This document shows, in pieces, positions 1 through 64,000 of a DNA stretch of 64,000 bases. Source of the DNA: Thermodesulfobacteriota bacterium. Its GTDB lineage: Bacteria; Desulfobacterota_D; UBA1144; Nemesobacterales; Mycalebacteriaceae. The notes beneath the pieces are model-generated. The model saw only the letters and a list, made by a program, of their open reading frames with translations, was not told where the DNA came from and did not search any database. The stretch covers positions 704,001 to 768,000 of the forward strand of contig OZ245366.1 in NCBI GenBank assembly GCA_965226585.1, read 5' to 3'. Each line of letters begins with the position of its first letter. The first letter of the stretch is position 1. The position numbers and the translations under genes were made by a program.

Positions 1-543
1 AAGCCGTATAACGGCGTGAAACTCACAAAAGCCGGCGAGAATGTCGCGCTGGAAATGATAAGACACCACCGGCTCATAGAGCTTTACCTTCAGGAAGCGC
101 TTGGAATTCCGTGGGACAAGGTTCACGAGGAGGCGGAAAAGTGGGAGCATTTTATATCCGAAGACGTGGAAGACAGAATGGACGAGCGGCTGGGTTTTCC
201 CAAACTTGACCCGCACGGGGCGCAGATTCCCACCCGGGACGGCGTTCTGCCGCTCAGGAGAAAGTGCGAACCGCTTGAGGGCTTGAATGAAAAAGACAAA
301 GGCGTTGTGGCTGAAGTGAGCGACCACGACTCGGAACTGCTTAACTATCTCGGAGAGAGAAACATCATTCCGGGGGCGAAGATTGAAGTGAAAAAAGTTG
401 AGCCGTTTGACGGGCAGATGACGATAAATGTGGACGGAGCGGAGCACATAGTCAGCGGCACGGCGGCGGGCTACATATCCGTAACCCGCGTGCAGAGGCA
501 CGGCGGCGCGCAAACGAAAAAAGCGGCGGGAGGCGGAAGATGA
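1..543 (+). CDS. mntR: DtxR/MntR family metal-dependent repressor with C-terminal FeoA domain (5' truncated by window edge)
   Basis: RHHRLIELYL...VHEEAEKWEH, DPHGAQIP motifs; frame open from base 1; upstream of a Mn/Fe/Zn ABC operon. Confidence 0.9.
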   Translation, partial: KPYNGVKLTKAGENVALEMIRHHRLIELYLQEALGIPWDKVHEEAEKWEHFISEDVEDRMDERLGFPKLDPHGAQIPTRDGVLPLRRKCEPLEGLNEKDKGVVAEVSDHDSELLNYLGERNIIPGAKIEVKKVEPFDGQMTINVDGAEHIVSGTAAGYISVTRVQRHGGAQTKKAAGGGR

Positions 544-1556
544 GGCGGCAAATGAGAATGGGAGTTTTCACCGGATTCGCGGTATTTTTTGCCGCGCTGT
601 TTTTCTCCGCTGTTTCCGCGCAGGCGCACAGCACAGGAGCCGGGCACACGCACGAGGCGGTGCGGGTTGTCTCCACAACCGGCATTATCAACGACCTTGT
701 TGTGAACATCGGCGGAAGCAGGGTGAGCGCGGAAGCGCTTATGGGTTCCGGAGTTGACCCGCATCTCTACCGGGCGACCGCCGGAGACATCAGAACGCTT
801 GCGCGGGCGGAAGTGATATTCCATCACGGGCTTCACCTTGAGGGAAAGATATCGGAAGTGCTTGAGGGCATGAATCGCAGGGGCGTGAGAACGTTTGCCG
901 TTACACGCGACATACCCAGAGGGATGCTCATCTCCGCGGGCGGGGTTTACGACCCGCACGTGTGGTTTGACCCGTCTCTGTGGGCTTACGCGGCTCGCGC
1001 AGTCGCGTCCGCGCTTTCAGAGATTGACCCTGCGGGCGCGGAAACCTACCGCGAGAATGCCCGCGCCTACACGGAGCGGCTCAAAGAACTTGACCGCTAC
1101 GCCACAGAGATGTCTCAAACGGTTCCCTCAAGCGGCAGAATTCTCATAACCTCTCATGACGCTTTCGGATATTTCGGCAGGGCTTACGGGTTCAAAGTGA
1201 ACGCGCTTCAGGGTGTCAGCACGGTTTCCGAAGCGGCAATCTCAGATGTGCGCCGCACGGTCGGGATGATAGTCCGCCACAGGATTCCGGCAATCTTTAC
1301 CGAAACCTCCGTCTCGCCGCGCTATATGGAAGCCGTCAAAGAGGCGGTGGAATCTTCCGGAATGTCTGTTGAGATGGGCACGAAACTGTATTCAGACGCT
1401 CTTGGAAGCGCGGGCACACGGCAGGAAACCTTTCACGGAATGTTCAAGCACAACGTTGACGCCATCTGCATTTCGCTCTCAAGGGGCGCGGCGATTGAAG
1501 TGTCAAAACTGTTTTCCGGTTTGCGTCCCGCCGCCGCGCCGGAGCGCAATTTCTGA
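540..1556 (+). CDS. Mn/Zn/Fe ABC transporter substrate-binding protein (TroA/MntA family)
   Basis: GVDPHLY, DPHVWFDP, TSHDAFGYF, LYSDALG motifs; signal peptide. Confidence 0.93.
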   Translation: MRRQMRMGVFTGFAVFFAALFFSAVSAQAHSTGAGHTHEAVRVVSTTGIINDLVVNIGGSRVSAEALMGSGVDPHLYRATAGDIRTLARAEVIFHHGLHLEGKISEVLEGMNRRGVRTFAVTRDIPRGMLISAGGVYDPHVWFDPSLWAYAARAVASALSEIDPAGAETYRENARAYTERLKELDRYATEMSQTVPSSGRILITSHDAFGYFGRAYGFKVNALQGVSTVSEAAISDVRRTVGMIVRHRIPAIFTETSVSPRYMEAVKEAVESSGMSVEMGTKLYSDALGSAGTRQETFHGMFKHNVDAICISLSRGAAIEVSKLFSGLRPAAAPERNF

Positions 1557-1576
1557 GACGCCGGAGTCTGCCGCAG

Positions 1577-2293
1577 ATGGAAAATCCTCTTGATGTTGAG
1601 GGCGTAACCGTTTCCTATCACGGGGGCGTGGCTCTGTGGAATGCCTCTTTCCGTGTTTCTCCCGCTTCGCTGATGGCGGTTGTGGGTCCCAACGGCGCGG
1701 GCAAAACCACTCTTCTCAAAGCCGTTCAAAATCTGGTTCCAAAAGACGCGGGCAGAGTCTCGGTCTTCGGCCGTCCGTATGAGGAGATGAGAAAATCGGT
1801 CGCCTACGTGCCCCAGCGTCAAAATGTTGACTGGAACTTTCCCGCGAATGTGTCCGATGTTGTGCAGATGGGAACGTATCAGTCTCTCGGATGGATACGC
1901 AGACCCGGCGCGCGGGAAAAACGGAAAACCTTTGAGGCGCTTGAAAAAACCGGAATGGAACGCCTTGCGGATCGCCAGATAGGGGAGCTTTCGGGCGGAC
2001 AACAGCAGAGGGTTTTCATAGCGCGCGCACTTGTGCAGGACGCTCCGCTCTACCTTATGGACGAGCCGTTTCAGGGCGTTGACAAAACCACCGAAGAGGC
2101 GGTCGCCGGAATTCTGCGCGATATGAGGGACGAGGGGAAAACCGTTGTGGCTGTTCATCACAACCTTGAAACCGTGCCGGACTACTTTGACAGCGCGACC
2201 CTTTTGAACGGAGGGGTTGTCGCAAGCGGAGAGGTGGCTGAGGTGTTCACGCCGGAAAACATCCGTTCCGCCTACCGGGGTTCAGAGACCTAG
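1577..2293 (+). CDS. Metal ABC transporter ATP-binding protein (TroB/MntB)
   Basis: GPNGAGKTT Walker A, LSGGQQQR signature, LMDEPF Walker B. Confidence 0.95.
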   Translation: MENPLDVEGVTVSYHGGVALWNASFRVSPASLMAVVGPNGAGKTTLLKAVQNLVPKDAGRVSVFGRPYEEMRKSVAYVPQRQNVDWNFPANVSDVVQMGTYQSLGWIRRPGAREKRKTFEALEKTGMERLADRQIGELSGGQQQRVFIARALVQDAPLYLMDEPFQGVDKTTEEAVAGILRDMRDEGKTVVAVHHNLETVPDYFDSATLLNGGVVASGEVAEVFTPENIRSAYRGSET

Positions 2294-2317
2294 TTTCTCT
2301 CGCCGGCATTACAGAGG

Positions 2318-3202
2318 ATGTGGATTTTTACCGAACTTTTTCCCGATTACACGGTTGCCGTTGTTGTGTGCGGCTCCGTTTTTCTGGGCATAGCGGCGGG
2401 CGTTTGCGGAACGGTTGTTTTTGTGAGAAAGGAGAATCTTCTCTCTGACGCCGTTTCGCACGGCTGTCTGCCGGGCATTGTGCTCGGCTTTATAATCGCG
2501 GGCGCGAAACATCCGTCCGCTCTTCTGCTCGGCGGTTTTGTGTCCGCTTTTCTCACGGTCGGTTTTGTCCGTCTTGCCCGTTCCTCCGTGTCGGTCAAGT
2601 TTGACAGCGCGCTCGCCCTTGGCGTTTCCATCTCCTTCGGAATAGGCATTGTGCTTCTCACTTCGGTTCAGTCGGGCGGGGCGGCGGGGCAGGCGGGTCT
2701 TGACAGGTTTCTGTTCGGTCAGGCAAGCGCGATGTCTTCGGGAGACGTGAAAACAATTTTTTTCACCGGCGCGGTTTGCTCGGGCGCGCTCGCGGTTTTC
2801 TGGAAGCAGGTGAAGATATTTTGCTTTGACAGTGAATACGCTGTGAGCGCGGGCTTCAGAACACGGGCGGCGGGGTTTTTTCTCAACACCGTTCTTGTGT
2901 CCACAATCGTTGTGGGCATTGAAACAGTGGGCGTGATTCTGATGTGCTCAATGCTTGTGGCTCCCGCGGTTGCCGCGAGGCACTTGACGGACAAACTGGG
3001 AATGATGGTGACAGCCGCCGCCGTTACCGGCGCTCTGGGCGGGGCGGCCGGCTCGCTTGCAAGTTGGAAAATTGCAAAACTCCCGACCGGTCCCGCAATT
3101 GTTATCTGCGTGACAGCCGCCGCGCTTTTGTCCATGCTTTTTTCCCGGAAAAACGGTCTTCTCGCGCGCTCGTCTCACGGCGGAGGGGGTGAGAGGGAAT
3201 GA
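2318..3202 (+). CDS. Metal ABC transporter permease (ABC-3 family)
   Basis: DAVSHGCLPG motif, multiple TM helices, operon context. Confidence 0.92.
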   Translation: MWIFTELFPDYTVAVVVCGSVFLGIAAGVCGTVVFVRKENLLSDAVSHGCLPGIVLGFIIAGAKHPSALLLGGFVSAFLTVGFVRLARSSVSVKFDSALALGVSISFGIGIVLLTSVQSGGAAGQAGLDRFLFGQASAMSSGDVKTIFFTGAVCSGALAVFWKQVKIFCFDSEYAVSAGFRTRAAGFFLNTVLVSTIVVGIETVGVILMCSMLVAPAVAARHLTDKLGMMVTAAAVTGALGGAAGSLASWKIAKLPTGPAIVICVTAAALLSMLFSRKNGLLARSSHGGGGERE

Positions 3203-4293
3203 GTCCTGAGAACGAGATACGGATAATCGCCGTTCTTGTTGCCGTTTCCTGCTCGGCTGCCGGAACGTTTCTGGTGCTGAGGGGAAAGGCGATGATAACG
3301 GACTCGGTAACCCACTCCATACTTCCGGGCATAGCGGCGGGGTTTCTTGTTTCGGGAAACGTTTCGTCTCCCCTTCTTGTCGCTGGCGCGTTCGCGGCGG
3401 CTTTTATAAGCGTTGTTTCGTCCGAAGCTCTTTCGCGGGCGAGGCTGATGTCTGAGGATTCCGCCATCGCGTTTGTCTACCCGTTTCTTTTCAGCGCGGG
3501 GGTGATAATGGTTTCGGGATACGCGGGAAACGCCCATCTGGATGTGGACTCGGTTCTGCTCGGCGAGATAGCTCTCGCCCCGCTTGACAGGGTCGCGCTT
3601 ATGGGAATTGACGTTCCCGTCTCCATGCTTTCGGCTTTATCGGTCGCGCTTGTGTGCGGTGTTTTCATCGCGGTTTTCTATAAAGAGTTGAAGCTGTCAA
3701 CCTTCGACCCCTCCGGGGCGAAAGCGTCCGGGTTTTCAGGCGCGGTTTTTTCCGGCTCCTTTGCCGCCCTTGTCTGTCTTATGTGCATCGTGTCTTTCAG
3801 CGCGACCGGCTCGGTTATGCTCATTGCCCTTATTGCCGCTCCGCCGTGCTGTGCGCTTCTTCTGACCGACCGGCTGGGGCTCGCCATAGCGCTTGGCGTG
3901 GTGTTTGCGGCGGGAGCCGCGCTTGCCGGATTTGAGGCGGCGGTTGCGTTCAACACCAACGTAGCCGGGGCGGTTGTAACTATTCTGGGCGCGGTGTTTT
4001 TTGTGATTCTGATATTCGCGCCGCGCAAGGGGATTCTCTCTCGCCTTATGCGGAGCCGCAGGATGAGAGACGGAATTCAAACCGCTCTTCTGCTTGAATG
4101 TGTTTCAGACGGAGAGGGCGGAAAAGACATCCGCGCCTTGTGCCGCGCCCTGATGTGGAGTCCGGAGCGGACGCTTTCAGCGGCGCGCCGGGCTGAGAAA
4201 AACGGCTACGCCGAAACGGACGGACAGACGGTGCGGGTTACGCCCGAGGGTCGCGCCGCTGTGAGAGCTCTCGCCCCGAGGCTTCACGGGTAG
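3199..4293 (+). CDS. Metal ABC transporter permease with C-terminal DtxR-like wHTH extension
   Basis: DSVTHSILPG, HLDVDSVLLGEI; soluble tail ending VRVTPEGR. Confidence 0.9.
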   Translation: MSPENEIRIIAVLVAVSCSAAGTFLVLRGKAMITDSVTHSILPGIAAGFLVSGNVSSPLLVAGAFAAAFISVVSSEALSRARLMSEDSAIAFVYPFLFSAGVIMVSGYAGNAHLDVDSVLLGEIALAPLDRVALMGIDVPVSMLSALSVALVCGVFIAVFYKELKLSTFDPSGAKASGFSGAVFSGSFAALVCLMCIVSFSATGSVMLIALIAAPPCCALLLTDRLGLAIALGVVFAAGAALAGFEAAVAFNTNVAGAVVTILGAVFFVILIFAPRKGILSRLMRSRRMRDGIQTALLLECVSDGEGGKDIRALCRALMWSPERTLSAARRAEKNGYAETDGQTVRVTPEGRAAVRALAPRLHG

Positions 4294-4356
4294 AGACTTG
4301 TTCTCTGCGGTCTTGCGTTCGCGCCCGCCTGTGTTTAGGCTAAAAACCGCAAGCAA

Positions 4357-4647
4357 ATGACAAAATCCGAAATCAGCAGAAAGATATCCTACAAGTTCCG
4401 GCTTTCGGTTTCCGAAGCGGAAAAGGTTCTCGGCGCCATTGTGGAAGGCATGTCTTCCGCTGTCAGTTCCGGCTCCCGCGTTGAGATACGGGGGTTCGGA
4501 AGTTTCTACGCAAAAGACTGCAAGCCCTACACGGGAAGAAACCCGCGCACCGGAGAGAGTGTGGAAGTGAAGGCGAAAAAACTTCCGTGCTTCAGACAGG
4601 GAAAAGATATAAAGGACGTTTTCAAGTCCGCACAGCGGAAACCGTAG
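4357..4647 (+). CDS. ihfB: Integration host factor beta / HU family DNA-binding protein
   Basis: MTKSEI, RVEIRGFGSF, GRNPRTGE motifs. Confidence 0.85.
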   Translation: MTKSEISRKISYKFRLSVSEAEKVLGAIVEGMSSAVSSGSRVEIRGFGSFYAKDCKPYTGRNPRTGESVEVKAKKLPCFRQGKDIKDVFKSAQRKP

Positions 4648-4651
4648 GCGA

Positions 4652-5272
4652 ATGGCTCAACTGAAAATCCTTCTCTACCCCGACCCGGTATTGAGAAAAA
4701 AAAGCGCGCCGGTCTCAAAGATTGACGGCGGAGTGCATATTCTGCTTGACGATATGCTTGAGACCATGAGAGCCGCAAACGGCATAGGGCTTTCCGCCCC
4801 GCAGGTGGGCAGGAATGCGAGGGTTGTGATTGTGTCGGACGCGCGCGGGTTTGAAGAGTCTCCGCAAGACGGGGAAGAGGAACGGGAAGCGGAAGAGCCT
4901 GCCGGAGAGGAGAAGGTGGAGATGCCCGTTATAGAGATGATAAATCCGGTTGCCGGAACCCCTTCGGGCAGAGACTATCAGGTGGAGGGCTGTCTCAGCA
5001 TTCCGAATTTTCTTGCCAAGGTGGGAAGAAGCAAAAGCGTTGAGGTTGAGTGGCTTTGCAGGGAAGGAAAGAAACACCGGATGCTCGCGGACGGGCTGAC
5101 GGCAAGAATTATTCAGCACGAGATTGACCATCTTGACGGCGTTCTTTTTGTTGACCGGCTGAGCGGGCTGAAAAAAGAGATGATGCTTAAAAAGATGGAA
5201 AAGGTTTTCGGTTCCGAATCCGGCGGCGGCGACAAACCCGGCGGCGCGCCGAAAAAAAAGAAGGGGGCGTAA
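4652..5272 (+). CDS. def: Peptide deformylase
   Basis: GIGLSAPQVG, EGCLS, QHEIDHLDG motifs. Confidence 0.96.
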   Translation: MAQLKILLYPDPVLRKKSAPVSKIDGGVHILLDDMLETMRAANGIGLSAPQVGRNARVVIVSDARGFEESPQDGEEEREAEEPAGEEKVEMPVIEMINPVAGTPSGRDYQVEGCLSIPNFLAKVGRSKSVEVEWLCREGKKHRMLADGLTARIIQHEIDHLDGVLFVDRLSGLKKEMMLKKMEKVFGSESGGGDKPGGAPKKKKGA

Positions 5273-5282
5273 GTCCGCCGGT

Positions 5283-6446
5283 ATGCCGCGCTCAAAAACT
5301 TTCACGCCGTCACGCCTTGCCGGAGGGCTTGCCCCTTTCTACGTGATGGAGACGCTTGAGGCGGCAAAGCGGATGGAGCGCGAGGGCGCAGACGTGATAC
5401 ACCTTGAGGTTGGAGAGCCCGACCTGCCGACCGACCCTGAGATTTGCTCTGCGGCGGCGGACGCTCTGGAGCGGGGCGAAACTTTCTACTCTCCGAGCCT
5501 TGGTATAGACCCGCTGAGGGAAGGCATCGCCGGGGCGTACAACAAAAAATACGGATTGAAGGTAGAGGCGGACGGCGTTCTCGTAACTTCGGGAAGTTCT
5601 CCCGCTCTTCTGCTTGCCATGATGTGCGTTATCAACCCCGGTGACGAGGTCGTTACAACCTCGCCTTACTACGCCTGCTATCCCGGAATCATAAAGGCTG
5701 CCGGCGGCGTTCCCGTTACCTTTCCCGTTTACGCGGAGGAAAATTATCAGATAGACACGGCGCGGCTTCGCAAGGTTATCAGCCCGAAAACAAAGGCGAT
5801 TGTTCTGAACTCTCCGGCAAACCCAACGGGCGCGGTTCTTGATGACGATGTTTTGAAATCTGTCTGTTCGCTCGGTGTTTTTGTCATATCAGACGAGATA
5901 TATCACGGACTTGAATACGGGGCGCAATCAAAATCCGTTCTCAACCACACGGACGGGGCGGTCGCGGTGAACGGGTTTTCAAAACTGTGCGCGATGACGG
6001 GCTGGCGGCTGGGCTACATGATAGCGCCCCCGGAACTTGTCCGCCCGGCGCAAAAACTTCAGCAGAATCTTTTTATATCGCCCAACACTTTTGTTCAGCA
6101 CGGCGGAGTTGCCGCCATAGAGCATGTTTTTCCCCGCTGTGGAGAGATTGCCGCAATCTACTCATCCCGCCGCGCGGCGATGATAAAGGCGCTTGATAAG
6201 GCGGGGCTTTCCGTGTGCGGAGATCCGGCGGGAGCTTTCTATCTGTTTGTGAAGATGCCCGGAAAAAATATAGACTCTCGCGCTCTGGCTTTTGATATTC
6301 TTGAAAAGACGGCGGTCGCGGTTACGCCCGGAATTGATTTCGGGCCCCTCGGCGAAGGGCATTTGCGCTTTTCATACGCCGCTTCGGTTGAGAAAATTGA
6401 AGAGGGCGTTGGAAGAATAGGGGAGTATTTGCGCGGTCGCGGTTGA
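5283..6446 (+). CDS. PLP-dependent class I/II aminotransferase (AspC-like)
   Basis: GEPD, NSPANPTG, SDEIY, GFSKLCAMTGWRLG. Confidence 0.93.
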   Translation: MPRSKTFTPSRLAGGLAPFYVMETLEAAKRMEREGADVIHLEVGEPDLPTDPEICSAAADALERGETFYSPSLGIDPLREGIAGAYNKKYGLKVEADGVLVTSGSSPALLLAMMCVINPGDEVVTTSPYYACYPGIIKAAGGVPVTFPVYAEENYQIDTARLRKVISPKTKAIVLNSPANPTGAVLDDDVLKSVCSLGVFVISDEIYHGLEYGAQSKSVLNHTDGAVAVNGFSKLCAMTGWRLGYMIAPPELVRPAQKLQQNLFISPNTFVQHGGVAAIEHVFPRCGEIAAIYSSRRAAMIKALDKAGLSVCGDPAGAFYLFVKMPGKNIDSRALAFDILEKTAVAVTPGIDFGPLGEGHLRFSYAASVEKIEEGVGRIGEYLRGRG

Positions 6447-6461
6447 ACGCCCCGTCCTTCC

Positions 6462-7220
6462 GTGTATTTTAGAAAAGTGAAAAGAAAACTTGTCGCGGCA
6501 AACTGGAAGATGAACAAAACCCGCGGGGATGCGGCGGATTTTGCGCGCGCCATTGCGGAGAGGGCGGGGGAGTTTGACTGCGATATTGCCCTGTTTCCGC
6601 CGTTTACGGCGATGGAAGCCGTGAGAAAAGAGACGGAAAACTCCGCCGTTACTCTTGGGGCGCAAAACGTTTTTCATGAGGAAAAAGGCGCCTACACCGG
6701 AGAGATTTCATGCGCGATGCTCGCAGACGCGGGATGCAACACGGTTATCGCTGGACATTCGGAAAGAAGGCGGCTTTTTGGCGACAGCGACGAGATTGTT
6801 GCCGCAAAGGTTTCCGCCGTAACGCAGAGCGGAATGAACGCCATAGTTTGTGTGGGCGAAACGGAGGAGCAGAGAGCGGCGGGCAGAGAGAGAGAGGTTG
6901 TGGAAAAACAGATTACATCAGCCCTTGCGGGAGTGAACCCGGAGCGGGTGTCTGTTGCCTACGAGCCGGTGTGGGCGATAGGGACGGGAAAAAACGCGGA
7001 AAAAGGGCAGATAGAGGACATGCACGGGCACATCAGGGAATCGCTTGAAGTGATTTTTCCGGACTCTTCCGGCGGCATTCGTATTCTCTACGGGGGCAGT
7101 GTGAGCCCGGAAAATGCCGGCTCTGCGGCATCCGCAAAGAATGTGGACGGGATGCTTGTGGGAACGGCAAGCCTTGAATTAGACTCATTCGTTGGCATAA
7201 TAGTTTCACTGTTGGACTGA
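6462..7220 (+). CDS. tpiA: Triosephosphate isomerase
   Basis: ANWKMN, GHSERR, AYEPVWAIGTG, LYGGSV. Confidence 0.97.
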   Translation: MYFRKVKRKLVAANWKMNKTRGDAADFARAIAERAGEFDCDIALFPPFTAMEAVRKETENSAVTLGAQNVFHEEKGAYTGEISCAMLADAGCNTVIAGHSERRRLFGDSDEIVAAKVSAVTQSGMNAIVCVGETEEQRAAGREREVVEKQITSALAGVNPERVSVAYEPVWAIGTGKNAEKGQIEDMHGHIRESLEVIFPDSSGGIRILYGGSVSPENAGSAASAKNVDGMLVGTASLELDSFVGIIVSLLD

Positions 7221-7225
7221 TTAAA

Positions 7226-7537
7226 ATGGAAGTTCTTGTACCACTGATAAAGACCGCGCACATAGGAGTCGCCCTGATAATGATAGTTGTCATTCTCATT
7301 CAGCCGGGCGGCAGTGATGAACTTGGAACCGTTTTCGGGGGCGGAACCTCGGAATCTGTGTTCGGGGCGGGCGGAGCAACAACCTTTCTCGCGAAAGCCA
7401 CAAGGTTTATGGCGGTCATTTTTGTGATGACCTCGCTTCTGCTCGGATACTCGTCTTTCAGGCAGTCTTCTTCATCGGTGTTTGACAAGGGCGGGGGAGC
7501 CGTTGAGGCGCCCGCGGAGAAAACCGCGCCCGAATAG
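7226..7537 (+). CDS. secG: Preprotein translocase subunit SecG
   Basis: Two TM helices with Gly-rich linker (FGGG...FG), directly after tpiA. Confidence 0.9.
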   Translation: MEVLVPLIKTAHIGVALIMIVVILIQPGGSDELGTVFGGGTSESVFGAGGATTFLAKATRFMAVIFVMTSLLLGYSSFRQSSSSVFDKGGGAVEAPAEKTAPE

Positions 7538-7579
7538 GTTCGGAGTTCGCGGAAGAAAAACGCAAAGGAGGTAACAGAA

Positions 7580-7846
7580 ATGCCTTACATAATAGCGGAA
7601 CCGTGCATTGACGTTAAAGATAAATCGTGTGTTGAGGCCTGCCCCGTTGACTGCATATACGAAGGGGACGACCAGCTTTACATAGAGCCCAATGAGTGCA
7701 TTGACTGCGGCGCGTGCGTTGACCCGTGCCCGGTGGACGCAATTTTTCATGAAGACGAAGTTCCCGACAAATGGGAGAGGTTCATCAAAGAGAACAGCGA
7801 CTTCTTTGAGGGGAAAGAAAATCTCCAGCCCGCAACCAAAGACTGA
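7580..7846 (+). CDS. 7Fe/8Fe ferredoxin
   Basis: CIDVKDKSCVEACPVDCI and CIDCGACVDPCP; AAGGAGG RBS. Confidence 0.95.
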   Translation: MPYIIAEPCIDVKDKSCVEACPVDCIYEGDDQLYIEPNECIDCGACVDPCPVDAIFHEDEVPDKWERFIKENSDFFEGKENLQPATKD

Positions 7847-8483
7847 CTTTCCGCTCCCGGAGAGAGTTTCACGCATCACGGCTTTTCTGCGCAAAACCTA
7901 CCCGGACGCGAAATGCCACCTGAACTACAGCTCGGCTTTTGAGCTGCTTGTGGGCTCAATCCTCTCGGCGCAGTGCACCGATGAAAGGGTCAACTCAATC
8001 ACGCCGGGGCTTTTCAAAAAATATCCCGCGCCCTCAAACTTCGCCCGCGCGGACGCCGGGGAACTGGAAAAAGACATCTTCAGCACCGGTTTTTACAGAA
8101 ACAAGGCGAGATCCATAATAAGGTGCTCGGGCGAGATTGTCCGCAGTCATGGCGGCAAGGTTCCCGCGACCATGGAAGAGCTTTCCGCCCTTCCGGGTGT
8201 GGGCAGAAAAACCGCCAACGTGATTCTCGGAAACTGGTTCGGAAAACCCGGAATAATTGTTGACACGCACATAACGCGCCTGTCGCGCAGGCTGGCGATG
8301 AGTTCGGCAAAAACGGCTGAGGGGATAGAGAGAGAACTTATGGAAGTTCTGCCGGAAAAAGACCGGACATTTTTTTCCAATTCTCTCGGCGACCACGGAA
8401 GGCTGATATGCAAGGCGCGCAAACCGCTTTGCGAACGTTGCGGTATTTCCGGATATTGCGTGTGGAGAGAACAGAATGTCTGA
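7692..8483 (+). CDS. nth: Endonuclease III (true start uncertain, probably later and overlapping the ferredoxin 3' end)
   Basis: ILSAQCTD, LPGVGRKTANV, VDTH, C-X6-C-X2-C-X5-C cluster. Confidence 0.92.
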   Translation: MSALTAARALTRARWTQFFMKTKFPTNGRGSSKRTATSLRGKKISSPQPKTDFPLPERVSRITAFLRKTYPDAKCHLNYSSAFELLVGSILSAQCTDERVNSITPGLFKKYPAPSNFARADAGELEKDIFSTGFYRNKARSIIRCSGEIVRSHGGKVPATMEELSALPGVGRKTANVILGNWFGKPGIIVDTHITRLSRRLAMSSAKTAEGIERELMEVLPEKDRTFFSNSLGDHGRLICKARKPLCERCGISGYCVWREQNV

Positions 8484-9387
8484 CGGCTCAAAAAACGGAA
8501 AGGTTAATCAGGAGCTTATCTCCATTCCCACAAGCGGAGGCAGTGTGAACGCCATTTTCTACAAATGCGAAACGGACGGCGGCGGGGAAAAGGAGCCGGT
8601 GGTTATCCATGTTCACGGGTTTCTCGGCAACTTTCTTGAGGGCAGTCAGAGATTTCTGCCCCCGCTTCTCGCGTCCGCCGGATACTCGTCCATCTCCATC
8701 AACACGCGCCTTTCAAACTTCAGCCTGTTTTTCGGCTACGGAATGGTGGACAGCACAATCCCTCAGATAGACGGCGTTATAGAGTTTCTCAAAAATCTTG
8801 GCTACACGAAGATAGTTATTTCGGGCTACAGCCTCGGCGGCTGTATCGCGGTGCGGTATATGTCTGCGAAAAAAGGCACGGAAATAGCGGGTTTTTTATC
8901 CGGCATGATAGCCATAGCAACCCCGTATTCAATGCCCGATTCCATACGCAAGAGATGGAACAAGTGGCAGAGCATTCCGTCTTACGACCAGATATACGAG
9001 GAGGCGAAGGAGATACTTGGAAGCGACCCGGAGAACTCGGAGCAGGACAGAACAATTATCGTCCAGAAAGCCCGCGGCGACACCTTCAGCCCCCAGCACT
9101 GCGAGATATACACCTACAAGACATGGTGGTTTCTCGCGGGTCCGGAAGCCAACTGCACAAAAACCTACAAACAGATAGGGGATGTGGAGGTTCCCATACT
9201 TCTCATACAGGGATGGGATGACAAAATTGTCTATCCCAATGAAACACATGACTTGTCACAGAGAGCGACTGACGCGGGCAACGGCGATGTGTCCGCTTTC
9301 TTTCTCAACGCCGGACACACGCTTGAAGGCAAAGAGGAGGAACTTGCGGAAATCATCACAAACTGGATGCAGAGAAGACTGAAATAA
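8476..9387 (+). CDS. Alpha/beta hydrolase (paralog 1)
   Basis: HVHGFLGNF, GYSLGG nucleophile elbow, GWDD, AGH. Confidence 0.8.
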   Translation: MSDGSKNGKVNQELISIPTSGGSVNAIFYKCETDGGGEKEPVVIHVHGFLGNFLEGSQRFLPPLLASAGYSSISINTRLSNFSLFFGYGMVDSTIPQIDGVIEFLKNLGYTKIVISGYSLGGCIAVRYMSAKKGTEIAGFLSGMIAIATPYSMPDSIRKRWNKWQSIPSYDQIYEEAKEILGSDPENSEQDRTIIVQKARGDTFSPQHCEIYTYKTWWFLAGPEANCTKTYKQIGDVEVPILLIQGWDDKIVYPNETHDLSQRATDAGNGDVSAFFLNAGHTLEGKEEELAEIITNWMQRRLK

Positions 9388-9390
9388 CAG

Positions 9391-10296
9391 ATGGCAGTCA
9401 AACGGAGACAGATTCTCAGCTACAGGTCGCGGGACGGTTTCAATGTTGACTCGCTTCTCACCACTCCGTCCGCCTCAAGCGATGACGACCTCCACAGGAT
9501 ACCGGTGATAATCAACATTCACGGTGTTCTGGGCAATTTTCTCGCACGCGGCACGCCCATAATATTTCCCTCGGCTATGCTTGAAAAGGGTTATTCAACT
9601 CTCTCAATCAACACGCGCATGGCATTTCTCGGGCAGATAATGGGAACGGGGATATTTGAAAAAGCGGCGGATGATGTGGAGTGCTCGGTTGAAACTCTCA
9701 GAAAAGAGGGTTTTGAGAACATCTACATTCTGGGATACAGCATGGGCGCGAACATCGCCGTTGACTATATGGCGGCGGTATCAGACCCTTCGGTAAAGGG
9801 GCTGATACTTGAAGGGTGCTCTTACTCACTGCCGGAATCGCAGAAGAAGCGGCTTGACAGGTGGGGAAGCATTCCCTCCTATGACGACATTTACAAAAAG
9901 GCGCAATCCGTTCTCAAACCCGACCCGGAGACTTCAAAAAACGATCAGATGTTTGTCATTTACAGGGCGTGGGGAGACTCTTTCAACCCGTCTGATGTGG
10001 AGATATTCACCTATAAAACATGGTGGTTTATGCGCGGGCCGTCCGCCCGCCGCGCAAAAACTTGCGACATCATAGGCGGCATTTCCGTGCCGGTGCTGTT
10101 CATCAACGGAGCGGACGACGATATTGTGTTTGCCGGCGAGCCGGAAAAGTTGAAATCCATTCTCAACGATTCGGGAAACAAAAGCGTAGACATAGAGTAC
10201 ATTCCGGGCGCGGGGCACGACTGCATGGAAAATGCCGAAGCGTCTGCCGATGTGATAGACAGGTGGATACGGAAGCTGGAGAAGGGAGGCAATTGA
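9391..10296 (+). CDS. Alpha/beta hydrolase (paralog 2)
   Basis: IHGVLGNF, GYSMGA, GADDD, GAGH; collinear with the upstream paralog. Confidence 0.8.
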   Translation: MAVKRRQILSYRSRDGFNVDSLLTTPSASSDDDLHRIPVIINIHGVLGNFLARGTPIIFPSAMLEKGYSTLSINTRMAFLGQIMGTGIFEKAADDVECSVETLRKEGFENIYILGYSMGANIAVDYMAAVSDPSVKGLILEGCSYSLPESQKKRLDRWGSIPSYDDIYKKAQSVLKPDPETSKNDQMFVIYRAWGDSFNPSDVEIFTYKTWWFMRGPSARRAKTCDIIGGISVPVLFINGADDDIVFAGEPEKLKSILNDSGNKSVDIEYIPGAGHDCMENAEASADVIDRWIRKLEKGGN

Positions 10297-10406
10297 GGGT
10301 GATGTTGAAAAACTTCCGCCTATAATATATTTTTTCACCTCTGCGGCGGGTGTGCCGCACGGGTGGTCCGACTTTGACATAAACAGCGGTTACGGTTTCG
10401 TCCGAC

Positions 10407-11963
10407 ATGGCAGAAAAGAGAAAATCAAAAAATCCGGCGGGTCTGCTCTCGCCCCACGGCATCAAAACCTCGGGGCGGGTCTACCACAACCTTACGGTTC
10501 CGCGTCTTTACGAGGAGGCGATTCAGAGAAAAGAGGGGTTTATGGCGGAAGGTGGAGGTCTTGTCGCCTACACGGGAAAACACACCGGACGCTCGCCGCT
10601 TGACCGTTTCATAGTAAAAGACTCATACACGAAAAATTCGGTGAACTGGGGCAAGGTGAACCAGCCCGTCAGCCCGGCGCAATTTGACGCGCTCTACAAA
10701 AAAGCCGCCGCGTACCTTTCCAAAAAAGACGTTTTTGTGAAAGACCTGCGCGTGTGCGCTCATCCGAAATATCAGTCTTCTGTGAGGGTGATAAACGAGT
10801 TCGCGTGGCACAACATATTTGTCAACAACCTGTTCATCAGACCTGAGGGCAAATCCTCCCGCAAGCCGGACTTCACAGTTCTCTGCGCTCCGGGGGTGAA
10901 GGCAATCCCATCGAAAGACGGCACACACTCCGGAACTTTCATAGTACTCAACCTTAAAAAAAGGATAGCGTTGATAGGCGGCACACAGTATGCGGGAGAG
11001 ATGAAGAAATCCATCTTCACAACCCTGAACTTCCTGCTTCCCGAAAAAGACATTTTCCCAATGCACTGCTCGGCAAACATAGGGGGAAAGGGCGATACGG
11101 CTCTTTTCTTCGGCTTGTCCGGAACGGGAAAAACCACTCTCTCAGCAGACCCTGAAAGAAAACTGATAGGCGATGATGAGCACGGCTGGTGGAGCGGCGG
11201 CGTGTTCAATTTTGAGGGCGGATGTTACGCCAAGGCGATACGGCTCAACCCTGAAACTGAACCGGAGATCCATTCGGCTTCGGTGCGTTTTGGCTCAATT
11301 CTTGAAAACGTTGAGATTGATTCTGAGACAAGGAAGATAGATTTTGACAGCGGAAAATACACCGAAAATACAAGGGTCGCGTATCAGATAGACGCTCTGC
11401 CCGGAATCGCGGAAAGCGGAACCGGACCCGCGCCGAAAAACATATTTATGCTTACCTACGACGCGTTCGGAGTTCTTCCGCCCATATCCCGGCTGACCCC
11501 TTCGCAGGCGATGGAGTTTTTCCTGCTCGGATACACCGCCAAAGTTGCCGGAACCGAACGCGGAGTGAAAGAGCCGCAAACTACTTTCAGTTCATGTTTC
11601 GGAATGCCCTTCCTTCCGCGCGCGCCTCGTTTTTACGCGAACATGCTGGAAAAGCGGATGAAAAAATCCGGCGCGAGAGTGTGGCTTTTGAACACCGGAA
11701 TATCGGGCGGACCCTACGGAACGGGAACGAGAATGCCTCTGCCGCAGACAAGGGCGCTTGTTAAAGCCGCTCTTGACAAAACGATTGACAAAGGCGGTTT
11801 TGTGAAAGCCCCCGTGTTTGGTTTGAATGTTCCGAAGTCGTGCCCTCAAGTGCCTTCAAAACTTCTCCAGCCGAGAAAGTGCTGGAAAAGCGCGAAGCAA
11901 TACGATGTGAAAGCGACTGAACTCAAAGAAAGGTTTGAGCGTGAACTGCTTAACTACAAATAA
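10407..11963 (+). CDS. pckA: Phosphoenolpyruvate carboxykinase (ATP)
   Basis: YAGEMKK, MHCSAN, FGLSGTGKTTLS, LIGDDEHGW. Confidence 0.97.
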   Translation: MAEKRKSKNPAGLLSPHGIKTSGRVYHNLTVPRLYEEAIQRKEGFMAEGGGLVAYTGKHTGRSPLDRFIVKDSYTKNSVNWGKVNQPVSPAQFDALYKKAAAYLSKKDVFVKDLRVCAHPKYQSSVRVINEFAWHNIFVNNLFIRPEGKSSRKPDFTVLCAPGVKAIPSKDGTHSGTFIVLNLKKRIALIGGTQYAGEMKKSIFTTLNFLLPEKDIFPMHCSANIGGKGDTALFFGLSGTGKTTLSADPERKLIGDDEHGWWSGGVFNFEGGCYAKAIRLNPETEPEIHSASVRFGSILENVEIDSETRKIDFDSGKYTENTRVAYQIDALPGIAESGTGPAPKNIFMLTYDAFGVLPPISRLTPSQAMEFFLLGYTAKVAGTERGVKEPQTTFSSCFGMPFLPRAPRFYANMLEKRMKKSGARVWLLNTGISGGPYGTGTRMPLPQTRALVKAALDKTIDKGGFVKAPVFGLNVPKSCPQVPSKLLQPRKCWKSAKQYDVKATELKERFERELLNYK

Positions 11964-13497
11964 ACCCGTCCGGCAGTCCGCCGCCGCTGTGAGTCCGCGC
12001 GGCTTCGTGTCTGTTTTTATACTTGCCGCCCTTTCTTTCGCGCTTTTCGCTAACCCCGTTTTTGCGCGGAACGACTCGGTTAAAAAATCGGTTGTCCAGA
12101 TTCAGGTTCAGAAAACCATCCCCTCATACAAACAGCCGTGGATACTTAACGAGTCGTCTTCGGTGTTCGGTTCGGGCTGTGTAATCTCAGGAAACCACAT
12201 CCTCACAAGCGCGCACGTGGTTTCGCACGCGGCGTTTATACACGTGAGCAAATTCGGAGACCCGAACAAATACACCGCGGAACTGCTTTTCATCTCGCAC
12301 GAAGCAGACCTCGCGCTTCTCACGGTCAGAAAGAAAAAGTTTTTCAAGGGAATAAAACCCATACACATAAGCCGCAAACTCGTCCAAACGCAGAAAGAGG
12401 TTGAGGTTTACGGTTTCCCCATAGGCGGCGAAACGATGAGCGTTACCAGAGGAATTGTGTCGCGCGTGGAGCATGAGATTTATTCCCACAGCGTTTACCA
12501 CCTTCTTATGTCGCAACTGGACGCTCCCATCAATCCCGGAAACAGCGGCGGTCCCGTCATTGTTGACGGCGAGCTTGTCGGGGTGGTGATACAAGCGCTT
12601 GTGAGTTCGGAAAACATCGGATACATGGCTCCCACTCCGGTGATAGACCATTTTCTTGACGATGTGAGGGAAGGTTCATATGACGGCTTTCCTGTTCTCG
12701 GCATTGTGGCGCAGAAGGCGCAGAATCCCGACCTCAGGGCGAAAAAACTTATCAGGGAAGACAGCATCGGTGTTCTTGTAAAAAAGGTCGCGCCCGGCTC
12801 TCCGGCGGCGGGAAAAATTGCCAAGGGAGATGTGATTCTCTCAATAAGCGGCACGGAGATATTTTCTGACGGCACGGTTAATTTCAGGGGAAGCGAAAGG
12901 ACAAACTTCTCTCACCTGATTGATTCCCGTCAGATAGGGGACGAGGTTAAGGTGACGGTTCTGAGAGACGGAATTAAGATGGATGTTGACATAGCTCTCA
13001 CAAAGGGCGCCGGGGATTTGCGCCTTGTGAACGCAAACTACGACAGACCCAGTTATTTCATATTTGCCGGTTGTGTTTTCTCGCCGCTGACCTTCAACTA
13101 CCTCAGGTCGTGGGGAGACCGCTGGTACATAAGCGCGCCAAGTTCCCTGCTTTCAAAACTGGCGCAAAACATAAAAAGTTTTCCCGGAGAGGAGGTTGTT
13201 CTTCTCACAAGCGTTCTTCCTTCCGAAATCAACTATGGGTATCACGGACTCACAAACCGCATAATTGAGAAGGTCAACGGCATAAAAATAGAGAACATGA
13301 GGCATCTGGTGAAAGTTGTTGAAAGCGAAGCGGCGACCGTGGAGTTCATAACCTTTGAAGACTCGGACGGGGAGCAGATAGTTTTCTCATCGCAGAAAGC
13401 GCTCAAGAGCGGCGCGCCTCTGCTTGCCACCTACCAGATAGCAAAAGACAGGTCGCCCGACCTTGTTGTTCCCGTTTATGATTCCATGGGGCTTTAG
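11935..13497 (+). CDS. Deg/HtrA-type serine protease with PDZ domains (Deg2-like)
   Basis: Catalytic triad TSAHVV / ADLALL / NPGNSGGP; signal peptide; start uncertain. Confidence 0.88.
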   Translation: MSVNCLTTNKPVRQSAAAVSPRGFVSVFILAALSFALFANPVFARNDSVKKSVVQIQVQKTIPSYKQPWILNESSSVFGSGCVISGNHILTSAHVVSHAAFIHVSKFGDPNKYTAELLFISHEADLALLTVRKKKFFKGIKPIHISRKLVQTQKEVEVYGFPIGGETMSVTRGIVSRVEHEIYSHSVYHLLMSQLDAPINPGNSGGPVIVDGELVGVVIQALVSSENIGYMAPTPVIDHFLDDVREGSYDGFPVLGIVAQKAQNPDLRAKKLIREDSIGVLVKKVAPGSPAAGKIAKGDVILSISGTEIFSDGTVNFRGSERTNFSHLIDSRQIGDEVKVTVLRDGIKMDVDIALTKGAGDLRLVNANYDRPSYFIFAGCVFSPLTFNYLRSWGDRWYISAPSSLLSKLAQNIKSFPGEEVVLLTSVLPSEINYGYHGLTNRIIEKVNGIKIENMRHLVKVVESEAATVEFITFEDSDGEQIVFSSQKALKSGAPLLATYQIAKDRSPDLVVPVYDSMGL

Positions 13498-13931
13498 CCC
13501 AGAATTTCAAACTCTCTGCCTTTCAGCACGTTTTTGAGTGTGATGAACAGGTACTTTCTTTTTTCGTAATATCTTCCCCTGACGCTCAGGCGGTCGCCTT
13601 TTTTTATGCTTCTGTGAAACCCCTTCAGATAGACGAGCATCACGGCTCCGCCCGCCGGGTCTCTCATCTTGAATATTGTGTACTGCTTTCCTTTGTGGCG
13701 TTTTGTTTTGACTTTGGACGATACCGTCCCTTCCGTTTTTATAACCTTTTTGTGATACTCAGCCGCGCTGTCCGTGATATTGCCTATGGAGAGCGAGTCT
13801 TTGCGGACAAGCGATTTTTCCGCTCCGGGGGCGCGCCGTGTGAAGTCCGGGTAGTCTCCGCTCCACACAACCACGGCGCCCGTAAGCGCGAACATAACAG
13901 CGGCTCCGGCAAAGAAGGGCTTTGCCCTCAT
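13494..13931 (-). CDS. Hypothetical exported protein, possible OB-fold
   Basis: N-terminal hydrophobic helix, basic beta-rich domain; ATGA-coupled to fumC. Confidence 0.55.
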   Translation of the reverse strand: MRAKPFFAGAAVMFALTGAVVVWSGDYPDFTRRAPGAEKSLVRKDSLSIGNITDSAAEYHKKVIKTEGTVSSKVKTKRHKGKQYTIFKMRDPAGGAVMLVYLKGFHRSIKKGDRLSVRGRYYEKRKYLFITLKNVLKGREFEILG

Positions 13932-15331
13932 TTTTTCCGTTTTCCGCCTCCAAGCGGTCCCGTCATTGAGCGCGGGTCAAGCAGGGCGGCAATCTTTTTT
14001 GCGGGGAGAACTTTTTTCTCTTCCGCCACCTCTCTCACGGTTTTGCCTTTTTCGTATGCCTCTTTCGCTATCGCCGCCGCAGAGTCGTATCCAATCACGG
14101 GGGCGAGGCTTGTGCACATTGCCAGACTTTCCTCAACACTTTCACCGCAAGTCTGTTTGTTTGCCTCTATGCCGTCCACGCATTTTGAAGCGAACGCTTC
14201 GCACCCGTTAGAGAGAAGGGAAACGGAGTTCAGAAGGTTGTCTGCGATGAGCGGCATCATCACGTTGAGTTCAAAGTTTCCGCTCTGCCCTCCCGTTGTT
14301 ATAGCCGAGTCGTTGCCTATTACCTGCGCGCAGACCTGCGTCAGCGATTCCGCCATCACGGGGTTGACCTTTCCGGGCATTATGGATGAGCCCGGCTGAA
14401 CCGCCGGAAGGTTTATCTCACCGAAGCCGCAACGGGGCCCGCTTCCGAGCCAGCGGATGTCGTTCGCGATTTTCATCAGACTGACGGCGAGAGCCTTGAG
14501 AGAGCCGCTCATCTGAACCGCGGCATCTTTTGCCCCTTGCGCCTCAAAGTGGTTTTTCGCCTCAACAAAACGCGTTCCCGCAAGGCGGCTTATGCGCGCG
14601 GCGGCTTTTTTTCCAAAATTCTTGTGTGTGTTGATTCCCGTGCCGACCGCCGTGCCGCCAAGGGCGAGCTCTCTGAGACCTTCGCATGAAAGTTTGATGT
14701 CTCCCGCTCTTTGCGAAACCATTGCCGCATATCCGCCGAACTCCTGTCCAAGCGTTACGGGCGTGGCGTCTTGAAGATGCGTTCTGCCTATTTTCACAAT
14801 GGAGCTGAAAGCGCGCGCTTTTCGGGAGAGTGATTTTTCAAGTTTTCCGAGCGCGGGAAGAAGTTTTTCCCGTATCTCAATCAGCGCGGATATGTGAGTC
14901 GCAGACGGAATTACATCGTTGCTTGACTGCCCCATGTTCACGTGGTCGTTGGGGTGAATTCCTTTCGCGCCGCCGGGAATCCTGTTTGCCCTGTTGGCGA
15001 TAACCTCGTTTGCGTTCATGTTGGTTGAAGTTCCCGAACCGGTCTGGAAAACATCCACAACAAAATGCCCGTCAAGTTTTCCGTCCATAACCTCTCGCGC
15101 CGCTTCAACAATCGCCCCTCCGGTGCGTTTGTTCAGCAAACCGAGTTCCATGTTGGTTTGCGCCGCCGCCAGTTTTATCATCCCCACCGCCGCCGTGAAA
15201 CCGGGGGGCAGAGTTCTGCCGCTTATCGGAAAGTTCTCAACCGCCCTTGCCGTTTGAGCCCCGTAGAGCGCGCCGGAAGGCACTTTCATCTTTCCCATTG
15301 AATCTGATTCCGTTCTTGTTTTTCCTTTCAT
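13928..15331 (-). CDS. fumC: Class II fumarate hydratase
   Basis: RTESDSMG, QTGSGTSTNMN, GRTHLQDA, GSSIMPGKVNP; start reassigned to ATG at 15331. Confidence 0.96.
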   Translation of the reverse strand: MKGKTRTESDSMGKMKVPSGALYGAQTARAVENFPISGRTLPPGFTAAVGMIKLAAAQTNMELGLLNKRTGGAIVEAAREVMDGKLDGHFVVDVFQTGSGTSTNMNANEVIANRANRIPGGAKGIHPNDHVNMGQSSNDVIPSATHISALIEIREKLLPALGKLEKSLSRKARAFSSIVKIGRTHLQDATPVTLGQEFGGYAAMVSQRAGDIKLSCEGLRELALGGTAVGTGINTHKNFGKKAAARISRLAGTRFVEAKNHFEAQGAKDAAVQMSGSLKALAVSLMKIANDIRWLGSGPRCGFGEINLPAVQPGSSIMPGKVNPVMAESLTQVCAQVIGNDSAITTGGQSGNFELNVMMPLIADNLLNSVSLLSNGCEAFASKCVDGIEANKQTCGESVEESLAMCTSLAPVIGYDSAAAIAKEAYEKGKTVREVAEEKKVLPAKKIAALLDPRSMTGPLGGGKRKK

Positions 15332-15423
15332 ATCCGGTTTTTTCCCTCCAAAGAGCGGAAGCCGCTCCCGCTCAGGCGTGTAGATTACTTGCCGCGCGGG
15401 ATTACCGCAATATGCGCGGCGGC

Positions 15424-15451
15424 TTGACAGTTGCCGTATGAAAATTAGATT
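15424..15451 (+). promoter_or_regulatory. Putative sigma70 promoter of trxA
   Basis: TTGACA(15424-15429)-16 nt-TAGATT in the fumC/trxA divergent gap. Confidence 0.45.
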
Positions 15452-15482
15452 ATACCGACTACACAAAACAGAGAGGTTAAAG

Positions 15483-15812
15483 ATGTCAGAAGATACTGTT
15501 GTTGAACTCAGCGATTCACTTTTTGAGAACGAGGTTATCAAAAGCGATATTCCCGTGCTGGTTGATTTCTGGGCTCCGTGGTGCGGGCCCTGCAAGGCGA
15601 TTGCGCCGACCGTGAGTCAGATATCAAAAGACTTTGCGGGCAGGCTGAAAGTGGGCAAGGTCAATGTGGACGAGAATCAGCAGACCTCCATTCAGTTTGG
15701 AATTCGCAGTATTCCCACACTGCTCATTTTCAAAGACGGAAAGATTGTGGAGCAGATAATAGGAGCCGTCTCACAGGGCGACCTTGAGCAGTCCATCAAC
15801 AAGGTTCTCTGA
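15483..15812 (+). CDS. trxA: Thioredoxin
   Basis: VDFWAPWCGPCK; GAGG RBS before ATG 15483. Confidence 0.97.
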   Translation: MSEDTVVELSDSLFENEVIKSDIPVLVDFWAPWCGPCKAIAPTVSQISKDFAGRLKVGKVNVDENQQTSIQFGIRSIPTLLIFKDGKIVEQIIGAVSQGDLEQSINKVL

Positions 15813-15835
15813 AACCTTTAAGGCGCGGAATTTCA

Positions 15836-16120
15836 ATGGGAAGATACATAATGCTGAGCACTCTCACCGATGAAGGGCGCAAGACCGTGAAGATGCGTCC
15901 CGAGCGGATAAAAGAGGTCAACAAAGAGATAGAGAAAATGGGGGCGAAGGTTGTCGCGCAGTATGCCGTGCTGGGGCTTTACGATTTCGTCAACATCATT
16001 GAAGCCCCGGACAACGAAACCATAACGAGAATTTCCGTTGAACTCGGCTCGCGCGGCACGGTTCAGCTTCTCACCCTTTCCGCCATCACGATAGACAGTT
16101 TTGAAGAAAAACTTTCTTAA
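15836..16120 (+). CDS. GYD domain protein
   Basis: ~94 aa, AVLGLYDFV motif. Confidence 0.8.
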   Translation: MGRYIMLSTLTDEGRKTVKMRPERIKEVNKEIEKMGAKVVAQYAVLGLYDFVNIIEAPDNETITRISVELGSRGTVQLLTLSAITIDSFEEKLS

Positions 16121-16129
16121 CCGCTTTTT

Positions 16130-17611
16130 TCAGAAACGCACTTGCAGTTGGGTGATAACGGATTTTGACACGGCTTTGCTGTCGTCTCCCGAAACCGGTA
16201 TCTGAACGGCGACTGACGGCGATATGAACTTGCCGAAACGGAGCGCGGAGGTGAAATAGAGGTTGTTTTTTCTGCCGTCTCTGAGAGACAGAAAGCGGTT
16301 GCCCTTTAACTCTGCGGACAGTTGAGTCCGCAAACTCACGGGAAGCGCAAGTGTCGCGCCCGCGCCGTATTCAAAGATTTTCTCAGATTCGTCTCCTTCA
16401 AAACGCCCGGCTTTCTTCACAAGCAGGAAGGCGGCTTTTGTCTCAAAAGATAACGGGCCCGCCGCCGCTCCCGCTCCGGCAAACGGCGTTAGAGAGTAAC
16501 AGTTTCTCAAATATACCGGCAGGTCGCGCTTGTAGAGCGAAGTAATCGCCTTGAGCCGTTTGACGTTGTCTTTATAGATTGTCGGCAGGTGCGATTCAAA
16601 CCCCACAGACACCCAGTATGAAGGGGTTTTCGCCAAAACAAACTTGCCGCCCATTATGAAGTTTGAGAGTTCGTATCCGTCCGCCGGATTGCAATCCGGG
16701 GGGCTTCCGCCTGTCCGGTCACACCGGCTTCCGCCTCTGTAAAGGTTGTTCAACCCGACCTGATTGAAGGCTACATACAAACTTTTCCGGTAGTCGGACG
16801 AAGGGACTTCGGCTCCCACATTGTAGAAAATCAACTGCCCTTTCTTGTTTTTCAGCCCGGCAACTTCAAGCCCCGCCCCCGCATATCCCCTCGGAAGAGC
16901 AGAGCGGAACGAATGAGGGTCTCCCGCCTCAACGGACAACTCCTTCCACGGAACGTGCGATATGTCGAAACTCTGCGTGTATTCAAAACGCCCTTGTAGG
17001 GGATTCATAATCGCGACCCTGCCATTGTTCACAAAGTTTCTCATCGGGTTGACCGCGTGGGCGAGAAAGGTCGCGACCGGGTTGTCCAGTTCTATCAGGC
17101 GGTCTGAAGCGTATTCCGCCGCCGCCCCGAACACAACTCCAAGCCCCGGAGTGGAAAGAAGGTCGGGAAGAGACGGGGTTTCCACAAGCCCCTCCACCGT
17201 GTATTCAAACAACGTGCTTTGAAGCGCGGAACCGAGCGCGGAGCCCCAGAAGCCGTATCCCATCCGCCTGTAATACAGATACGAAACATATCCCGCGAAC
17301 GGGTGCACAACATAGTTTGTGAAGAACGCGTCTCCGTCATCAACTTCGGGCTGTTTGGTTATATGACCCCACCACGCGGACGGCGATGTGTTGAGAATTC
17401 TCTCGTTTTTGTTACGGACATAGAAAAACCTGAACGCCCATATTGAGCCGTAGTATATCGCGCCGTCTTTTATAAATTGCCGGCTTTTGACTTCCTTCCC
17501 CGCCGGGATTCCGCCCGCCTCAGAGTCTTGCGCCCTTGCGGCGGGGGTGAGAAGAATCACAGCCATAATCAGGGCGAAGGCAATGCGCGTTCCGTTCAAT
17601 TTTCCTTTCAT
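16130..17611 (-). CDS. DUF3943-like outer membrane protein
   Basis: Signal peptide, DGDAFFTNYVVHP...FEYTVE...PS..DL motif, C-terminal Phe; ATGA overlap with the glycosyltransferase stop. Confidence 0.65.
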   Translation of the reverse strand: MKGKLNGTRIAFALIMAVILLTPAARAQDSEAGGIPAGKEVKSRQFIKDGAIYYGSIWAFRFFYVRNKNERILNTSPSAWWGHITKQPEVDDGDAFFTNYVVHPFAGYVSYLYYRRMGYGFWGSALGSALQSTLFEYTVEGLVETPSLPDLLSTPGLGVVFGAAAEYASDRLIELDNPVATFLAHAVNPMRNFVNNGRVAIMNPLQGRFEYTQSFDISHVPWKELSVEAGDPHSFRSALPRGYAGAGLEVAGLKNKKGQLIFYNVGAEVPSSDYRKSLYVAFNQVGLNNLYRGGSRCDRTGGSPPDCNPADGYELSNFIMGGKFVLAKTPSYWVSVGFESHLPTIYKDNVKRLKAITSLYKRDLPVYLRNCYSLTPFAGAGAAAGPLSFETKAAFLLVKKAGRFEGDESEKIFEYGAGATLALPVSLRTQLSAELKGNRFLSLRDGRKNNLYFTSALRFGKFISPSVAVQIPVSGDDSKAVSKSVITQLQVRF

Positions 17612-18780
17612 AACGGTTTGCTTCCTTCGCGTTTTTCCGAGACAAAGGAGAGAATGGTTGACACTCTTTGCTCCCATGTGTATTTGCGCGCTTTTTCCCG
17701 CGCACGTTTTCCAATCGCTTCCGCAAAAACCGGCTCATCAAGACAGCGGCGAATGGCGGCGGTAAATCCCGCCCGGTCTCCCGGAGCCGTTACAACGGAG
17801 TCTTCGCCGTCTTTGAGAATCTCAAGCACGGTCGGAATCGCGGTTGCCACTATGGGTTTTCCCGCCGCCATGTATTCAAACAGTTTCATCGGCGAGGTAA
17901 AATCCGCCGCTCTCGTGCCGCCCTTTATCGTTACCGCGTCCGTGTAGGGAAGGGCGAGAACATCGGAAGCCAGAAGATACGGCGGCACTTCGGTGTGCGG
18001 AACAAATCCCTTCACAACAAAGTTGTCAATCCCTCTTTCCTCTGCCGCGCGGATGTGGGGCGCGTTGTCGCAATCCCTTCCGCCGACAATAAGAAAAAGC
18101 GCGTCTTTTATCTCCGCCGCCGCATCAATCAGGTTTTCAATTCCTCTGCCTTCATAAGTGTTTCCGCAGTAGCAGACAACCGGCTTTTCCTCAGAGATGC
18201 CAAGTTGTTTCCGTATCTCATCGCGTCCGGGGCGGTTTTCAAAATCCTCCGTTTCCGCGCCGTTGTGAGCCACAACGGTTTTGCTCTCGCTCAGCCCGTC
18301 TTCAACGTAAATACGGCGCAGTCCGCCGCTGTTGAACGAAACCGCCGGAAGCGAAGGCGAGTTTCTGAACGAACGGAAAAGCGCGCGCGCAAGCGGATTT
18401 ACCGGCGGGTGGTGAGCGTCATAAACGGTTGAAAATCCCGCTTTTGCCGTAACTGCGGCGCAGATTATGTTCAGCGTCAGAACGAGGTCAAACCGTTTTC
18501 TGTTTGAGAGGGCGTAGATGGCGGAGGAAACCCCGTGCGTCAACTGTCTTCCCGCATATCGCGTGAGCGGAAGGGATTTGAGATTGAATGGCTTTTCCAC
18601 GCCGTAGTATTCAAATATGTCTCTCTTCTCAAAACTGCCCGGAACGACCGCTTCAAACTCCACGCCCAGTTTGTCCATCGCCTTGCACATTTCCATTGCG
18701 TGAACGGCATACGCGCCCTTTGAAAAAAGTTCAGGGCTCGCCACATAGCAAATGCGCGGTGAATAAGGAGTACTTTTCAT
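17608..18780 (-). CDS. Glycosyltransferase family 4
   Basis: SPMKLFEYMAAGKPIVAT motif. Confidence 0.92.
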   Translation of the reverse strand: MKSTPYSPRICYVASPELFSKGAYAVHAMEMCKAMDKLGVEFEAVVPGSFEKRDIFEYYGVEKPFNLKSLPLTRYAGRQLTHGVSSAIYALSNRKRFDLVLTLNIICAAVTAKAGFSTVYDAHHPPVNPLARALFRSFRNSPSLPAVSFNSGGLRRIYVEDGLSESKTVVAHNGAETEDFENRPGRDEIRKQLGISEEKPVVCYCGNTYEGRGIENLIDAAAEIKDALFLIVGGRDCDNAPHIRAAEERGIDNFVVKGFVPHTEVPPYLLASDVLALPYTDAVTIKGGTRAADFTSPMKLFEYMAAGKPIVATAIPTVLEILKDGEDSVVTAPGDRAGFTAAIRRCLDEPVFAEAIGKRAREKARKYTWEQRVSTILSFVSEKREGSKPL

Positions 18781-18860
18781 CGGCGGGGGAGTTGGTAGAG
18801 GGCTGATTTTACCGCTATAATCAAGGGCGGTCAAACCATCCTTTCAGGTTCGTATCTCAT

Positions 18861-20138
18861 ATGTCCAAAACCGGCGTTAAATCCATTAAGGGCTTCGTTG
18901 ATGTTCTGCCACAGCGCGCGCGTCTCTGGAGTTTTCTTGAAGACACCGCCGCAAAAGTGTTCGGGATTTACGGATTTTCACAAATCAGAACCCCTGTTCT
19001 TGAGTTCACAGATGTGTACGCGAGAGCGGTAGGCAGTTCCACAGACCTTGTGGAGAAAGAGATGTATTCATTTGAAGACAGAGACGGCTCGGATATAACT
19101 CTGCGCCCCGAAGGCACCGCCGGTGTTGTGAGGGCTTACATTGAAAACTCCATGCACAGATCCGCGCCCACACAGAAACTTTACTATTCGGGGGAGATGT
19201 TCAGGCACGAGCGTCCGCAAAAGGGCAGGATGAGGGGATTTCACCAGATAGGGGCTGAGTTTTTCGGCTCCGGCGCGGCGTCTGCGGATTGTGAGGTGAT
19301 GGCGATGCTGTGGCAGTTTTTCACCGAAGCGGGTTTGTCTGGCGGCTTGCGGATGGAGATAAATTCCATCGGAACCCCTGAAGACCGCAAAGGTTTTACC
19401 GCCGCCCTTGCGGAGTTTCTGCTTCCTCTGAGCGGCAAACTGTGCGACGACTGCAAAAGAAGGGCGGAAACAAATCCGCTCAGGGTTCTTGACTGCAAAA
19501 ACTCTTCCTGCTCGTCCGCAACCGAAGGCGCGCCGGAGATGAGCGGTTTTCTTTCGCCGGAAAGCGCGCAACATTTTGACGAGGTGAAAGAGCGTCTCAC
19601 CGCGCTGTCGGTTCCCTTTGTTGTGAACACAAGGATAGTCAGAGGGCTTGACTACTACACGCGCACGGTGTTTGAGGTGAAGGCGGATGACGGGCTCGGC
19701 ACACAGAACGCAGTTGCCGCAGGCGGCAGATACGACCTGCTGGTTGAAAATCTCGGAGGACCTCCCACGCCCGCAACCGGTTTTGCGATAGGAATGGAAA
19801 GGGCGGTTCTTCTGCTTGAAAATGCGGACAGGGGAGAGCCGGGCAGAGAGGGCGTGTTTGTGGGATGGATTGGCGGCGAATGTTTTAACGAGGCGTTTGC
19901 TCTTTCCGCCCGTCTGCGCGCGCTTTCGGTCAAGGTTTGGATTGAGCACGGGGAGTTGGGAATCAGAAGCCAGATAAAAAAGGCGGACAAGGCGGGGGCG
20001 CGTTTTATGGTAATAGTGGGTCCCGGAGAGATGGAAAGCGGAGTTGTGAAACTTAGAGATATGGAAAGCGGCTCAGAAACCGATATTCCCACCGGAGGCG
20101 CGGCGGATGAGATAGCCAAATCCGCAACTGTTGTCTAA
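18861..20138 (+). CDS. hisS: Histidine--tRNA ligase
   Basis: KEMY, LRPEGTAG, FRHERPQKGR, VRGLDYYT, GGRYD. Confidence 0.98.
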   Translation: MSKTGVKSIKGFVDVLPQRARLWSFLEDTAAKVFGIYGFSQIRTPVLEFTDVYARAVGSSTDLVEKEMYSFEDRDGSDITLRPEGTAGVVRAYIENSMHRSAPTQKLYYSGEMFRHERPQKGRMRGFHQIGAEFFGSGAASADCEVMAMLWQFFTEAGLSGGLRMEINSIGTPEDRKGFTAALAEFLLPLSGKLCDDCKRRAETNPLRVLDCKNSSCSSATEGAPEMSGFLSPESAQHFDEVKERLTALSVPFVVNTRIVRGLDYYTRTVFEVKADDGLGTQNAVAAGGRYDLLVENLGGPPTPATGFAIGMERAVLLLENADRGEPGREGVFVGWIGGECFNEAFALSARLRALSVKVWIEHGELGIRSQIKKADKAGARFMVIVGPGEMESGVVKLRDMESGSETDIPTGGAADEIAKSATVV

Positions 20139-21400
20139 TGCCCGGCAGAAATATTCATTACGGCTGGATTATTGTATGCGCGGCTTTTGTGCTGATATTT
20201 CTTGACGGGCTTCTGCTTTACACATTCGGGGTTTTCAAACCGTATCTCAGCGAAGCCGTGCAACTCACCGAAACGGCGGTTGCGTCAATATTCTCCGTGC
20301 GCTGTGTAACGCTTGCCATTTCAATGCCGCTTGCGGGAAAACTCGCCGAGCGTTTTGCTCCCCGGTGGGTGATACTTTGCGGCGGCATTCTCGCGTCATC
20401 CGGTTTCTATCTCGCCTCAACCGCAGACAGCATCGGTGAACTCTATCTCTACTACGGTTTTCTTGTGGGACTGGGAGACGGCGCGTTCTACACGCTTCCG
20501 GTTGCCATTATCAGCAGGTGGTTCAAAAAGAACCGCGCGCTCGCCATCGGTATAGCGACAACGGGGCTTCCGGTGAGCGGTTTGGTTATCTCCCCGATAA
20601 GCGCGTGGCTTGTGCATGTTTATTCGCTTGAACGTGCTTTTGTTGTGTGCGCCGTTATTCTGCTTACTATCTCGTTTGCCGGTTTTATTCTCAGAAAAGA
20701 CCCCTCTGAAATGGGGCAGACTCCAGTCGGCGGAACTGAGGAAGACCGTGGCGCAGACCCGGACGCGGGCAGTGTTCGCGCTCTTGACGCGATTAAGCAA
20801 AAGGATTTTTGGATTCTGTATTTCATCTTCTGGGCGGGCTTCAACACTTTTCTTATTGTGATAATCAACCTCTACAATTTCGCTCTGGATCAGGGGCTGA
20901 GTGAACACATTTTCATAAACTTCGGTTTGTGGGAGATGGACACTCTCAAGGCGGCAATTCCGCCCGCGCTTATCGGGCTTGGCAGTGTGATAGGGCGTAT
21001 ATTCTTTTCGGGATATGCTCTCAAGTTTCTCAACGAAAGCCGGGTTTTGCTTGTCTGTTATTTGTGCAAGGCGGTTTTGATAACGCTTGTTCTGGTTTTT
21101 ATTGGCGAGTGGGCGTTTTATGTGTTTGGTTTTCTGTTTGGTTTCTTTTACAGCGGCTGGGTTCCGATATTCCCGATAATTCTCGGCAATCTTTACGGGT
21201 TGAGAGAGTTGGGAGCGATATTCGGATTTTTCGGAAGCGGTTTTTCTCTTGCCGCTCTCACGGGACCCATAACCGCCGGTTTGCTGAGGGACAGTCTTGG
21301 CGGATATTCCCCGATGTTCATAGCGGCGGTGGCGTTCTGCATCCTCGCGGCGGCGTTGACTTTTTTCATAAGAACCAGCGGAAGAGAGGAGACGGCATAA
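20138..21400 (+). CDS. MFS transporter (OFA/MCT-like)
   Basis: ~12 TM helices, HYGWII start, RWFKKNRALAIGI. Confidence 0.88.
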   Translation: MPGRNIHYGWIIVCAAFVLIFLDGLLLYTFGVFKPYLSEAVQLTETAVASIFSVRCVTLAISMPLAGKLAERFAPRWVILCGGILASSGFYLASTADSIGELYLYYGFLVGLGDGAFYTLPVAIISRWFKKNRALAIGIATTGLPVSGLVISPISAWLVHVYSLERAFVVCAVILLTISFAGFILRKDPSEMGQTPVGGTEEDRGADPDAGSVRALDAIKQKDFWILYFIFWAGFNTFLIVIINLYNFALDQGLSEHIFINFGLWEMDTLKAAIPPALIGLGSVIGRIFFSGYALKFLNESRVLLVCYLCKAVLITLVLVFIGEWAFYVFGFLFGFFYSGWVPIFPIILGNLYGLRELGAIFGFFGSGFSLAALTGPITAGLLRDSLGGYSPMFIAAVAFCILAAALTFFIRTSGREETA

Positions 21401-21401
21401 T

Positions 21402-21578
21402 ATGTTTGGCGTAGGCATAGGTGAAATACTGCTTGTCTGTCTGATAGCCATTTTCTTTTTCGGGCCCGATGATTTTGTAAAATTGACACGCCTTGCGGCA
21501 AGGGGATTGAGAGAGTTCAGGGTTTTTAAGCAGGATGTGAAGGACAGTATTGATTTGGATGAGAGGAAGGAGAAGTGA
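21402..21578 (+). CDS. tatA: Twin-arginine translocase TatA/TatB family subunit (58 aa, absent from ORF track)
   Basis: Manual translation MFGVGIGEILLVCLIAIFFFGPDDFVKLTRLAARGLREFRVFKQDVKDSIDLDERKEK; typical FGP hinge. Confidence 0.8.
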   Translation: MFGVGIGEILLVCLIAIFFFGPDDFVKLTRLAARGLREFRVFKQDVKDSIDLDERKEK

Positions 21579-21731
21579 TGAAAAAAGTTGCTCTGATGTT
21601 TTGCGGCGCGGCATAATCCCGATTCGGAAATAACAAAAGCCCTTGTCCGGGGCGGAGCGGATGAAAGTGAATTGACGGGGCTTTGGCTCTCGGACAAGAA
21701 GGAAGTTTTTGACCCTTTCCCGCCGTTCTGA
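21578..21731 (+). pseudogene. Frameshifted ankyrin-repeat gene remnant
   Basis: Removing one T from ATGTTTTGCG gives MKKVALMFAARHNPDSEITKALVRGGAD, matching an ankyrin consensus. Confidence 0.5.
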
Positions 21732-21765
21732 TACATTCCGTCTGACCGCTTCCGGTAGAAACCAG

Positions 21766-23370
21766 ATGCATAAAATCGTCATTGACGGCAAAGAGATTGA
21801 AGTTGAAGACGGCGTAAATATCATACAAGCCGCCGAGCGGATTGGCGTTCAAATTCCGCATTTCTGCTACCACCCGTCATTAAGCATTGTCGCCCAGTGC
21901 AGACAGTGCCTTGTTGAAGTAAAAGGAATCCCCAAGGTTATGCCCGCCTGCAACCTCTTTCCCGTGGACGGTATGGAAGTCTTTACAAACTCCCCCAAAG
22001 CGGTTGAAGCTCGCAGAGCGACCGTTGAATTCACGCTGATAAACCACCCGCTTGACTGCCCGGTTTGCGACAAAGGCGGAGAGTGCGACCTTCAACTGAC
22101 AGCCGTTTCACACGGCAGGAATTACAGCAGGTTTGACCCGCCGGAAGAGAAAAAAGTCAGAAAAAAATACTACCTCAGCGAACGCATAATGTATGACCCG
22201 AACCGGTGCATAATGTGCACACGGTGCGTGCGCTTTACGGACGAAGTTACCAAAACCGGCGAACTGGGTTACGACAACAGAGGGTTTCGCAAAAAAATAA
22301 CGGTTTTCCCCGGAAAGGAACTCAACAACGAACTTTCGGGAAACGTGATAGACCTCTGCCCCGTTGGCGCGCTTCTCTCAAAAGAGTCTCTGCACGGCGA
22401 AAGGGTGTGGTATATGAAACACACGGACACCGTCTGCCCGCTTTGCAGTAACGGATGCAACATAACGGCGGGAGCAAACTTGAGAGAAGGCAAACTGATG
22501 AGAGTGCGCCCGAGGGTGAACATGGACGTTAACGAACACTGGATATGCGACCGGGGCAGGTTTGAGTTTGCAGAAACACAGGAGCCCGAAAAACGGCTCA
22601 GGCAACCGATACGAAAAGACGAAAACGGCGAATATGAAAACACCTCATGGGAACTCGCGGCGGCTGATTTTCAATCCGCCTTCACAAATGCGGGGCGGCG
22701 CGCCTTTCTCTGTTCAGCCGTTCTCACAAACGAAGAACTCTATCTCGCCCTCAAACTGTCTGAAGAATTCGGCGTTTCCCGCTTTGCCTGCAACTCAGGA
22801 AACACGGGCGGCGAAAAGAAATTCGGCATCATAAGCGCAGACCCGTTTCCAAACGGCACGGGAGCAAAAGACCTCGGAATAGACACGGGTCCCTCCGCCG
22901 CAGAAAAAATTGCGGAAGCCCTGCTTGCCGGAGAGATTGACGTCCTTTTCGTTATGCATGAAGACCTTTTCCGCCTATGCTCCGGACGCGAGAGCGAGAT
23001 GGAGAGCGCGCTTTCCCGCCTGTCTTTTCTCGCCGTGCTTGACACCCGCCTCACACAGACGGCAAGGTTTGCCAACCTGATTCTTCCCGGCGCGACCCCT
23101 TATGAAAAAGACGGAACTTTTACAAACGACATGGGAAGGGTGCAAAGGGTCAGAAAGGTTCTGGACGCCCCCGGAGACGCCATGCAAGACTGGGAGGCGT
23201 TGAAACTTCTGGGCGCGTCATCGCCCGAGCAGTTTTTTCACGGCTCTCCCGCAGAGATAATGGGAGAGATTTCAACAAGGTTCAAGCCGTATGAGGCAAT
23301 GGACTACGACCTGATAGATTTCCTCGGAGTTGGAAGAAAAGGTGATATCACCGGACAGTCAGCTTTTTGA
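21766..23370 (+). CDS. nuoG: NADH-quinone oxidoreductase subunit G-like Fe-S protein
   Basis: IPHFCYH, CRQCLVEV, NHPLDCPVCDKGGECDLQ, RCIMCTRCVRF, DLCPVGAL. Confidence 0.9.
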   Translation: MHKIVIDGKEIEVEDGVNIIQAAERIGVQIPHFCYHPSLSIVAQCRQCLVEVKGIPKVMPACNLFPVDGMEVFTNSPKAVEARRATVEFTLINHPLDCPVCDKGGECDLQLTAVSHGRNYSRFDPPEEKKVRKKYYLSERIMYDPNRCIMCTRCVRFTDEVTKTGELGYDNRGFRKKITVFPGKELNNELSGNVIDLCPVGALLSKESLHGERVWYMKHTDTVCPLCSNGCNITAGANLREGKLMRVRPRVNMDVNEHWICDRGRFEFAETQEPEKRLRQPIRKDENGEYENTSWELAAADFQSAFTNAGRRAFLCSAVLTNEELYLALKLSEEFGVSRFACNSGNTGGEKKFGIISADPFPNGTGAKDLGIDTGPSAAEKIAEALLAGEIDVLFVMHEDLFRLCSGRESEMESALSRLSFLAVLDTRLTQTARFANLILPGATPYEKDGTFTNDMGRVQRVRKVLDAPGDAMQDWEALKLLGASSPEQFFHGSPAEIMGEISTRFKPYEAMDYDLIDFLGVGRKGDITGQSAF

Positions 23371-24406
23371 GTGGGCGGCGGCGGTCGTTAAATCCGCGCT
23401 TATGATTGGCGCGGTGCTGACGGCGGTTGCCTATCTCACCTATGCGGAAAGGCGTGTGAGCGCGCTTATTCAGGACCGCCTCGGTCCCAACAGGGTTGGG
23501 CCTTTCGGGCTTCTCCAGCCCCTTGCCGACGGGGTTAAGTTTATGTTCAAGGAAGACACCGTTCCCGCAGGGGCGAACAAAACCATTTACGCGCTTGCTC
23601 CCGTTTTCTCATTCGTTACGGCAATCGCCGCGCTTGCCGTGATTCCCATAGGGCGCGGATTTGAAACCGACCTTATGGGGCTTCTCTCATCGCCCGCTTT
23701 TATAAGTTTCCAAATCGCCGACATAGAGGCGGGCGCGCTGTATGTTTTCGCCGTCAGTTCGCTGAGCGTCTACGGCGTGATACTGGGCGGATGGGCTTCA
23801 AACAGCAAATACTCCCTTATTGGCGGAATCAGGGGAATCTCGCAGATGATAAGTTACGAACTCGCCCTGGGGCTTTCGGTCATCGGGGTTTTCGCCCTTG
23901 TCGGCTCTCTCAGAATAGGAGACATAGTTGAGTACCAAAGCGGCGTGTGGCTGATATTTCCGCAATTTCTGGGGTTTTTGATATTTCTTGTCGCGTCTTT
24001 TGCGGAGACAAACCGGCTTCCGTTTGATATGCCCGAAGCCGAGCCGGAAATAGTCGGCGGCTACCACACGGAATACAGCGGAATGAAGTTCGCGATGTTT
24101 TTCCTTGCCGAATACACGCACATGATAGTCGCCTCGTGCCTGATAACCGCGCTTTACCTCGGCGGCTGGTATCCGCTTCCCTTCACCGGATGGGGCGGTG
24201 TTGATATTGACGCCCGCTGGTATCTGCCTCCGCTTGTTTTTATTGGCAAAGTGGCGGCGGTGCTTTTCTTTTTCATCTGGGTGCGGTGGACTCTTCCGCG
24301 TTTCCGTTCAGACCAGGTTATGAAGTTCGGGTGGAAGGTTCTTCTGCCGCTGTCGGTTGTGAACATCGTTGGAACCGCCGTGTATGTGGCGGTTGCGGGC
24401 GGGTGA
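23330..24406 (+). CDS. nuoH: NADH-quinone oxidoreductase subunit H
   Basis: GPNRVGPFGLLQPLADG, AETNRLPFD, GYHTEYSG, RWTLPRFR. Confidence 0.96.
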   Translation: MEEKVISPDSQLFEWAAAVVKSALMIGAVLTAVAYLTYAERRVSALIQDRLGPNRVGPFGLLQPLADGVKFMFKEDTVPAGANKTIYALAPVFSFVTAIAALAVIPIGRGFETDLMGLLSSPAFISFQIADIEAGALYVFAVSSLSVYGVILGGWASNSKYSLIGGIRGISQMISYELALGLSVIGVFALVGSLRIGDIVEYQSGVWLIFPQFLGFLIFLVASFAETNRLPFDMPEAEPEIVGGYHTEYSGMKFAMFFLAEYTHMIVASCLITALYLGGWYPLPFTGWGGVDIDARWYLPPLVFIGKVAAVLFFFIWVRWTLPRFRSDQVMKFGWKVLLPLSVVNIVGTAVYVAVAGG

Positions 24407-24409
24407 AAA

Positions 24410-25162
24410 ATGACGACCGGGCGCGCGGTGTGTATAATTTCACCCGTGTCCGCCTCAACAAAAAGCCGCCTGATACTCGCGCTTGATTTTCCTTCCGTAC
24501 AAAACGCCTCGGCTTTTGCCCTTGCCTGCGCGGGAAAAGTGGGAGCCTACAAAGTCGGTCCCGTGATGTTTTTCGGCGGCGGCCCTCAAGTTATTGACTG
24601 GCTTCAGGAAAATTGCGGCGGCGGGATTTTCCTTGACCTCAAGTTTCACGACATTCCCAACACGGTTGCGGGAGCCGTTTCGCGCATATCGCGCCTGAAC
24701 GTGGACATGTTCACGGTTCATTCCCTTGGAGGGGAGAAGATGATAAAAGCCGCCCGCGACACGGCGGAAGATGGCGCGCAGAGCCTTGGACTGCAAAGAC
24801 CCGCGGTGATAGCGGTAACCGTTTTGACAAGCCACGATGAGGATGAAGCGAAAAAACTTTTCGGCGGCGCGGACACGGTTTCAACAGTTCTCCGCCTTGC
24901 AGACACGGCGGAAAAGGGCGGCGCAGACGGGCTTGTGTGTTCCGGAATGGAGATAGAGCCGCTCAAAAAAGAGTTCGGCGACCGTTTCAAACTTATAGTG
25001 CCCGGAGTGCGTCTTGAAAGTTCCCCCGCAGAAGACCAGAGCAGGGTTGTAACCCCGAAAGAGGCGTTTGAAAAAGGGGCGGACTACATCGTTGCCGGCA
25101 GAACCGTTACGCAAGCGGAAGACCCCGCCGCCGCTCTCAGAGAGATTACGGGCGAGGGTTAA
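24410..25162 (+). CDS. pyrF: Orotidine-5'-phosphate decarboxylase
   Basis: LILALD, FLDLKFHDIPNTV, VTVLTS, VPGVR. Confidence 0.96.
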   Translation: MTTGRAVCIISPVSASTKSRLILALDFPSVQNASAFALACAGKVGAYKVGPVMFFGGGPQVIDWLQENCGGGIFLDLKFHDIPNTVAGAVSRISRLNVDMFTVHSLGGEKMIKAARDTAEDGAQSLGLQRPAVIAVTVLTSHDEDEAKKLFGGADTVSTVLRLADTAEKGGADGLVCSGMEIEPLKKEFGDRFKLIVPGVRLESSPAEDQSRVVTPKEAFEKGADYIVAGRTVTQAEDPAAALREITGEG

Positions 25163-25536
25163 ACCTCGTTCACTTTCCAGTTTTCATCAACCCACAAGCC
25201 GGTGATTTCCGCGCCGGGAAACTGCGTTTTCAAAAAATTCGCGGCTTCGGTTATATGCTCAATGTGCTTTTCTTTCGCAACCGGATTTCCGGCGCAGTCG
25301 TGGTGACCCGCGATGGCTATGTGCTGTGAGCCGTGTTTTTCCACAGATATTTGAACATAACGGAGAATCGCCTCAATCTTTGCGGGGTCGGCGGGGTCGC
25401 GTTCAGACATTATCAAGTCCGCCCCGGCTCCGGTTACGCAATCCACATAGTCCGCTCCGCGCCGTTTTTTCAGGTACTCAATAACGGGCAGTTGAACCCT
25501 GCCGTCAATGCAGTTTATGGCTGTGCAGAATTTCAT
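25159..25536 (-). CDS. Putative beta-class carbonic anhydrase-like protein
   Basis: CIDGR and GHHDCAGN zinc-ligand motifs. Confidence 0.7.
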   Translation of the reverse strand: MKFCTAINCIDGRVQLPVIEYLKKRRGADYVDCVTGAGADLIMSERDPADPAKIEAILRYVQISVEKHGSQHIAIAGHHDCAGNPVAKEKHIEHITEAANFLKTQFPGAEITGLWVDENWKVNEV

Positions 25537-25620
25537 CGTTTTCCCCCGCCGGCGATTTGACGATATTTCATTTCCGTCAAATTGACATAGATTTTAACAC
25601 AAGAGGTTTCGTAAGTAGGC

Positions 25621-26805
25621 ATGAAAGAGTCTTTTCTCAGCAATTTGCGTCTGATTTTTACGGCGGCGATTTTGTCGATCTGCGCGGCGGCGTCAGGCTG
25701 TTTTCACTCCGCCAAACTGCCCCCGCTTGAAGAGGCGGCGGGGCAGATGCTGATTGTGGGAGTGAGAGGCGAGCGCGTGAACGCGGAGATTGCGGCTCTG
25801 CTGTCAGAAGTGAAGCCGGGCGGAATAATTCTTTTTGACTACGATTTGCCGTCACGCGGCGCGAAACCGCGAAACATATCGTCTCCCGCCCAGCTCAAAG
25901 AGTTTACGCGGGAACTTCAGCGGGCTTCCGCAGAGGGGCTTTTTATAGCGGCGGATGTTGAGGGCGGAAAGGTGAACAGACTGAAAAAGCATCTCGGCTT
26001 TTCCGTCTCCGCCCCGTCTGCCAAAGAAATGGGAAAAGAAGGAACAGAAGCCGTGTTTTCATCGGCAAGCAAAATCGCCCGCGAACTCAAATCGCTTGGA
26101 ATCAACTTCAACCTCGCCCCCGTTGCCGATGTTGACATCAATCCCGAAAGCCCGGCGGTGGGCAAACTTGGAAGGTCTTTCAGCCGCGACCCCGAAACAG
26201 TGGCGCGGCTTGCGGCGGAGTTTGTTAAAGCCCATCACCGGCAGGGCGTGATAACCTGCCTCAAACATTTTCCCGGACACGGAAGCGCGACCGCAGACAC
26301 GCATACCGGCGTGGCGGACATCACAAACACCTACGACCGCCGGGCGGAACTTCTACCGTATAAGCGGCTGATAGACGGCGGATATAAAAACCCCGTTATG
26401 ACGGCGCACGTTATCAACAGAAACATTGACGACAAACCCGCGACACTTTCGCGCAAGATACTTACCGGAATTCTCAGGGGCGAACTGGGGTTCACGGGGG
26501 TAATTGTTTCAGACGATATGCAGATGGAGGCGGTGGCTCACCGCTACGGGCTTGAAAAGGCGGCGGTTATGGCGGTAAGCGCCGGGGCGGACATAATCGT
26601 TATAGGCAACCAGATTGGCGGCGGATACGACGGAGACGCCGCCGGGCGCGTAAGAGACGCGATTGTGAAAGCCGTCCGCGATGGCGTTATCACGGCGGAA
26701 GATGTCTATGACTCGTACCGGCGGATAATGGAGCTCAAAAAGCGATACGGCATCGCTCCGCGCCCGCGCGGTGTTTTGGAAACCGCCCCCGGTCGGGTAA
26801 TATAA
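25621..26805 (+). CDS. nagZ: GH3 beta-N-acetylhexosaminidase, lipoprotein
   Basis: DVEGGKV, APVAD, KHFPGHG, MTAH, SDD motifs. Confidence 0.88.
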   Translation: MKESFLSNLRLIFTAAILSICAAASGCFHSAKLPPLEEAAGQMLIVGVRGERVNAEIAALLSEVKPGGIILFDYDLPSRGAKPRNISSPAQLKEFTRELQRASAEGLFIAADVEGGKVNRLKKHLGFSVSAPSAKEMGKEGTEAVFSSASKIARELKSLGINFNLAPVADVDINPESPAVGKLGRSFSRDPETVARLAAEFVKAHHRQGVITCLKHFPGHGSATADTHTGVADITNTYDRRAELLPYKRLIDGGYKNPVMTAHVINRNIDDKPATLSRKILTGILRGELGFTGVIVSDDMQMEAVAHRYGLEKAAVMAVSAGADIIVIGNQIGGGYDGDAAGRVRDAIVKAVRDGVITAEDVYDSYRRIMELKKRYGIAPRPRGVLETAPGRVI

Positions 26806-26849
26806 AAACCGCTTTGTTTCTTCCCGGAAACGGGGAAAAGGCGTTTGCG

Positions 26850-29291
26850 ATGGAGCCTCAAACAGCAAATCTTCCTTATATTTTCTGGGAATATCTCCTT
26901 AACACTTTTCTTATTCTCGCCCCTGTTTTTCTTTTCGGGCTTTTCCTCTCAGGGCTGATGAGGGTTCTCATATCCCGCGATCAGGTACTCAGCCTGATGG
27001 GCAAAAACGACCTCAAAAGCTCCATAATGGCGGCTCTTGCCGGAGTGCCCATTCCGCTGTGCAGTTGTTCTGTTCTTCCCGTTGTGACCGAACTCAGAAA
27101 AAAAGGCGCGAGCAAACCCGCCTGCGCTTCATTTCTGGTAACCGCGCCGGAAACGGGCGTTGATTCCATACCCATAACCTACGCGCTTCTCGGTCCGTTT
27201 ATGGCGATCTACCGTCCGGTTGCCAGTTTGTTCTCGGCAATCTTCACCTCAATTCTGATTATCGGGCTGGATGACGAAAAAAACACCCCGCCGCCGCAGG
27301 AGACCGAAGATGAATGCGGCAGTTGCGGACACCACAGCCCCGAACACGGACATGACCATCGCGGGCACGACCATGAATACGGCGATGATGATTTTGTGGG
27401 AGTTTCCGGGCTTTACAGGTCGGTAAGGTTTGCGCTGGCTTCCTCTTTTGCGAACACGATGCGCGCGCTTTCGTCGTGGGACTGGTTCCGTCCGGTTCTG
27501 GGAAAACAGTCTCCCGCCGCTGATTTTTCCTCCCCGCGTCCGGAAGGGCTTGTTCCGGCGGGCAGGGTTTTCCGCGCCGTCAGCCGTCATGCTTTTATTG
27601 AACAGATGGACGAGCTTCTCTACCCGCTCATTGTGGGTATTCTCATCGGCGGCGTTATAGTTGTGGCGATACCGGCGGACATATCGTCATACGGGATTTC
27701 AGGTCCCGTTTCGTATTTTCTGCTTCTGCTTGCCGGAATTCCGGTCTACATCTGCGCTTCCGCCGCCACGCCCATTGCGGCGGCTTTGATACTCAAGGGC
27801 ATCAGCCCGGGCGCGGCGCTTGTGTTTCTGCTTTCAGGTCCCGCCACCAACACGCCCACGGTAGTGGTTCTGGGAAAACAGTTTGGATGGCGTTTTTCCT
27901 CAATCTACGTCAGTTCAATAGCGTTCACCTCACTTGTTACCGGAGTTGTTCTTGACATCGTTCTGCTCAAAACGGGCTTCAACATTCTCGCCTCAACCGG
28001 AGGGCTTGCGGGCGGTCTGGTAGGGGCTGTTCAAATCGCCGGGCTTGCGGCTTTTATTGCCCTTGCCGTGTGGAGGGTGCGTAAAAACCCGGCTATTCTG
28101 CCCGAATGGACGGGCGGTTTGCGCTTCTCTGTTCCGGAATATTCCAAAATCGCCGCGCTCACGCAGAGGGCGGTATCTTCAAAAACAACCCCCTACGCGG
28201 CGGCTGTTCTGGCGGTCGTCTGGCTCGCAACGGGGTTTTTCACCGTTACACCGGGAAGCGTAGGGTACGGAAAACTGTTCAACAAGGTTGTCAGCAAAGA
28301 CCTCGCGCCCGGGCTTCACTGGGCCGCGCCGTATCCGCTTGGGGCTTCCGAAGTCTACAGAAGCGAAAAGGTCAGGCGGCTTGTTCTTGGAATTGTGGAG
28401 TTGAACAAAATCCCGCTTCAAAACGCCGCCGCGCCCGCCTCATCGCCCGCCCCCGCCGCGAATGTTGCCGCAGACTACTCGCAGGAGTTCATAACCGGAG
28501 ACGGAAGTCTCCTCAGGGCGGCTCTTGTTGTCCACTACCGCGTGAAAGACCCGTTCACATTTTTCTACGGGGTGAACAAACCGGAGTTTCTGATAGCAGA
28601 CATAGTCAAATCATCTCTCAGAGATTGCGTTGCGTACAGGCGCGTGAACGATGTTCTGACGACCGAAAGGGAAAGCCTTGAACTGTGCGTGAAGGGTTCT
28701 TACGCAACCATAGACGGCATTTTGAATCCGCTTTCCGCAGGCGGAGACGACACGAAAAGAGACACCGAGATGGTGTATCCGCGGCGGCGGCAGGATGACG
28801 GGGTGGAGAGCAGTATAGGGGCGGAAATTCTGTCTGTGAATCTTGTTCAGGCGGTTCCGCCGGATTTTGTCAGAATGGCTTATTACGATGTTTCAAGCGC
28901 GAATGAAGACAAGGAAAGGATGATAGTTGACGCGCAGAAAAGCTACATAGTGCTTATCCCCACGGCTTACGGAAACGCGCGCATTGAACTTGAGCGCGGG
29001 ATAAGCAAGGCGCACGGAAAACGGCTTGTGGCGTTTGCGAAGGCGGACGCTTTTGTTGCGAGGGCGGATGCGGTGGCTCTGGCTCCCGATGTGTTGAAGC
29101 ATCTGTTGTGGATTGAAACCGGAGAGAGGGCGCTTTCGGGCAGGGAGAAGTTTATTCTGCCTCCGGGAACGCGGAAGGAGAACTTGAACCTGTGGCGCGC
29201 GAGCGTTGCCGGAAAAGGTGGAGAGAAAGTGGAACAGCATTCGGAAGACGGGAAACACGGAGAAGACCGAAAGGAGGGTGAGAATGAATAA
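26850..29291 (+). CDS. DUF318/ArsP (SO_0444-like) metal permease fused to HflK-like SPFH domain
   Basis: PLCSCSVLP, YICASAATP, GPATN permease motifs, His-rich loop; then PGLHW..PYP, FITGDG, VPP..V..AY.DV..A.ED SPFH motifs in one frame. Confidence 0.85.
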   Translation: MEPQTANLPYIFWEYLLNTFLILAPVFLFGLFLSGLMRVLISRDQVLSLMGKNDLKSSIMAALAGVPIPLCSCSVLPVVTELRKKGASKPACASFLVTAPETGVDSIPITYALLGPFMAIYRPVASLFSAIFTSILIIGLDDEKNTPPPQETEDECGSCGHHSPEHGHDHRGHDHEYGDDDFVGVSGLYRSVRFALASSFANTMRALSSWDWFRPVLGKQSPAADFSSPRPEGLVPAGRVFRAVSRHAFIEQMDELLYPLIVGILIGGVIVVAIPADISSYGISGPVSYFLLLLAGIPVYICASAATPIAAALILKGISPGAALVFLLSGPATNTPTVVVLGKQFGWRFSSIYVSSIAFTSLVTGVVLDIVLLKTGFNILASTGGLAGGLVGAVQIAGLAAFIALAVWRVRKNPAILPEWTGGLRFSVPEYSKIAALTQRAVSSKTTPYAAAVLAVVWLATGFFTVTPGSVGYGKLFNKVVSKDLAPGLHWAAPYPLGASEVYRSEKVRRLVLGIVELNKIPLQNAAAPASSPAPAANVAADYSQEFITGDGSLLRAALVVHYRVKDPFTFFYGVNKPEFLIADIVKSSLRDCVAYRRVNDVLTTERESLELCVKGSYATIDGILNPLSAGGDDTKRDTEMVYPRRRQDDGVESSIGAEILSVNLVQAVPPDFVRMAYYDVSSANEDKERMIVDAQKSYIVLIPTAYGNARIELERGISKAHGKRLVAFAKADAFVARADAVALAPDVLKHLLWIETGERALSGREKFILPPGTRKENLNLWRASVAGKGGEKVEQHSEDGKHGEDRKEGENE

Positions 29292-30159
29292 ACGCAAAGC
29301 GGTGATTTTTGCCGCCGCCGCGGCGGCGGTTGTGTGGCTCGCAACGGGGGTGTTCACAATAGACCAGACTCAAGTCGGGGTTGTGGCGCGTTTCGGCAAG
29401 GTGATAAAACTCAGCGAGCCGGGGCTGAATGTGAAACTCCCCTGGCCCGTGGACAAGATTTATAAACTGGACAGCCGTTTGCTCTATATGTCTGCCGGCG
29501 AGCAGGAGATACTCACGCAAGACCAGAAAACGGTTGTTGTCGGCACTTTTCTTGTGTGGAAGATTGAAGACCCGGAACTGTTTGTGAAGGTTGGCAAAAC
29601 CCGCGCCGAGGCGGAAGCGCGCTTGAGGGATTTAACCCGTTCGCAAATGGGCTCAATGGTTGGAAACCTTCAGCTTTCCGGTTTTGTCGGCGTGGGTCCC
29701 GAAAAGATGGACACGCACGTTATCACGAAAGAGGCGACAAAAAAGGTCAACGAGACGGCTCTCCGCAACATGGGTGTTTCGGTAAAACTGCTTGAGATTG
29801 AAACCTTCACTCTGCCCCTGCAAAATCGCGCGAGCGTTATCGCGAGGATGAATTCGGAAAGGCAGATGCTGGCTTCCCGCTACCGCAGTGAGGGTGTGGA
29901 AGCCGCCCTGAAGATAGAGTCAAAGGCGGCGAGTGAGCACAACATCATAATGTCTGAAGCGCACGCCAAAGCCGCCGCAATTCTGGGCGAAGCGGACGCA
30001 GACGCTCTCAAAATAATGGGAGACGCATACAGAAAAAATCCGGGCTTCTTCAAATTCCTGCGCTCGCTTGAGGGATATGAGTCAATAATTGACGAAAAGA
30101 CGACCCTGTTTATACCGTCTGATTCAAAACTTCTGGAGGTGCTGAATGGCTCCGAGTGA
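29284..30159 (+). CDS. hflC: HflC-like SPFH protein
   Basis: PGLNVKLPWP, LTQDQK, RMNSER...YRSEG, FFKFLRSLEGY. Confidence 0.88.
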   Translation: MNKRKAVIFAAAAAAVVWLATGVFTIDQTQVGVVARFGKVIKLSEPGLNVKLPWPVDKIYKLDSRLLYMSAGEQEILTQDQKTVVVGTFLVWKIEDPELFVKVGKTRAEAEARLRDLTRSQMGSMVGNLQLSGFVGVGPEKMDTHVITKEATKKVNETALRNMGVSVKLLEIETFTLPLQNRASVIARMNSERQMLASRYRSEGVEAALKIESKAASEHNIIMSEAHAKAAAILGEADADALKIMGDAYRKNPGFFKFLRSLEGYESIIDEKTTLFIPSDSKLLEVLNGSE

Positions 30160-31387
30160 CACAGGTCACACAGAAGATTCCCCCCGCATCAAGTCGTCTT
30201 TTGAGTGGGTAAAAGCCCGCCGCCGGACATTTGGTGTTGTCGCCGGAGCGTTTGCGGTTTTGCTCGCGCTTTCAAGCGGGCTGTATTCCGTCAAACTCGG
30301 AGAAACCTCCGTGCTCAGGCGTCTCGGCGCGCTCAAAAACGACAATATCCGCCCCGGCCTCCGCTACCGCGTTCCGTTCGGCATAGACAAAACCGACATA
30401 CTTGAGACCGAAACCGTCAGAACAATGTTCGTAACAATCGGCTCAGACAGAATGGCTCTCACGGGAGACTTGAACCTGCTGGGCGTGAACACTGTTACGC
30501 ACTACAGAATAGATGACGCCGGAGACTATATTTTCAGCGCGGAAGACCCCGCCGTTATCATAGAAAAAATTATCAGGGCGGAACTTTTCAACGTTATGTC
30601 CGCCGTGTTCGTGGACATGCTTCTCACAACAGACAAGGCATACGTTCAGCGCCGTGTTCTTGAGCGGCTGCAGGAAAGGATAGACGCGATGGGTCTTGGT
30701 GTTGAGGCGTTGAACTTCAATCTGCTTGATGTTGAGCCGCCGCCTGAAACCGCCGCCGCGTTCCGCTCCGTGAGCGACGCTCTTGTTGACCGTTCCCGAA
30801 TGAAGTTTGATGCGCGTTCCCGTTCAAACACTCTCATATCGCGCACGCGCGGGGAGGCGGAAAGGCTTGTTGACGACTCTTCGGCTTTGGCGACAGAGCG
30901 TGTGGTTCAGGCGGAATCTGACGCGCGGGTTTTTCTGAAGATGCTTGACCAGTATTCCGCCAATCCCGGGCAGGTTCAAACTTCGGCGTACTGGAACCGG
31001 CTTTCCCCGGCTCTGGCGCGGGCGAGGATTGTTGTGGTTGAGCCGGGAGACGGCTCTGACATAGGCATCAACCTGTTTGATTCCGCCGCTTCAATAATGA
31101 GCGGAATGGCGGAAAAATCGCATCCTGCGGCGGCGGCGGGTATGGCGGGAAGTCTTGACAGGGCGATTCACAGCGGCATAACAAATGACCGTATGCCCGG
31201 ATACGGCGGACACAGGGAAAGCAGTGAGGCGCATCCCGCCTCCGTGCCTCAGCCCTCGCGATACGGAACTGACCTTTCGCACATCATTCTTCCGGGCAAG
31301 GGTTCCGGAGGCGCAAGAGCCGCCCCTCCCATTGACGGCGATATAGACGCAGAGGACTCTGAAGATGACGGGGGTGAGGTGAAGTGA
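30146..31387 (+). CDS. hflK: HflK-like SPFH protein
   Basis: PGLRYRVPFGID, LTGDLN, DVEPP..AAF..V, RGEA; low-complexity C-tail. Confidence 0.82.
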   Translation: MAPSDTGHTEDSPRIKSSFEWVKARRRTFGVVAGAFAVLLALSSGLYSVKLGETSVLRRLGALKNDNIRPGLRYRVPFGIDKTDILETETVRTMFVTIGSDRMALTGDLNLLGVNTVTHYRIDDAGDYIFSAEDPAVIIEKIIRAELFNVMSAVFVDMLLTTDKAYVQRRVLERLQERIDAMGLGVEALNFNLLDVEPPPETAAAFRSVSDALVDRSRMKFDARSRSNTLISRTRGEAERLVDDSSALATERVVQAESDARVFLKMLDQYSANPGQVQTSAYWNRLSPALARARIVVVEPGDGSDIGINLFDSAASIMSGMAEKSHPAAAAGMAGSLDRAIHSGITNDRMPGYGGHRESSEAHPASVPQPSRYGTDLSHIILPGKGSGGARAAPPIDGDIDAEDSEDDGGEVK

Positions 31388-32544
31388 GAAGGGCATACGC
31401 AATACTGCTGTTTGTTGTGTGGGCGATGATTGCCGCATCCGTGCCTATGCCGCACGGCGGAGGAGTTCGAGCGGAAGAGGAGATAGTGTTTGGGCAGTCG
31501 GCTGATTTTGCGGGCAGTTCGTCAACACTTGGAATCAATATGCGCGCCGGTATAGCGGCGGCGTTTGGCGAGGTGAATTCACGCGGCGGAGTGGACGGGC
31601 GCAAGTTGAGGCTGATTACCTATAACGATGACTACGAGCCGGAAAAGGCGTCCAAGAACATCACAAAACTGATAAACGAGGATGAGGTGTTTGCCATTGT
31701 GGGAACGGTTGGCACGCCCACGGCGAAGAGTTCCGTGCCCATCGTAACGGTTGACGATGTTCCGTTTGTCGCGCCGCTTACGGGGGCGGGTTTTCTGCGC
31801 AGAAAAGACATCTACCCGACTGTTGTAAATGTGCGGACGACATACGAAAGGGAGGCGGAGGCGATAGTTGACTATCTTGTCAGTGAGCGGGGGCTTAAGC
31901 GCATAGCGGTTTTTTATCAGGATGATTCGTTTGGTTTTTCCGGTTTGAACGGTGTTCGCAAGGCGCTGGAGTCGCGGGGTCTCCGCATAATAGCGACTGC
32001 GTCTTACGCGCGGAATTTGAAGGCGATACACTCCGGCTATTTCAAGATACGCAAGGCGCGCCCTGAGGTGATAATAATGGTGGCGGCGAACCGCCCGGCG
32101 GTTGAGTTTGTGAAGTTTGCGCGTTCGTTTGGTTCGAAGTCCGTATTTGCCGCGCTTTCTTTTGTGGGTTCAGAGTCTTTCGCTTTTGATCTTGGCGAAA
32201 AGGCGGCGGGCGCGCTTATTTCTCAAGTTGTGCCTCTGCCGTGGTCTGATAATCCGCTTGCCAGTCGCTACCGCAAGGCTTTGAAGGTGTATGCGGGCGG
32301 CGAGGTGAGTCCGGGTTTTGTTTCAATGGAGGGCTACATTGCGGGGCGTTTGATAGTTGACGCGCTTGAAAGGGTGGAGGGTGATTTGACGCGGGATAAG
32401 TTTCTTGATGTAATTTTTTCCGGCGGGGCGTTTGATGTTGACGGTTTGGAGCTTGTTTTTTCGGATACTGACAATGAGGGTTTGAAGAAGGTTAATCTGA
32501 CCCGTGTTGCTGATGACGGGAAAAGTTTTGAGGTGGTGAGATGA
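31384..32544 (+). CDS. ABC transporter substrate-binding protein (branched-chain amino acid / LIVBP fold)
   Basis: NSRGGVDGRKL, DDYEP, VGTPT, YQDDSFG. Confidence 0.88.
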   Translation: MRRAYAILLFVVWAMIAASVPMPHGGGVRAEEEIVFGQSADFAGSSSTLGINMRAGIAAAFGEVNSRGGVDGRKLRLITYNDDYEPEKASKNITKLINEDEVFAIVGTVGTPTAKSSVPIVTVDDVPFVAPLTGAGFLRRKDIYPTVVNVRTTYEREAEAIVDYLVSERGLKRIAVFYQDDSFGFSGLNGVRKALESRGLRIIATASYARNLKAIHSGYFKIRKARPEVIIMVAANRPAVEFVKFARSFGSKSVFAALSFVGSESFAFDLGEKAAGALISQVVPLPWSDNPLASRYRKALKVYAGGEVSPGFVSMEGYIAGRLIVDALERVEGDLTRDKFLDVIFSGGAFDVDGLELVFSDTDNEGLKKVNLTRVADDGKSFEVVR

Positions 32545-33026
32545 GTATGAAAGAGCCGGATTTTAAGAATAAGGAGCACTGGCTTCGCAAACAGCATGAG
32601 GTGGTCAACTACCGCCGCAGTTCCATGTATCGCCTCATCATTGAGATGTCGCGCGGTTTGCTTCTTGGAAACGCGGGCGGGCTTGCCACATTGATAGGGA
32701 TAATGTCGTCATCGCAGAGAGTTTCCGAGACCGGGTTTTTCCATTGGATTGCGATAATTACTTCGGTGATGTTTCTCATAGGGCTTTGTTTTTCGTTTGC
32801 CACTTTGATACTTGTAACGTCTGTTTCCGTAAGGGAGGCGCATTCCGCCGAGACCGCGATGAAGAAGTTTTCAGACGGTGATTTTACGAGGGAGCAGATG
32901 CTTTTCTATGTTGAAGACCGAACCCGCAGTATTGCCTCCTCCGCCACAATTTGCGGGATTTTAAGCATAGTTATGATGGGGATTGGAATAGGGCTGGGGC
33001 TTGTGCAGTTGGCTTATTATTTTTAG
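32541..33026 (+). CDS. Hypothetical 3-TM membrane protein
   Basis: ATGA-coupled to upstream gene; three hydrophobic segments. Confidence 0.6.
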   Translation: MSMKEPDFKNKEHWLRKQHEVVNYRRSSMYRLIIEMSRGLLLGNAGGLATLIGIMSSSQRVSETGFFHWIAIITSVMFLIGLCFSFATLILVTSVSVREAHSAETAMKKFSDGDFTREQMLFYVEDRTRSIASSATICGILSIVMMGIGIGLGLVQLAYYF

Positions 33027-33045
33027 TAGGGTGGGGTTGTTAGAG

Positions 33046-34092
33046 ATGTTTTCTAAATTGCAGAAGGCAGTTATTGCCCTTGTTTTCCTTTTTGTGGTTG
33101 TTGTGGGTGCTTTTGTATTTTTTGGGAAATCACACCTATCTGTGGGAGCGTGGTTTGGCTCGGGAGCTACTTATGCAAAACAGCACGATTATTCCGAAGA
33201 GGTAGAGTCATACCGTAAGGCTTTGCAGACAAACCCTGAGAATGTGGAAGTGTGGAATAACTTGGGAGTTGCTTATGGTGAGCAGGGGAAGTATTCCGAA
33301 GCGGTGGAGTCATTTCACGAGGCTTTGAGAATCAATCCTGAATATGTGGAAGCGTGGAATAATTTGGGGCTTGCTTATGGGAAGCAGGGGAAGTATTCCG
33401 AAGAGGTAGAGTCATATCGCAAGGCTTTACAAATTAATCCTGAGAATGCAGAAGCGTGGAATAATTTGGGGCTTGCTTATGATGAGCAGGGGAAGTATTC
33501 CAAAGCGGTAGAGTCGTATCGCAAGGCTGTACGGATTAATCCTGAGTATGCGAGAGCGTGGGCTGGCTTGGGAGTTGTTTATGCGGAGCAGGGGAAGTAT
33601 TCCGAAGCGGTGGAGTCATTTCGCAAGTCTTTGCGAATCAATCCTGAGTATGCGAAGGCATGGAATAATTTGGGAGTTGTTTATGGGAAGCAGAGGAAGT
33701 ATTTCAAAGCGATAGAGTCATATCGTAAGGCTATAAGGATTAATCCTGAGTATGTGGAAGCGTGGGTTGCATTAGGATTTGTTTATGGGATGCAGGGAAA
33801 ATATTCTGAAGCGATAGAATCATACCGTGAATCTTTGCGAATCAATCCTGAGAATGCGGAAGCATGGGCTGGCTTGGGAGTTGTTTATTTGAAACAAGGG
33901 AAGTATTCCGAAGCGATCAAATCATTTCGCAAATCTTTGCGAATCAATCCTGGGTTTGTGGAAGCGTGGACTGGCTTGGCATTTTCTTATAAGGTAAACG
34001 GTCAGGACAGTCAGGCAGTAGAAGCGTATCGGGAAGTAGAAAAGTTTAACCCTGACCTTGCGCGAGATATAAAAAGCGAGATTTTTGATTGA
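33046..34092 (+). CDS. Membrane-anchored tetratricopeptide repeat protein
   Basis: About 8 near-identical 34-aa repeats (EAWNNLG..Y..QGKYSEA..S.RKAL.INPE); N-terminal TM helix. Confidence 0.92.
   Translation: MFSKLQKAVIALVFLFVVVVGAFVFFGKSHLSVGAWFGSGATYAKQHDYSEEVESYRKALQTNPENVEVWNNLGVAYGEQGKYSEAVESFHEALRINPEYVEAWNNLGLAYGKQGKYSEEVESYRKALQINPENAEAWNNLGLAYDEQGKYSKAVESYRKAVRINPEYARAWAGLGVVYAEQGKYSEAVESFRKSLRINPEYAKAWNNLGVVYGKQRKYFKAIESYRKAIRINPEYVEAWVALGFVYGMQGKYSEAIESYRESLRINPENAEAWAGLGVVYLKQGKYSEAIKSFRKSLRINPGFVEAWTGLAFSYKVNGQDSQAVEAYREVEKFNPDLARDIKSEIFD
33190..33985 (+). repeat. 102-bp tandem repeat encoding the TPR units (8 copies)
   Basis: TATTCCGAAG-like anchor at 33190, 33292, 33394, 33496, 33598, 33700, 33802, 33904. 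Confidence 0.9.
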
Positions 34093-34125
34093 GTAGGGTG
34101 GGATAGGGCTAGGTATTTGGTGTAT

Positions 34126-34806
34126 TTACCTTTCCTTTTTCGTTTGGTCGCAGAATTCAATTGCCTTTTGTATTTTTCTTACTGCATTTCTTACCTTGTT
34201 TATTTCTCTTTCTAATTCATCGACTCTGTGACTACAACACCATCTATATTGTTTGCCACTTCCACAAGGGCATTGATTCTTTCTTTTTGCATACTTAATT
34301 TGTGTTTTTTGTTTTTGAAGGTGCTCTATGTTTTCTTCGTGATACTTCTTTGCTTCTTCCAAACCTGCTTTTCCGTGTGAGTAGCCTTTCCACGGCTCTT
34401 TTCCGTGTATTCTTTTATAAGATTGCCAGAATAAGATATGCAGGATTTTATCTTGGATGTATTTAGAGGTTGAAACCCATTCGTATTGTGGGAATACACC
34501 TAAGCACAACTTCCCGTCAATACTTGTGTGAAACTCGTCTTCCCTTGGAATTTTTTTACCTGTTTCATATACGCTCGGAAAATTGAATATGTCTGGTTTG
34601 TTAAAATTTATTTCAATTTCATAAGAGTCCGAAATCGACTCATCATTTTTAACATCTAACCTAACTTTTCTTTCGCGTGGGAAGTACACGCAATCATGAA
34701 ATTCAACAGTTCCCCAAACCCTCTTCTTTCTGGTCTCACAATTCAGACTGGGGAACGTCTTTTGAAGTTCTCTTTTATCTGAATTTGTTAGTTTGACGAT
34801 AACCAC
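34126..34806 (-). CDS. CBASS-associated E2 (ubiquitin-conjugating)-like protein with C-terminal SEC-C motif
   Basis: FHTSIDGKLCLG resembles the E2 catalytic H...G..CL motif; PWKGYSHG; CPCGSGKQYRWCC. Confidence 0.7.
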   Translation of the reverse strand: MVIVKLTNSDKRELQKTFPSLNCETRKKRVWGTVEFHDCVYFPRERKVRLDVKNDESISDSYEIEINFNKPDIFNFPSVYETGKKIPREDEFHTSIDGKLCLGVFPQYEWVSTSKYIQDKILHILFWQSYKRIHGKEPWKGYSHGKAGLEEAKKYHEENIEHLQKQKTQIKYAKRKNQCPCGSGKQYRWCCSHRVDELEREINKVRNAVRKIQKAIEFCDQTKKER

Positions 34807-35777
34807 GGTCTCTCAACACCGACTTCAATATGTGATCTATTTCTATTAGTGCCATTATCATCGCTATCCGCCTCTTTCCCAAGAGGAAATCTCTCCCCGA
34901 AAACTTTTCTCCAATACTCGGAAGATTCTTTTTCGCATTCAGAATCAATAGCACCTCTAGCATTATCAGCCAGTTTCTTTATCTCTTCCATAACCTTTTT
35001 CTCGTTATACTTCTCTAGAAGGTCTTCATCAGTCGGGGTTGTTGGTCTGCAGCAAGTAAAGTTCAACTCTAGAGCACTCTTTATTCTATCAATGGTTTGC
35101 TTCAGCGACAGGTCATCTCTATCATCTTCAGAGAGATTATTACAGGCAAGTATGGTTAGAATGAAACCCGATGGCAGTTTCAAACTTGAATTTTCACTCT
35201 CTCTGTAGTCCTTCCATGCCTTGAGGTACCTTATAATCCTTCTCAATTGCCCTTCGTTATTCGTGTCAGATATTTTTTCTTCTACCCAAACACGGAAACC
35301 TTGAGGGTCGCTTTCTATAAAACCGTCGGCTTTGTGCGCTAACCGGGGCGTATCATCATCTTTTTCTATCCAATACATAGGCAAGTCTATATGGTGCCCG
35401 TCCGCATAAATTACGCGGATGCATGTGTTTTTATCCTGATGGCTCTCCGCATGCCCATCTACCGCCTTCCCAATCCTATCATGATAAGTGATGACCTCTT
35501 TCCGTTCTTCTTTTGGATAAGTGAAATAGACACCATCATCCAAGTCATACTTCTCTTTGATTGAACCGTCATCTTGTTCTTTGGGAATCGGGTTAAGGTT
35601 AGTTTGAAGAGAGAAAGAACCCTGAGAATGAAAACTGGGTAATTCCCATTTCTTTTCTTTAAAGTGTCCTTTTATTTTATCTCTTAGGGCATTTCTGTTG
35701 GTTTTGAGTTTTTCCCTTTTCGAATCTGACAATCTTATTTTAGAGTCAAATGTCGTGAAAAGTTTGTTTGTGTTCAT
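34788..35777 (-). CDS. cGAS/DncV-like nucleotidyltransferase (CD-NTase, SMODS + AGS-C)
   Basis: SQGSF, YDLDDG, HHIDLPMY, SDP, QLRRIIRYLKAWKD, LPSG, WRKVFGERFP; AAGGAGG RBS; ATGA overlap with effector. Confidence 0.9.
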   Translation of the reverse strand: MNTNKLFTTFDSKIRLSDSKREKLKTNRNALRDKIKGHFKEKKWELPSFHSQGSFSLQTNLNPIPKEQDDGSIKEKYDLDDGVYFTYPKEERKEVITYHDRIGKAVDGHAESHQDKNTCIRVIYADGHHIDLPMYWIEKDDDTPRLAHKADGFIESDPQGFRVWVEEKISDTNNEGQLRRIIRYLKAWKDYRESENSSLKLPSGFILTILACNNLSEDDRDDLSLKQTIDRIKSALELNFTCCRPTTPTDEDLLEKYNEKKVMEEIKKLADNARGAIDSECEKESSEYWRKVFGERFPLGKEADSDDNGTNRNRSHIEVGVERPWLSSN

Positions 35778-36373
35778 TTTGAACCTCCTTGTTTTGAAAC
35801 TTTCATGCAACCCTTGGTTTGCGGGTCGCGATTAGTAAAATAGTAGCCTTCCAAGCGTATTGATTCTCCTTTTTCAATAATATCCAGAACACTCATGCCA
35901 TCATGTGCGTTTAAAGTATCTCCATTTTTGCACGACCCTCTGTTGTGGTAGTAGAAATGCAACTTGGAATTTTCAACCTCATCGGTTGTGACAAATGCTT
36001 CCGTACTCTCTGACCGAGTTTCATTTTCTCCTTCTTCATCAGCAAATACTGAGACAATTTTTATGTGGGAGCAGGTTTGTGTAATTGATAAAGTGCAAAG
36101 TTTGGAACGGTTTTTCCCTTCCCAAAAAGACTCTATTTCTCCGCCATACTCGCCGCTAATGTTCGGGACTGTATTTATCCAATTCATTAGTGGTAATTTC
36201 CACAGCCACTTGTCATAAGAGACAATGATAAGCATAACGATTGTTAAAGGTCCTACCCCTTGTAAGATTTCGTACTCCCATAGATTTTCAAAAAATCCTA
36301 ATGATATGTACCAACACACCACGACAAGCGGTAGTAAGTATCTCGGTTTGTAGTACCTCAGATTTATTTTCAT
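35774..36373 (-). CDS. SMODS-associating 2TM beta-strand-rich effector (Cap15-like)
   Basis: Two TM helices, YDKWLWK, PNISGEYGGEIES, ITQT, SES, YYHN, HDG, LEGYYFTNR. Confidence 0.85.
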   Translation of the reverse strand: MKINLRYYKPRYLLPLVVVCWYISLGFFENLWEYEILQGVGPLTIVMLIIVSYDKWLWKLPLMNWINTVPNISGEYGGEIESFWEGKNRSKLCTLSITQTCSHIKIVSVFADEEGENETRSESTEAFVTTDEVENSKLHFYYHNRGSCKNGDTLNAHDGMSVLDIIEKGESIRLEGYYFTNRDPQTKGCMKVSKQGGSK

Positions 36374-36410
36374 AAATCTATATCCCCCTTCCTTCTCAAT
36401 CTCCCCATGG

Positions 36411-36545
36411 TCACAAGCCTTTGCGCCCAATAACATTCAGGATTTGGAGCCACTCAATCCCGACAACCCCATCATATGGCATGAGGATATTTCGGTCAAT
36501 ACCATATGTTGATTTTTGCGTGGTGTTTGATGTTTCTATCTCCAT
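36411..36545 (-). CDS. Possible 44-aa ORF or gene remnant between ATPase and effector
   Basis: MEIETSNTTQKSTYGIDRNILMPYDGVVGIEWLQILNVIGRKGL preceded by AAGGTGG. Confidence 0.3.
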   Translation of the reverse strand: MEIETSNTTQKSTYGIDRNILMPYDGVVGIEWLQILNVIGRKGL

Positions 36546-36557
36546 CACACCACCTTA

Positions 36558-37772
36558 CTACTCATCCCTTTCCTTCTGCCTCAAGATATATTCCCCCAGA
36601 AGCGGGATGGCGAAAGAATACTTGCCGTGTCGGTTCTTAAAAACAAGTCCCTTATCAGCCAATGTAACCAGCATTTGATTTACATGACTGTTACTGAACG
36701 GACTGCCCGAAATAGCTTTCGACTGCTCAACCACTTCTTGAACTGTGAACTCCCCGTCTCTGCGCTTCAACGAAGCAATCGCAAACATAAGGTCACGTTG
36801 GCGATCCGTAGCGCGTGCCCAACGTCCGGCAAAAAAGTCGGCGTCCAGTCTTTGCTCAATTTTCTCGGCGGGAACGAATGCCTTTTCCCCTTTGTCCGAA
36901 AGTTGGATGAACAAATCAAATACTTCCTTGCATATAAACTGTATGAAATATGGATAGCCGCCCGACATTTTAACAATGGTGTTCACCGATTCTGGTGTTA
37001 GCACTATGGGGCTTTCAGAGTTTTCAATTGGCTTTGTTATAGCTTTTCTGCTGTCTTCATCCTTAAGTTTTTCCAGTTCAACCACATGGAACATACGTTC
37101 GGCGAAAGTGCGGGAGTCCACCAGTTTCGGGAATAGTGTCGGCAATCCCGTCAATACCAGCATTAACGGCAAGTTTTTCCGCTGCAGAGACTGGAATGTG
37201 TCAAGCAATAAAGCCATGGGAAACTGCTCTTTTTCCTGATGGTCTGCGAGGTTCTGGGCTTCATCGTAGGCGAATATAATACCGCGAATATTAGAGTCCA
37301 TATGTGAAATTACGCTCCACGACAACTCCAGGACAGCTTTAATCTTATCAAGTGCCAGTCCCGGAGTTTTTTCATACACGTTAATCAAAGCTTGGTAATC
37401 AAGCGTTTGGTGTTGAATTTCCTCCTTGCTGTCAAAGCCGATAGTAGTATGTCGCACAGACTCTACTGAGATGGACGAAGTTATTGAGGACAGGTCGGCA
37501 ATGAGACGTTTCACTAAATTGTCTTCGTTTATACTGGTGGATTCGCTGAGGTCCGTGCCAACCCAGAGCCACTCGCTTTCTATGGCGAGGGGCTTTAAAG
37601 TTTCAAGCAGGACGGTTTTCCCGACACCCCGCAAGCCCGTCAAAACCATGTTTTTCAAAATGATTTCTTGCTTGAGAAGATCTTTGAATTCGTTTTTTTC
37701 TTCCTCTCTTCCCGCAAGATAGGGCGGCTGATGTCCGGCTCCCGGCTTGAAAGGGTTGATCATTTTCTCCAT
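36558..37772 (-). CDS. AAA_16-type ATPase with C-terminal winged helix
   Basis: NPFKPGAG.QPPYLAGRE, GLRGVGKT Walker A, YDEAQ Walker B, GGYPYFIQ, L.DKGLV..RHGKY.F; AGGAGG RBS. Confidence 0.85.
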   Translation of the reverse strand: MEKMINPFKPGAGHQPPYLAGREEEKNEFKDLLKQEIILKNMVLTGLRGVGKTVLLETLKPLAIESEWLWVGTDLSESTSINEDNLVKRLIADLSSITSSISVESVRHTTIGFDSKEEIQHQTLDYQALINVYEKTPGLALDKIKAVLELSWSVISHMDSNIRGIIFAYDEAQNLADHQEKEQFPMALLLDTFQSLQRKNLPLMLVLTGLPTLFPKLVDSRTFAERMFHVVELEKLKDEDSRKAITKPIENSESPIVLTPESVNTIVKMSGGYPYFIQFICKEVFDLFIQLSDKGEKAFVPAEKIEQRLDADFFAGRWARATDRQRDLMFAIASLKRRDGEFTVQEVVEQSKAISGSPFSNSHVNQMLVTLADKGLVFKNRHGKYSFAIPLLGEYILRQKERDE

Positions 37773-37805
37773 TTTTCAGCACCTCCTTTATAGATTAACA
37801 ACGCA

Positions 37806-37839
37806 GACTAAATATAGTGTTGTATCTACTTTTAGTCAA
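37806..37839 (-). promoter_or_regulatory. Sigma70 promoter of the ATPase-CBASS unit with overlapping inverted-repeat operator
   Basis: Minus strand TTGACT(37839-37834)-17 nt-TATATT(37816-37811); IR GACTAAA(37806-37812)/TTTAGTC(37831-37837). Confidence 0.7.
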
Positions 37840-37900
37840 GTGTCGCACAGGCAATAATTCTTTGGCGGCAAACATCTCCAAACCATATAAACTCCCCCGC

Positions 37901-38713
37901 ATGCCCAAACACCTCCGCATCGCCATCTTAACCCTCCTCCTGCTCATCTCTCTCCCTTCTTCGTCAACTGCCGGCGTATGGCAGGTTTGGCAAACTTATG
38001 GCGATACGCCTTCCACAATCTCTCATAAACCATGGGCAAACTTCCTCAACCGCTATATCTCCTCGCAAAACGGTATCGCGCTTTTTGATTACGGGGGCGT
38101 TTCGGGAGAGGATAAGGCGGCGCTGGATAACTATGTGGCGAAACTCTCAGACGCAGAGGTAACTTCATTTTCGCGTGATGAACAATTTGCCTACTGGATT
38201 AACCTCTATAACGCGCTCACCATTCAACTTGTGCTGGATAACTACCCCGTGCCGTCTATAAAAAATATCTATACAAAACTCGTCAAAATAGGTCCCTGGT
38301 ATAAAAAACTCACCGCCGTTCAAGGCGAAAAAATCTCGCTTAACGATATTGAACACAGGATCCTGCGCCCGATATGGAAAGACCCCCGCGTGCATTACGC
38401 AATCAACTGCGCGTCTATCGGATGCCCGAACCTCACAACCGCCTACACGGTGAAAAATATGGAAAAAATGCTGAACTCCGCCGCCGCAGACTACATCAAC
38501 CACCCGCGCGGCGCAGATGTGCAAAACGGCAAACTCCGCGTGTCGTCAATCTTCAAATGGTTTCAGGAAGACTTCGGCGGCAATGACAAAGGCGTTATCG
38601 CCCACATTAAAAAATACGCCTCGCCGCAACTGCAAAAGAAATTAAAAGGAATTACCAAAATCTCAGGGCATCACTATGATTGGTCGCTGAATGACGCGAA
38701 GCGGGGGGATTGA
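37901..38713 (+). CDS. DUF547 domain exported protein
   Basis: AYWINLYNALTI, SLNDIEH.ILR, DPRVHYAINCASIGCP, YDWSLN. Confidence 0.9.
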   Translation: MPKHLRIAILTLLLLISLPSSSTAGVWQVWQTYGDTPSTISHKPWANFLNRYISSQNGIALFDYGGVSGEDKAALDNYVAKLSDAEVTSFSRDEQFAYWINLYNALTIQLVLDNYPVPSIKNIYTKLVKIGPWYKKLTAVQGEKISLNDIEHRILRPIWKDPRVHYAINCASIGCPNLTTAYTVKNMEKMLNSAAADYINHPRGADVQNGKLRVSSIFKWFQEDFGGNDKGVIAHIKKYASPQLQKKLKGITKISGHHYDWSLNDAKRGD

Positions 38714-38759
38714 TATTTGCGTCCGGCGTTTATAGACTATATTACCGACAGGAGAAAAA

Positions 38760-38969
38760 ATGCAGTTAACAGCAGTCATAACCCCCGCCGATGAAGGCGG
38801 TTTTATAGCGATAAACCCTGAAACCGGAACCCATACACAAGGAGAATCCGTTGAAGAGGCATTGTCAAACCTTCAGGAAGCGACCGAGTTGTATCTGGAA
38901 GAGTTTCCGCTGAAATATCGCGGCAAATCTCTTATGACGACTTTTGAAGTTCAGGCGAATGTCTCCTAA
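38760..38969 (+). CDS. hicB: HicB family antitoxin (short form)
   Basis: TQGESVEEALSNLQEA.ELYLE. Confidence 0.88.
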   Translation: MQLTAVITPADEGGFIAINPETGTHTQGESVEEALSNLQEATELYLEEFPLKYRGKSLMTTFEVQANVS

Positions 38970-39186
38970 ACTCCCCCATCTTTCCGGAAAAGAAATTGTA
39001 AAGACCCTTGAAGATTTGGGCTTTGTTGTTGCCCGAAGAAAGGGCAGTCATATAGTCTTGCGCCGCGGCTCACGCGGTTGTGTTATTCCAAATCACAAGG
39101 AAGTTAAAACCGGAACGCTTGCCGGTCTGTTAAGGCAGGCAGGCGTTGATAATGAGGACTTTCTGAAAGCGAGAAAGAAAGGGTAA
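38959..39186 (+). CDS. hicA: HicA family toxin
   Basis: GF...RRKGSH, VIPNHKEVK.GTL. Confidence 0.9.
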   Translation: MSPKLPHLSGKEIVKTLEDLGFVVARRKGSHIVLRRGSRGCVIPNHKEVKTGTLAGLLRQAGVDNEDFLKARKKG

Positions 39187-39207
39187 TGCCCCTTTCTTTC
39201 TCCTCAA

Positions 39208-40950
39208 TCAAAGAAGGTCAAACACGGGAAGCGTGTAGCCGATGCTGATGGTGAACCGGTTCCCGCTGGCGTCTGATGTTCTGTTGTTGGGGGCTGTGCC
39301 GGGGTCGTAAAAGTTCGGCTCTTCCCCGTAATCAACATACTGCCAACTGATTTGGGTGAAGAAATTGTCAATCGCCGCCGTTTTCAAACCTAATCCGAAT
39401 ATGTAGCCGGTGTAAGTCTGGTCATCCGGGACTGTACCGGCGGGCGCGCCGTTGTCCACCAAACGGGTAACATCCCAGTCTGCGCGAGTCCAGCCGGACT
39501 CAACATAGAACATTGAGGTATTTCCCAGTTTGTAGCCAAGCAAACCCGTAACGAAAATCTCGCTGTTCTGCTCTATCTTGGTGTTAAATCCAATCGTCTT
39601 TTCATATTCAAATCCGCCGAGTTGATACCCTCCGTTCACACCGGCAACAAAGTCGCCGTAAAGAACATAGTCAAACCCGACGAAACCTTGCCCGTCCCAT
39701 CCCTCAATGGAGAGTTCTTCGCTTTCGTTCTTGCTTGGTCTCTCATAAACCCATGTGCCCGCGGCGCGTCCGCCGCCAATTCCGATTGAAAGACCGTGCT
39801 TGAGTTTGTTGACATTATTGCGGACTGCCTCCCCCCTCGCGCTTCCAAACTGGTAGGTGAGCCCAACGCTGAACTGGTCGTGGGTGATGTCTATCTCATC
39901 GGGAATGAGGGCGATTGTAACTTCGTGTGTCGGGCTGGATAAGGAGCGGTCGCAGGCTACTCCCTCAATTCTTCCTCCGATTGATCTGAAGTTGCAGGCA
40001 AATTCAGAGTTGGTGAAATAATCCCTCATTTTGAAAGAGGAGTAGCGGTTGTGGATGAAGTCCAGCCGCAGTGAAAGCCCGCCCCACAGCGCGGTCTCCT
40101 GACCAATACCGAACTGAAAACCGTTCACTCCTGTACTGACAGTAGACATTGTTCTGCCGCAATCAAGAAGGGTGTTTCCCCCTTCGCCTCCCACAGGCGG
40201 CAGGTTATCACCCGCCGCATTCACACTGCCACAGTTCGGCAATCCGAACAATTCCCCGTAGCCGTTAGATGTGTCCGGGGCGGCAATCCACCAATCAGTC
40301 CTGTTTGCTATTGGGGCATCAAGAGGCAGCCCTGAGTAGTTCACTGCGTATTCCGCCCTTGTATATCCGACCCGCAGGAAAAGCAGGTCGGTCTGATTCA
40401 GAAGGAAACCGCCGATGACCGAAGCGCCGTATTCAGCGCTTTCGCGTTCAAGCCGTATGCCAACGTATCTGCCGTCTCTGCGGGCGTTGGATTTTACATC
40501 CCCGACAGAGACGTGCGCCTCCGCGCCCACAACAAATTTTTCCGCAAGTGTGTATCTGTATCCGCCATAACCCCTGAACTCAACCGCGCTATCGGCATAA
40601 CCTTCCTCATCTCCATCTACTGCTTCATAACATCCGTCCTGATCGCTTATTGTGCCATCCTCGTTGAGGTCATAGCCATCAGTGATTACGTTATTGCTAG
40701 CGTCTAATACTCTCCTTTCACAAATGAAACCGAACTTTCGAGAGGTGGACCCCGCATCACGTATCATCTGGTGCGCCGCCGCATCGGAAATCACATTTCT
40801 CAAGGCGTGGGAAACTCCCAAGCCGACACTGCCGCCGATGTAAGGACCGTGAAATAACTTGCCCGCTTCCGCGTTTGCGGCCGGCATATGGACTGACTGA
40901 ATCAGAAATATCGCAAAGAAAGATATGAAGAAAGTTAAAATCGCTCTCAT
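39208..40950 (-). CDS. Outer membrane protein with two tandem 8-stranded beta-barrel-like domains
   Basis: Signal peptide, FHGPYIGG..G start, first barrel ending VGLTYQF, second ending ISIGYTL; GGAGG RBS. Confidence 0.7.
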   Translation of the reverse strand: MRAILTFFISFFAIFLIQSVHMPAANAEAGKLFHGPYIGGSVGLGVSHALRNVISDAAAHQMIRDAGSTSRKFGFICERRVLDASNNVITDGYDLNEDGTISDQDGCYEAVDGDEEGYADSAVEFRGYGGYRYTLAEKFVVGAEAHVSVGDVKSNARRDGRYVGIRLERESAEYGASVIGGFLLNQTDLLFLRVGYTRAEYAVNYSGLPLDAPIANRTDWWIAAPDTSNGYGELFGLPNCGSVNAAGDNLPPVGGEGGNTLLDCGRTMSTVSTGVNGFQFGIGQETALWGGLSLRLDFIHNRYSSFKMRDYFTNSEFACNFRSIGGRIEGVACDRSLSSPTHEVTIALIPDEIDITHDQFSVGLTYQFGSARGEAVRNNVNKLKHGLSIGIGGGRAAGTWVYERPSKNESEELSIEGWDGQGFVGFDYVLYGDFVAGVNGGYQLGGFEYEKTIGFNTKIEQNSEIFVTGLLGYKLGNTSMFYVESGWTRADWDVTRLVDNGAPAGTVPDDQTYTGYIFGLGLKTAAIDNFFTQISWQYVDYGEEPNFYDPGTAPNNRTSDASGNRFTISIGYTLPVFDLL

Positions 40951-41030
40951 GGCATTAAGACCTCCGGTGTGCAAAATCACCGCCACAACTCTAACCTTTA
41001 TCACCGCTTTATGTCAAACTGCTCCCCCCC

Positions 41031-41058
41031 TTGACACTCTCAACAGCCCTGATAGAAT
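41031..41058 (+). promoter_or_regulatory. rRNA promoter
   Basis: TTGACA(41031-41036)-16 nt-TAGAAT(41053-41058) followed by a GC-rich stretch. Confidence 0.8.
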
Positions 41059-41092
41059 GTGCGTTCCCTTCCGCGCCAAGTTGTGCGGGAGT

Positions 41093-41105
41093 TGTTCTTT
41101 GACAA
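41093..41105 (+). promoter_or_regulatory. rRNA antitermination boxA
   Basis: TGTTCTTTGACAA versus consensus TGCTCTTTAACA, preceded by a small hairpin. Confidence 0.75.
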
Positions 41106-41171
41106 CTGAATACATAGCTGAGCGAATAAGAAACAACGCGCCATCTTGTTTCGAGTGTTTTTATGCCTCGT

Positions 41172-44196
<3,025 letters not shown>

Positions 44197-44286
44197 CGAG
44201 GCTTGAAACCACTTGAAAAGATGGACGTTGTTTCTTATTCGTATTAGTTATGTGTTTGGGTTGTTGTTTTTTACGAGTGAAAGAAC

Positions 44287-44766
44287 ATGGACAGTAACAA
44301 CTCTTTAATAGTAGTAATTGTTGTTGGCGTGTTTTTGCTTGTCGTTTACAACAGATTACTGAAATACAAGCTTCACAAAAAAGTAGTTTCCCTAATTAAA
44401 AAGTGGAAACCCAAAGGTTTGAATACGGAGAAAGAGTATGAGAACTCTCTGTATAAGTACCTGCACGAAAACCTACAAGAGCAGATAACCAAGCAGTATT
44501 CATTAGGGCGTACAAGTGCAGACATTGTTGTAGGCGATAAAGTGCTTATAGAAATAAAGCACAATCTTCATAGCACAAGTCAGTTTCAGAGGTTGAGAGG
44601 ACAGTTGCAAGACTATATGGATAAGTGGAAGGGAACTTTAGTTTTATTGTTGTGTGGTGATACAGAACCTAACATCAAAAAAGACATTGAATCCTACGTG
44701 CAAAAGGTGATTAAAGAAGATGGGTTGGGCGAAAGTAAAAAACTTGATTTGCTACACAAAAAATAG
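44287..44766 (+). CDS. Membrane-anchored PD-(D/E)XK nuclease-like protein
   Basis: N-terminal TM helix; E...ADIVV....IEIK...GQL..Y pattern; low GC. Confidence 0.55.
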   Translation: MDSNNSLIVVIVVGVFLLVVYNRLLKYKLHKKVVSLIKKWKPKGLNTEKEYENSLYKYLHENLQEQITKQYSLGRTSADIVVGDKVLIEIKHNLHSTSQFQRLRGQLQDYMDKWKGTLVLLLCGDTEPNIKKDIESYVQKVIKEDGLGESKKLDLLHKK

Positions 44767-44888
44767 ACTTTTCCCAGCGAAAACACTCTTCTCTGTAGGA
44801 GCATTTATAAGAAGGTCAGGCTTGTTTTTCTTCCAATCAGTAGTGATTTGAAACAACTGGAATAGAATGTAAATTACGGAATATCTCC

Positions 44889-45266
44889 TTGAAAAACTGG
44901 TTCAACAAAATTCGGAATACAACCCTCATTTGGGGTTTGGGTGTATTTCTTATCGGGGTGAGAGGACTTCCATTTTTCTATGAGTTGGGAGTCGGCTTTT
45001 TCATAGCGTGGTTGCTTCGCCGCAGAACTGTTGCCGTTTCGCTTGTGAGCCTGCTTTTAGTGGGTCTTATTTTATTTTTCGTGTTTGCCATCTCGGTGTG
45101 TGTTGATGTTTGCGGAATGGATTTCAACTCTGCGGCATTTGATGGTGCGTTGAAAACAAGCATTGAATCAAAATTGTCCGCGAAGGCTCTTAACTCTTTT
45201 ATTGCCCTTGTCATAAGCATTGTAATCACTTCTCTGCTATTGCGGCGGTTTTCAAAGTCTGATTAA
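44889..45266 (+). CDS. Hypothetical membrane protein
   Basis: Several hydrophobic segments; low GC. Confidence 0.5.
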   Translation: MKNWFNKIRNTTLIWGLGVFLIGVRGLPFFYELGVGFFIAWLLRRRTVAVSLVSLLLVGLILFFVFAISVCVDVCGMDFNSAAFDGALKTSIESKLSAKALNSFIALVISIVITSLLLRRFSKSD

Positions 45267-45288
45267 GGTAATCCCGATAGAGAGTTCC

Positions 45289-46041
45289 ATGACACGGAAA
45301 CTGACGCTTATTATTTTCCCCGTGCTTTTCCTGCTTTTCAGCGGAGTCAAAACCGCTTGCGCCGACTGGGAGACTGTCTCCGTCAAGTCCAACCTGTTTG
45401 TGGACAGGGGGAATTTTGAAAGAACCGAATTCGGGGGCGAAGCCAAAATCAGCGGCAAATTTGTTACGGAAGGCAATTCACTGCTGACCGCAAAAATTGA
45501 TCTGGATAAGTTTGAAGGCGAAAATAAGTTCAGCGAGGAATGGAAAATAGATCTGTCACAACAAATTTTGTCCGAAGGCACATGGAATGTTCTTTTCGGT
45601 TCCTTCATAGAGGCGGATGACAGGGGCTTGCTGGACAGTAGATATGGTTTCGGGCTTGGCGGCACAAGGAAATTCAGCGCGCCGTCATTCTTTGACACCT
45701 TTCCCGCCATTGATGTTTTCTACGAAAGGGAAAATAGAAAATTTGAATCGCCGGATGGGCATATCGCCATTCGCCTTGCTCTTGAAATCAAACCCGCGCC
45801 GGAGAGAAACAAATTGCCCGTAAATCCGTCTTTCAAAACATCTCTTGTTGTCCCCCTGCACGAAACGGACGACTGGCGCAGTGAAAATGAGTTCTTCATT
45901 GAGCACCCGCTCAAAGCCGGTTTTTCGTTAAACATCGGATTTTCCCTGAAACACCAAAACAGACCCACCATAGGCAACAAAAAAAGCGATTCCTCTCTAA
46001 AGATTGGACTTGGTTTTACTAAACAAAGAAAAGAAATTTGA
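45289..46041 (+). CDS. DUF481/YdiY-like outer membrane beta-barrel
   Basis: Signal peptide, RGN, LDSRYGFGLG, alternating beta-strand pattern. Confidence 0.6.
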   Translation: MTRKLTLIIFPVLFLLFSGVKTACADWETVSVKSNLFVDRGNFERTEFGGEAKISGKFVTEGNSLLTAKIDLDKFEGENKFSEEWKIDLSQQILSEGTWNVLFGSFIEADDRGLLDSRYGFGLGGTRKFSAPSFFDTFPAIDVFYERENRKFESPDGHIAIRLALEIKPAPERNKLPVNPSFKTSLVVPLHETDDWRSENEFFIEHPLKAGFSLNIGFSLKHQNRPTIGNKKSDSSLKIGLGFTKQRKEI

Positions 46042-46107
46042 TGTGATTCTCACCCCGCAACGACTCAAACGCTTGAAATCAAAGCTCGCGTAGAGGAACC
46101 GGCACCC

Positions 46108-48087
46108 CTACCTCTTGCCCGCAGTCTTAAACCTGAAATTCCTATCCGGGCTCAGGAACGGTCTTGTTTCCATATTTAATTTATAATTCTGCGGGTGCAT
46201 CTCTATTAAATTCTCGTGCAGGATTGTGCTTACCGTCAGTGCCATTTGCAGTTCGGCGAAACCGGAGCCGAGGCATTTGTGGGTGCCCACTCCGAAAGGG
46301 GCGTATGCCATCTGTTTGTGCTCCGCGCGTTCGGGGGTGTAGCGGTCAATGTCAAAACGGTCGGGGTCGGGGAAATGTTCGGGCAGACGGTGCGTGGCGG
46401 ACAATGCCAGAAAAACTTCCTCTCCAACTGAAACATGGTACCCATTAAAATCAAACGAATTCTGAACCGCGCGCACGACTCCGGGCACGGTTGTGTGCAT
46501 GCGCAAAGTCTCCATCATCACGCGGCGGAGAACGTTCATCTCGCGCAATTTCTGCGCGGTTGGCATTCCGTCCGCAAATAAATCATCCGCCTCGGCGCGC
46601 ACTTTTTCCATTAAATCGGGCTGGGAAAGAATCATATACATCAGCGATGTGCATTGGCGCGCCGCCGTGTCAAGACCCGCTCCAAACGGCAGCATCACAT
46701 TAATCAGCAAATCAGACTCCGGCAGAAAAGTGGGGTCTTCCTCGTTCAGGGCAAGCATATCGTCAATAATGTTCACCTTGTGCCCGTCCGCGTCTTCCGG
46801 CTTGGGCGTGTCGTGATGGAGATAGTCTTCGTCAAGAATATTCTCTTCATGCTTGGCGCGGCGCAGTTTGTGGGTTTCCAGCACTTTGTTAAAAAACTCG
46901 TGCGACCGCTCCCTCGCGCGCTTGAACTTTGGAAACCTTTTAATAATCCGCGGCGACCGGTCGGTAATATCAATCGTCAGCAGCGTGCTCATATAGTAAA
47001 TAACGTCCTCAAGATAATCGCCCATTGTTGTGTCAGTCGTAAGCAGGGAAATTTGTTCGGTGATTATTTTCTGCATTTCGTGACGCGCGTGAAACGGTTT
47101 ATCCACAGGCCATTGCTCCATTTTCCGGCGCACCACATCTACAACCCTGTTGATGTTTTTACTGACTGTCGTCCGCGAAAATCCGTTCAATTGAGCGCGG
47201 CGCAGGCGCAGATGGTCGGGACCGTCCATGCCGAACAGAAAACACTCTTTCTGCGCTTTCATCTCTCTGAAAACCCCCGCCCACCGTTCACGCGGCGACA
47301 AATGGTTGTGCCCGTGGTTCTGCATAAAATAATTGGCGTCCTCCCCCGCGAGAACAACAAGACTGCGCTTGCCCACCAGATTTACGCGGAAGATACTGCC
47401 GAATTTCTCATACTGATTTACAAAAAACGAAGTATATTCCCTCAGCATTTCAACGGCGTTGCCGATAACGGGAAGACCTTTTACAACCGGAATTTCCTTA
47501 TGCGGTTTAAGGAGCAGTTCGCTAACTTTAATAATTTGCCCGACCGCCCATCCTACGGGTCTTTGCGAAGAAATAAAGTTTATTCTGTCTTTTCTCTCCC
47601 TCATTTCGCGCTCGGAAATAATATTCATAATTATTTCGCAGTCGCTCGTAAGGCTGATAAGCGCGATGCCCATTCTGCTCGGATGCTCGCTGTCCAGCGT
47701 TTCCAGAATGTCCGTTTTCATTTCCTCAAATATTTCTTTTTTCGCCTCAATCGCCTTTTTTTCTTTCAGCCGAGCAACCGCTTTTTTGAAAATAAAATCT
47801 CCTCTCTCAAGGGCGATGTCCCTCAGCATTATGAACAACATTCCCTCGTCCCGTTTTTCAATTTCCGTCAAATCTTCCAGAACGGGGTCAAGGATGTCGT
47901 CGCCAAGCGGAGCCGAATCATCCACCGTGAATTTATCGCGGTTTGCCTTAACGCGCCCCGCCATTTGCAGGTCTATCATTGCCGCGCCCGCAAGTACCAT
48001 GTGCGCCGCCTGTTTGCGGATTCGGAAGCCGCCCGTTTCCTCATCAAGAAGGCTGAGCGTAATTTTTTCGGTGATGTTAAGGTCCAA
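46108..48087 (-). CDS. Cytochrome P450 with N-terminal GPP34/GOLPH3-like domain
   Basis: N-term ITE.I.L.LLDEETG, LAGA.MIDL...GR, GDDILD.VL; P450 AGLDT, ETLR, FDIDR, FGVGTHKCLG; probable TTG start at 48087. Confidence 0.88.
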   Translation of the reverse strand: MDLNITEKITLSLLDEETGGFRIRKQAAHMVLAGAAMIDLQMAGRVKANRDKFTVDDSAPLGDDILDPVLEDLTEIEKRDEGMLFIMLRDIALERGDFIFKKAVARLKEKKAIEAKKEIFEEMKTDILETLDSEHPSRMGIALISLTSDCEIIMNIISEREMRERKDRINFISSQRPVGWAVGQIIKVSELLLKPHKEIPVVKGLPVIGNAVEMLREYTSFFVNQYEKFGSIFRVNLVGKRSLVVLAGEDANYFMQNHGHNHLSPRERWAGVFREMKAQKECFLFGMDGPDHLRLRRAQLNGFSRTTVSKNINRVVDVVRRKMEQWPVDKPFHARHEMQKIITEQISLLTTDTTMGDYLEDVIYYMSTLLTIDITDRSPRIIKRFPKFKRARERSHEFFNKVLETHKLRRAKHEENILDEDYLHHDTPKPEDADGHKVNIIDDMLALNEEDPTFLPESDLLINVMLPFGAGLDTAARQCTSLMYMILSQPDLMEKVRAEADDLFADGMPTAQKLREMNVLRRVMMETLRMHTTVPGVVRAVQNSFDFNGYHVSVGEEVFLALSATHRLPEHFPDPDRFDIDRYTPERAEHKQMAYAPFGVGTHKCLGSGFAELQMALTVSTILHENLIEMHPQNYKLNMETRPFLSPDRNFRFKTAGKR

Positions 48088-48104
48088 CTGTTTTTCTTCC
48101 CGTC

Positions 48105-49235
48105 TCACGGCAGAACCTTCAAACCGTCCGGCGCTTCGTAACCCCATGCGTCCAGAGTAAAACGGAACTCCCTGTCAACCCTCTCGGCATCAGACTGTTT
48201 CATGCTGAGTTCGTTCTTTTTATATCCTGAAATTGACCCCAGATATTCCCTCGCGTGGGGCATTGCGGTTTCCCATCCGGGCAGTGAGAGGTCTGAATAA
48301 ATGCGTTCCAATTCGGCAAGCGGTTCTTTTTCAAGATTTTCAAAACGCACTTCGGTAAAATTGCCCTCAGGAATAAGAGACCTTTCCTCCATATACCGCC
48401 CCATCGCCGCCTTGTAAATATGAAACACATCGTCCGCCATTGCCTCAATATCCACCGATTGAAGTTGATACAAAGGGATCATTTTTCTGTAAAGGTGCAT
48501 CATTGATTGAAAAACCTCATACGGATTGCGGACGATATGGATAAACTTCGCGTCCGGAAAAAGGCGCAGAAGATGAGAGATTCGCCCCGTGTTTGTGGGG
48601 CTTTTCATCACAAGCCGCAAGCCGCCGTTGTCAAATGTCGCTTTTTTCGCAATTTCCGTAAAAACGCCGTCCCATGTTTTTAAATCTTCATCAGATATTC
48701 CGTCCATCATCGCGTATTTTTCAAAATATTCCCTCAATTTTTGTGGAAACGAAAAATGGTGCATAAATGAAACATGGCAACTGTTGGCAATCGCCACCTC
48801 TTCCTCCTGCGGTGTGTCTGCGGAAAGGCGCACATTATCCATCGGTCTAGTCGGTTCCATTTTTTTTGACAATTCTTTTTTCAAAAAACCGCCGCCCGAG
48901 AGGAATACGGTCGGCATATACGCCTGAAAATTGGAAACCGCGCCGAACTCCGGGTTGGTGGTCATTAAATTGTGCAGATGTGTTGTGCCGCTTCGCGCGA
49001 ATCCGACAATAAAAACGGGCGGTTTTTCTATCCGTGTCCGTTCAAGCGCTTTTCCGTATCGCACTTTTTCCGCAAGGCGGAGCGGCAGGGCCATCAAAGA
49101 AACAACCAGAATTCTCGCAACTTTCCTCATATAAGGGCGCGACACACCGCCGTTTTCCCAAAGCAGCCGCGCCCACGTTTCAAGCGGCGCCATTGTGAGC
49201 ATGTGAGGTTCGTTTTTTTTGCTGTCTTTTTTCAT
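48105..49235 (-). CDS. PAPS-dependent sulfotransferase (Stf3-like)
   Basis: PVFIVGFARSGTTHLHNL, RPMDN, PQEEE, KSP, FIHIVRNPYEVFQS. Confidence 0.88.
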   Translation of the reverse strand: MKKDSKKNEPHMLTMAPLETWARLLWENGGVSRPYMRKVARILVVSLMALPLRLAEKVRYGKALERTRIEKPPVFIVGFARSGTTHLHNLMTTNPEFGAVSNFQAYMPTVFLSGGGFLKKELSKKMEPTRPMDNVRLSADTPQEEEVAIANSCHVSFMHHFSFPQKLREYFEKYAMMDGISDEDLKTWDGVFTEIAKKATFDNGGLRLVMKSPTNTGRISHLLRLFPDAKFIHIVRNPYEVFQSMMHLYRKMIPLYQLQSVDIEAMADDVFHIYKAAMGRYMEERSLIPEGNFTEVRFENLEKEPLAELERIYSDLSLPGWETAMPHAREYLGSISGYKKNELSMKQSDAERVDREFRFTLDAWGYEAPDGLKVLP

Positions 49236-49411
49236 CGGCATACCTCCGGAAAAGTTTGTATTCCTAACTGTACAAGTATAATCCCTTTCAGCAAATTTTC
49301 CTGTTTCCGTCCGCAAGTCCCGCGCTTGATGCGGAATCCGGTATATCTGTTTGAGCTAATTCCGCTTTTGTGTTAAAACTAAATATCTAAACATCAGGAG
49401 GTTTTACTGTT

Positions 49412-49561
49412 ATGGGTAAATCAAGCGGTAAAGGCGGCGGAAGCAAAGGCGGAAGCGGCAAAAGTAGTGGAAGCAAGGGCGGCGGCAAAGCGGGTTGGCC
49501 CGCCAAGAGCGGTGGCAAAAGCGGCGGCGGTCGCGGCAACAATCCGCCGAAAGGTAAATAA
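49412..49561 (+). CDS. 49-aa Gly/Lys/Ser-rich small protein (absent from ORF track)
   Basis: AGGAGG RBS; MGKSSGKGGGSKGGSGKSSGSKGGGKAGWPAKSGGKSGGGRGNNPPKGK. Confidence 0.7.
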   Translation: MGKSSGKGGGSKGGSGKSSGSKGGGKAGWPAKSGGKSGGGRGNNPPKGK

Positions 49562-49658
49562 GTATCCATTTCTGGCGGGGTAGAGGGGCGAAGCCCTGAG
49601 GATGTGCTGTTTTCGTGGCTATTGGAGCAATTGATGTGCTCATAGAAGCAATAAGGGA

Positions 49659-49919
49659 ATGGTGGAAAAAGAAGAAAGAAGAATGAAACTCCTTTTACAC
49701 CTGTTTGAGTTTTGTCTGTTTGTGCTTCTTTTTCCCTTGTATTTTTTCTGGAACATACTCCGGGGCATACTTGGATTGTATAGCGAAGAAGAGATAGACA
49801 AGGGAACGGCGTATTATCTCCGCCGCCATAAAAGACCCCTTACAAAAGACACTTGGGAAGAAGTTGACGGAGATACGAAAAGCGATGAATACCACCGAGA
49901 ACACTACTGCGATGATTAA
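49659..49919 (+). CDS. Hypothetical small membrane protein
   Basis: One TM helix; abuts the next ORF. Confidence 0.45.
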   Translation: MVEKEERRMKLLLHLFEFCLFVLLFPLYFFWNILRGILGLYSEEEIDKGTAYYLRRHKRPLTKDTWEEVDGDTKSDEYHREHYCDD

Positions 49920-50699
49920 ATGAGTAATAACCAAAACGCAAAAAAACTTCTTCTGGATATTTGCAACTGCCCAAATGTCAAAATAGCGGCAGATGACAAA
50001 TCGCATCCATGTCATAAGATTGTCGTGCTTCAGAATGAATGCCCACCGGACAAACGCCAACTGCCCGAACCGTGGAGCGGCGATATAGTCAACGCCCCTC
50101 TGCTTATAGTTTCCTCCAATCCGTCTATTAGTGAAGCGGAGCATTATCCGACTTCCCGATGGAGTGATGACAAAATTGCGGATTTCTTTACAAACCGCTT
50201 CAGTGGTCGCTGGACTGATAAACTAAAAACTCTTTGCGCCGATGAGAAGTCATACAGCAAAAGACCTGTGATGTTCTGGTGTTGCATACGCAAACAGGCA
50301 GAGCGCGCATTTGGTCGGCAAGTAAAAGCGGGGCAAGACTACGCAATTACAGAGGTTGTTCATTGTAAATCGACAGGCGAAAAAGGTGTTAGAAAATCAA
50401 TGAATGAGTGCGGCGACAAGTGGACAAAGAAAATAATTGCAATGTCAAAAGCCCGCGTAATTATGGTCGTGGGTGCTGTCGCGAGAGATTGGTTTTCCGA
50501 ACATTACGGAATAGATAGAACAAACCCTTTTCACACTTTACAAACAATCGCCGGGAAAAAACGCACGGTGTTGATTGTGCCACACCCAAGTGGCAGAAAG
50601 CCCAAGAATCTGCCAAAAGGGCAGAAATGGGGTAAAACCCTAGACAAAATCCTCACCAAAGAACAATTGAATCATATCAATGCCATTCTTAGCAATTGA
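49920..50699 (+). CDS. Uracil-DNA glycosylase superfamily protein
   Basis: PEPWSG, SSNPS, TEVVHCKS, VG, PHPS motifs. Confidence 0.7.
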   Translation: MSNNQNAKKLLLDICNCPNVKIAADDKSHPCHKIVVLQNECPPDKRQLPEPWSGDIVNAPLLIVSSNPSISEAEHYPTSRWSDDKIADFFTNRFSGRWTDKLKTLCADEKSYSKRPVMFWCCIRKQAERAFGRQVKAGQDYAITEVVHCKSTGEKGVRKSMNECGDKWTKKIIAMSKARVIMVVGAVARDWFSEHYGIDRTNPFHTLQTIAGKKRTVLIVPHPSGRKPKNLPKGQKWGKTLDKILTKEQLNHINAILSN

Positions 50700-50759
50700 G
50701 GAAATTGCCCTTCTTGACATACCAACCCCGTTAAGCCACCTTATCTGCCAACATCGCAA

Positions 50760-51038
50760 ATGAAATTCTCCCGCTATTTTCAATACATCAGGCAACGCCG
50801 TTCTGACCGTCAGTCCATTAAAGACGAGTGGATAAAACGTGTGATTGACAGCCCAATTCACAAAGAGATACAATTAAACGGTAGGATAAGAATGTGGGGG
50901 AGAATTGACGAAGTGGGAAAGATTTTGAGAGTTGTTTTGTCGGAAGACGGCGAGACTGTTTTTAACGCTTTCTTTGACAGAAGGTTCAAGAAAGGAGGTC
51001 GCACACTGCATGAAGATTACATACTTTTCGGAGACTGA
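50760..51038 (+). CDS. Putative type II toxin (DUF4258/RelE-like)
   Basis: I..EWI..V...P, GRIR.W, LRVV..EDGETV.NAFFDR; upstream of DUF2283. Confidence 0.65.
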   Translation: MKFSRYFQYIRQRRSDRQSIKDEWIKRVIDSPIHKEIQLNGRIRMWGRIDEVGKILRVVLSEDGETVFNAFFDRRFKKGGRTLHEDYILFGD

Positions 51039-51240
51039 TACCGCGCTGTTTGACTTTTCCGATGGGAAAGTTGATGAGACACTTCAAGTAAAGGAAAACC
51101 TGTTTCTGGACTTTGACAAAAGCGGCAAACTGCTCAGCCTGACAATAGACCATGTAGGTTCAAACACCGACCTCGATAAACTCACCCTTCCGCAAAAAGG
51201 CGAGATTCTCGACCTCGGTTTGGTTTCAGATAAAAAATAA
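51010..51240 (+). CDS. DUF2283 family putative antitoxin
   Basis: MKITY..ETDT, LDFDKSGKL..LTI; AAGGAGG RBS. Confidence 0.8.
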   Translation: MKITYFSETDTALFDFSDGKVDETLQVKENLFLDFDKSGKLLSLTIDHVGSNTDLDKLTLPQKGEILDLGLVSDKK

Positions 51241-51346
51241 AATCCAACACTCATCCAAACAATCCCACGGGCTTTAAGGCAAACATAAATTTGAAATGTT
51301 GCCCGTTTTAAGGGATTATTTCTGTCATTGGATGCGGGGGTTCTCT

Positions 51347-52432
51347 ATGAAAAATCTAAAATCACTTATCGCGGCCTTTGCTTTTTGCGTGTTTTATGGA
51401 GCCGTTACGGTCGCCGCGCAGACTGAAAACAGGAAAAACACTCCGTATGTCGGCGTGGATGCCGGGATTTCCCTGTCTCTGTCTCCGGAATTTGTGAGCG
51501 ACGGCAACGATGTTCCCTCCAGATGCGACCTTCACTTTGCGGGCGACCCCGGACTTGAGGATGTGCCGGAAACCAATCCGGCGCGGGTTATTTCAAACGT
51601 TTCAGATTTCAACATACTGTTTAGAGGAGGCACACACTGCCAGGATGCGGACTCCGTATGGGAGAGCAAACACTCATCAAGCATTGGAACCACCGCAGGC
51701 TTAACGGCTGGGGTCGCGCAAATATTTGGACTGCCTTTAAGGGCTGAAGCCGAGTATTTGTATCGCAATAACAACTTCAGAGACAGAGCCGACATCACAC
51801 TTGCAGGAGAAAAATTCGAAGAGTTTCTGCCCGAGTTCAATGGCGCCGCCTGGGCATATCTGGATAACATCCAGTCGCACAACCTTTTTGCCAACCTCTA
51901 TTACGATATTCCGTTGAAGTCCAAACTTTCTCCCTATGTCGGGGCGGGAATCGGCTGGTCGCAGACAAAATTCGTCATGACCAGTTTTTGGCAAAGAAAT
52001 GACACCGGTGATACGGCGGACAACGATGGGGTTCACCCCGATGGACATGATGAAGAAGGTTGCGCGCCGACTCAAAGTAATGACTGCGTTATTGAAGTGC
52101 TTGAGGGAGTGGTTAGCGCGGGGATTGACAAAGCTCATGACGGTTCCACAATCGCGTTTCAGGGGCTTATCGGCTTTGACTATCCGCTCAGCGACCGGTT
52201 TTTACTGGGTTTGAAACTTCGCTGGGCATACTTCGGAGAGATTGAGACAGACCCGGAGGAGTGGGACCTTCTCAGAGACCACCCGTCAACCGTTGTGCCG
52301 GAAGACGGTTCTGCGGGAGACCCGGCTGACCTTGAATACAACGGCGGCAACAACAGGATCATCTACAGGACAAGACTGCAGAGTTCGCACCTGCTTGGGG
52401 CGGCTGTCAGTTTGAAATACTTACTCTTTTAA
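51347..52432 (+). CDS. Outer membrane beta-barrel (opacity/Msp2-like), paralog 1
   Basis: Signal peptide, PYVG.DAG, RAEAEYLYRNN, FANLYYD, PYVGAGIG, C-terminal Phe. Confidence 0.8.
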   Translation: MKNLKSLIAAFAFCVFYGAVTVAAQTENRKNTPYVGVDAGISLSLSPEFVSDGNDVPSRCDLHFAGDPGLEDVPETNPARVISNVSDFNILFRGGTHCQDADSVWESKHSSSIGTTAGLTAGVAQIFGLPLRAEAEYLYRNNNFRDRADITLAGEKFEEFLPEFNGAAWAYLDNIQSHNLFANLYYDIPLKSKLSPYVGAGIGWSQTKFVMTSFWQRNDTGDTADNDGVHPDGHDEEGCAPTQSNDCVIEVLEGVVSAGIDKAHDGSTIAFQGLIGFDYPLSDRFLLGLKLRWAYFGEIETDPEEWDLLRDHPSTVVPEDGSAGDPADLEYNGGNNRIIYRTRLQSSHLLGAAVSLKYLLF

Positions 52433-52467
52433 GGGAGAATTATCACCGTTAGATGCGGGGATTCTCT

Positions 52468-53511
52468 ATGAAAAATGTGAAATCATTTATCGCGGTCTTT
52501 GTTTTGTGTGTGTTTTACGGAGCCGTTACGGTCGGCGCGCAGACGGAAAGCAGGAACAATACCCCGTATGTCGGTCTGGACGCAGGGCTTTCACTTGCTC
52601 AGGCGCCGGACATTTCAAACTTTAATGACGGCATTCCGTCCAGATGCGATCTTCACCGTACTGGAATGGGAATCACTGCCAACGTTGCCGATTTTAACGG
52701 GGATACTGGCTGTAAAGACGGCGGCAAGACCCCATGGGAATACGGCGATTTTGACTCAAGCATAGGGCACACGGTTGGGGTTACGGCGGGGGTTTCCCGC
52801 TTGTTCGGCATACCGCTCAGAGCGGAAGTTGAGTATCTGTATCGCAACAACAATTTTGACGGCGAATCTTCAACCGATATTGCGGAGAAATCACGGGAGT
52901 TCCGACCCTCGCACAACGGTCAGGCATACGGGCGTCTGGGAAACATCTGGTCGCACGGATTTTTCGCCAATCTCTACTACGACCTTCCCCTACAGTCAAA
53001 ACTCACTCCCTACATCGGCGGCGGAGTTGGATGGGCTCTCACAAAGTTTCAACTTGAGCACTTCTTTCAGAGGAATGATAATGGTGATACGGGAACTTCC
53101 GCCGACCCTGCGGGTCATCCCGCCGACTACTCCGTAGACGCAGAAGATAATTGTGTGCTTGGTGACGGTGAAGGCACAAACGATTGCGTTCTTGAAGCGC
53201 TTGAGGGTGTTATAAGTCAGGCGCAGACAACTCATGACGGAAGCGCGGTTGGGTTTCAGGCGCTTCTCGGTTTTGACTACAAGTTAAGCGAAAAGTTTTC
53301 CGCAGGAGTAAAATTCCGCTGGGCTTATGTTGGAGAGATTGAAGGCGGCGATGAGAGATGGGATGTTCTTAGAAACCACGATTCAACGGTTTCGCCCGAC
53401 AATCCAACCGACACCGAACTCGGAAGGTCCAACGAAATAACCTATACATCCACTCTGAACAGTTCGCAGTTCTGGGGCGCCGCCATAAGTTTGAAATACC
53501 ATATATTCTGA
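52468..53511 (+). CDS. Outer membrane beta-barrel (opacity/Msp2-like), paralog 2
   Basis: Same motif order as paralog 1; near-identical signal peptide DNA. Confidence 0.8.
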   Translation: MKNVKSFIAVFVLCVFYGAVTVGAQTESRNNTPYVGLDAGLSLAQAPDISNFNDGIPSRCDLHRTGMGITANVADFNGDTGCKDGGKTPWEYGDFDSSIGHTVGVTAGVSRLFGIPLRAEVEYLYRNNNFDGESSTDIAEKSREFRPSHNGQAYGRLGNIWSHGFFANLYYDLPLQSKLTPYIGGGVGWALTKFQLEHFFQRNDNGDTGTSADPAGHPADYSVDAEDNCVLGDGEGTNDCVLEALEGVISQAQTTHDGSAVGFQALLGFDYKLSEKFSAGVKFRWAYVGEIEGGDERWDVLRNHDSTVSPDNPTDTELGRSNEITYTSTLNSSQFWGAAISLKYHIF

Positions 53512-53534
53512 TAAAAATGCTCCGGTTTTGAAAT

Positions 53535-54086
53535 ATGATAAAAAAATTAGTTGTCGCAGGTTTAGTTTTTCTCGCCATTCTTGTTGTGGCGGTTTCCTAT
53601 ATTCTTGTTGAAAGACCGCAGTTTGAAGTGAGCATAACGGCGGAGCAGATTCAAAAAAATCTGGAAAAACAGTTCCCCTACGAAAAAACGCAGTTGTTTA
53701 TCTTCAAAACCGTCCTGTCAAATCCCGAAGTACGGCTTGACCCCAAAGAGGAAAAAATAGGGCTGAGTTCTGATATAACCGTTTTTGTGAGCGAAGTTGA
53801 GGCGCTTAAAACCAGAATCCATATGGAAACCGGAATTCGCTACGAATCCGTTTCTCGGTCTTTGTTTCTTGCCGACCCCGCGCTGACACAATTTGAATTG
53901 CCGGGAATGAAGGGAAAAACGCAAAGAGTTGTGCGCGACATTGTCGGTCAGGCGATTACCGAAATCATAGCGGCGCACCCAATCTATAAACTTGACGGAA
54001 AAAACCGCGCGGCAAAAATCGCGGGGGCGGTTCTGAAAGACGTCAAAATACAGGACGGCGTTCTGAAGGTTGTTTTCGGTTTTTGA
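53535..54086 (+). CDS. DUF1439-like protein
   Basis: N-terminal TM, ITAEQIQ..LEKQFP, PIYKL, I.DG.L.V. Confidence 0.65.
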   Translation: MIKKLVVAGLVFLAILVVAVSYILVERPQFEVSITAEQIQKNLEKQFPYEKTQLFIFKTVLSNPEVRLDPKEEKIGLSSDITVFVSEVEALKTRIHMETGIRYESVSRSLFLADPALTQFELPGMKGKTQRVVRDIVGQAITEIIAAHPIYKLDGKNRAAKIAGAVLKDVKIQDGVLKVVFGF

Positions 54087-54110
54087 AAACCTCGGACGCG
54101 CGCCGGTTTG

Positions 54111-55220
54111 TCAAACCTTTGACTGATAAAGCCCGCCCTCCGAACTGTCCACAAGCCCTTCAATCTCAAGTTCAAGCATAAGAGTTGAAAGTTCCGACAC
54201 CTTTTCTCCGGTTTTCTCGGCTATCGCGTCAATATGAAGCGGCTCCGCCCTCAGCAGTTCAAGCAGTTTTTTCCGGTCTTCCGGCAAGGCGGCAAGTTTT
54301 GCCTCCATCTCCCCGTCTTCTTCCGCAGGGCTTTCCAGATGACGGAGCGCAGAGATTTCCAGAGCTATGTCGTCCGCGCCTTCGCACAGTTTCGCGCCGC
54401 GTTTTATAAGCAAGTTGGCTCCCCCGCTGTTCTTTTCTCCAACCCGCCCCGGAACCGCGAACACTTCCCTGTTTTGCTCAAGGGCGAACGCCGCAGTTAT
54501 AAGCGCGCCGCTTTTCTTTGCCGCCTGCACAACAACGGTTCCGAGAGAAAGCCCGCTGATTATGGCGTTTCGTTCGGGAAAATTTGTTTTGTCCGGCTCC
54601 GTTCCGGGCGGAAACGCCGAGATGACCGCCCCGTTTTGCGCGATTTTTTCATAAATCTCGTGATTCTCCGGCGGATATATCACATCAAGCCCGCTTCCCA
54701 GAACGGCTATCGTGCGTCCGCCGGCTTCAATCGCCGCTTTGTGAGCCGCAGAGTCAATCCCCCTTGCCATTCCGCTTACAACGCAAATGCCCCTTTCCGC
54801 AAGCCCTGAAGAGAGGGCTTTTGCCATATCTGTTCCGTATTTGACGGGAAACCTTGTGCCGACAACCGCGATGGCGAGATTGTCTTCTTTCCGCAACTCT
54901 CCCAGCACATAGATAACGGCGGGGGCGGCGTGTATCTGTTTCAGCAGGGGCGGGTACTTGCCGTCAGACAGCGTAACTATTTGAAACCCGCGCTCTGTCG
55001 CCCGCGAAACGGCGCGCCGGGCATTTTCCCAATCCGTGAAGTTTCTTACAAGTTTTTCGGTCTCCGCCCCGATGCCGTCTATTTTTGACAGCTCGCCGGG
55101 TGTGTCCGCCGCCTTGAAAACGCTTCCCGCAGAGCCGCATTCATCCACCAGGCGGCTTATGAGAACGTTGCCGAGACCCTTGATTAAACTCAGGGCGATA
55201 AAAGAGGTTTTTTCGTCCAT
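54111..55220 (-). CDS. dprA: DNA-processing protein DprA
   Basis: YPPLL, AVVGTR, VSGMARGID, FPERNAIISGLS, SGALITA, REVFAVPG. Confidence 0.96.
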   Translation of the reverse strand: MDEKTSFIALSLIKGLGNVLISRLVDECGSAGSVFKAADTPGELSKIDGIGAETEKLVRNFTDWENARRAVSRATERGFQIVTLSDGKYPPLLKQIHAAPAVIYVLGELRKEDNLAIAVVGTRFPVKYGTDMAKALSSGLAERGICVVSGMARGIDSAAHKAAIEAGGRTIAVLGSGLDVIYPPENHEIYEKIAQNGAVISAFPPGTEPDKTNFPERNAIISGLSLGTVVVQAAKKSGALITAAFALEQNREVFAVPGRVGEKNSGGANLLIKRGAKLCEGADDIALEISALRHLESPAEEDGEMEAKLAALPEDRKKLLELLRAEPLHIDAIAEKTGEKVSELSTLMLELEIEGLVDSSEGGLYQSKV

Positions 55221-55264
55221 CGTGTCAGAGCCGATATAATAACAGGAAAGAGAGGGAGTGAAAT

Positions 55265-56473
55265 ATGGAAGCATTCATTTTGGCGGTTCTGGTTATCGGC
55301 TTAGTCATCGGCGCGGTTGTCGGCTACTTTGCGGCAAGCCGCGTTGCGGGTGAGAAAAACAGGGCGGAAGGAATAAAAATCGCCGCGCTTGAGGCGGAGC
55401 GCGAAGCCCGAGAGAGAGAGCGTGAGGAGGAAAAAAGCAATGAGGATATGCTCAAATTGAAGTTTGAGAATCTGGGCAATAGCATTTTTGACAACAACAG
55501 CAAAAAGTTCACGGAATCCACTCTTGAGCCATTTCAGAAACAGATAGAAAACTTTGAGAAAATTCTCAAGGAGAAAGGCAAGGAACATACCGAACTGAAA
55601 ACGCAACTGGTCAATATGATAGAAGCCGAAGAAAAGGTTTCCCAACGCGCCTATGAATTGGAACAGGCGCTTAGAAATCGCTCTGATGTGCGGGGGAGGT
55701 GGGGCGAGATGACTTTGCAGAGAATTGCCGAGTTGGCGGGAATGATTGAGTACTGCGATTTTAATATGCAGGAAAACGTTGAAACTACGGATGGAAGAAC
55801 ACAACGTCCGGACATGGTTGTTTGTCTGCCGGAGCGCGGTGTGGTTGTTGTGGACGCAAAAACCAATTTAAGCGCCTATCTAGATTCCCTGTCTGCAGAA
55901 GATGAAGAGAAGGCAAATGCTTTTATTGACAAACACGTCCAGAATATCAAAAGCGAGGTTAACAATCTTTCAAGTAAAGCCTACTGGGAATCATTGGATG
56001 ACTCTCCCGAATTTGTTGTCTTGTTTGTTCCAGGCGACAACTTTCTGTCAGTTGCTTTACAAAGGGCTCCTGACCTTCAGGAGAAGGCAATGGAGAAGAA
56101 GATTATTATCGCGACTCCCAACACACTTTTCGCGCTTTTACGCGCCGTTGCATTTGGCTGGCAACAGAAAAACGCTTCTGAGAACAGCAAGAAAATCATA
56201 GAAACGGGTAAGGAGTTGTATAAGGGACTTGAGATTTTTTATTCACATTTTGAATCCATCGGGAAAAGTATTGGGACTGTTACAAAAAACTACAACAAGG
56301 CGGTGGGATCATTTGAGCATACCGTCAGACCGAAAGGTCGCCGTTTTGAAAGTCTTGGAATACCGGGCGGAATTAAAGATGCGGATGAAGTTACAGAAAC
56401 AACCCGCACTCCGTCTTTGCAGGATACTGATGAAGCCGGAGAAAATTCCGTTTCCGGAGATGAGCAGTCATGA
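55265..56473 (+). CDS. rmuC: DNA recombination protein RmuC
   Basis: RGRWGEMTL, RPDMVV.LP, VDAK, K.YW, PEFVVLFVP, ATP.TL. Confidence 0.93.
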   Translation: MEAFILAVLVIGLVIGAVVGYFAASRVAGEKNRAEGIKIAALEAEREAREREREEEKSNEDMLKLKFENLGNSIFDNNSKKFTESTLEPFQKQIENFEKILKEKGKEHTELKTQLVNMIEAEEKVSQRAYELEQALRNRSDVRGRWGEMTLQRIAELAGMIEYCDFNMQENVETTDGRTQRPDMVVCLPERGVVVVDAKTNLSAYLDSLSAEDEEKANAFIDKHVQNIKSEVNNLSSKAYWESLDDSPEFVVLFVPGDNFLSVALQRAPDLQEKAMEKKIIIATPNTLFALLRAVAFGWQQKNASENSKKIIETGKELYKGLEIFYSHFESIGKSIGTVTKNYNKAVGSFEHTVRPKGRRFESLGIPGGIKDADEVTETTRTPSLQDTDEAGENSVSGDEQS

Positions 56474-56655
56474 GCCATAAAGACGAAAAAAACTCTCTGC
56501 TGTTTTATCTCGCAGACCGTCTTGGCGGTCCACTTGTCTCGGCTACTCTTGTCGCGTGCCTGATTTCAGGGCTTGAGACGAGCCATTTATTTCTCTACGC
56601 GGCGGGCATCACACTGCTCACCGTCTCGTATATTCACAACAAAAGACACCATTAA
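56470..56655 (+). CDS. Hypothetical small membrane protein
   Basis: ATGA overlap with rmuC; two hydrophobic segments. Confidence 0.5.
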   Translation: MSHKDEKNSLLFYLADRLGGPLVSATLVACLISGLETSHLFLYAAGITLLTVSYIHNKRHH

Positions 56656-56677
56656 AATAGGGTTCTGCGCCTAGCCA

Positions 56678-57367
56678 CTAGATAATTTTTTCAGATTTTT
56701 CATAGATTTTTTGTATGTCGCTCACAGCAATTCTGAATTTAGTTCCATGGTCTCTTACCGAACCACTATCTTTGATGTAAGCATCAAAATCCACAGCCAC
56801 CAACCCCTTCTCAATTTGTTTCATAAGAGCACTCATCTTGAGTTGTTCAAACGCTGTTGCCCGATTATATGTGACTTGCTTCACTCCATTGTGTGTTCGG
56901 GTTTTTCCTGTCACAAGAACCAGCCGCCGGAGTTTACTGCCAACTGAATTGAGCAAATCATCCTCTCTCCAATGTGGCACGGGCGAGTCTGAATTTTCAT
57001 GCCGCACCCAGATACTCCCCGAATCGTAAGCAATTTTGAAGCCTCGGTCGGATTCGCCACGGATAGTATGCCGGAATGATTGCTTTCCATTTCTACCAAT
57101 CCATCCGTGTTTGTTGATTATAAACTTGATGCAACCCCTAGGTCGCGGGGATCTGTGGAACAGAGTCACCAAAGACGAAGAATTTTTGCTACTCCACTTC
57201 AGTTCCCAAAGCCCCGCATCGGGGCCGTCGTGGTTTGTAGTCTTGATGCCGAGAACATTCTCCAGATACGTACCCGGGGCTCCTGACCCACCGCCTTTTT
57301 GGAGGTCATGCCACCCGCTACCACACAGTTCGCGTATTTTTTTGAACAAGACGGGCTTGGAGATCAA
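56678..57367 (-). CDS. MvaI/BcnI family restriction endonuclease
   Basis: G..G.YLE..LGI..N..GPD...WELK, TLFH..P, RDHGTKFRI. Confidence 0.82.
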   Translation of the reverse strand: MISKPVLFKKIRELCGSGWHDLQKGGGSGAPGTYLENVLGIKTTNHDGPDAGLWELKWSSKNSSSLVTLFHRSPRPRGCIKFIINKHGWIGRNGKQSFRHTIRGESDRGFKIAYDSGSIWVRHENSDSPVPHWREDDLLNSVGSKLRRLVLVTGKTRTHNGVKQVTYNRATAFEQLKMSALMKQIEKGLVAVDFDAYIKDSGSVRDHGTKFRIAVSDIQKIYEKSEKII

Positions 57368-58167
57368 CGAAGTCTCCTATATTCCGCCAAACGCTTTTCT
57401 GCCATACGGCAATAGTCTGCGCTCTTTTCAATACCTATCCAATCTCTGCCTGTAGCCTCAGCTGCCATGGCGGTTGTACCCGAACCCATGAATGGGTCAA
57501 GTATCACATTTCCAGTTGTGGACTCTATGCATCGTTGAGCAAGTTCCAAGGGGAATGGGGCGGGGTGCGGATTCTTGGACTCTTGGGGGATTTCCCAGAC
57601 ATCACCGACAGCGTTGGCCTTAGGAGCCAGTTTGAATTTTGGTTTGGTAATCATGTAGATAACCTCGTAGGTGGGTAGAAAATAACCTTGATTGAAATTG
57701 ATACCACCCGACCGTCGCCAAATGATTATCTGGCGGACGGGGAAGCCATCCACTATGTCAGAACGGTCCTGAAGCAACCCATCCTGAACCCGCCATTTGT
57801 GGTTGTAGAATATCGCACCATCCGTTTTCAGGACATGCATCATGGCGGTCAGACAGCTACGTTGCCACTGGATGTAATCATCGTGTGGCATACAGTCATC
57901 GTGAGCGGCGTAGCCCTTCTGTAAGGCAGCTTTCGGCCACTTCCCGCCGTTGCCGTTCTTCATGCCGTTACCGGTTGATTGCTTCAGATTGTAAGGGGGG
58001 CTAGTGACAACGACATCAACGCACTCAGCAGGAAGATCGTTCATAATCTTCACGGCATCCCCGCGGTGTACTTTGCCTATCCACTGTTTAACGGTCTTGC
58101 TTTTCGACTGAACTTCGACCCTTGTCTGCAACTCATCATCAAGCGGAACCGACACCGCATTGCTCAT
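57364..58167 (-). CDS. Beta-class N4-C/N6-A DNA methyltransferase
   Basis: TSPPYN (motif IV) before HPAPFP and LDPFMGSGTT (motif I). Confidence 0.93.
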   Translation of the reverse strand: MSNAVSVPLDDELQTRVEVQSKSKTVKQWIGKVHRGDAVKIMNDLPAECVDVVVTSPPYNLKQSTGNGMKNGNGGKWPKAALQKGYAAHDDCMPHDDYIQWQRSCLTAMMHVLKTDGAIFYNHKWRVQDGLLQDRSDIVDGFPVRQIIIWRRSGGINFNQGYFLPTYEVIYMITKPKFKLAPKANAVGDVWEIPQESKNPHPAPFPLELAQRCIESTTGNVILDPFMGSGTTAMAAEATGRDWIGIEKSADYCRMAEKRLAEYRRLR

Positions 58168-58288
58168 GTGATTAATCTCCCGCAGGTCAGGTTAGTGTTG
58201 ACCCTGTCCGCCAACACACTATCAGTTCTCATCTTGTCGTTCAACTTCCTTTGTCCTCATTATGGGATTTTACTTGTGATAATAACCG

Positions 58289-58918
58289 CTAAAAAATCAA
58301 AAACCGTTTTCTTTTCAGTTTGCCGCGACAACGGGCGAGTTGCTTTTCGTATGTTTTTTCCATCTTCTCAACCTTGCGGGCAACCTTAATCAGCCACCGC
58401 TTGTTTTTGTAAGACCCCTTGCGGTATCCGCCCCATCCCTCGTGATAGGCGAGGTAGAGGTTGTAGGCGTCATCCTTTCTGATTCCAAGCAGTTTCGCGC
58501 TTTTGTTGTTATACCACCCGATAAAATCCGCAGAGTCCTTGAAGTCAGACCGGCGCGTTAAAAACCCGCCTTTTTTTGTTTCCCTCAAATACTGCTCCCA
58601 TGTTGCGTCAACCGCCTGAGAGTATCCCGAAGCGGATGAAACCCTCTTCCACGGGATAATCCAGAGGATTTTTGTTCTGGGATGCTTCGCGCCCTTTAAG
58701 AAACTTGACTCCTGGCGGATAAACGCGAGCGTTACCGGAATCGGGGCTCCCCATTTCTTTTCGGTTCTCAACACATCGCCATACCAGCCCCGCTTGTTGA
58801 CGAGGATTGAGCAGGCGTTGTTGATGTCCGGCGGAACATAGGCAAAACTGCCCACGCAACCGGAGGCGAACAAAAGCGCGAACAAAAGCGCGGCATATTT
58901 TTTCACTTCTTTCCCCAT
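58289..58918 (-). CDS. Lytic transglycosylase SLT-like lipoprotein
   Basis: Lipobox ASGC, QESSF, SSASGYSQA, DFIGWY, YLAYHEG. Confidence 0.8.
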   Translation of the reverse strand: MGKEVKKYAALLFALLFASGCVGSFAYVPPDINNACSILVNKRGWYGDVLRTEKKWGAPIPVTLAFIRQESSFLKGAKHPRTKILWIIPWKRVSSASGYSQAVDATWEQYLRETKKGGFLTRRSDFKDSADFIGWYNNKSAKLLGIRKDDAYNLYLAYHEGWGGYRKGSYKNKRWLIKVARKVEKMEKTYEKQLARCRGKLKRKRFLIF

Positions 58919-60453
58919 CCGCCTCCTCCCGGAGTCTCTATTCTCAGCGCGTCTCCGCGCCGCGCCTCAAAACTCCGCTTCGCGGGAAGCCGCTTTTCTT
59001 TCCCGCCCCTTGTGAGAAAGTTCCCGCCGCTCTTTCCGTCCTCTCCGCCGCGCACACCCCAGGGGCGGTGTTTTCTCCTCTCCGTAATTATGCAGACAGT
59101 TGCGGGGCTGAGAAAAATATACTCTCTCACTATGCCGTTTCCGCCTCTGAACTTTCCCCTTCCTCCCGACCGTTTTCTGATTGAGTACGAATTTATTTGC
59201 ACGGGCAGTTCCCTTTCAATCGCCTCTATGGGAGTGTTAAGCGTATTTGTCATGTGTGTTTGCACCGCAGACACGCCGTCTGCCCCGCTCCGTCCGCCCA
59301 TTCCGCCGCCAACCGTTTCGTAGAAAACAAAATCGCCCTCTGTGCCGCCGAAGGTTACGTTGTTCATCGTTCCCGAACTTGCCGCCTGTATCTTGTGCGG
59401 AACCGCCTTCACAAGCGCGCCGAACACGGCATCTGCAACTCGCTGGGAGGTTTCCACATTTCCGCCCGCAATCGCGTTTGGATACGCGGCGTTCAGAATG
59501 GAATCTTTATCCGTAACAATTTTCAGCGCCCTCAAAGGTCCCGCGTTCAAAGGCATACCGTCCGGCGCGAGGCACTGAAACACATACAGAACCGCAGAGA
59601 CGGTTACGCTCTCCGGCGCGTTCAAACATCCGCGCACCGGCGGCGAACTGCCTGAAAAATCAACCTTAGCCCTGCCGCCTTTTATCTCAACCTCCACCTT
59701 CAGGGCGATGTCTTGTGTTCCGGCTCCGTCATCGTCCAGAAAATCCGTGAACCCGTATTTGCCGTCCGGGATTTCCCTGATGGTTTCGCGCATCATTTTC
59801 TCGCCGTAATCAATCAGCCGCCCGGAGTTTTCGCGGACTGTTGCGGCTCCGTATTTTTCAACCGTCTGAAGAAGCCGTTTTCTGCCCGTTTCAAGAGCTG
59901 CGATTTGAGCGTTCAGGTCGCCGAATCTTTCTCTGCGGTTTCTCATCGGCGCGGTGATTTTTTCAAGCAGTCGCGTATCCGTTTTTCCCTTCTTCGCTAT
60001 TCGTGTCGGCGGGATTACAACCCCTTCTTCGTCTATTGAGGTGGAAAGCGGCATGGAGCCGGGGGTTTTTCCGCCCACATCGGTATGGTGCGCTCTCACG
60101 GCGATATGGAACTCCGGGCGTTTCCCGACAAACACGGGAAGCACGCAGGTTATGTCGGGCAGGTGTGTGCCGCCCTTGAACGGGTCGTTCAGTATGAATA
60201 TGTCTCCGTCCGCGATTTTCATTTCTTTGAGCACGGCGGCAACCGAGAAAGACATTGAGCCGAGATGGACGGGAATGTGCGCCGCCTGCGCTATCATCTC
60301 TCCGCCTGAGTTGAATATGGCGCACGAATGGTCGCGCCGCTCTTTGATGTTTGGTGAAAAAGACGAGCGCGTAAGACGCTTGCCCATTTCCTCCGCAGTT
60401 CCGGCAAGGATGTTGTTGAAAATTTCCAGTTCGAAACGGTCAAACGGGGGCAT
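58903..60453 (-). CDS. Hydantoinase B / oxoprolinase family protein
   Basis: SPNIKERRDHSCA, HIPVHLGSM, NDPF.GGTHLPD, TPGGGGWG. Confidence 0.92.
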   Translation of the reverse strand: MPPFDRFELEIFNNILAGTAEEMGKRLTRSSFSPNIKERRDHSCAIFNSGGEMIAQAAHIPVHLGSMSFSVAAVLKEMKIADGDIFILNDPFKGGTHLPDITCVLPVFVGKRPEFHIAVRAHHTDVGGKTPGSMPLSTSIDEEGVVIPPTRIAKKGKTDTRLLEKITAPMRNRRERFGDLNAQIAALETGRKRLLQTVEKYGAATVRENSGRLIDYGEKMMRETIREIPDGKYGFTDFLDDDGAGTQDIALKVEVEIKGGRAKVDFSGSSPPVRGCLNAPESVTVSAVLYVFQCLAPDGMPLNAGPLRALKIVTDKDSILNAAYPNAIAGGNVETSQRVADAVFGALVKAVPHKIQAASSGTMNNVTFGGTEGDFVFYETVGGGMGGRSGADGVSAVQTHMTNTLNTPIEAIERELPVQINSYSIRKRSGGRGKFRGGNGIVREYIFLSPATVCIITERRKHRPWGVRGGEDGKSGGNFLTRGGKEKRLPAKRSFEARRGDALRIETPGGGGWGKK

Positions 60454-60522
60454 TTGTTCTATTCTACATAAAAGGCGCGGGCGGTTTTACCGAAAAACCC
60501 GTAAACCGAGTAAAATCAGTTT

Positions 60523-62382
60523 GTGTCTTCCGGTTCCCCTGAAACAAGTCCGCCAGACGGATGGGAAAAAGCGCTTGAGATTTTGCGCGGAACTTTCGGG
60601 TTTCCGGATTTCCGCTCAAGACAGGCGGAGATAATCCAAACCCTTTTGCGCGGAGAAGACGCGATTGTGATTATGCCGACAGGCGGCGGCAAGTCGCTCT
60701 GTTACCAACTTCCCTCACTCGCCCGCCCGGGAACGGGTGTGGTGATTTCCCCGCTTATCGCCCTTATGAAAGATCAGGTTGACGCCCTGCGCCAATACGG
60801 AGTTCGCGCCGCGTTTCTGAACTCAAGCATGACATATTCCGAACGCGGCAAAACCGAAGCCGCCTTGCGGGCGGGAGGGCTGGATTTGCTCTACATGGCT
60901 CCCGAAGGGCTTCTTTCAAGCGGCGGTATTGACCTGCTCAAAGGTGTTGATATCGCGCTGTTTGCCATTGATGAAGCGCACTGCGTTTCGCGCTGGGGGC
61001 ATGATTTCCGACCCGAATATCTTGAACTTTCCGCGCTTGCCCGCCGTTTTCCGGGTGTGCCGCGCATGGCTCTCACGGCAACGGCGGACGAGGCAACTCA
61101 GCGGGAAATTGCCGACCGCCTGATTCTGGGTTCCGCGCAAAAATACATCTCCGGCTACGACCGCCCCAACATTCGCTACATGATAAACGAGGAGCCCGAA
61201 GCGAGGGCGGCTTTGCTTGAGTTTATAAACTCGCGGCACGGCGGCGAAAGCGGAATTGTCTATTGTATGTCTCGCAACGGAGTGGAGAAAACCGCCAAGT
61301 GGTTTTGCTCAAAAGGTCTTACCGCGCTTCCCTATCACGCCGGAATGACAAAAACGGAGAGGGAGAGAAATCACAACCGTTTTCTGCGCGAGGAGGGCGT
61401 TGTTGTTGTCGCGACTGTGGCGTTTGGAATGGGCATTGACAAGCCCGATGTCCGTTTTGTGGCGCATTTGAACTTGCCCAAAACCATTGAGTCTTACTAT
61501 CAGGAAACCGGACGCGCCGGGCGAGACGGTTTGCCCGCGAGCGCGTGGATGAGTTACGGCTTGCAGGATTTGATGATGCTTATTCAGATGGTTGACTCTT
61601 CGGATGCGGATGAGGCGTTCAAGCGTGTGGAGCGTTCCAAAATAAACTCTTTGCTGGGTCTTTGCGAAACCGCCGGATGCAGGAGGCAGGTTGTTCTGGG
61701 GTATCTCGGCGAGAGTTATGAGCATCCGTGCGGAAACTGCGACAATTGTATTTCTCCGCCCGAAACATGGGACGGAACCGTTGCCGCGCAGAAGGCGCTT
61801 GCGTGTGTCTACCGCACTGGCGAGAGGTTCGGGGTGGGTTATCTGACCGATGTGCTGACCGGCAGGGAGACGGAGCGGATACTCCGTTTTCGTCATAACG
61901 AGTTGAAGGTGTACGGTGCGGGGGCGGAGATGGACGCTGTGGGGTGGCGTTCTGTTATAAGGCAGTTGATTGCGGCGGGTTGTCTTGTCCCGAAGACTGA
62001 CGGATACGGCGGTTTGCGTTTGACGGAAAAGGGAAACTCTTTGATGCGCGGCAGGGGCGATATGTTTTTCCGCAAAATGCCTGAGAGGGAGAGGAAGCCG
62101 AAGAGGGAGAGAAGGGCGGCAAAACCGCGCGCGCCGAAGGATGTGAGCGGTGAGAACATGCCGGTTTTTGAAAAACTGCGCGAGTTGCGTTCCGCTCTTG
62201 CGCGAGAACAGAATGTTCCGCCGTATGTGATTTTCAGCAATGCCACTCTTGCCGCGATGGCAAAGGAAAAACCGCAGGATTTGGTGCAGATGGGTTTTAT
62301 CTCAGGCGTGGGAAGGGTGAAACTCAACAAATACGGCGAACGGTTTTTGAAGGCGTTGGAAGAATTTCAAAACAAAGATTGA
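60523..62382 (+). CDS. recQ: DNA helicase RecQ
   Basis: [39 protein letters not shown] and HRDC domains. Confidence 0.97.
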
Positions 62383-62402
62383 ACGATTGTTTCAAATCCG
62401 CC

Positions 62403-62783
62403 CTACTTCTTCCATCCAAAATTCTGCATACATTCCACAAACACATCATCCTGTTTTTCGCTTGCGCCGCCCATTAAGCCGCTTAAAAACCCAAACACGC
62501 CGCCCACAAGTTCACCGCCGCCAACTCCCGCTTCATCCATAATTTTTTGAAAATCACTTCCCGCTTTCTGTAAATCGCGCTTTTTTCGGGCTATCTCTTT
62601 TTTCTCTTCGGGAGTCAACTCCCTGTTGCCCGCTTTTGCATCACACACGGCAGATGCCACATCCCAGTCTGCGGTTGCCTTGTTGACGTCTCCGGGAGGG
62701 CTCCACGAACTCTGGCTGTAAATCGCGCCGCCGCAACCGGCGAGAAACAAAACACAGACGGACAGAGCCACAATTGAGCGCAT
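62403..62783 (-). CDS. Hypothetical lipoprotein
   Basis: Lipobox LAGC; C-terminal CM...GW; glycine-zipper-like segment. Confidence 0.65.
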   Translation of the reverse strand: MRSIVALSVCVLFLAGCGGAIYSQSSWSPPGDVNKATADWDVASAVCDAKAGNRELTPEEKKEIARKKRDLQKAGSDFQKIMDEAGVGGGELVGGVFGFLSGLMGGASEKQDDVFVECMQNFGWKK

Positions 62784-62807
62784 GATTTTTCCTTCGCGAA
62801 AAGCGGT

Positions 62808-63758
62808 CTAAAACAGTCCCGCTATGGAATCCGTGAGTTGATTTACAAAGTCCTGCTGAATGTCTTCAAACACAATCAGTTTGCCTTTCGCCTTGCCTGT
62901 AACTCTGGTCTGGTAACTCTTCCACTCGCTGGTTTCCGAGTAGCTTTGCGTTTCTTTGCGCGAGAAAATGCTTTTAGACGAACCCTTGTTGTCGCCAAGG
63001 TCTGATGAGTGCCCCAAATCCTGAGAAGATGAAGAACCGGTGGAACCCTTGATGTTCACCTTGCCCTGAGCGCGCTCCCTCAGCTGAATATCAACCACAA
63101 GGGAGAAGTATTTAATCCACTGCTTCGCGGCAAGCCTGCGGGCGCGTTCGCGCTGGTTGAGCGCCTCGCCTATCCCGCCAATCGCGCCGCCCACAAGGCC
63201 TCCGGCAACCGCCTCTCCGGTAATGTCGCCGTCACCAAGCAGGGCTCCGGCTCCGGCTCCGAGCGCGCCGCCCACAAGTATTCCTCTTGCGGTTTTGCTC
63301 AAACTGAACCCGTATTTTGTCTCATCAATTTTGGCAAGTTCCGCGGCGGAAACTTCATCGGCAAACAGCACATTCGCCTGTAAAACATAAGTCGCCTTTT
63401 TTGCGTTCCGTGTCAGTTTGTATCCGAGGTTGCGCAGTTTTTCGGCAACCGCCTTTTGAAGGTCTATCTTCTTGCCCGAAGTGTTGCGGACGCGCACATA
63501 AACAGTCGGGTTGTCCACCTCAGGCGGGTTAAGGAAAATGCTGTCCGCCATACGGATGCGGATGTACTCAACGGACGGCTCTTTCGGTATTCCAATTTCG
63601 GGGGCAACTTTTACGCCCGTTGATGTTTGCTTTCTTGCCGCCTCTTCAGACGGTTTGAATTTTGGAGTTATGCAACCGGAAACAACAAGTGAGACGGTAA
63701 GCGCGATAATCCCCGCTCTTCGGGTTGACAGTTGAAAGAAACTTTTGACATTGAACAT
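62808..63758 (-). CDS. traT: TraT-like outer membrane lipoprotein
   Basis: Lipobox VSGC, M.DSIFL.P, TVYVRVRNTSGK, A.YVLQANVL, glycine zipper, VDIQ.RER, YQTRV, SIAGLF. Confidence 0.82.
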   Translation of the reverse strand: MFNVKSFFQLSTRRAGIIALTVSLVVSGCITPKFKPSEEAARKQTSTGVKVAPEIGIPKEPSVEYIRIRMADSIFLNPPEVDNPTVYVRVRNTSGKKIDLQKAVAEKLRNLGYKLTRNAKKATYVLQANVLFADEVSAAELAKIDETKYGFSLSKTARGILVGGALGAGAGALLGDGDITGEAVAGGLVGGAIGGIGEALNQRERARRLAAKQWIKYFSLVVDIQLRERAQGKVNIKGSTGSSSSQDLGHSSDLGDNKGSSKSIFSRKETQSYSETSEWKSYQTRVTGKAKGKLIVFEDIQQDFVNQLTDSIAGLF

Positions 63759-63844
63759 TTAAGAACCCCCTTTCCAGATAATTGCCCTGACTCAAAACTA
63801 ACAAGCGAGCAAGCGGTTTTCAAGGTGTAGTGTCTTACCCCACA

Positions 63845-63874
63845 AAAAAACGCCGTGTGAAAACGGCGTTTTTT
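63845..63874. terminator. Intrinsic (possibly bidirectional) terminator downstream of glnA
   Basis: AAAAAACGCCGT-GTGAAA-ACGGCGTTTTTT perfect hairpin with A/T tails. Confidence 0.85.
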
Positions 63875-63896
63875 GCAATCAGTCCGATACTGTTAA

Positions 63897-64000
63897 TCAA
63901 ACATCAAAGTAGAGCGTGAACTCATGGGGAACGGGTCTCAGCCGTATGGGGTTGACCTCATTCTCCATTTTGTATGACACCCAAGTATCCAGCAGGTCTT
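63897..64000 (-). CDS. glnA: Glutamine synthetase type I, C-terminal fragment (truncated by window edge)
   Basis: Manual translation [33 protein letters not shown]. Confidence 0.85.

Follow-up and report, generated by a model that had tools for sequence, protein, structure and literature searches.

The CdnG-E2 system of Serratia marcescens, an E2-CBASS, combines a CD-NTase, a membrane effector and a stand-alone E2 protein with a conserved catalytic cysteine, and contains neither E1 nor JAB (10.1101/2022.05.25.493364; PMC12948482). Clade G supplies 74% of 406 E2-CBASS cyclases (PMC12948482). The clade B04 cyclase CdnB of Bacteroides fragilis (BfCdnB, structure 7ljo), in turn, mainly produces 3'3'-cGAMP (PMC10442399). 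Control of CBASS has been described for CapW, for CapH with CapP and for CapK with CapS, in each of which a DNA-binding protein is encoded upstream of the system and an operator lies on the promoter, while in type III CBASS a TRIP13-like AAA+ ATPase accompanies HORMA.

The locus studied here lies in a 64,000-nucleotide stretch of contig OZ245366.1 (the window) from a Thermodesulfobacteriota genome of 1.48 Mb. Open reading frame coordinates confirm four co-oriented minus-strand genes in the order ATPase, effector, CD-NTase and E2/SEC-C: an Orc1/Cdc6-type ATPase with a C-terminal winged helix (404 aa, 36558–37772), a Cap15-type effector (199 aa, 35774–36373, starting at the ATG common to its orthologues), a clade-B-like CD-NTase (329 aa, 34788–35777) and an E2-like protein with a C-terminal SEC-C motif (226 aa, 34126–34806). 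The last three overlap, as the first-pass annotation had reported, by 4 nt (ATGA) between effector and CD-NTase and by 19 nt between CD-NTase and E2, while 184 nt on the same strand separate the ATPase from cap15. The description of the run as low in GC holds for the CBASS genes (36–40%) but less so for the ATPase (46%; genome, 51.6%). The gene beyond E2/SEC-C is a convergent TPR gene, and no Rfam family was found within 33000–41171.

Profile searches bear out the CBASS assignment through Cap15, CD-NTase and E2. The effector, predicted as two transmembrane helices followed by a β-barrel nucleotide receptor, matches PF18153 above the cut-off (E 5e-19) and the PADLOC 2TM effector profile (E 9e-34); its orthologues are about 50% identical, and its 4-nt overlap places a cyclic-nucleotide effector directly beside the cyclase. 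The CD-NTase scores 224.9 bits against the CBASS cGAMP synthase model NF041078 (cut-off 150), finds its nearest structure in 7ljo (E 1.5e-40 over residues 4–303), and keeps intact QGS and DLD catalytic motifs that align with that structure. The E2-like protein matches the PADLOC E2 profile (E 1e-27), and its H93, C101 and SEC-C cysteines are invariant across 13 homologues. Judged by gene content, the trio is an E2-only ('type II short') CBASS, with a stand-alone E2 that retains its catalytic cysteine in an operon without E1 or JAB.

This arrangement is that of Serratia CdnG-E2, from which the trio nevertheless differs in several components: the cyclase is clade-B-like rather than of clade G, the effector is Cap15 rather than 2TM-SAVED, the E2 carries SEC-C, and no exonuclease is present. 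The cyclase tail differs as well, reading P-W-x-S without the glycine required for the Serratia linkage, where leucine or valine at that position abolished linkage to E2. The tail ends in RPWLSSN, with no glycine or alanine at or beside the C-terminus, although the register of the tails is uncertain. Among 101 stand-alone cyclase homologues of 310–345 aa, the tail is of the form P[WYF] in 89, only 4 of which have glycine after it, and glycine or alanine is terminal in 5 of the 101. Because the tail glycine of the published mechanism is missing, the E2 of this clade-B-like subfamily may act differently.

The protein encoded at the head of the run matches AAA_16 just under the Pfam cut-off (E 2.4e-7), and its Walker A (G46–T53) and Walker B (D170–E171) motifs are invariant across 52 homologues. 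A structure model (pLDDT 86.6) matched best 2qen (Z 22.5), 2fna (Z 21.4), 1w5s (Z 20.0) and 2qby (Z 19.3), with 323–340 residues aligned at an rmsd of 4.2–7.0 and 13–18% identity; PDB searches with the sequence and its profile gave no match below E 0.006. On the strength of this model, the protein is an Orc1/Cdc6-type AAA+ ATPase-wHTH (PF01637/AAA_16-like) with Walker A/B motifs, lid and C-terminal winged helix. The archaeal ATPases PAB2304 (2qen) and SSO1545 (2fna) and the Orc1/Cdc6 initiators (1w5s, 2qby, 2v1u) align with it along its whole length, through AAA+ core, helical lid and C-terminal winged helix; unlike them, this ATPase is bacterial and solitary, carries tandem palindromes at the promoter of its own gene and shows no sign of a replication role. 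It resembles the type III ATPase in being an AAA+ ATPase beside a CD-NTase but belongs to a different fold group, in agreement with the earlier view that it is not TRIP13-like and lacks a HORMA partner; type III CBASS was rejected, as PADLOC found neither HORMA nor TRIP13 among six proteins scanned. Matches in the Atlas are confined to unnamed AAA_16 clusters, and the family is solitary and very widespread, comprising at least 7983 clusters in more than ten phyla. Literature searches, which covered chiefly the main text of openly available papers (operon tables elsewhere may list such loci), returned no description of this ATPase family, no ATPase-wHTH regulator of CBASS and no CBASS E2 with SEC-C; within the literature searched, the solitary family is uncharacterised.

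Upstream of the ATPase gene, the near-consensus sigma-70-like promoter TTGACT-17-TATATT reported by the first-pass annotation is found at 37839–37811 on the minus strand (10 of 12 consensus positions) and is retained in the sister-species copy. The 7-bp inverted repeat GACTAAA-N18-TTTAGTC is likewise present on the −35 and −10 boxes (37806–37837), where it makes up the outer ends of a tandem pair of 14-bp palindromes; it occurs once in the window and in none of 100 shuffles. When the 128-nt intergenic stretch is shuffled, by comparison, a 7-bp inverted repeat of some kind turns up in 293 of 2000 cases, and sigma-70-like matches here are not above chance (7 found, 10.9 expected), so the case for the operator is made by its conservation rather than by its sequence alone. 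The family consensus of each 14-bp box is GACTAAATTTAGTC, with two boxes 18 bp apart, a spacing seen in 34 upstream regions against at most three for every other spacing. Box 1, the imperfect palindrome GACTAAAAGTAGAT (37824–37837, matrix score 9.0), overlaps the −35 element, and box 2, CACTATATTTAGTC (37806–37819, score 14.8), overlaps the −10 element; box 2 is the best single box in the genome, and the pair (23.8) is the genome's best. Tandem palindromes precede 98 of 112 ATPase homologues, as scored by a matrix trained on these same upstream regions, and 1 of 846 control genes. Among held-out sites, those of the window, of locus L202 and of eight of nine further loci in the phylum score 17.5–45.6, the ninth (L200) falling below zero. 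The operator is absent from an ATPase clade at 28% identity and present at both ATPase loci in viral contigs (one protein). Since it is conserved upstream of the homologues and overlaps the gene's own promoter, self-repression is likely, and the ATPase is probably an autorepressor, as had been suggested. The operator likely belongs to the ATPase and not to CBASS.

The region behind the ATPase stop codon is replaceable. In a close relative (run X4, one 48-kb contig), the ATPase is kept and about 3.5 kb behind its stop codon, the segment holding the TPR gene and CBASS (33027–36558), is replaced by 3788 other letters, while in a sister species (G001) the slot carries type III R-M and RmrA-like genes between TPR and DUF547. 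Part of the ATPase may have arrived with CBASS, because differences from run X4 are denser in its 3' half (85 of 740 letters) than in the flanks (13 of 1027). The gap DNA beyond the ATPase end is absent from 119 other genomes of the phylum. It contains the 44-aa ORF noted previously (36411–36545, minus strand), with a ribosome-binding-like site but without a Pfam match or credible homologue; a search of 1.84 billion representatives returned only itself and four repeat-inflated chance matches, which leaves a genuine gene unsupported, and the ORF is probably non-coding or a remnant. The gap also holds a site that the first reading overlooked, TTGACC-17-TATGAT (36499–36471, minus strand), which scores as well as the ATPase promoter (10 of 12 each) and, within 36470–36511, is accompanied by a 13-bp imperfect inverted repeat (arms 36470–36482 and 36499–36511). 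Neither site nor repeat is conserved before three orthologous cap15 genes. On sequence grounds it is a candidate CBASS promoter, and a separate promoter-like site before the effector counts against the first-pass proposal that the ATPase regulates or senses for CBASS.

Very probably, the locus comprises two independent modules, CBASS and a self-regulating ATPase, adjacent to each other in a defence slot of variable content. The first-pass annotation had instead proposed the ATPase as a regulator or sensor of CBASS, and its place at the head of the run, its winged helix and its operator would fit a component evolved like CapW, CapH with CapP or CapK with CapS, or one sensing by action on the cyclase. 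That reading is extremely unlikely and was rejected, as it is largely refuted by the independent distributions of ATPase and cyclase. In tblastn and local HMM searches over 1.69 Mb, the surroundings of 162 ATPase homologue loci (116 non-redundant, 72 of these with at least 2.5 kb downstream) yielded no CD-NTase, against the 348 of 443 cases with capK and capS before an immune operon given in PMC13373217. CBASS domains were likewise absent from the nearest gene downstream (100 cases) and upstream (103 cases) and from 103 co-oriented downstream proteins at 53 loci, and no two-gene partner was conserved. About nine of the 53 co-oriented downstream runs, on the other hand, include defence- or toxin-antitoxin-like genes (classed by hand, without background control). 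Within 120 genomes of the phylum, the ATPase occurs in 12 and this cyclase family in 5, both together in this genome only; the Cap15–cyclase–E2 trio (61% cyclase identity) in G036, G066 and G076 has different neighbours and no ATPase. Three plasmid cyclase relatives (36–44% identity; 3 of 207 records) lie among different genes, none of them annotated as such an ATPase, and no relative of the cyclase was found in viral contigs. No operator box precedes cap15, the operator being at the ATPase's own promoter only, and the ATPase lacks the WYL, peptidase, STAS and GHKL domains of those regulators (no Pfam or PADLOC match). Because the ATPase shows no CBASS link in other genomes, it is most likely a mere neighbour of CBASS rather than the proposed regulator; given the downstream coverage above and the size of the family, the survey could have passed over an uncommon subgroup that is linked to CBASS.

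Further readings concern what the operator serves. Read-through from the ATPase into CBASS is possible because the genes share an orientation and the gap between ATPase and cap15 yielded no terminator-like site, and a recent pairing in which the self-repressed promoter sets CBASS expression in this strain, perhaps that of any cassette in the slot, would also fit a slot that starts exactly at the ATPase stop codon and holds defence genes in the sister genome. We consider it unlikely in view of the second 10/12 promoter-like site within the gap, of G004, which has the ATPase and operator without this CBASS and whose genes behind the ATPase run on the opposite strand, and of the orientation of the next gene across the family (53 co-oriented, 47 opposed). 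Quite doubtful, too, is the ATPase as a portable nucleotide-gated switch, self-repressed, released by stress or infection, and inducing by read-through any defence cassette behind its stop codon. Very improbable is the binding of the palindromes by an unrelated host regulator, or their use as a mobility signal; the one exact tandem match in viral contigs, with no ATPase in the 3.8 kb covered there, speaks for it, but the motif accompanies the ATPase gene through more than ten phyla, varies with the protein clade and overlaps the ATPase promoter, and the genome has no comparable second site.

Under the preferred reading of two independent modules, profiles place the trio in CBASS, and we infer the mechanistic steps from characterised relatives. 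Upon phage infection, the clade-B-like cyclase would make a cyclic dinucleotide, whose resemblance-based assignment from BfCdnB is probably 3'3'-cGAMP. Cap15 would bind this product, oligomerise and break the inner membrane, and the E2/SEC-C protein may tune the cyclase via the cyclase's C-terminal tail. The ATPase, for its part, most likely represses its own gene by placing its winged helices on the two palindromes that cover the −35 and −10 boxes, and its nucleotide state presumably gates this binding. CBASS would have come in behind the ATPase by cassette exchange and is probably driven from the promoter-like site in the gap. The likeliest role of the ATPase, tentatively, is a single-gene accessory function in stress or against invaders; that of a near-neutral or selfish passenger comes second and is quite conceivable.

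These results remove a false lead, as nothing points to a new CBASS regulator. The ATPase operator is sharply defined, and self-repression and ligand control are therefore directly testable. If the read-through switch were true, it would show bacteria controlling newly acquired suicide systems without a dedicated regulator; if the portable switch were true, the ATPase would represent a new kind of plug-in regulator, defined by position and not by partner.

On the minus strand, a gene for a 404-aa Orc1/Cdc6-fold ATPase with a winged helix (36558-37772, GC 46%) is followed by a 44-aa ORF (36411-36545) that separates it from three further genes: the effector gene cap15 (35774-36373, 199 aa), a CD-NTase (34788-35777, 329 aa) and an E2/SEC-C gene (34126-34806, 226 aa). 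These three have a GC content of 36-40%, against 51.6% genome-wide, and overlap by 4 nt (effector/CD-NTase) and 19 nt (CD-NTase/E2). All features listed in the first-pass annotation are present, including the ORFs in this order, the ATPase promoter (TTGACT-17-TATATT, 37839-37811, minus strand) and the inverted repeat over it (GACTAAA-N18-TTTAGTC, 37806-37837). Promoter-like matches do not exceed chance (7 observed vs 10.9 expected), and some 7-bp inverted repeat occurs in 293 of 2000 shuffles of the intergenic stretch upstream of the ATPase; each element, taken alone, is no better than chance. The ATPase-effector gap holds a second promoter-like site of equal score (TTGACC-17-TATGAT, 36499-36471, minus strand) with its own imperfect inverted repeat, and no terminator-like site was found in this gap. 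The CBASS trio is probably transcribed from this second site, and read-through from the ATPase promoter may reach it.

Profile matches bear out the earlier CBASS call and identify the three-gene part as CBASS of known type, a new representative of an established class. The 199-aa protein matches Cap15 (PF18153, E 5e-19), the 329-aa protein scores above the NCBIfam cut-off for CBASS cGAMP synthase, and the 226-aa protein matches PADLOC E2 models, with H93, C101 and the SEC-C cysteines invariant among 13 homologues. The nearest solved relative of the cyclase is 7ljo, that is BfCdnB of clade B04, whose main product is 3′3′-cGAMP (PMC10442399). No E1 or JAB gene follows the E2/SEC-C gene at the window locus, and by gene content the trio belongs to the E2-only or "type II short" class (PMC11153139), for which 406 cyclases have been counted (PMC12948482). 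By analogy with characterised relatives, phage infection would trigger production of a cyclic dinucleotide, Cap15 would then oligomerise and disrupt the membrane, and E2 would modulate the cyclase. In the Serratia E2-CBASS a glycine in the cyclase tail is required for linkage (10.1101/2022.05.25.493364), whereas the window cyclase ends in RPWLSSN. Among 101 homologues of 310-345 aa, out of 120 listed, 89 carry a P[WYF] tail, with glycine after this motif in 4 of the 89; in some homologues the cyclase forms a fusion with the E2/SEC-C protein. The clade-B-like subfamily (window 34788-34830; P0121-P0240) shows a P-W-x-S tail, as opposed to the Gly/Ala conjugating end of described type II CBASS, and is possibly a non-conjugating E2-CBASS variant. 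In G066, another genome of the phylum, two CBASS systems face each other (L185:7725-14472), one of the Cap15/E2 type and one of the patatin-phospholipase type; cap15 in this genome seems to have a frameshifted or truncated start.

The upstream regions of ATPase homologues share a 14-bp palindrome with the consensus GACTAAATTTAGTC. Within 3 mismatches, it occurs in 73 of 112 ATPase upstream regions; among the controls it turns up in 1 of 107 downstream regions, in 3 of 846 regions taken upstream of other genes and in 12 of 2240 shuffles. Pairs spaced 18 bp apart were found in 34 regions, any other spacing in at most 3. Using a matrix trained on these same 112 regions, 98 of them reach a pair score of at least 10, vs 1 of 846 controls. 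The window site, held out of training, scores 23.8, the best in the 1.48-Mb genome; the next independent site scores 12.9 with a 19-bp spacing. Among further ATPase copies, the viral one and eight of nine from the phylum score 17.5-45.6, and one phylum copy -3.8. The matrix scan detected no operator box before cap15 in the window. This conservation argues that the operator is real and is a property of the ATPase; against it stands the single match of the exact tandem operator in viral contigs, with no ATPase nearby. One box (37837-37824) covers the -35 element and the other (37819-37806) the -10 element; the 7-bp inverted repeat noticed initially marks a genuine site over the promoter, of which it covers only the outer 7 bp of two 14-bp boxes. 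The palindrome is absent from four loci of a clade of paralogues with 28% identity to the ATPase (L172-L175), where short AT-rich direct-repeat runs lie upstream, a candidate for a different operator serving a different winged helix.

The first-pass annotation proposed that the ATPase could be a new nucleotide-sensing autorepressor or sensor for CBASS. Autorepression is likely, given the operator conservation; a role in regulating CBASS is unlikely, and the loci surveyed show no link between the ATPase and CBASS. We collected 162 ATPase loci (the best 79 of 244 confirmed genome loci, the best 80 of 275 metagenome loci and 3 from relatives), or 116 after merging at 90% identity. Searching the 162 by tblastn with the window cyclase, Cap15 and E2 recovered no CBASS gene, only one 33-residue SEC-C match; a profile built from 122 cyclases, which performs best on clades A and B, likewise found none in loci of which 72 of 116 have at least 2.5 kb downstream. 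By comparison, capK+capS lie ahead of an immune operon in 348 of 443 cases (PMC13373217). No CBASS domain occurs among the first neighbours of ATPase homologues (100 downstream, 103 upstream), most of which are unrelated housekeeping genes; some are transposase or toxin-antitoxin genes. At 53 loci the gene that follows the ATPase is co-oriented with it, at 47 it is opposed and at 16 it is absent. Of 103 co-oriented downstream proteins (53 loci), 20 match PADLOC models, none as a cyclase, effector or E2, and defence- or toxin-antitoxin-like genes follow at 9 of 53 loci by our own classing, which carries no background control. Across 120 genomes of the phylum, in which kin are not independent, the ATPase occurs in 12 (E ≤1e-60) and the cyclase family in 5 (E ≤1e-20); they coincide only in G000, the genome holding the window. 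Three others (G036, G066 and G076) carry the same Cap15-cyclase-E2 trio with 61% cyclase identity, preceded by an MqsA-like gene region in G066, by IetAS in G076 and, in G036, by the contig end 267 bp upstream. Three soil loci have a small gene of the YukD/ubiquitin-like kind upstream of the ATPase and divergent from it (L105:3012-3368, L107:4038-4328, L138:228-506).

The slot behind the ATPase is swappable. In the sister species G004, the ATPase is 81% identical and retains promoter and operator; homology stops 14 bases past the stop codon, and opposed genes with no Pfam or PADLOC match follow. In G001, the same slot, between the TPR and DUF547 genes, is filled by a type III restriction-modification system (L187:5526-11992), inside which lie RmrA-like genes (split into HTH and M78 peptidase) and a DUF4411 gene. 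Among close relatives in sequencing runs, one 48-kb contig (X4) has flanks 99% identical and keeps the ATPase, with 33027-36558 replaced by 3788 other letters, and a 2907-nt contig (X6) aligns from 36559 onward, its first 952 letters lying outside the alignment. The 3′ half of the ATPase is more divergent from X4 (85/740 differences) than the flank (13/1027), a pattern pointing to recombinational exchange with its anchor in the ATPase; part of the ATPase may have arrived together with CBASS. A HicB/HicA toxin-antitoxin pair (38760-39186) is deleted in X4, partly deleted in X5 and X6, and present in G004. Further along the window, a 23S rRNA gene (41172-44197) stands directly after a protein gene; the opposite strand carries a 16S primer motif at a distance of ~395 kb (genome C1, ~1140096), and the rRNA genes appear unlinked.

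The ATPase family is very large, with at least 7983 members among 8000 candidates scored; identity is ≥62% for the top 120. All 52 homologues that were aligned keep Walker A (G46-T53) and Walker B (D170, E171) unchanged. The structural model (pLDDT 86.6) aligns along its entire length, winged helix included, with two archaeal ATPases (2qen, 2fna) and with Orc1/Cdc6 proteins (Z 19-22.5); neither TRIP13 nor HORMA gave a match, in agreement with the initial reading. Orc1 binds origin boxes, in line with the titles of the PDB entries matched. From the fold, the winged helices would bind both palindromes and repress the ATPase's own promoter, and its nucleotide state could gate this binding. No description of a self-regulating ATPase cassette was found in the literature searched, nor do the consulted sections of PMC12839542 and PMC11381338 cover one. 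As to its purpose, a single-gene role in stress or against invaders is quite possible, a reading we hold tentatively; at a lower probability, the ATPase could be a passenger.
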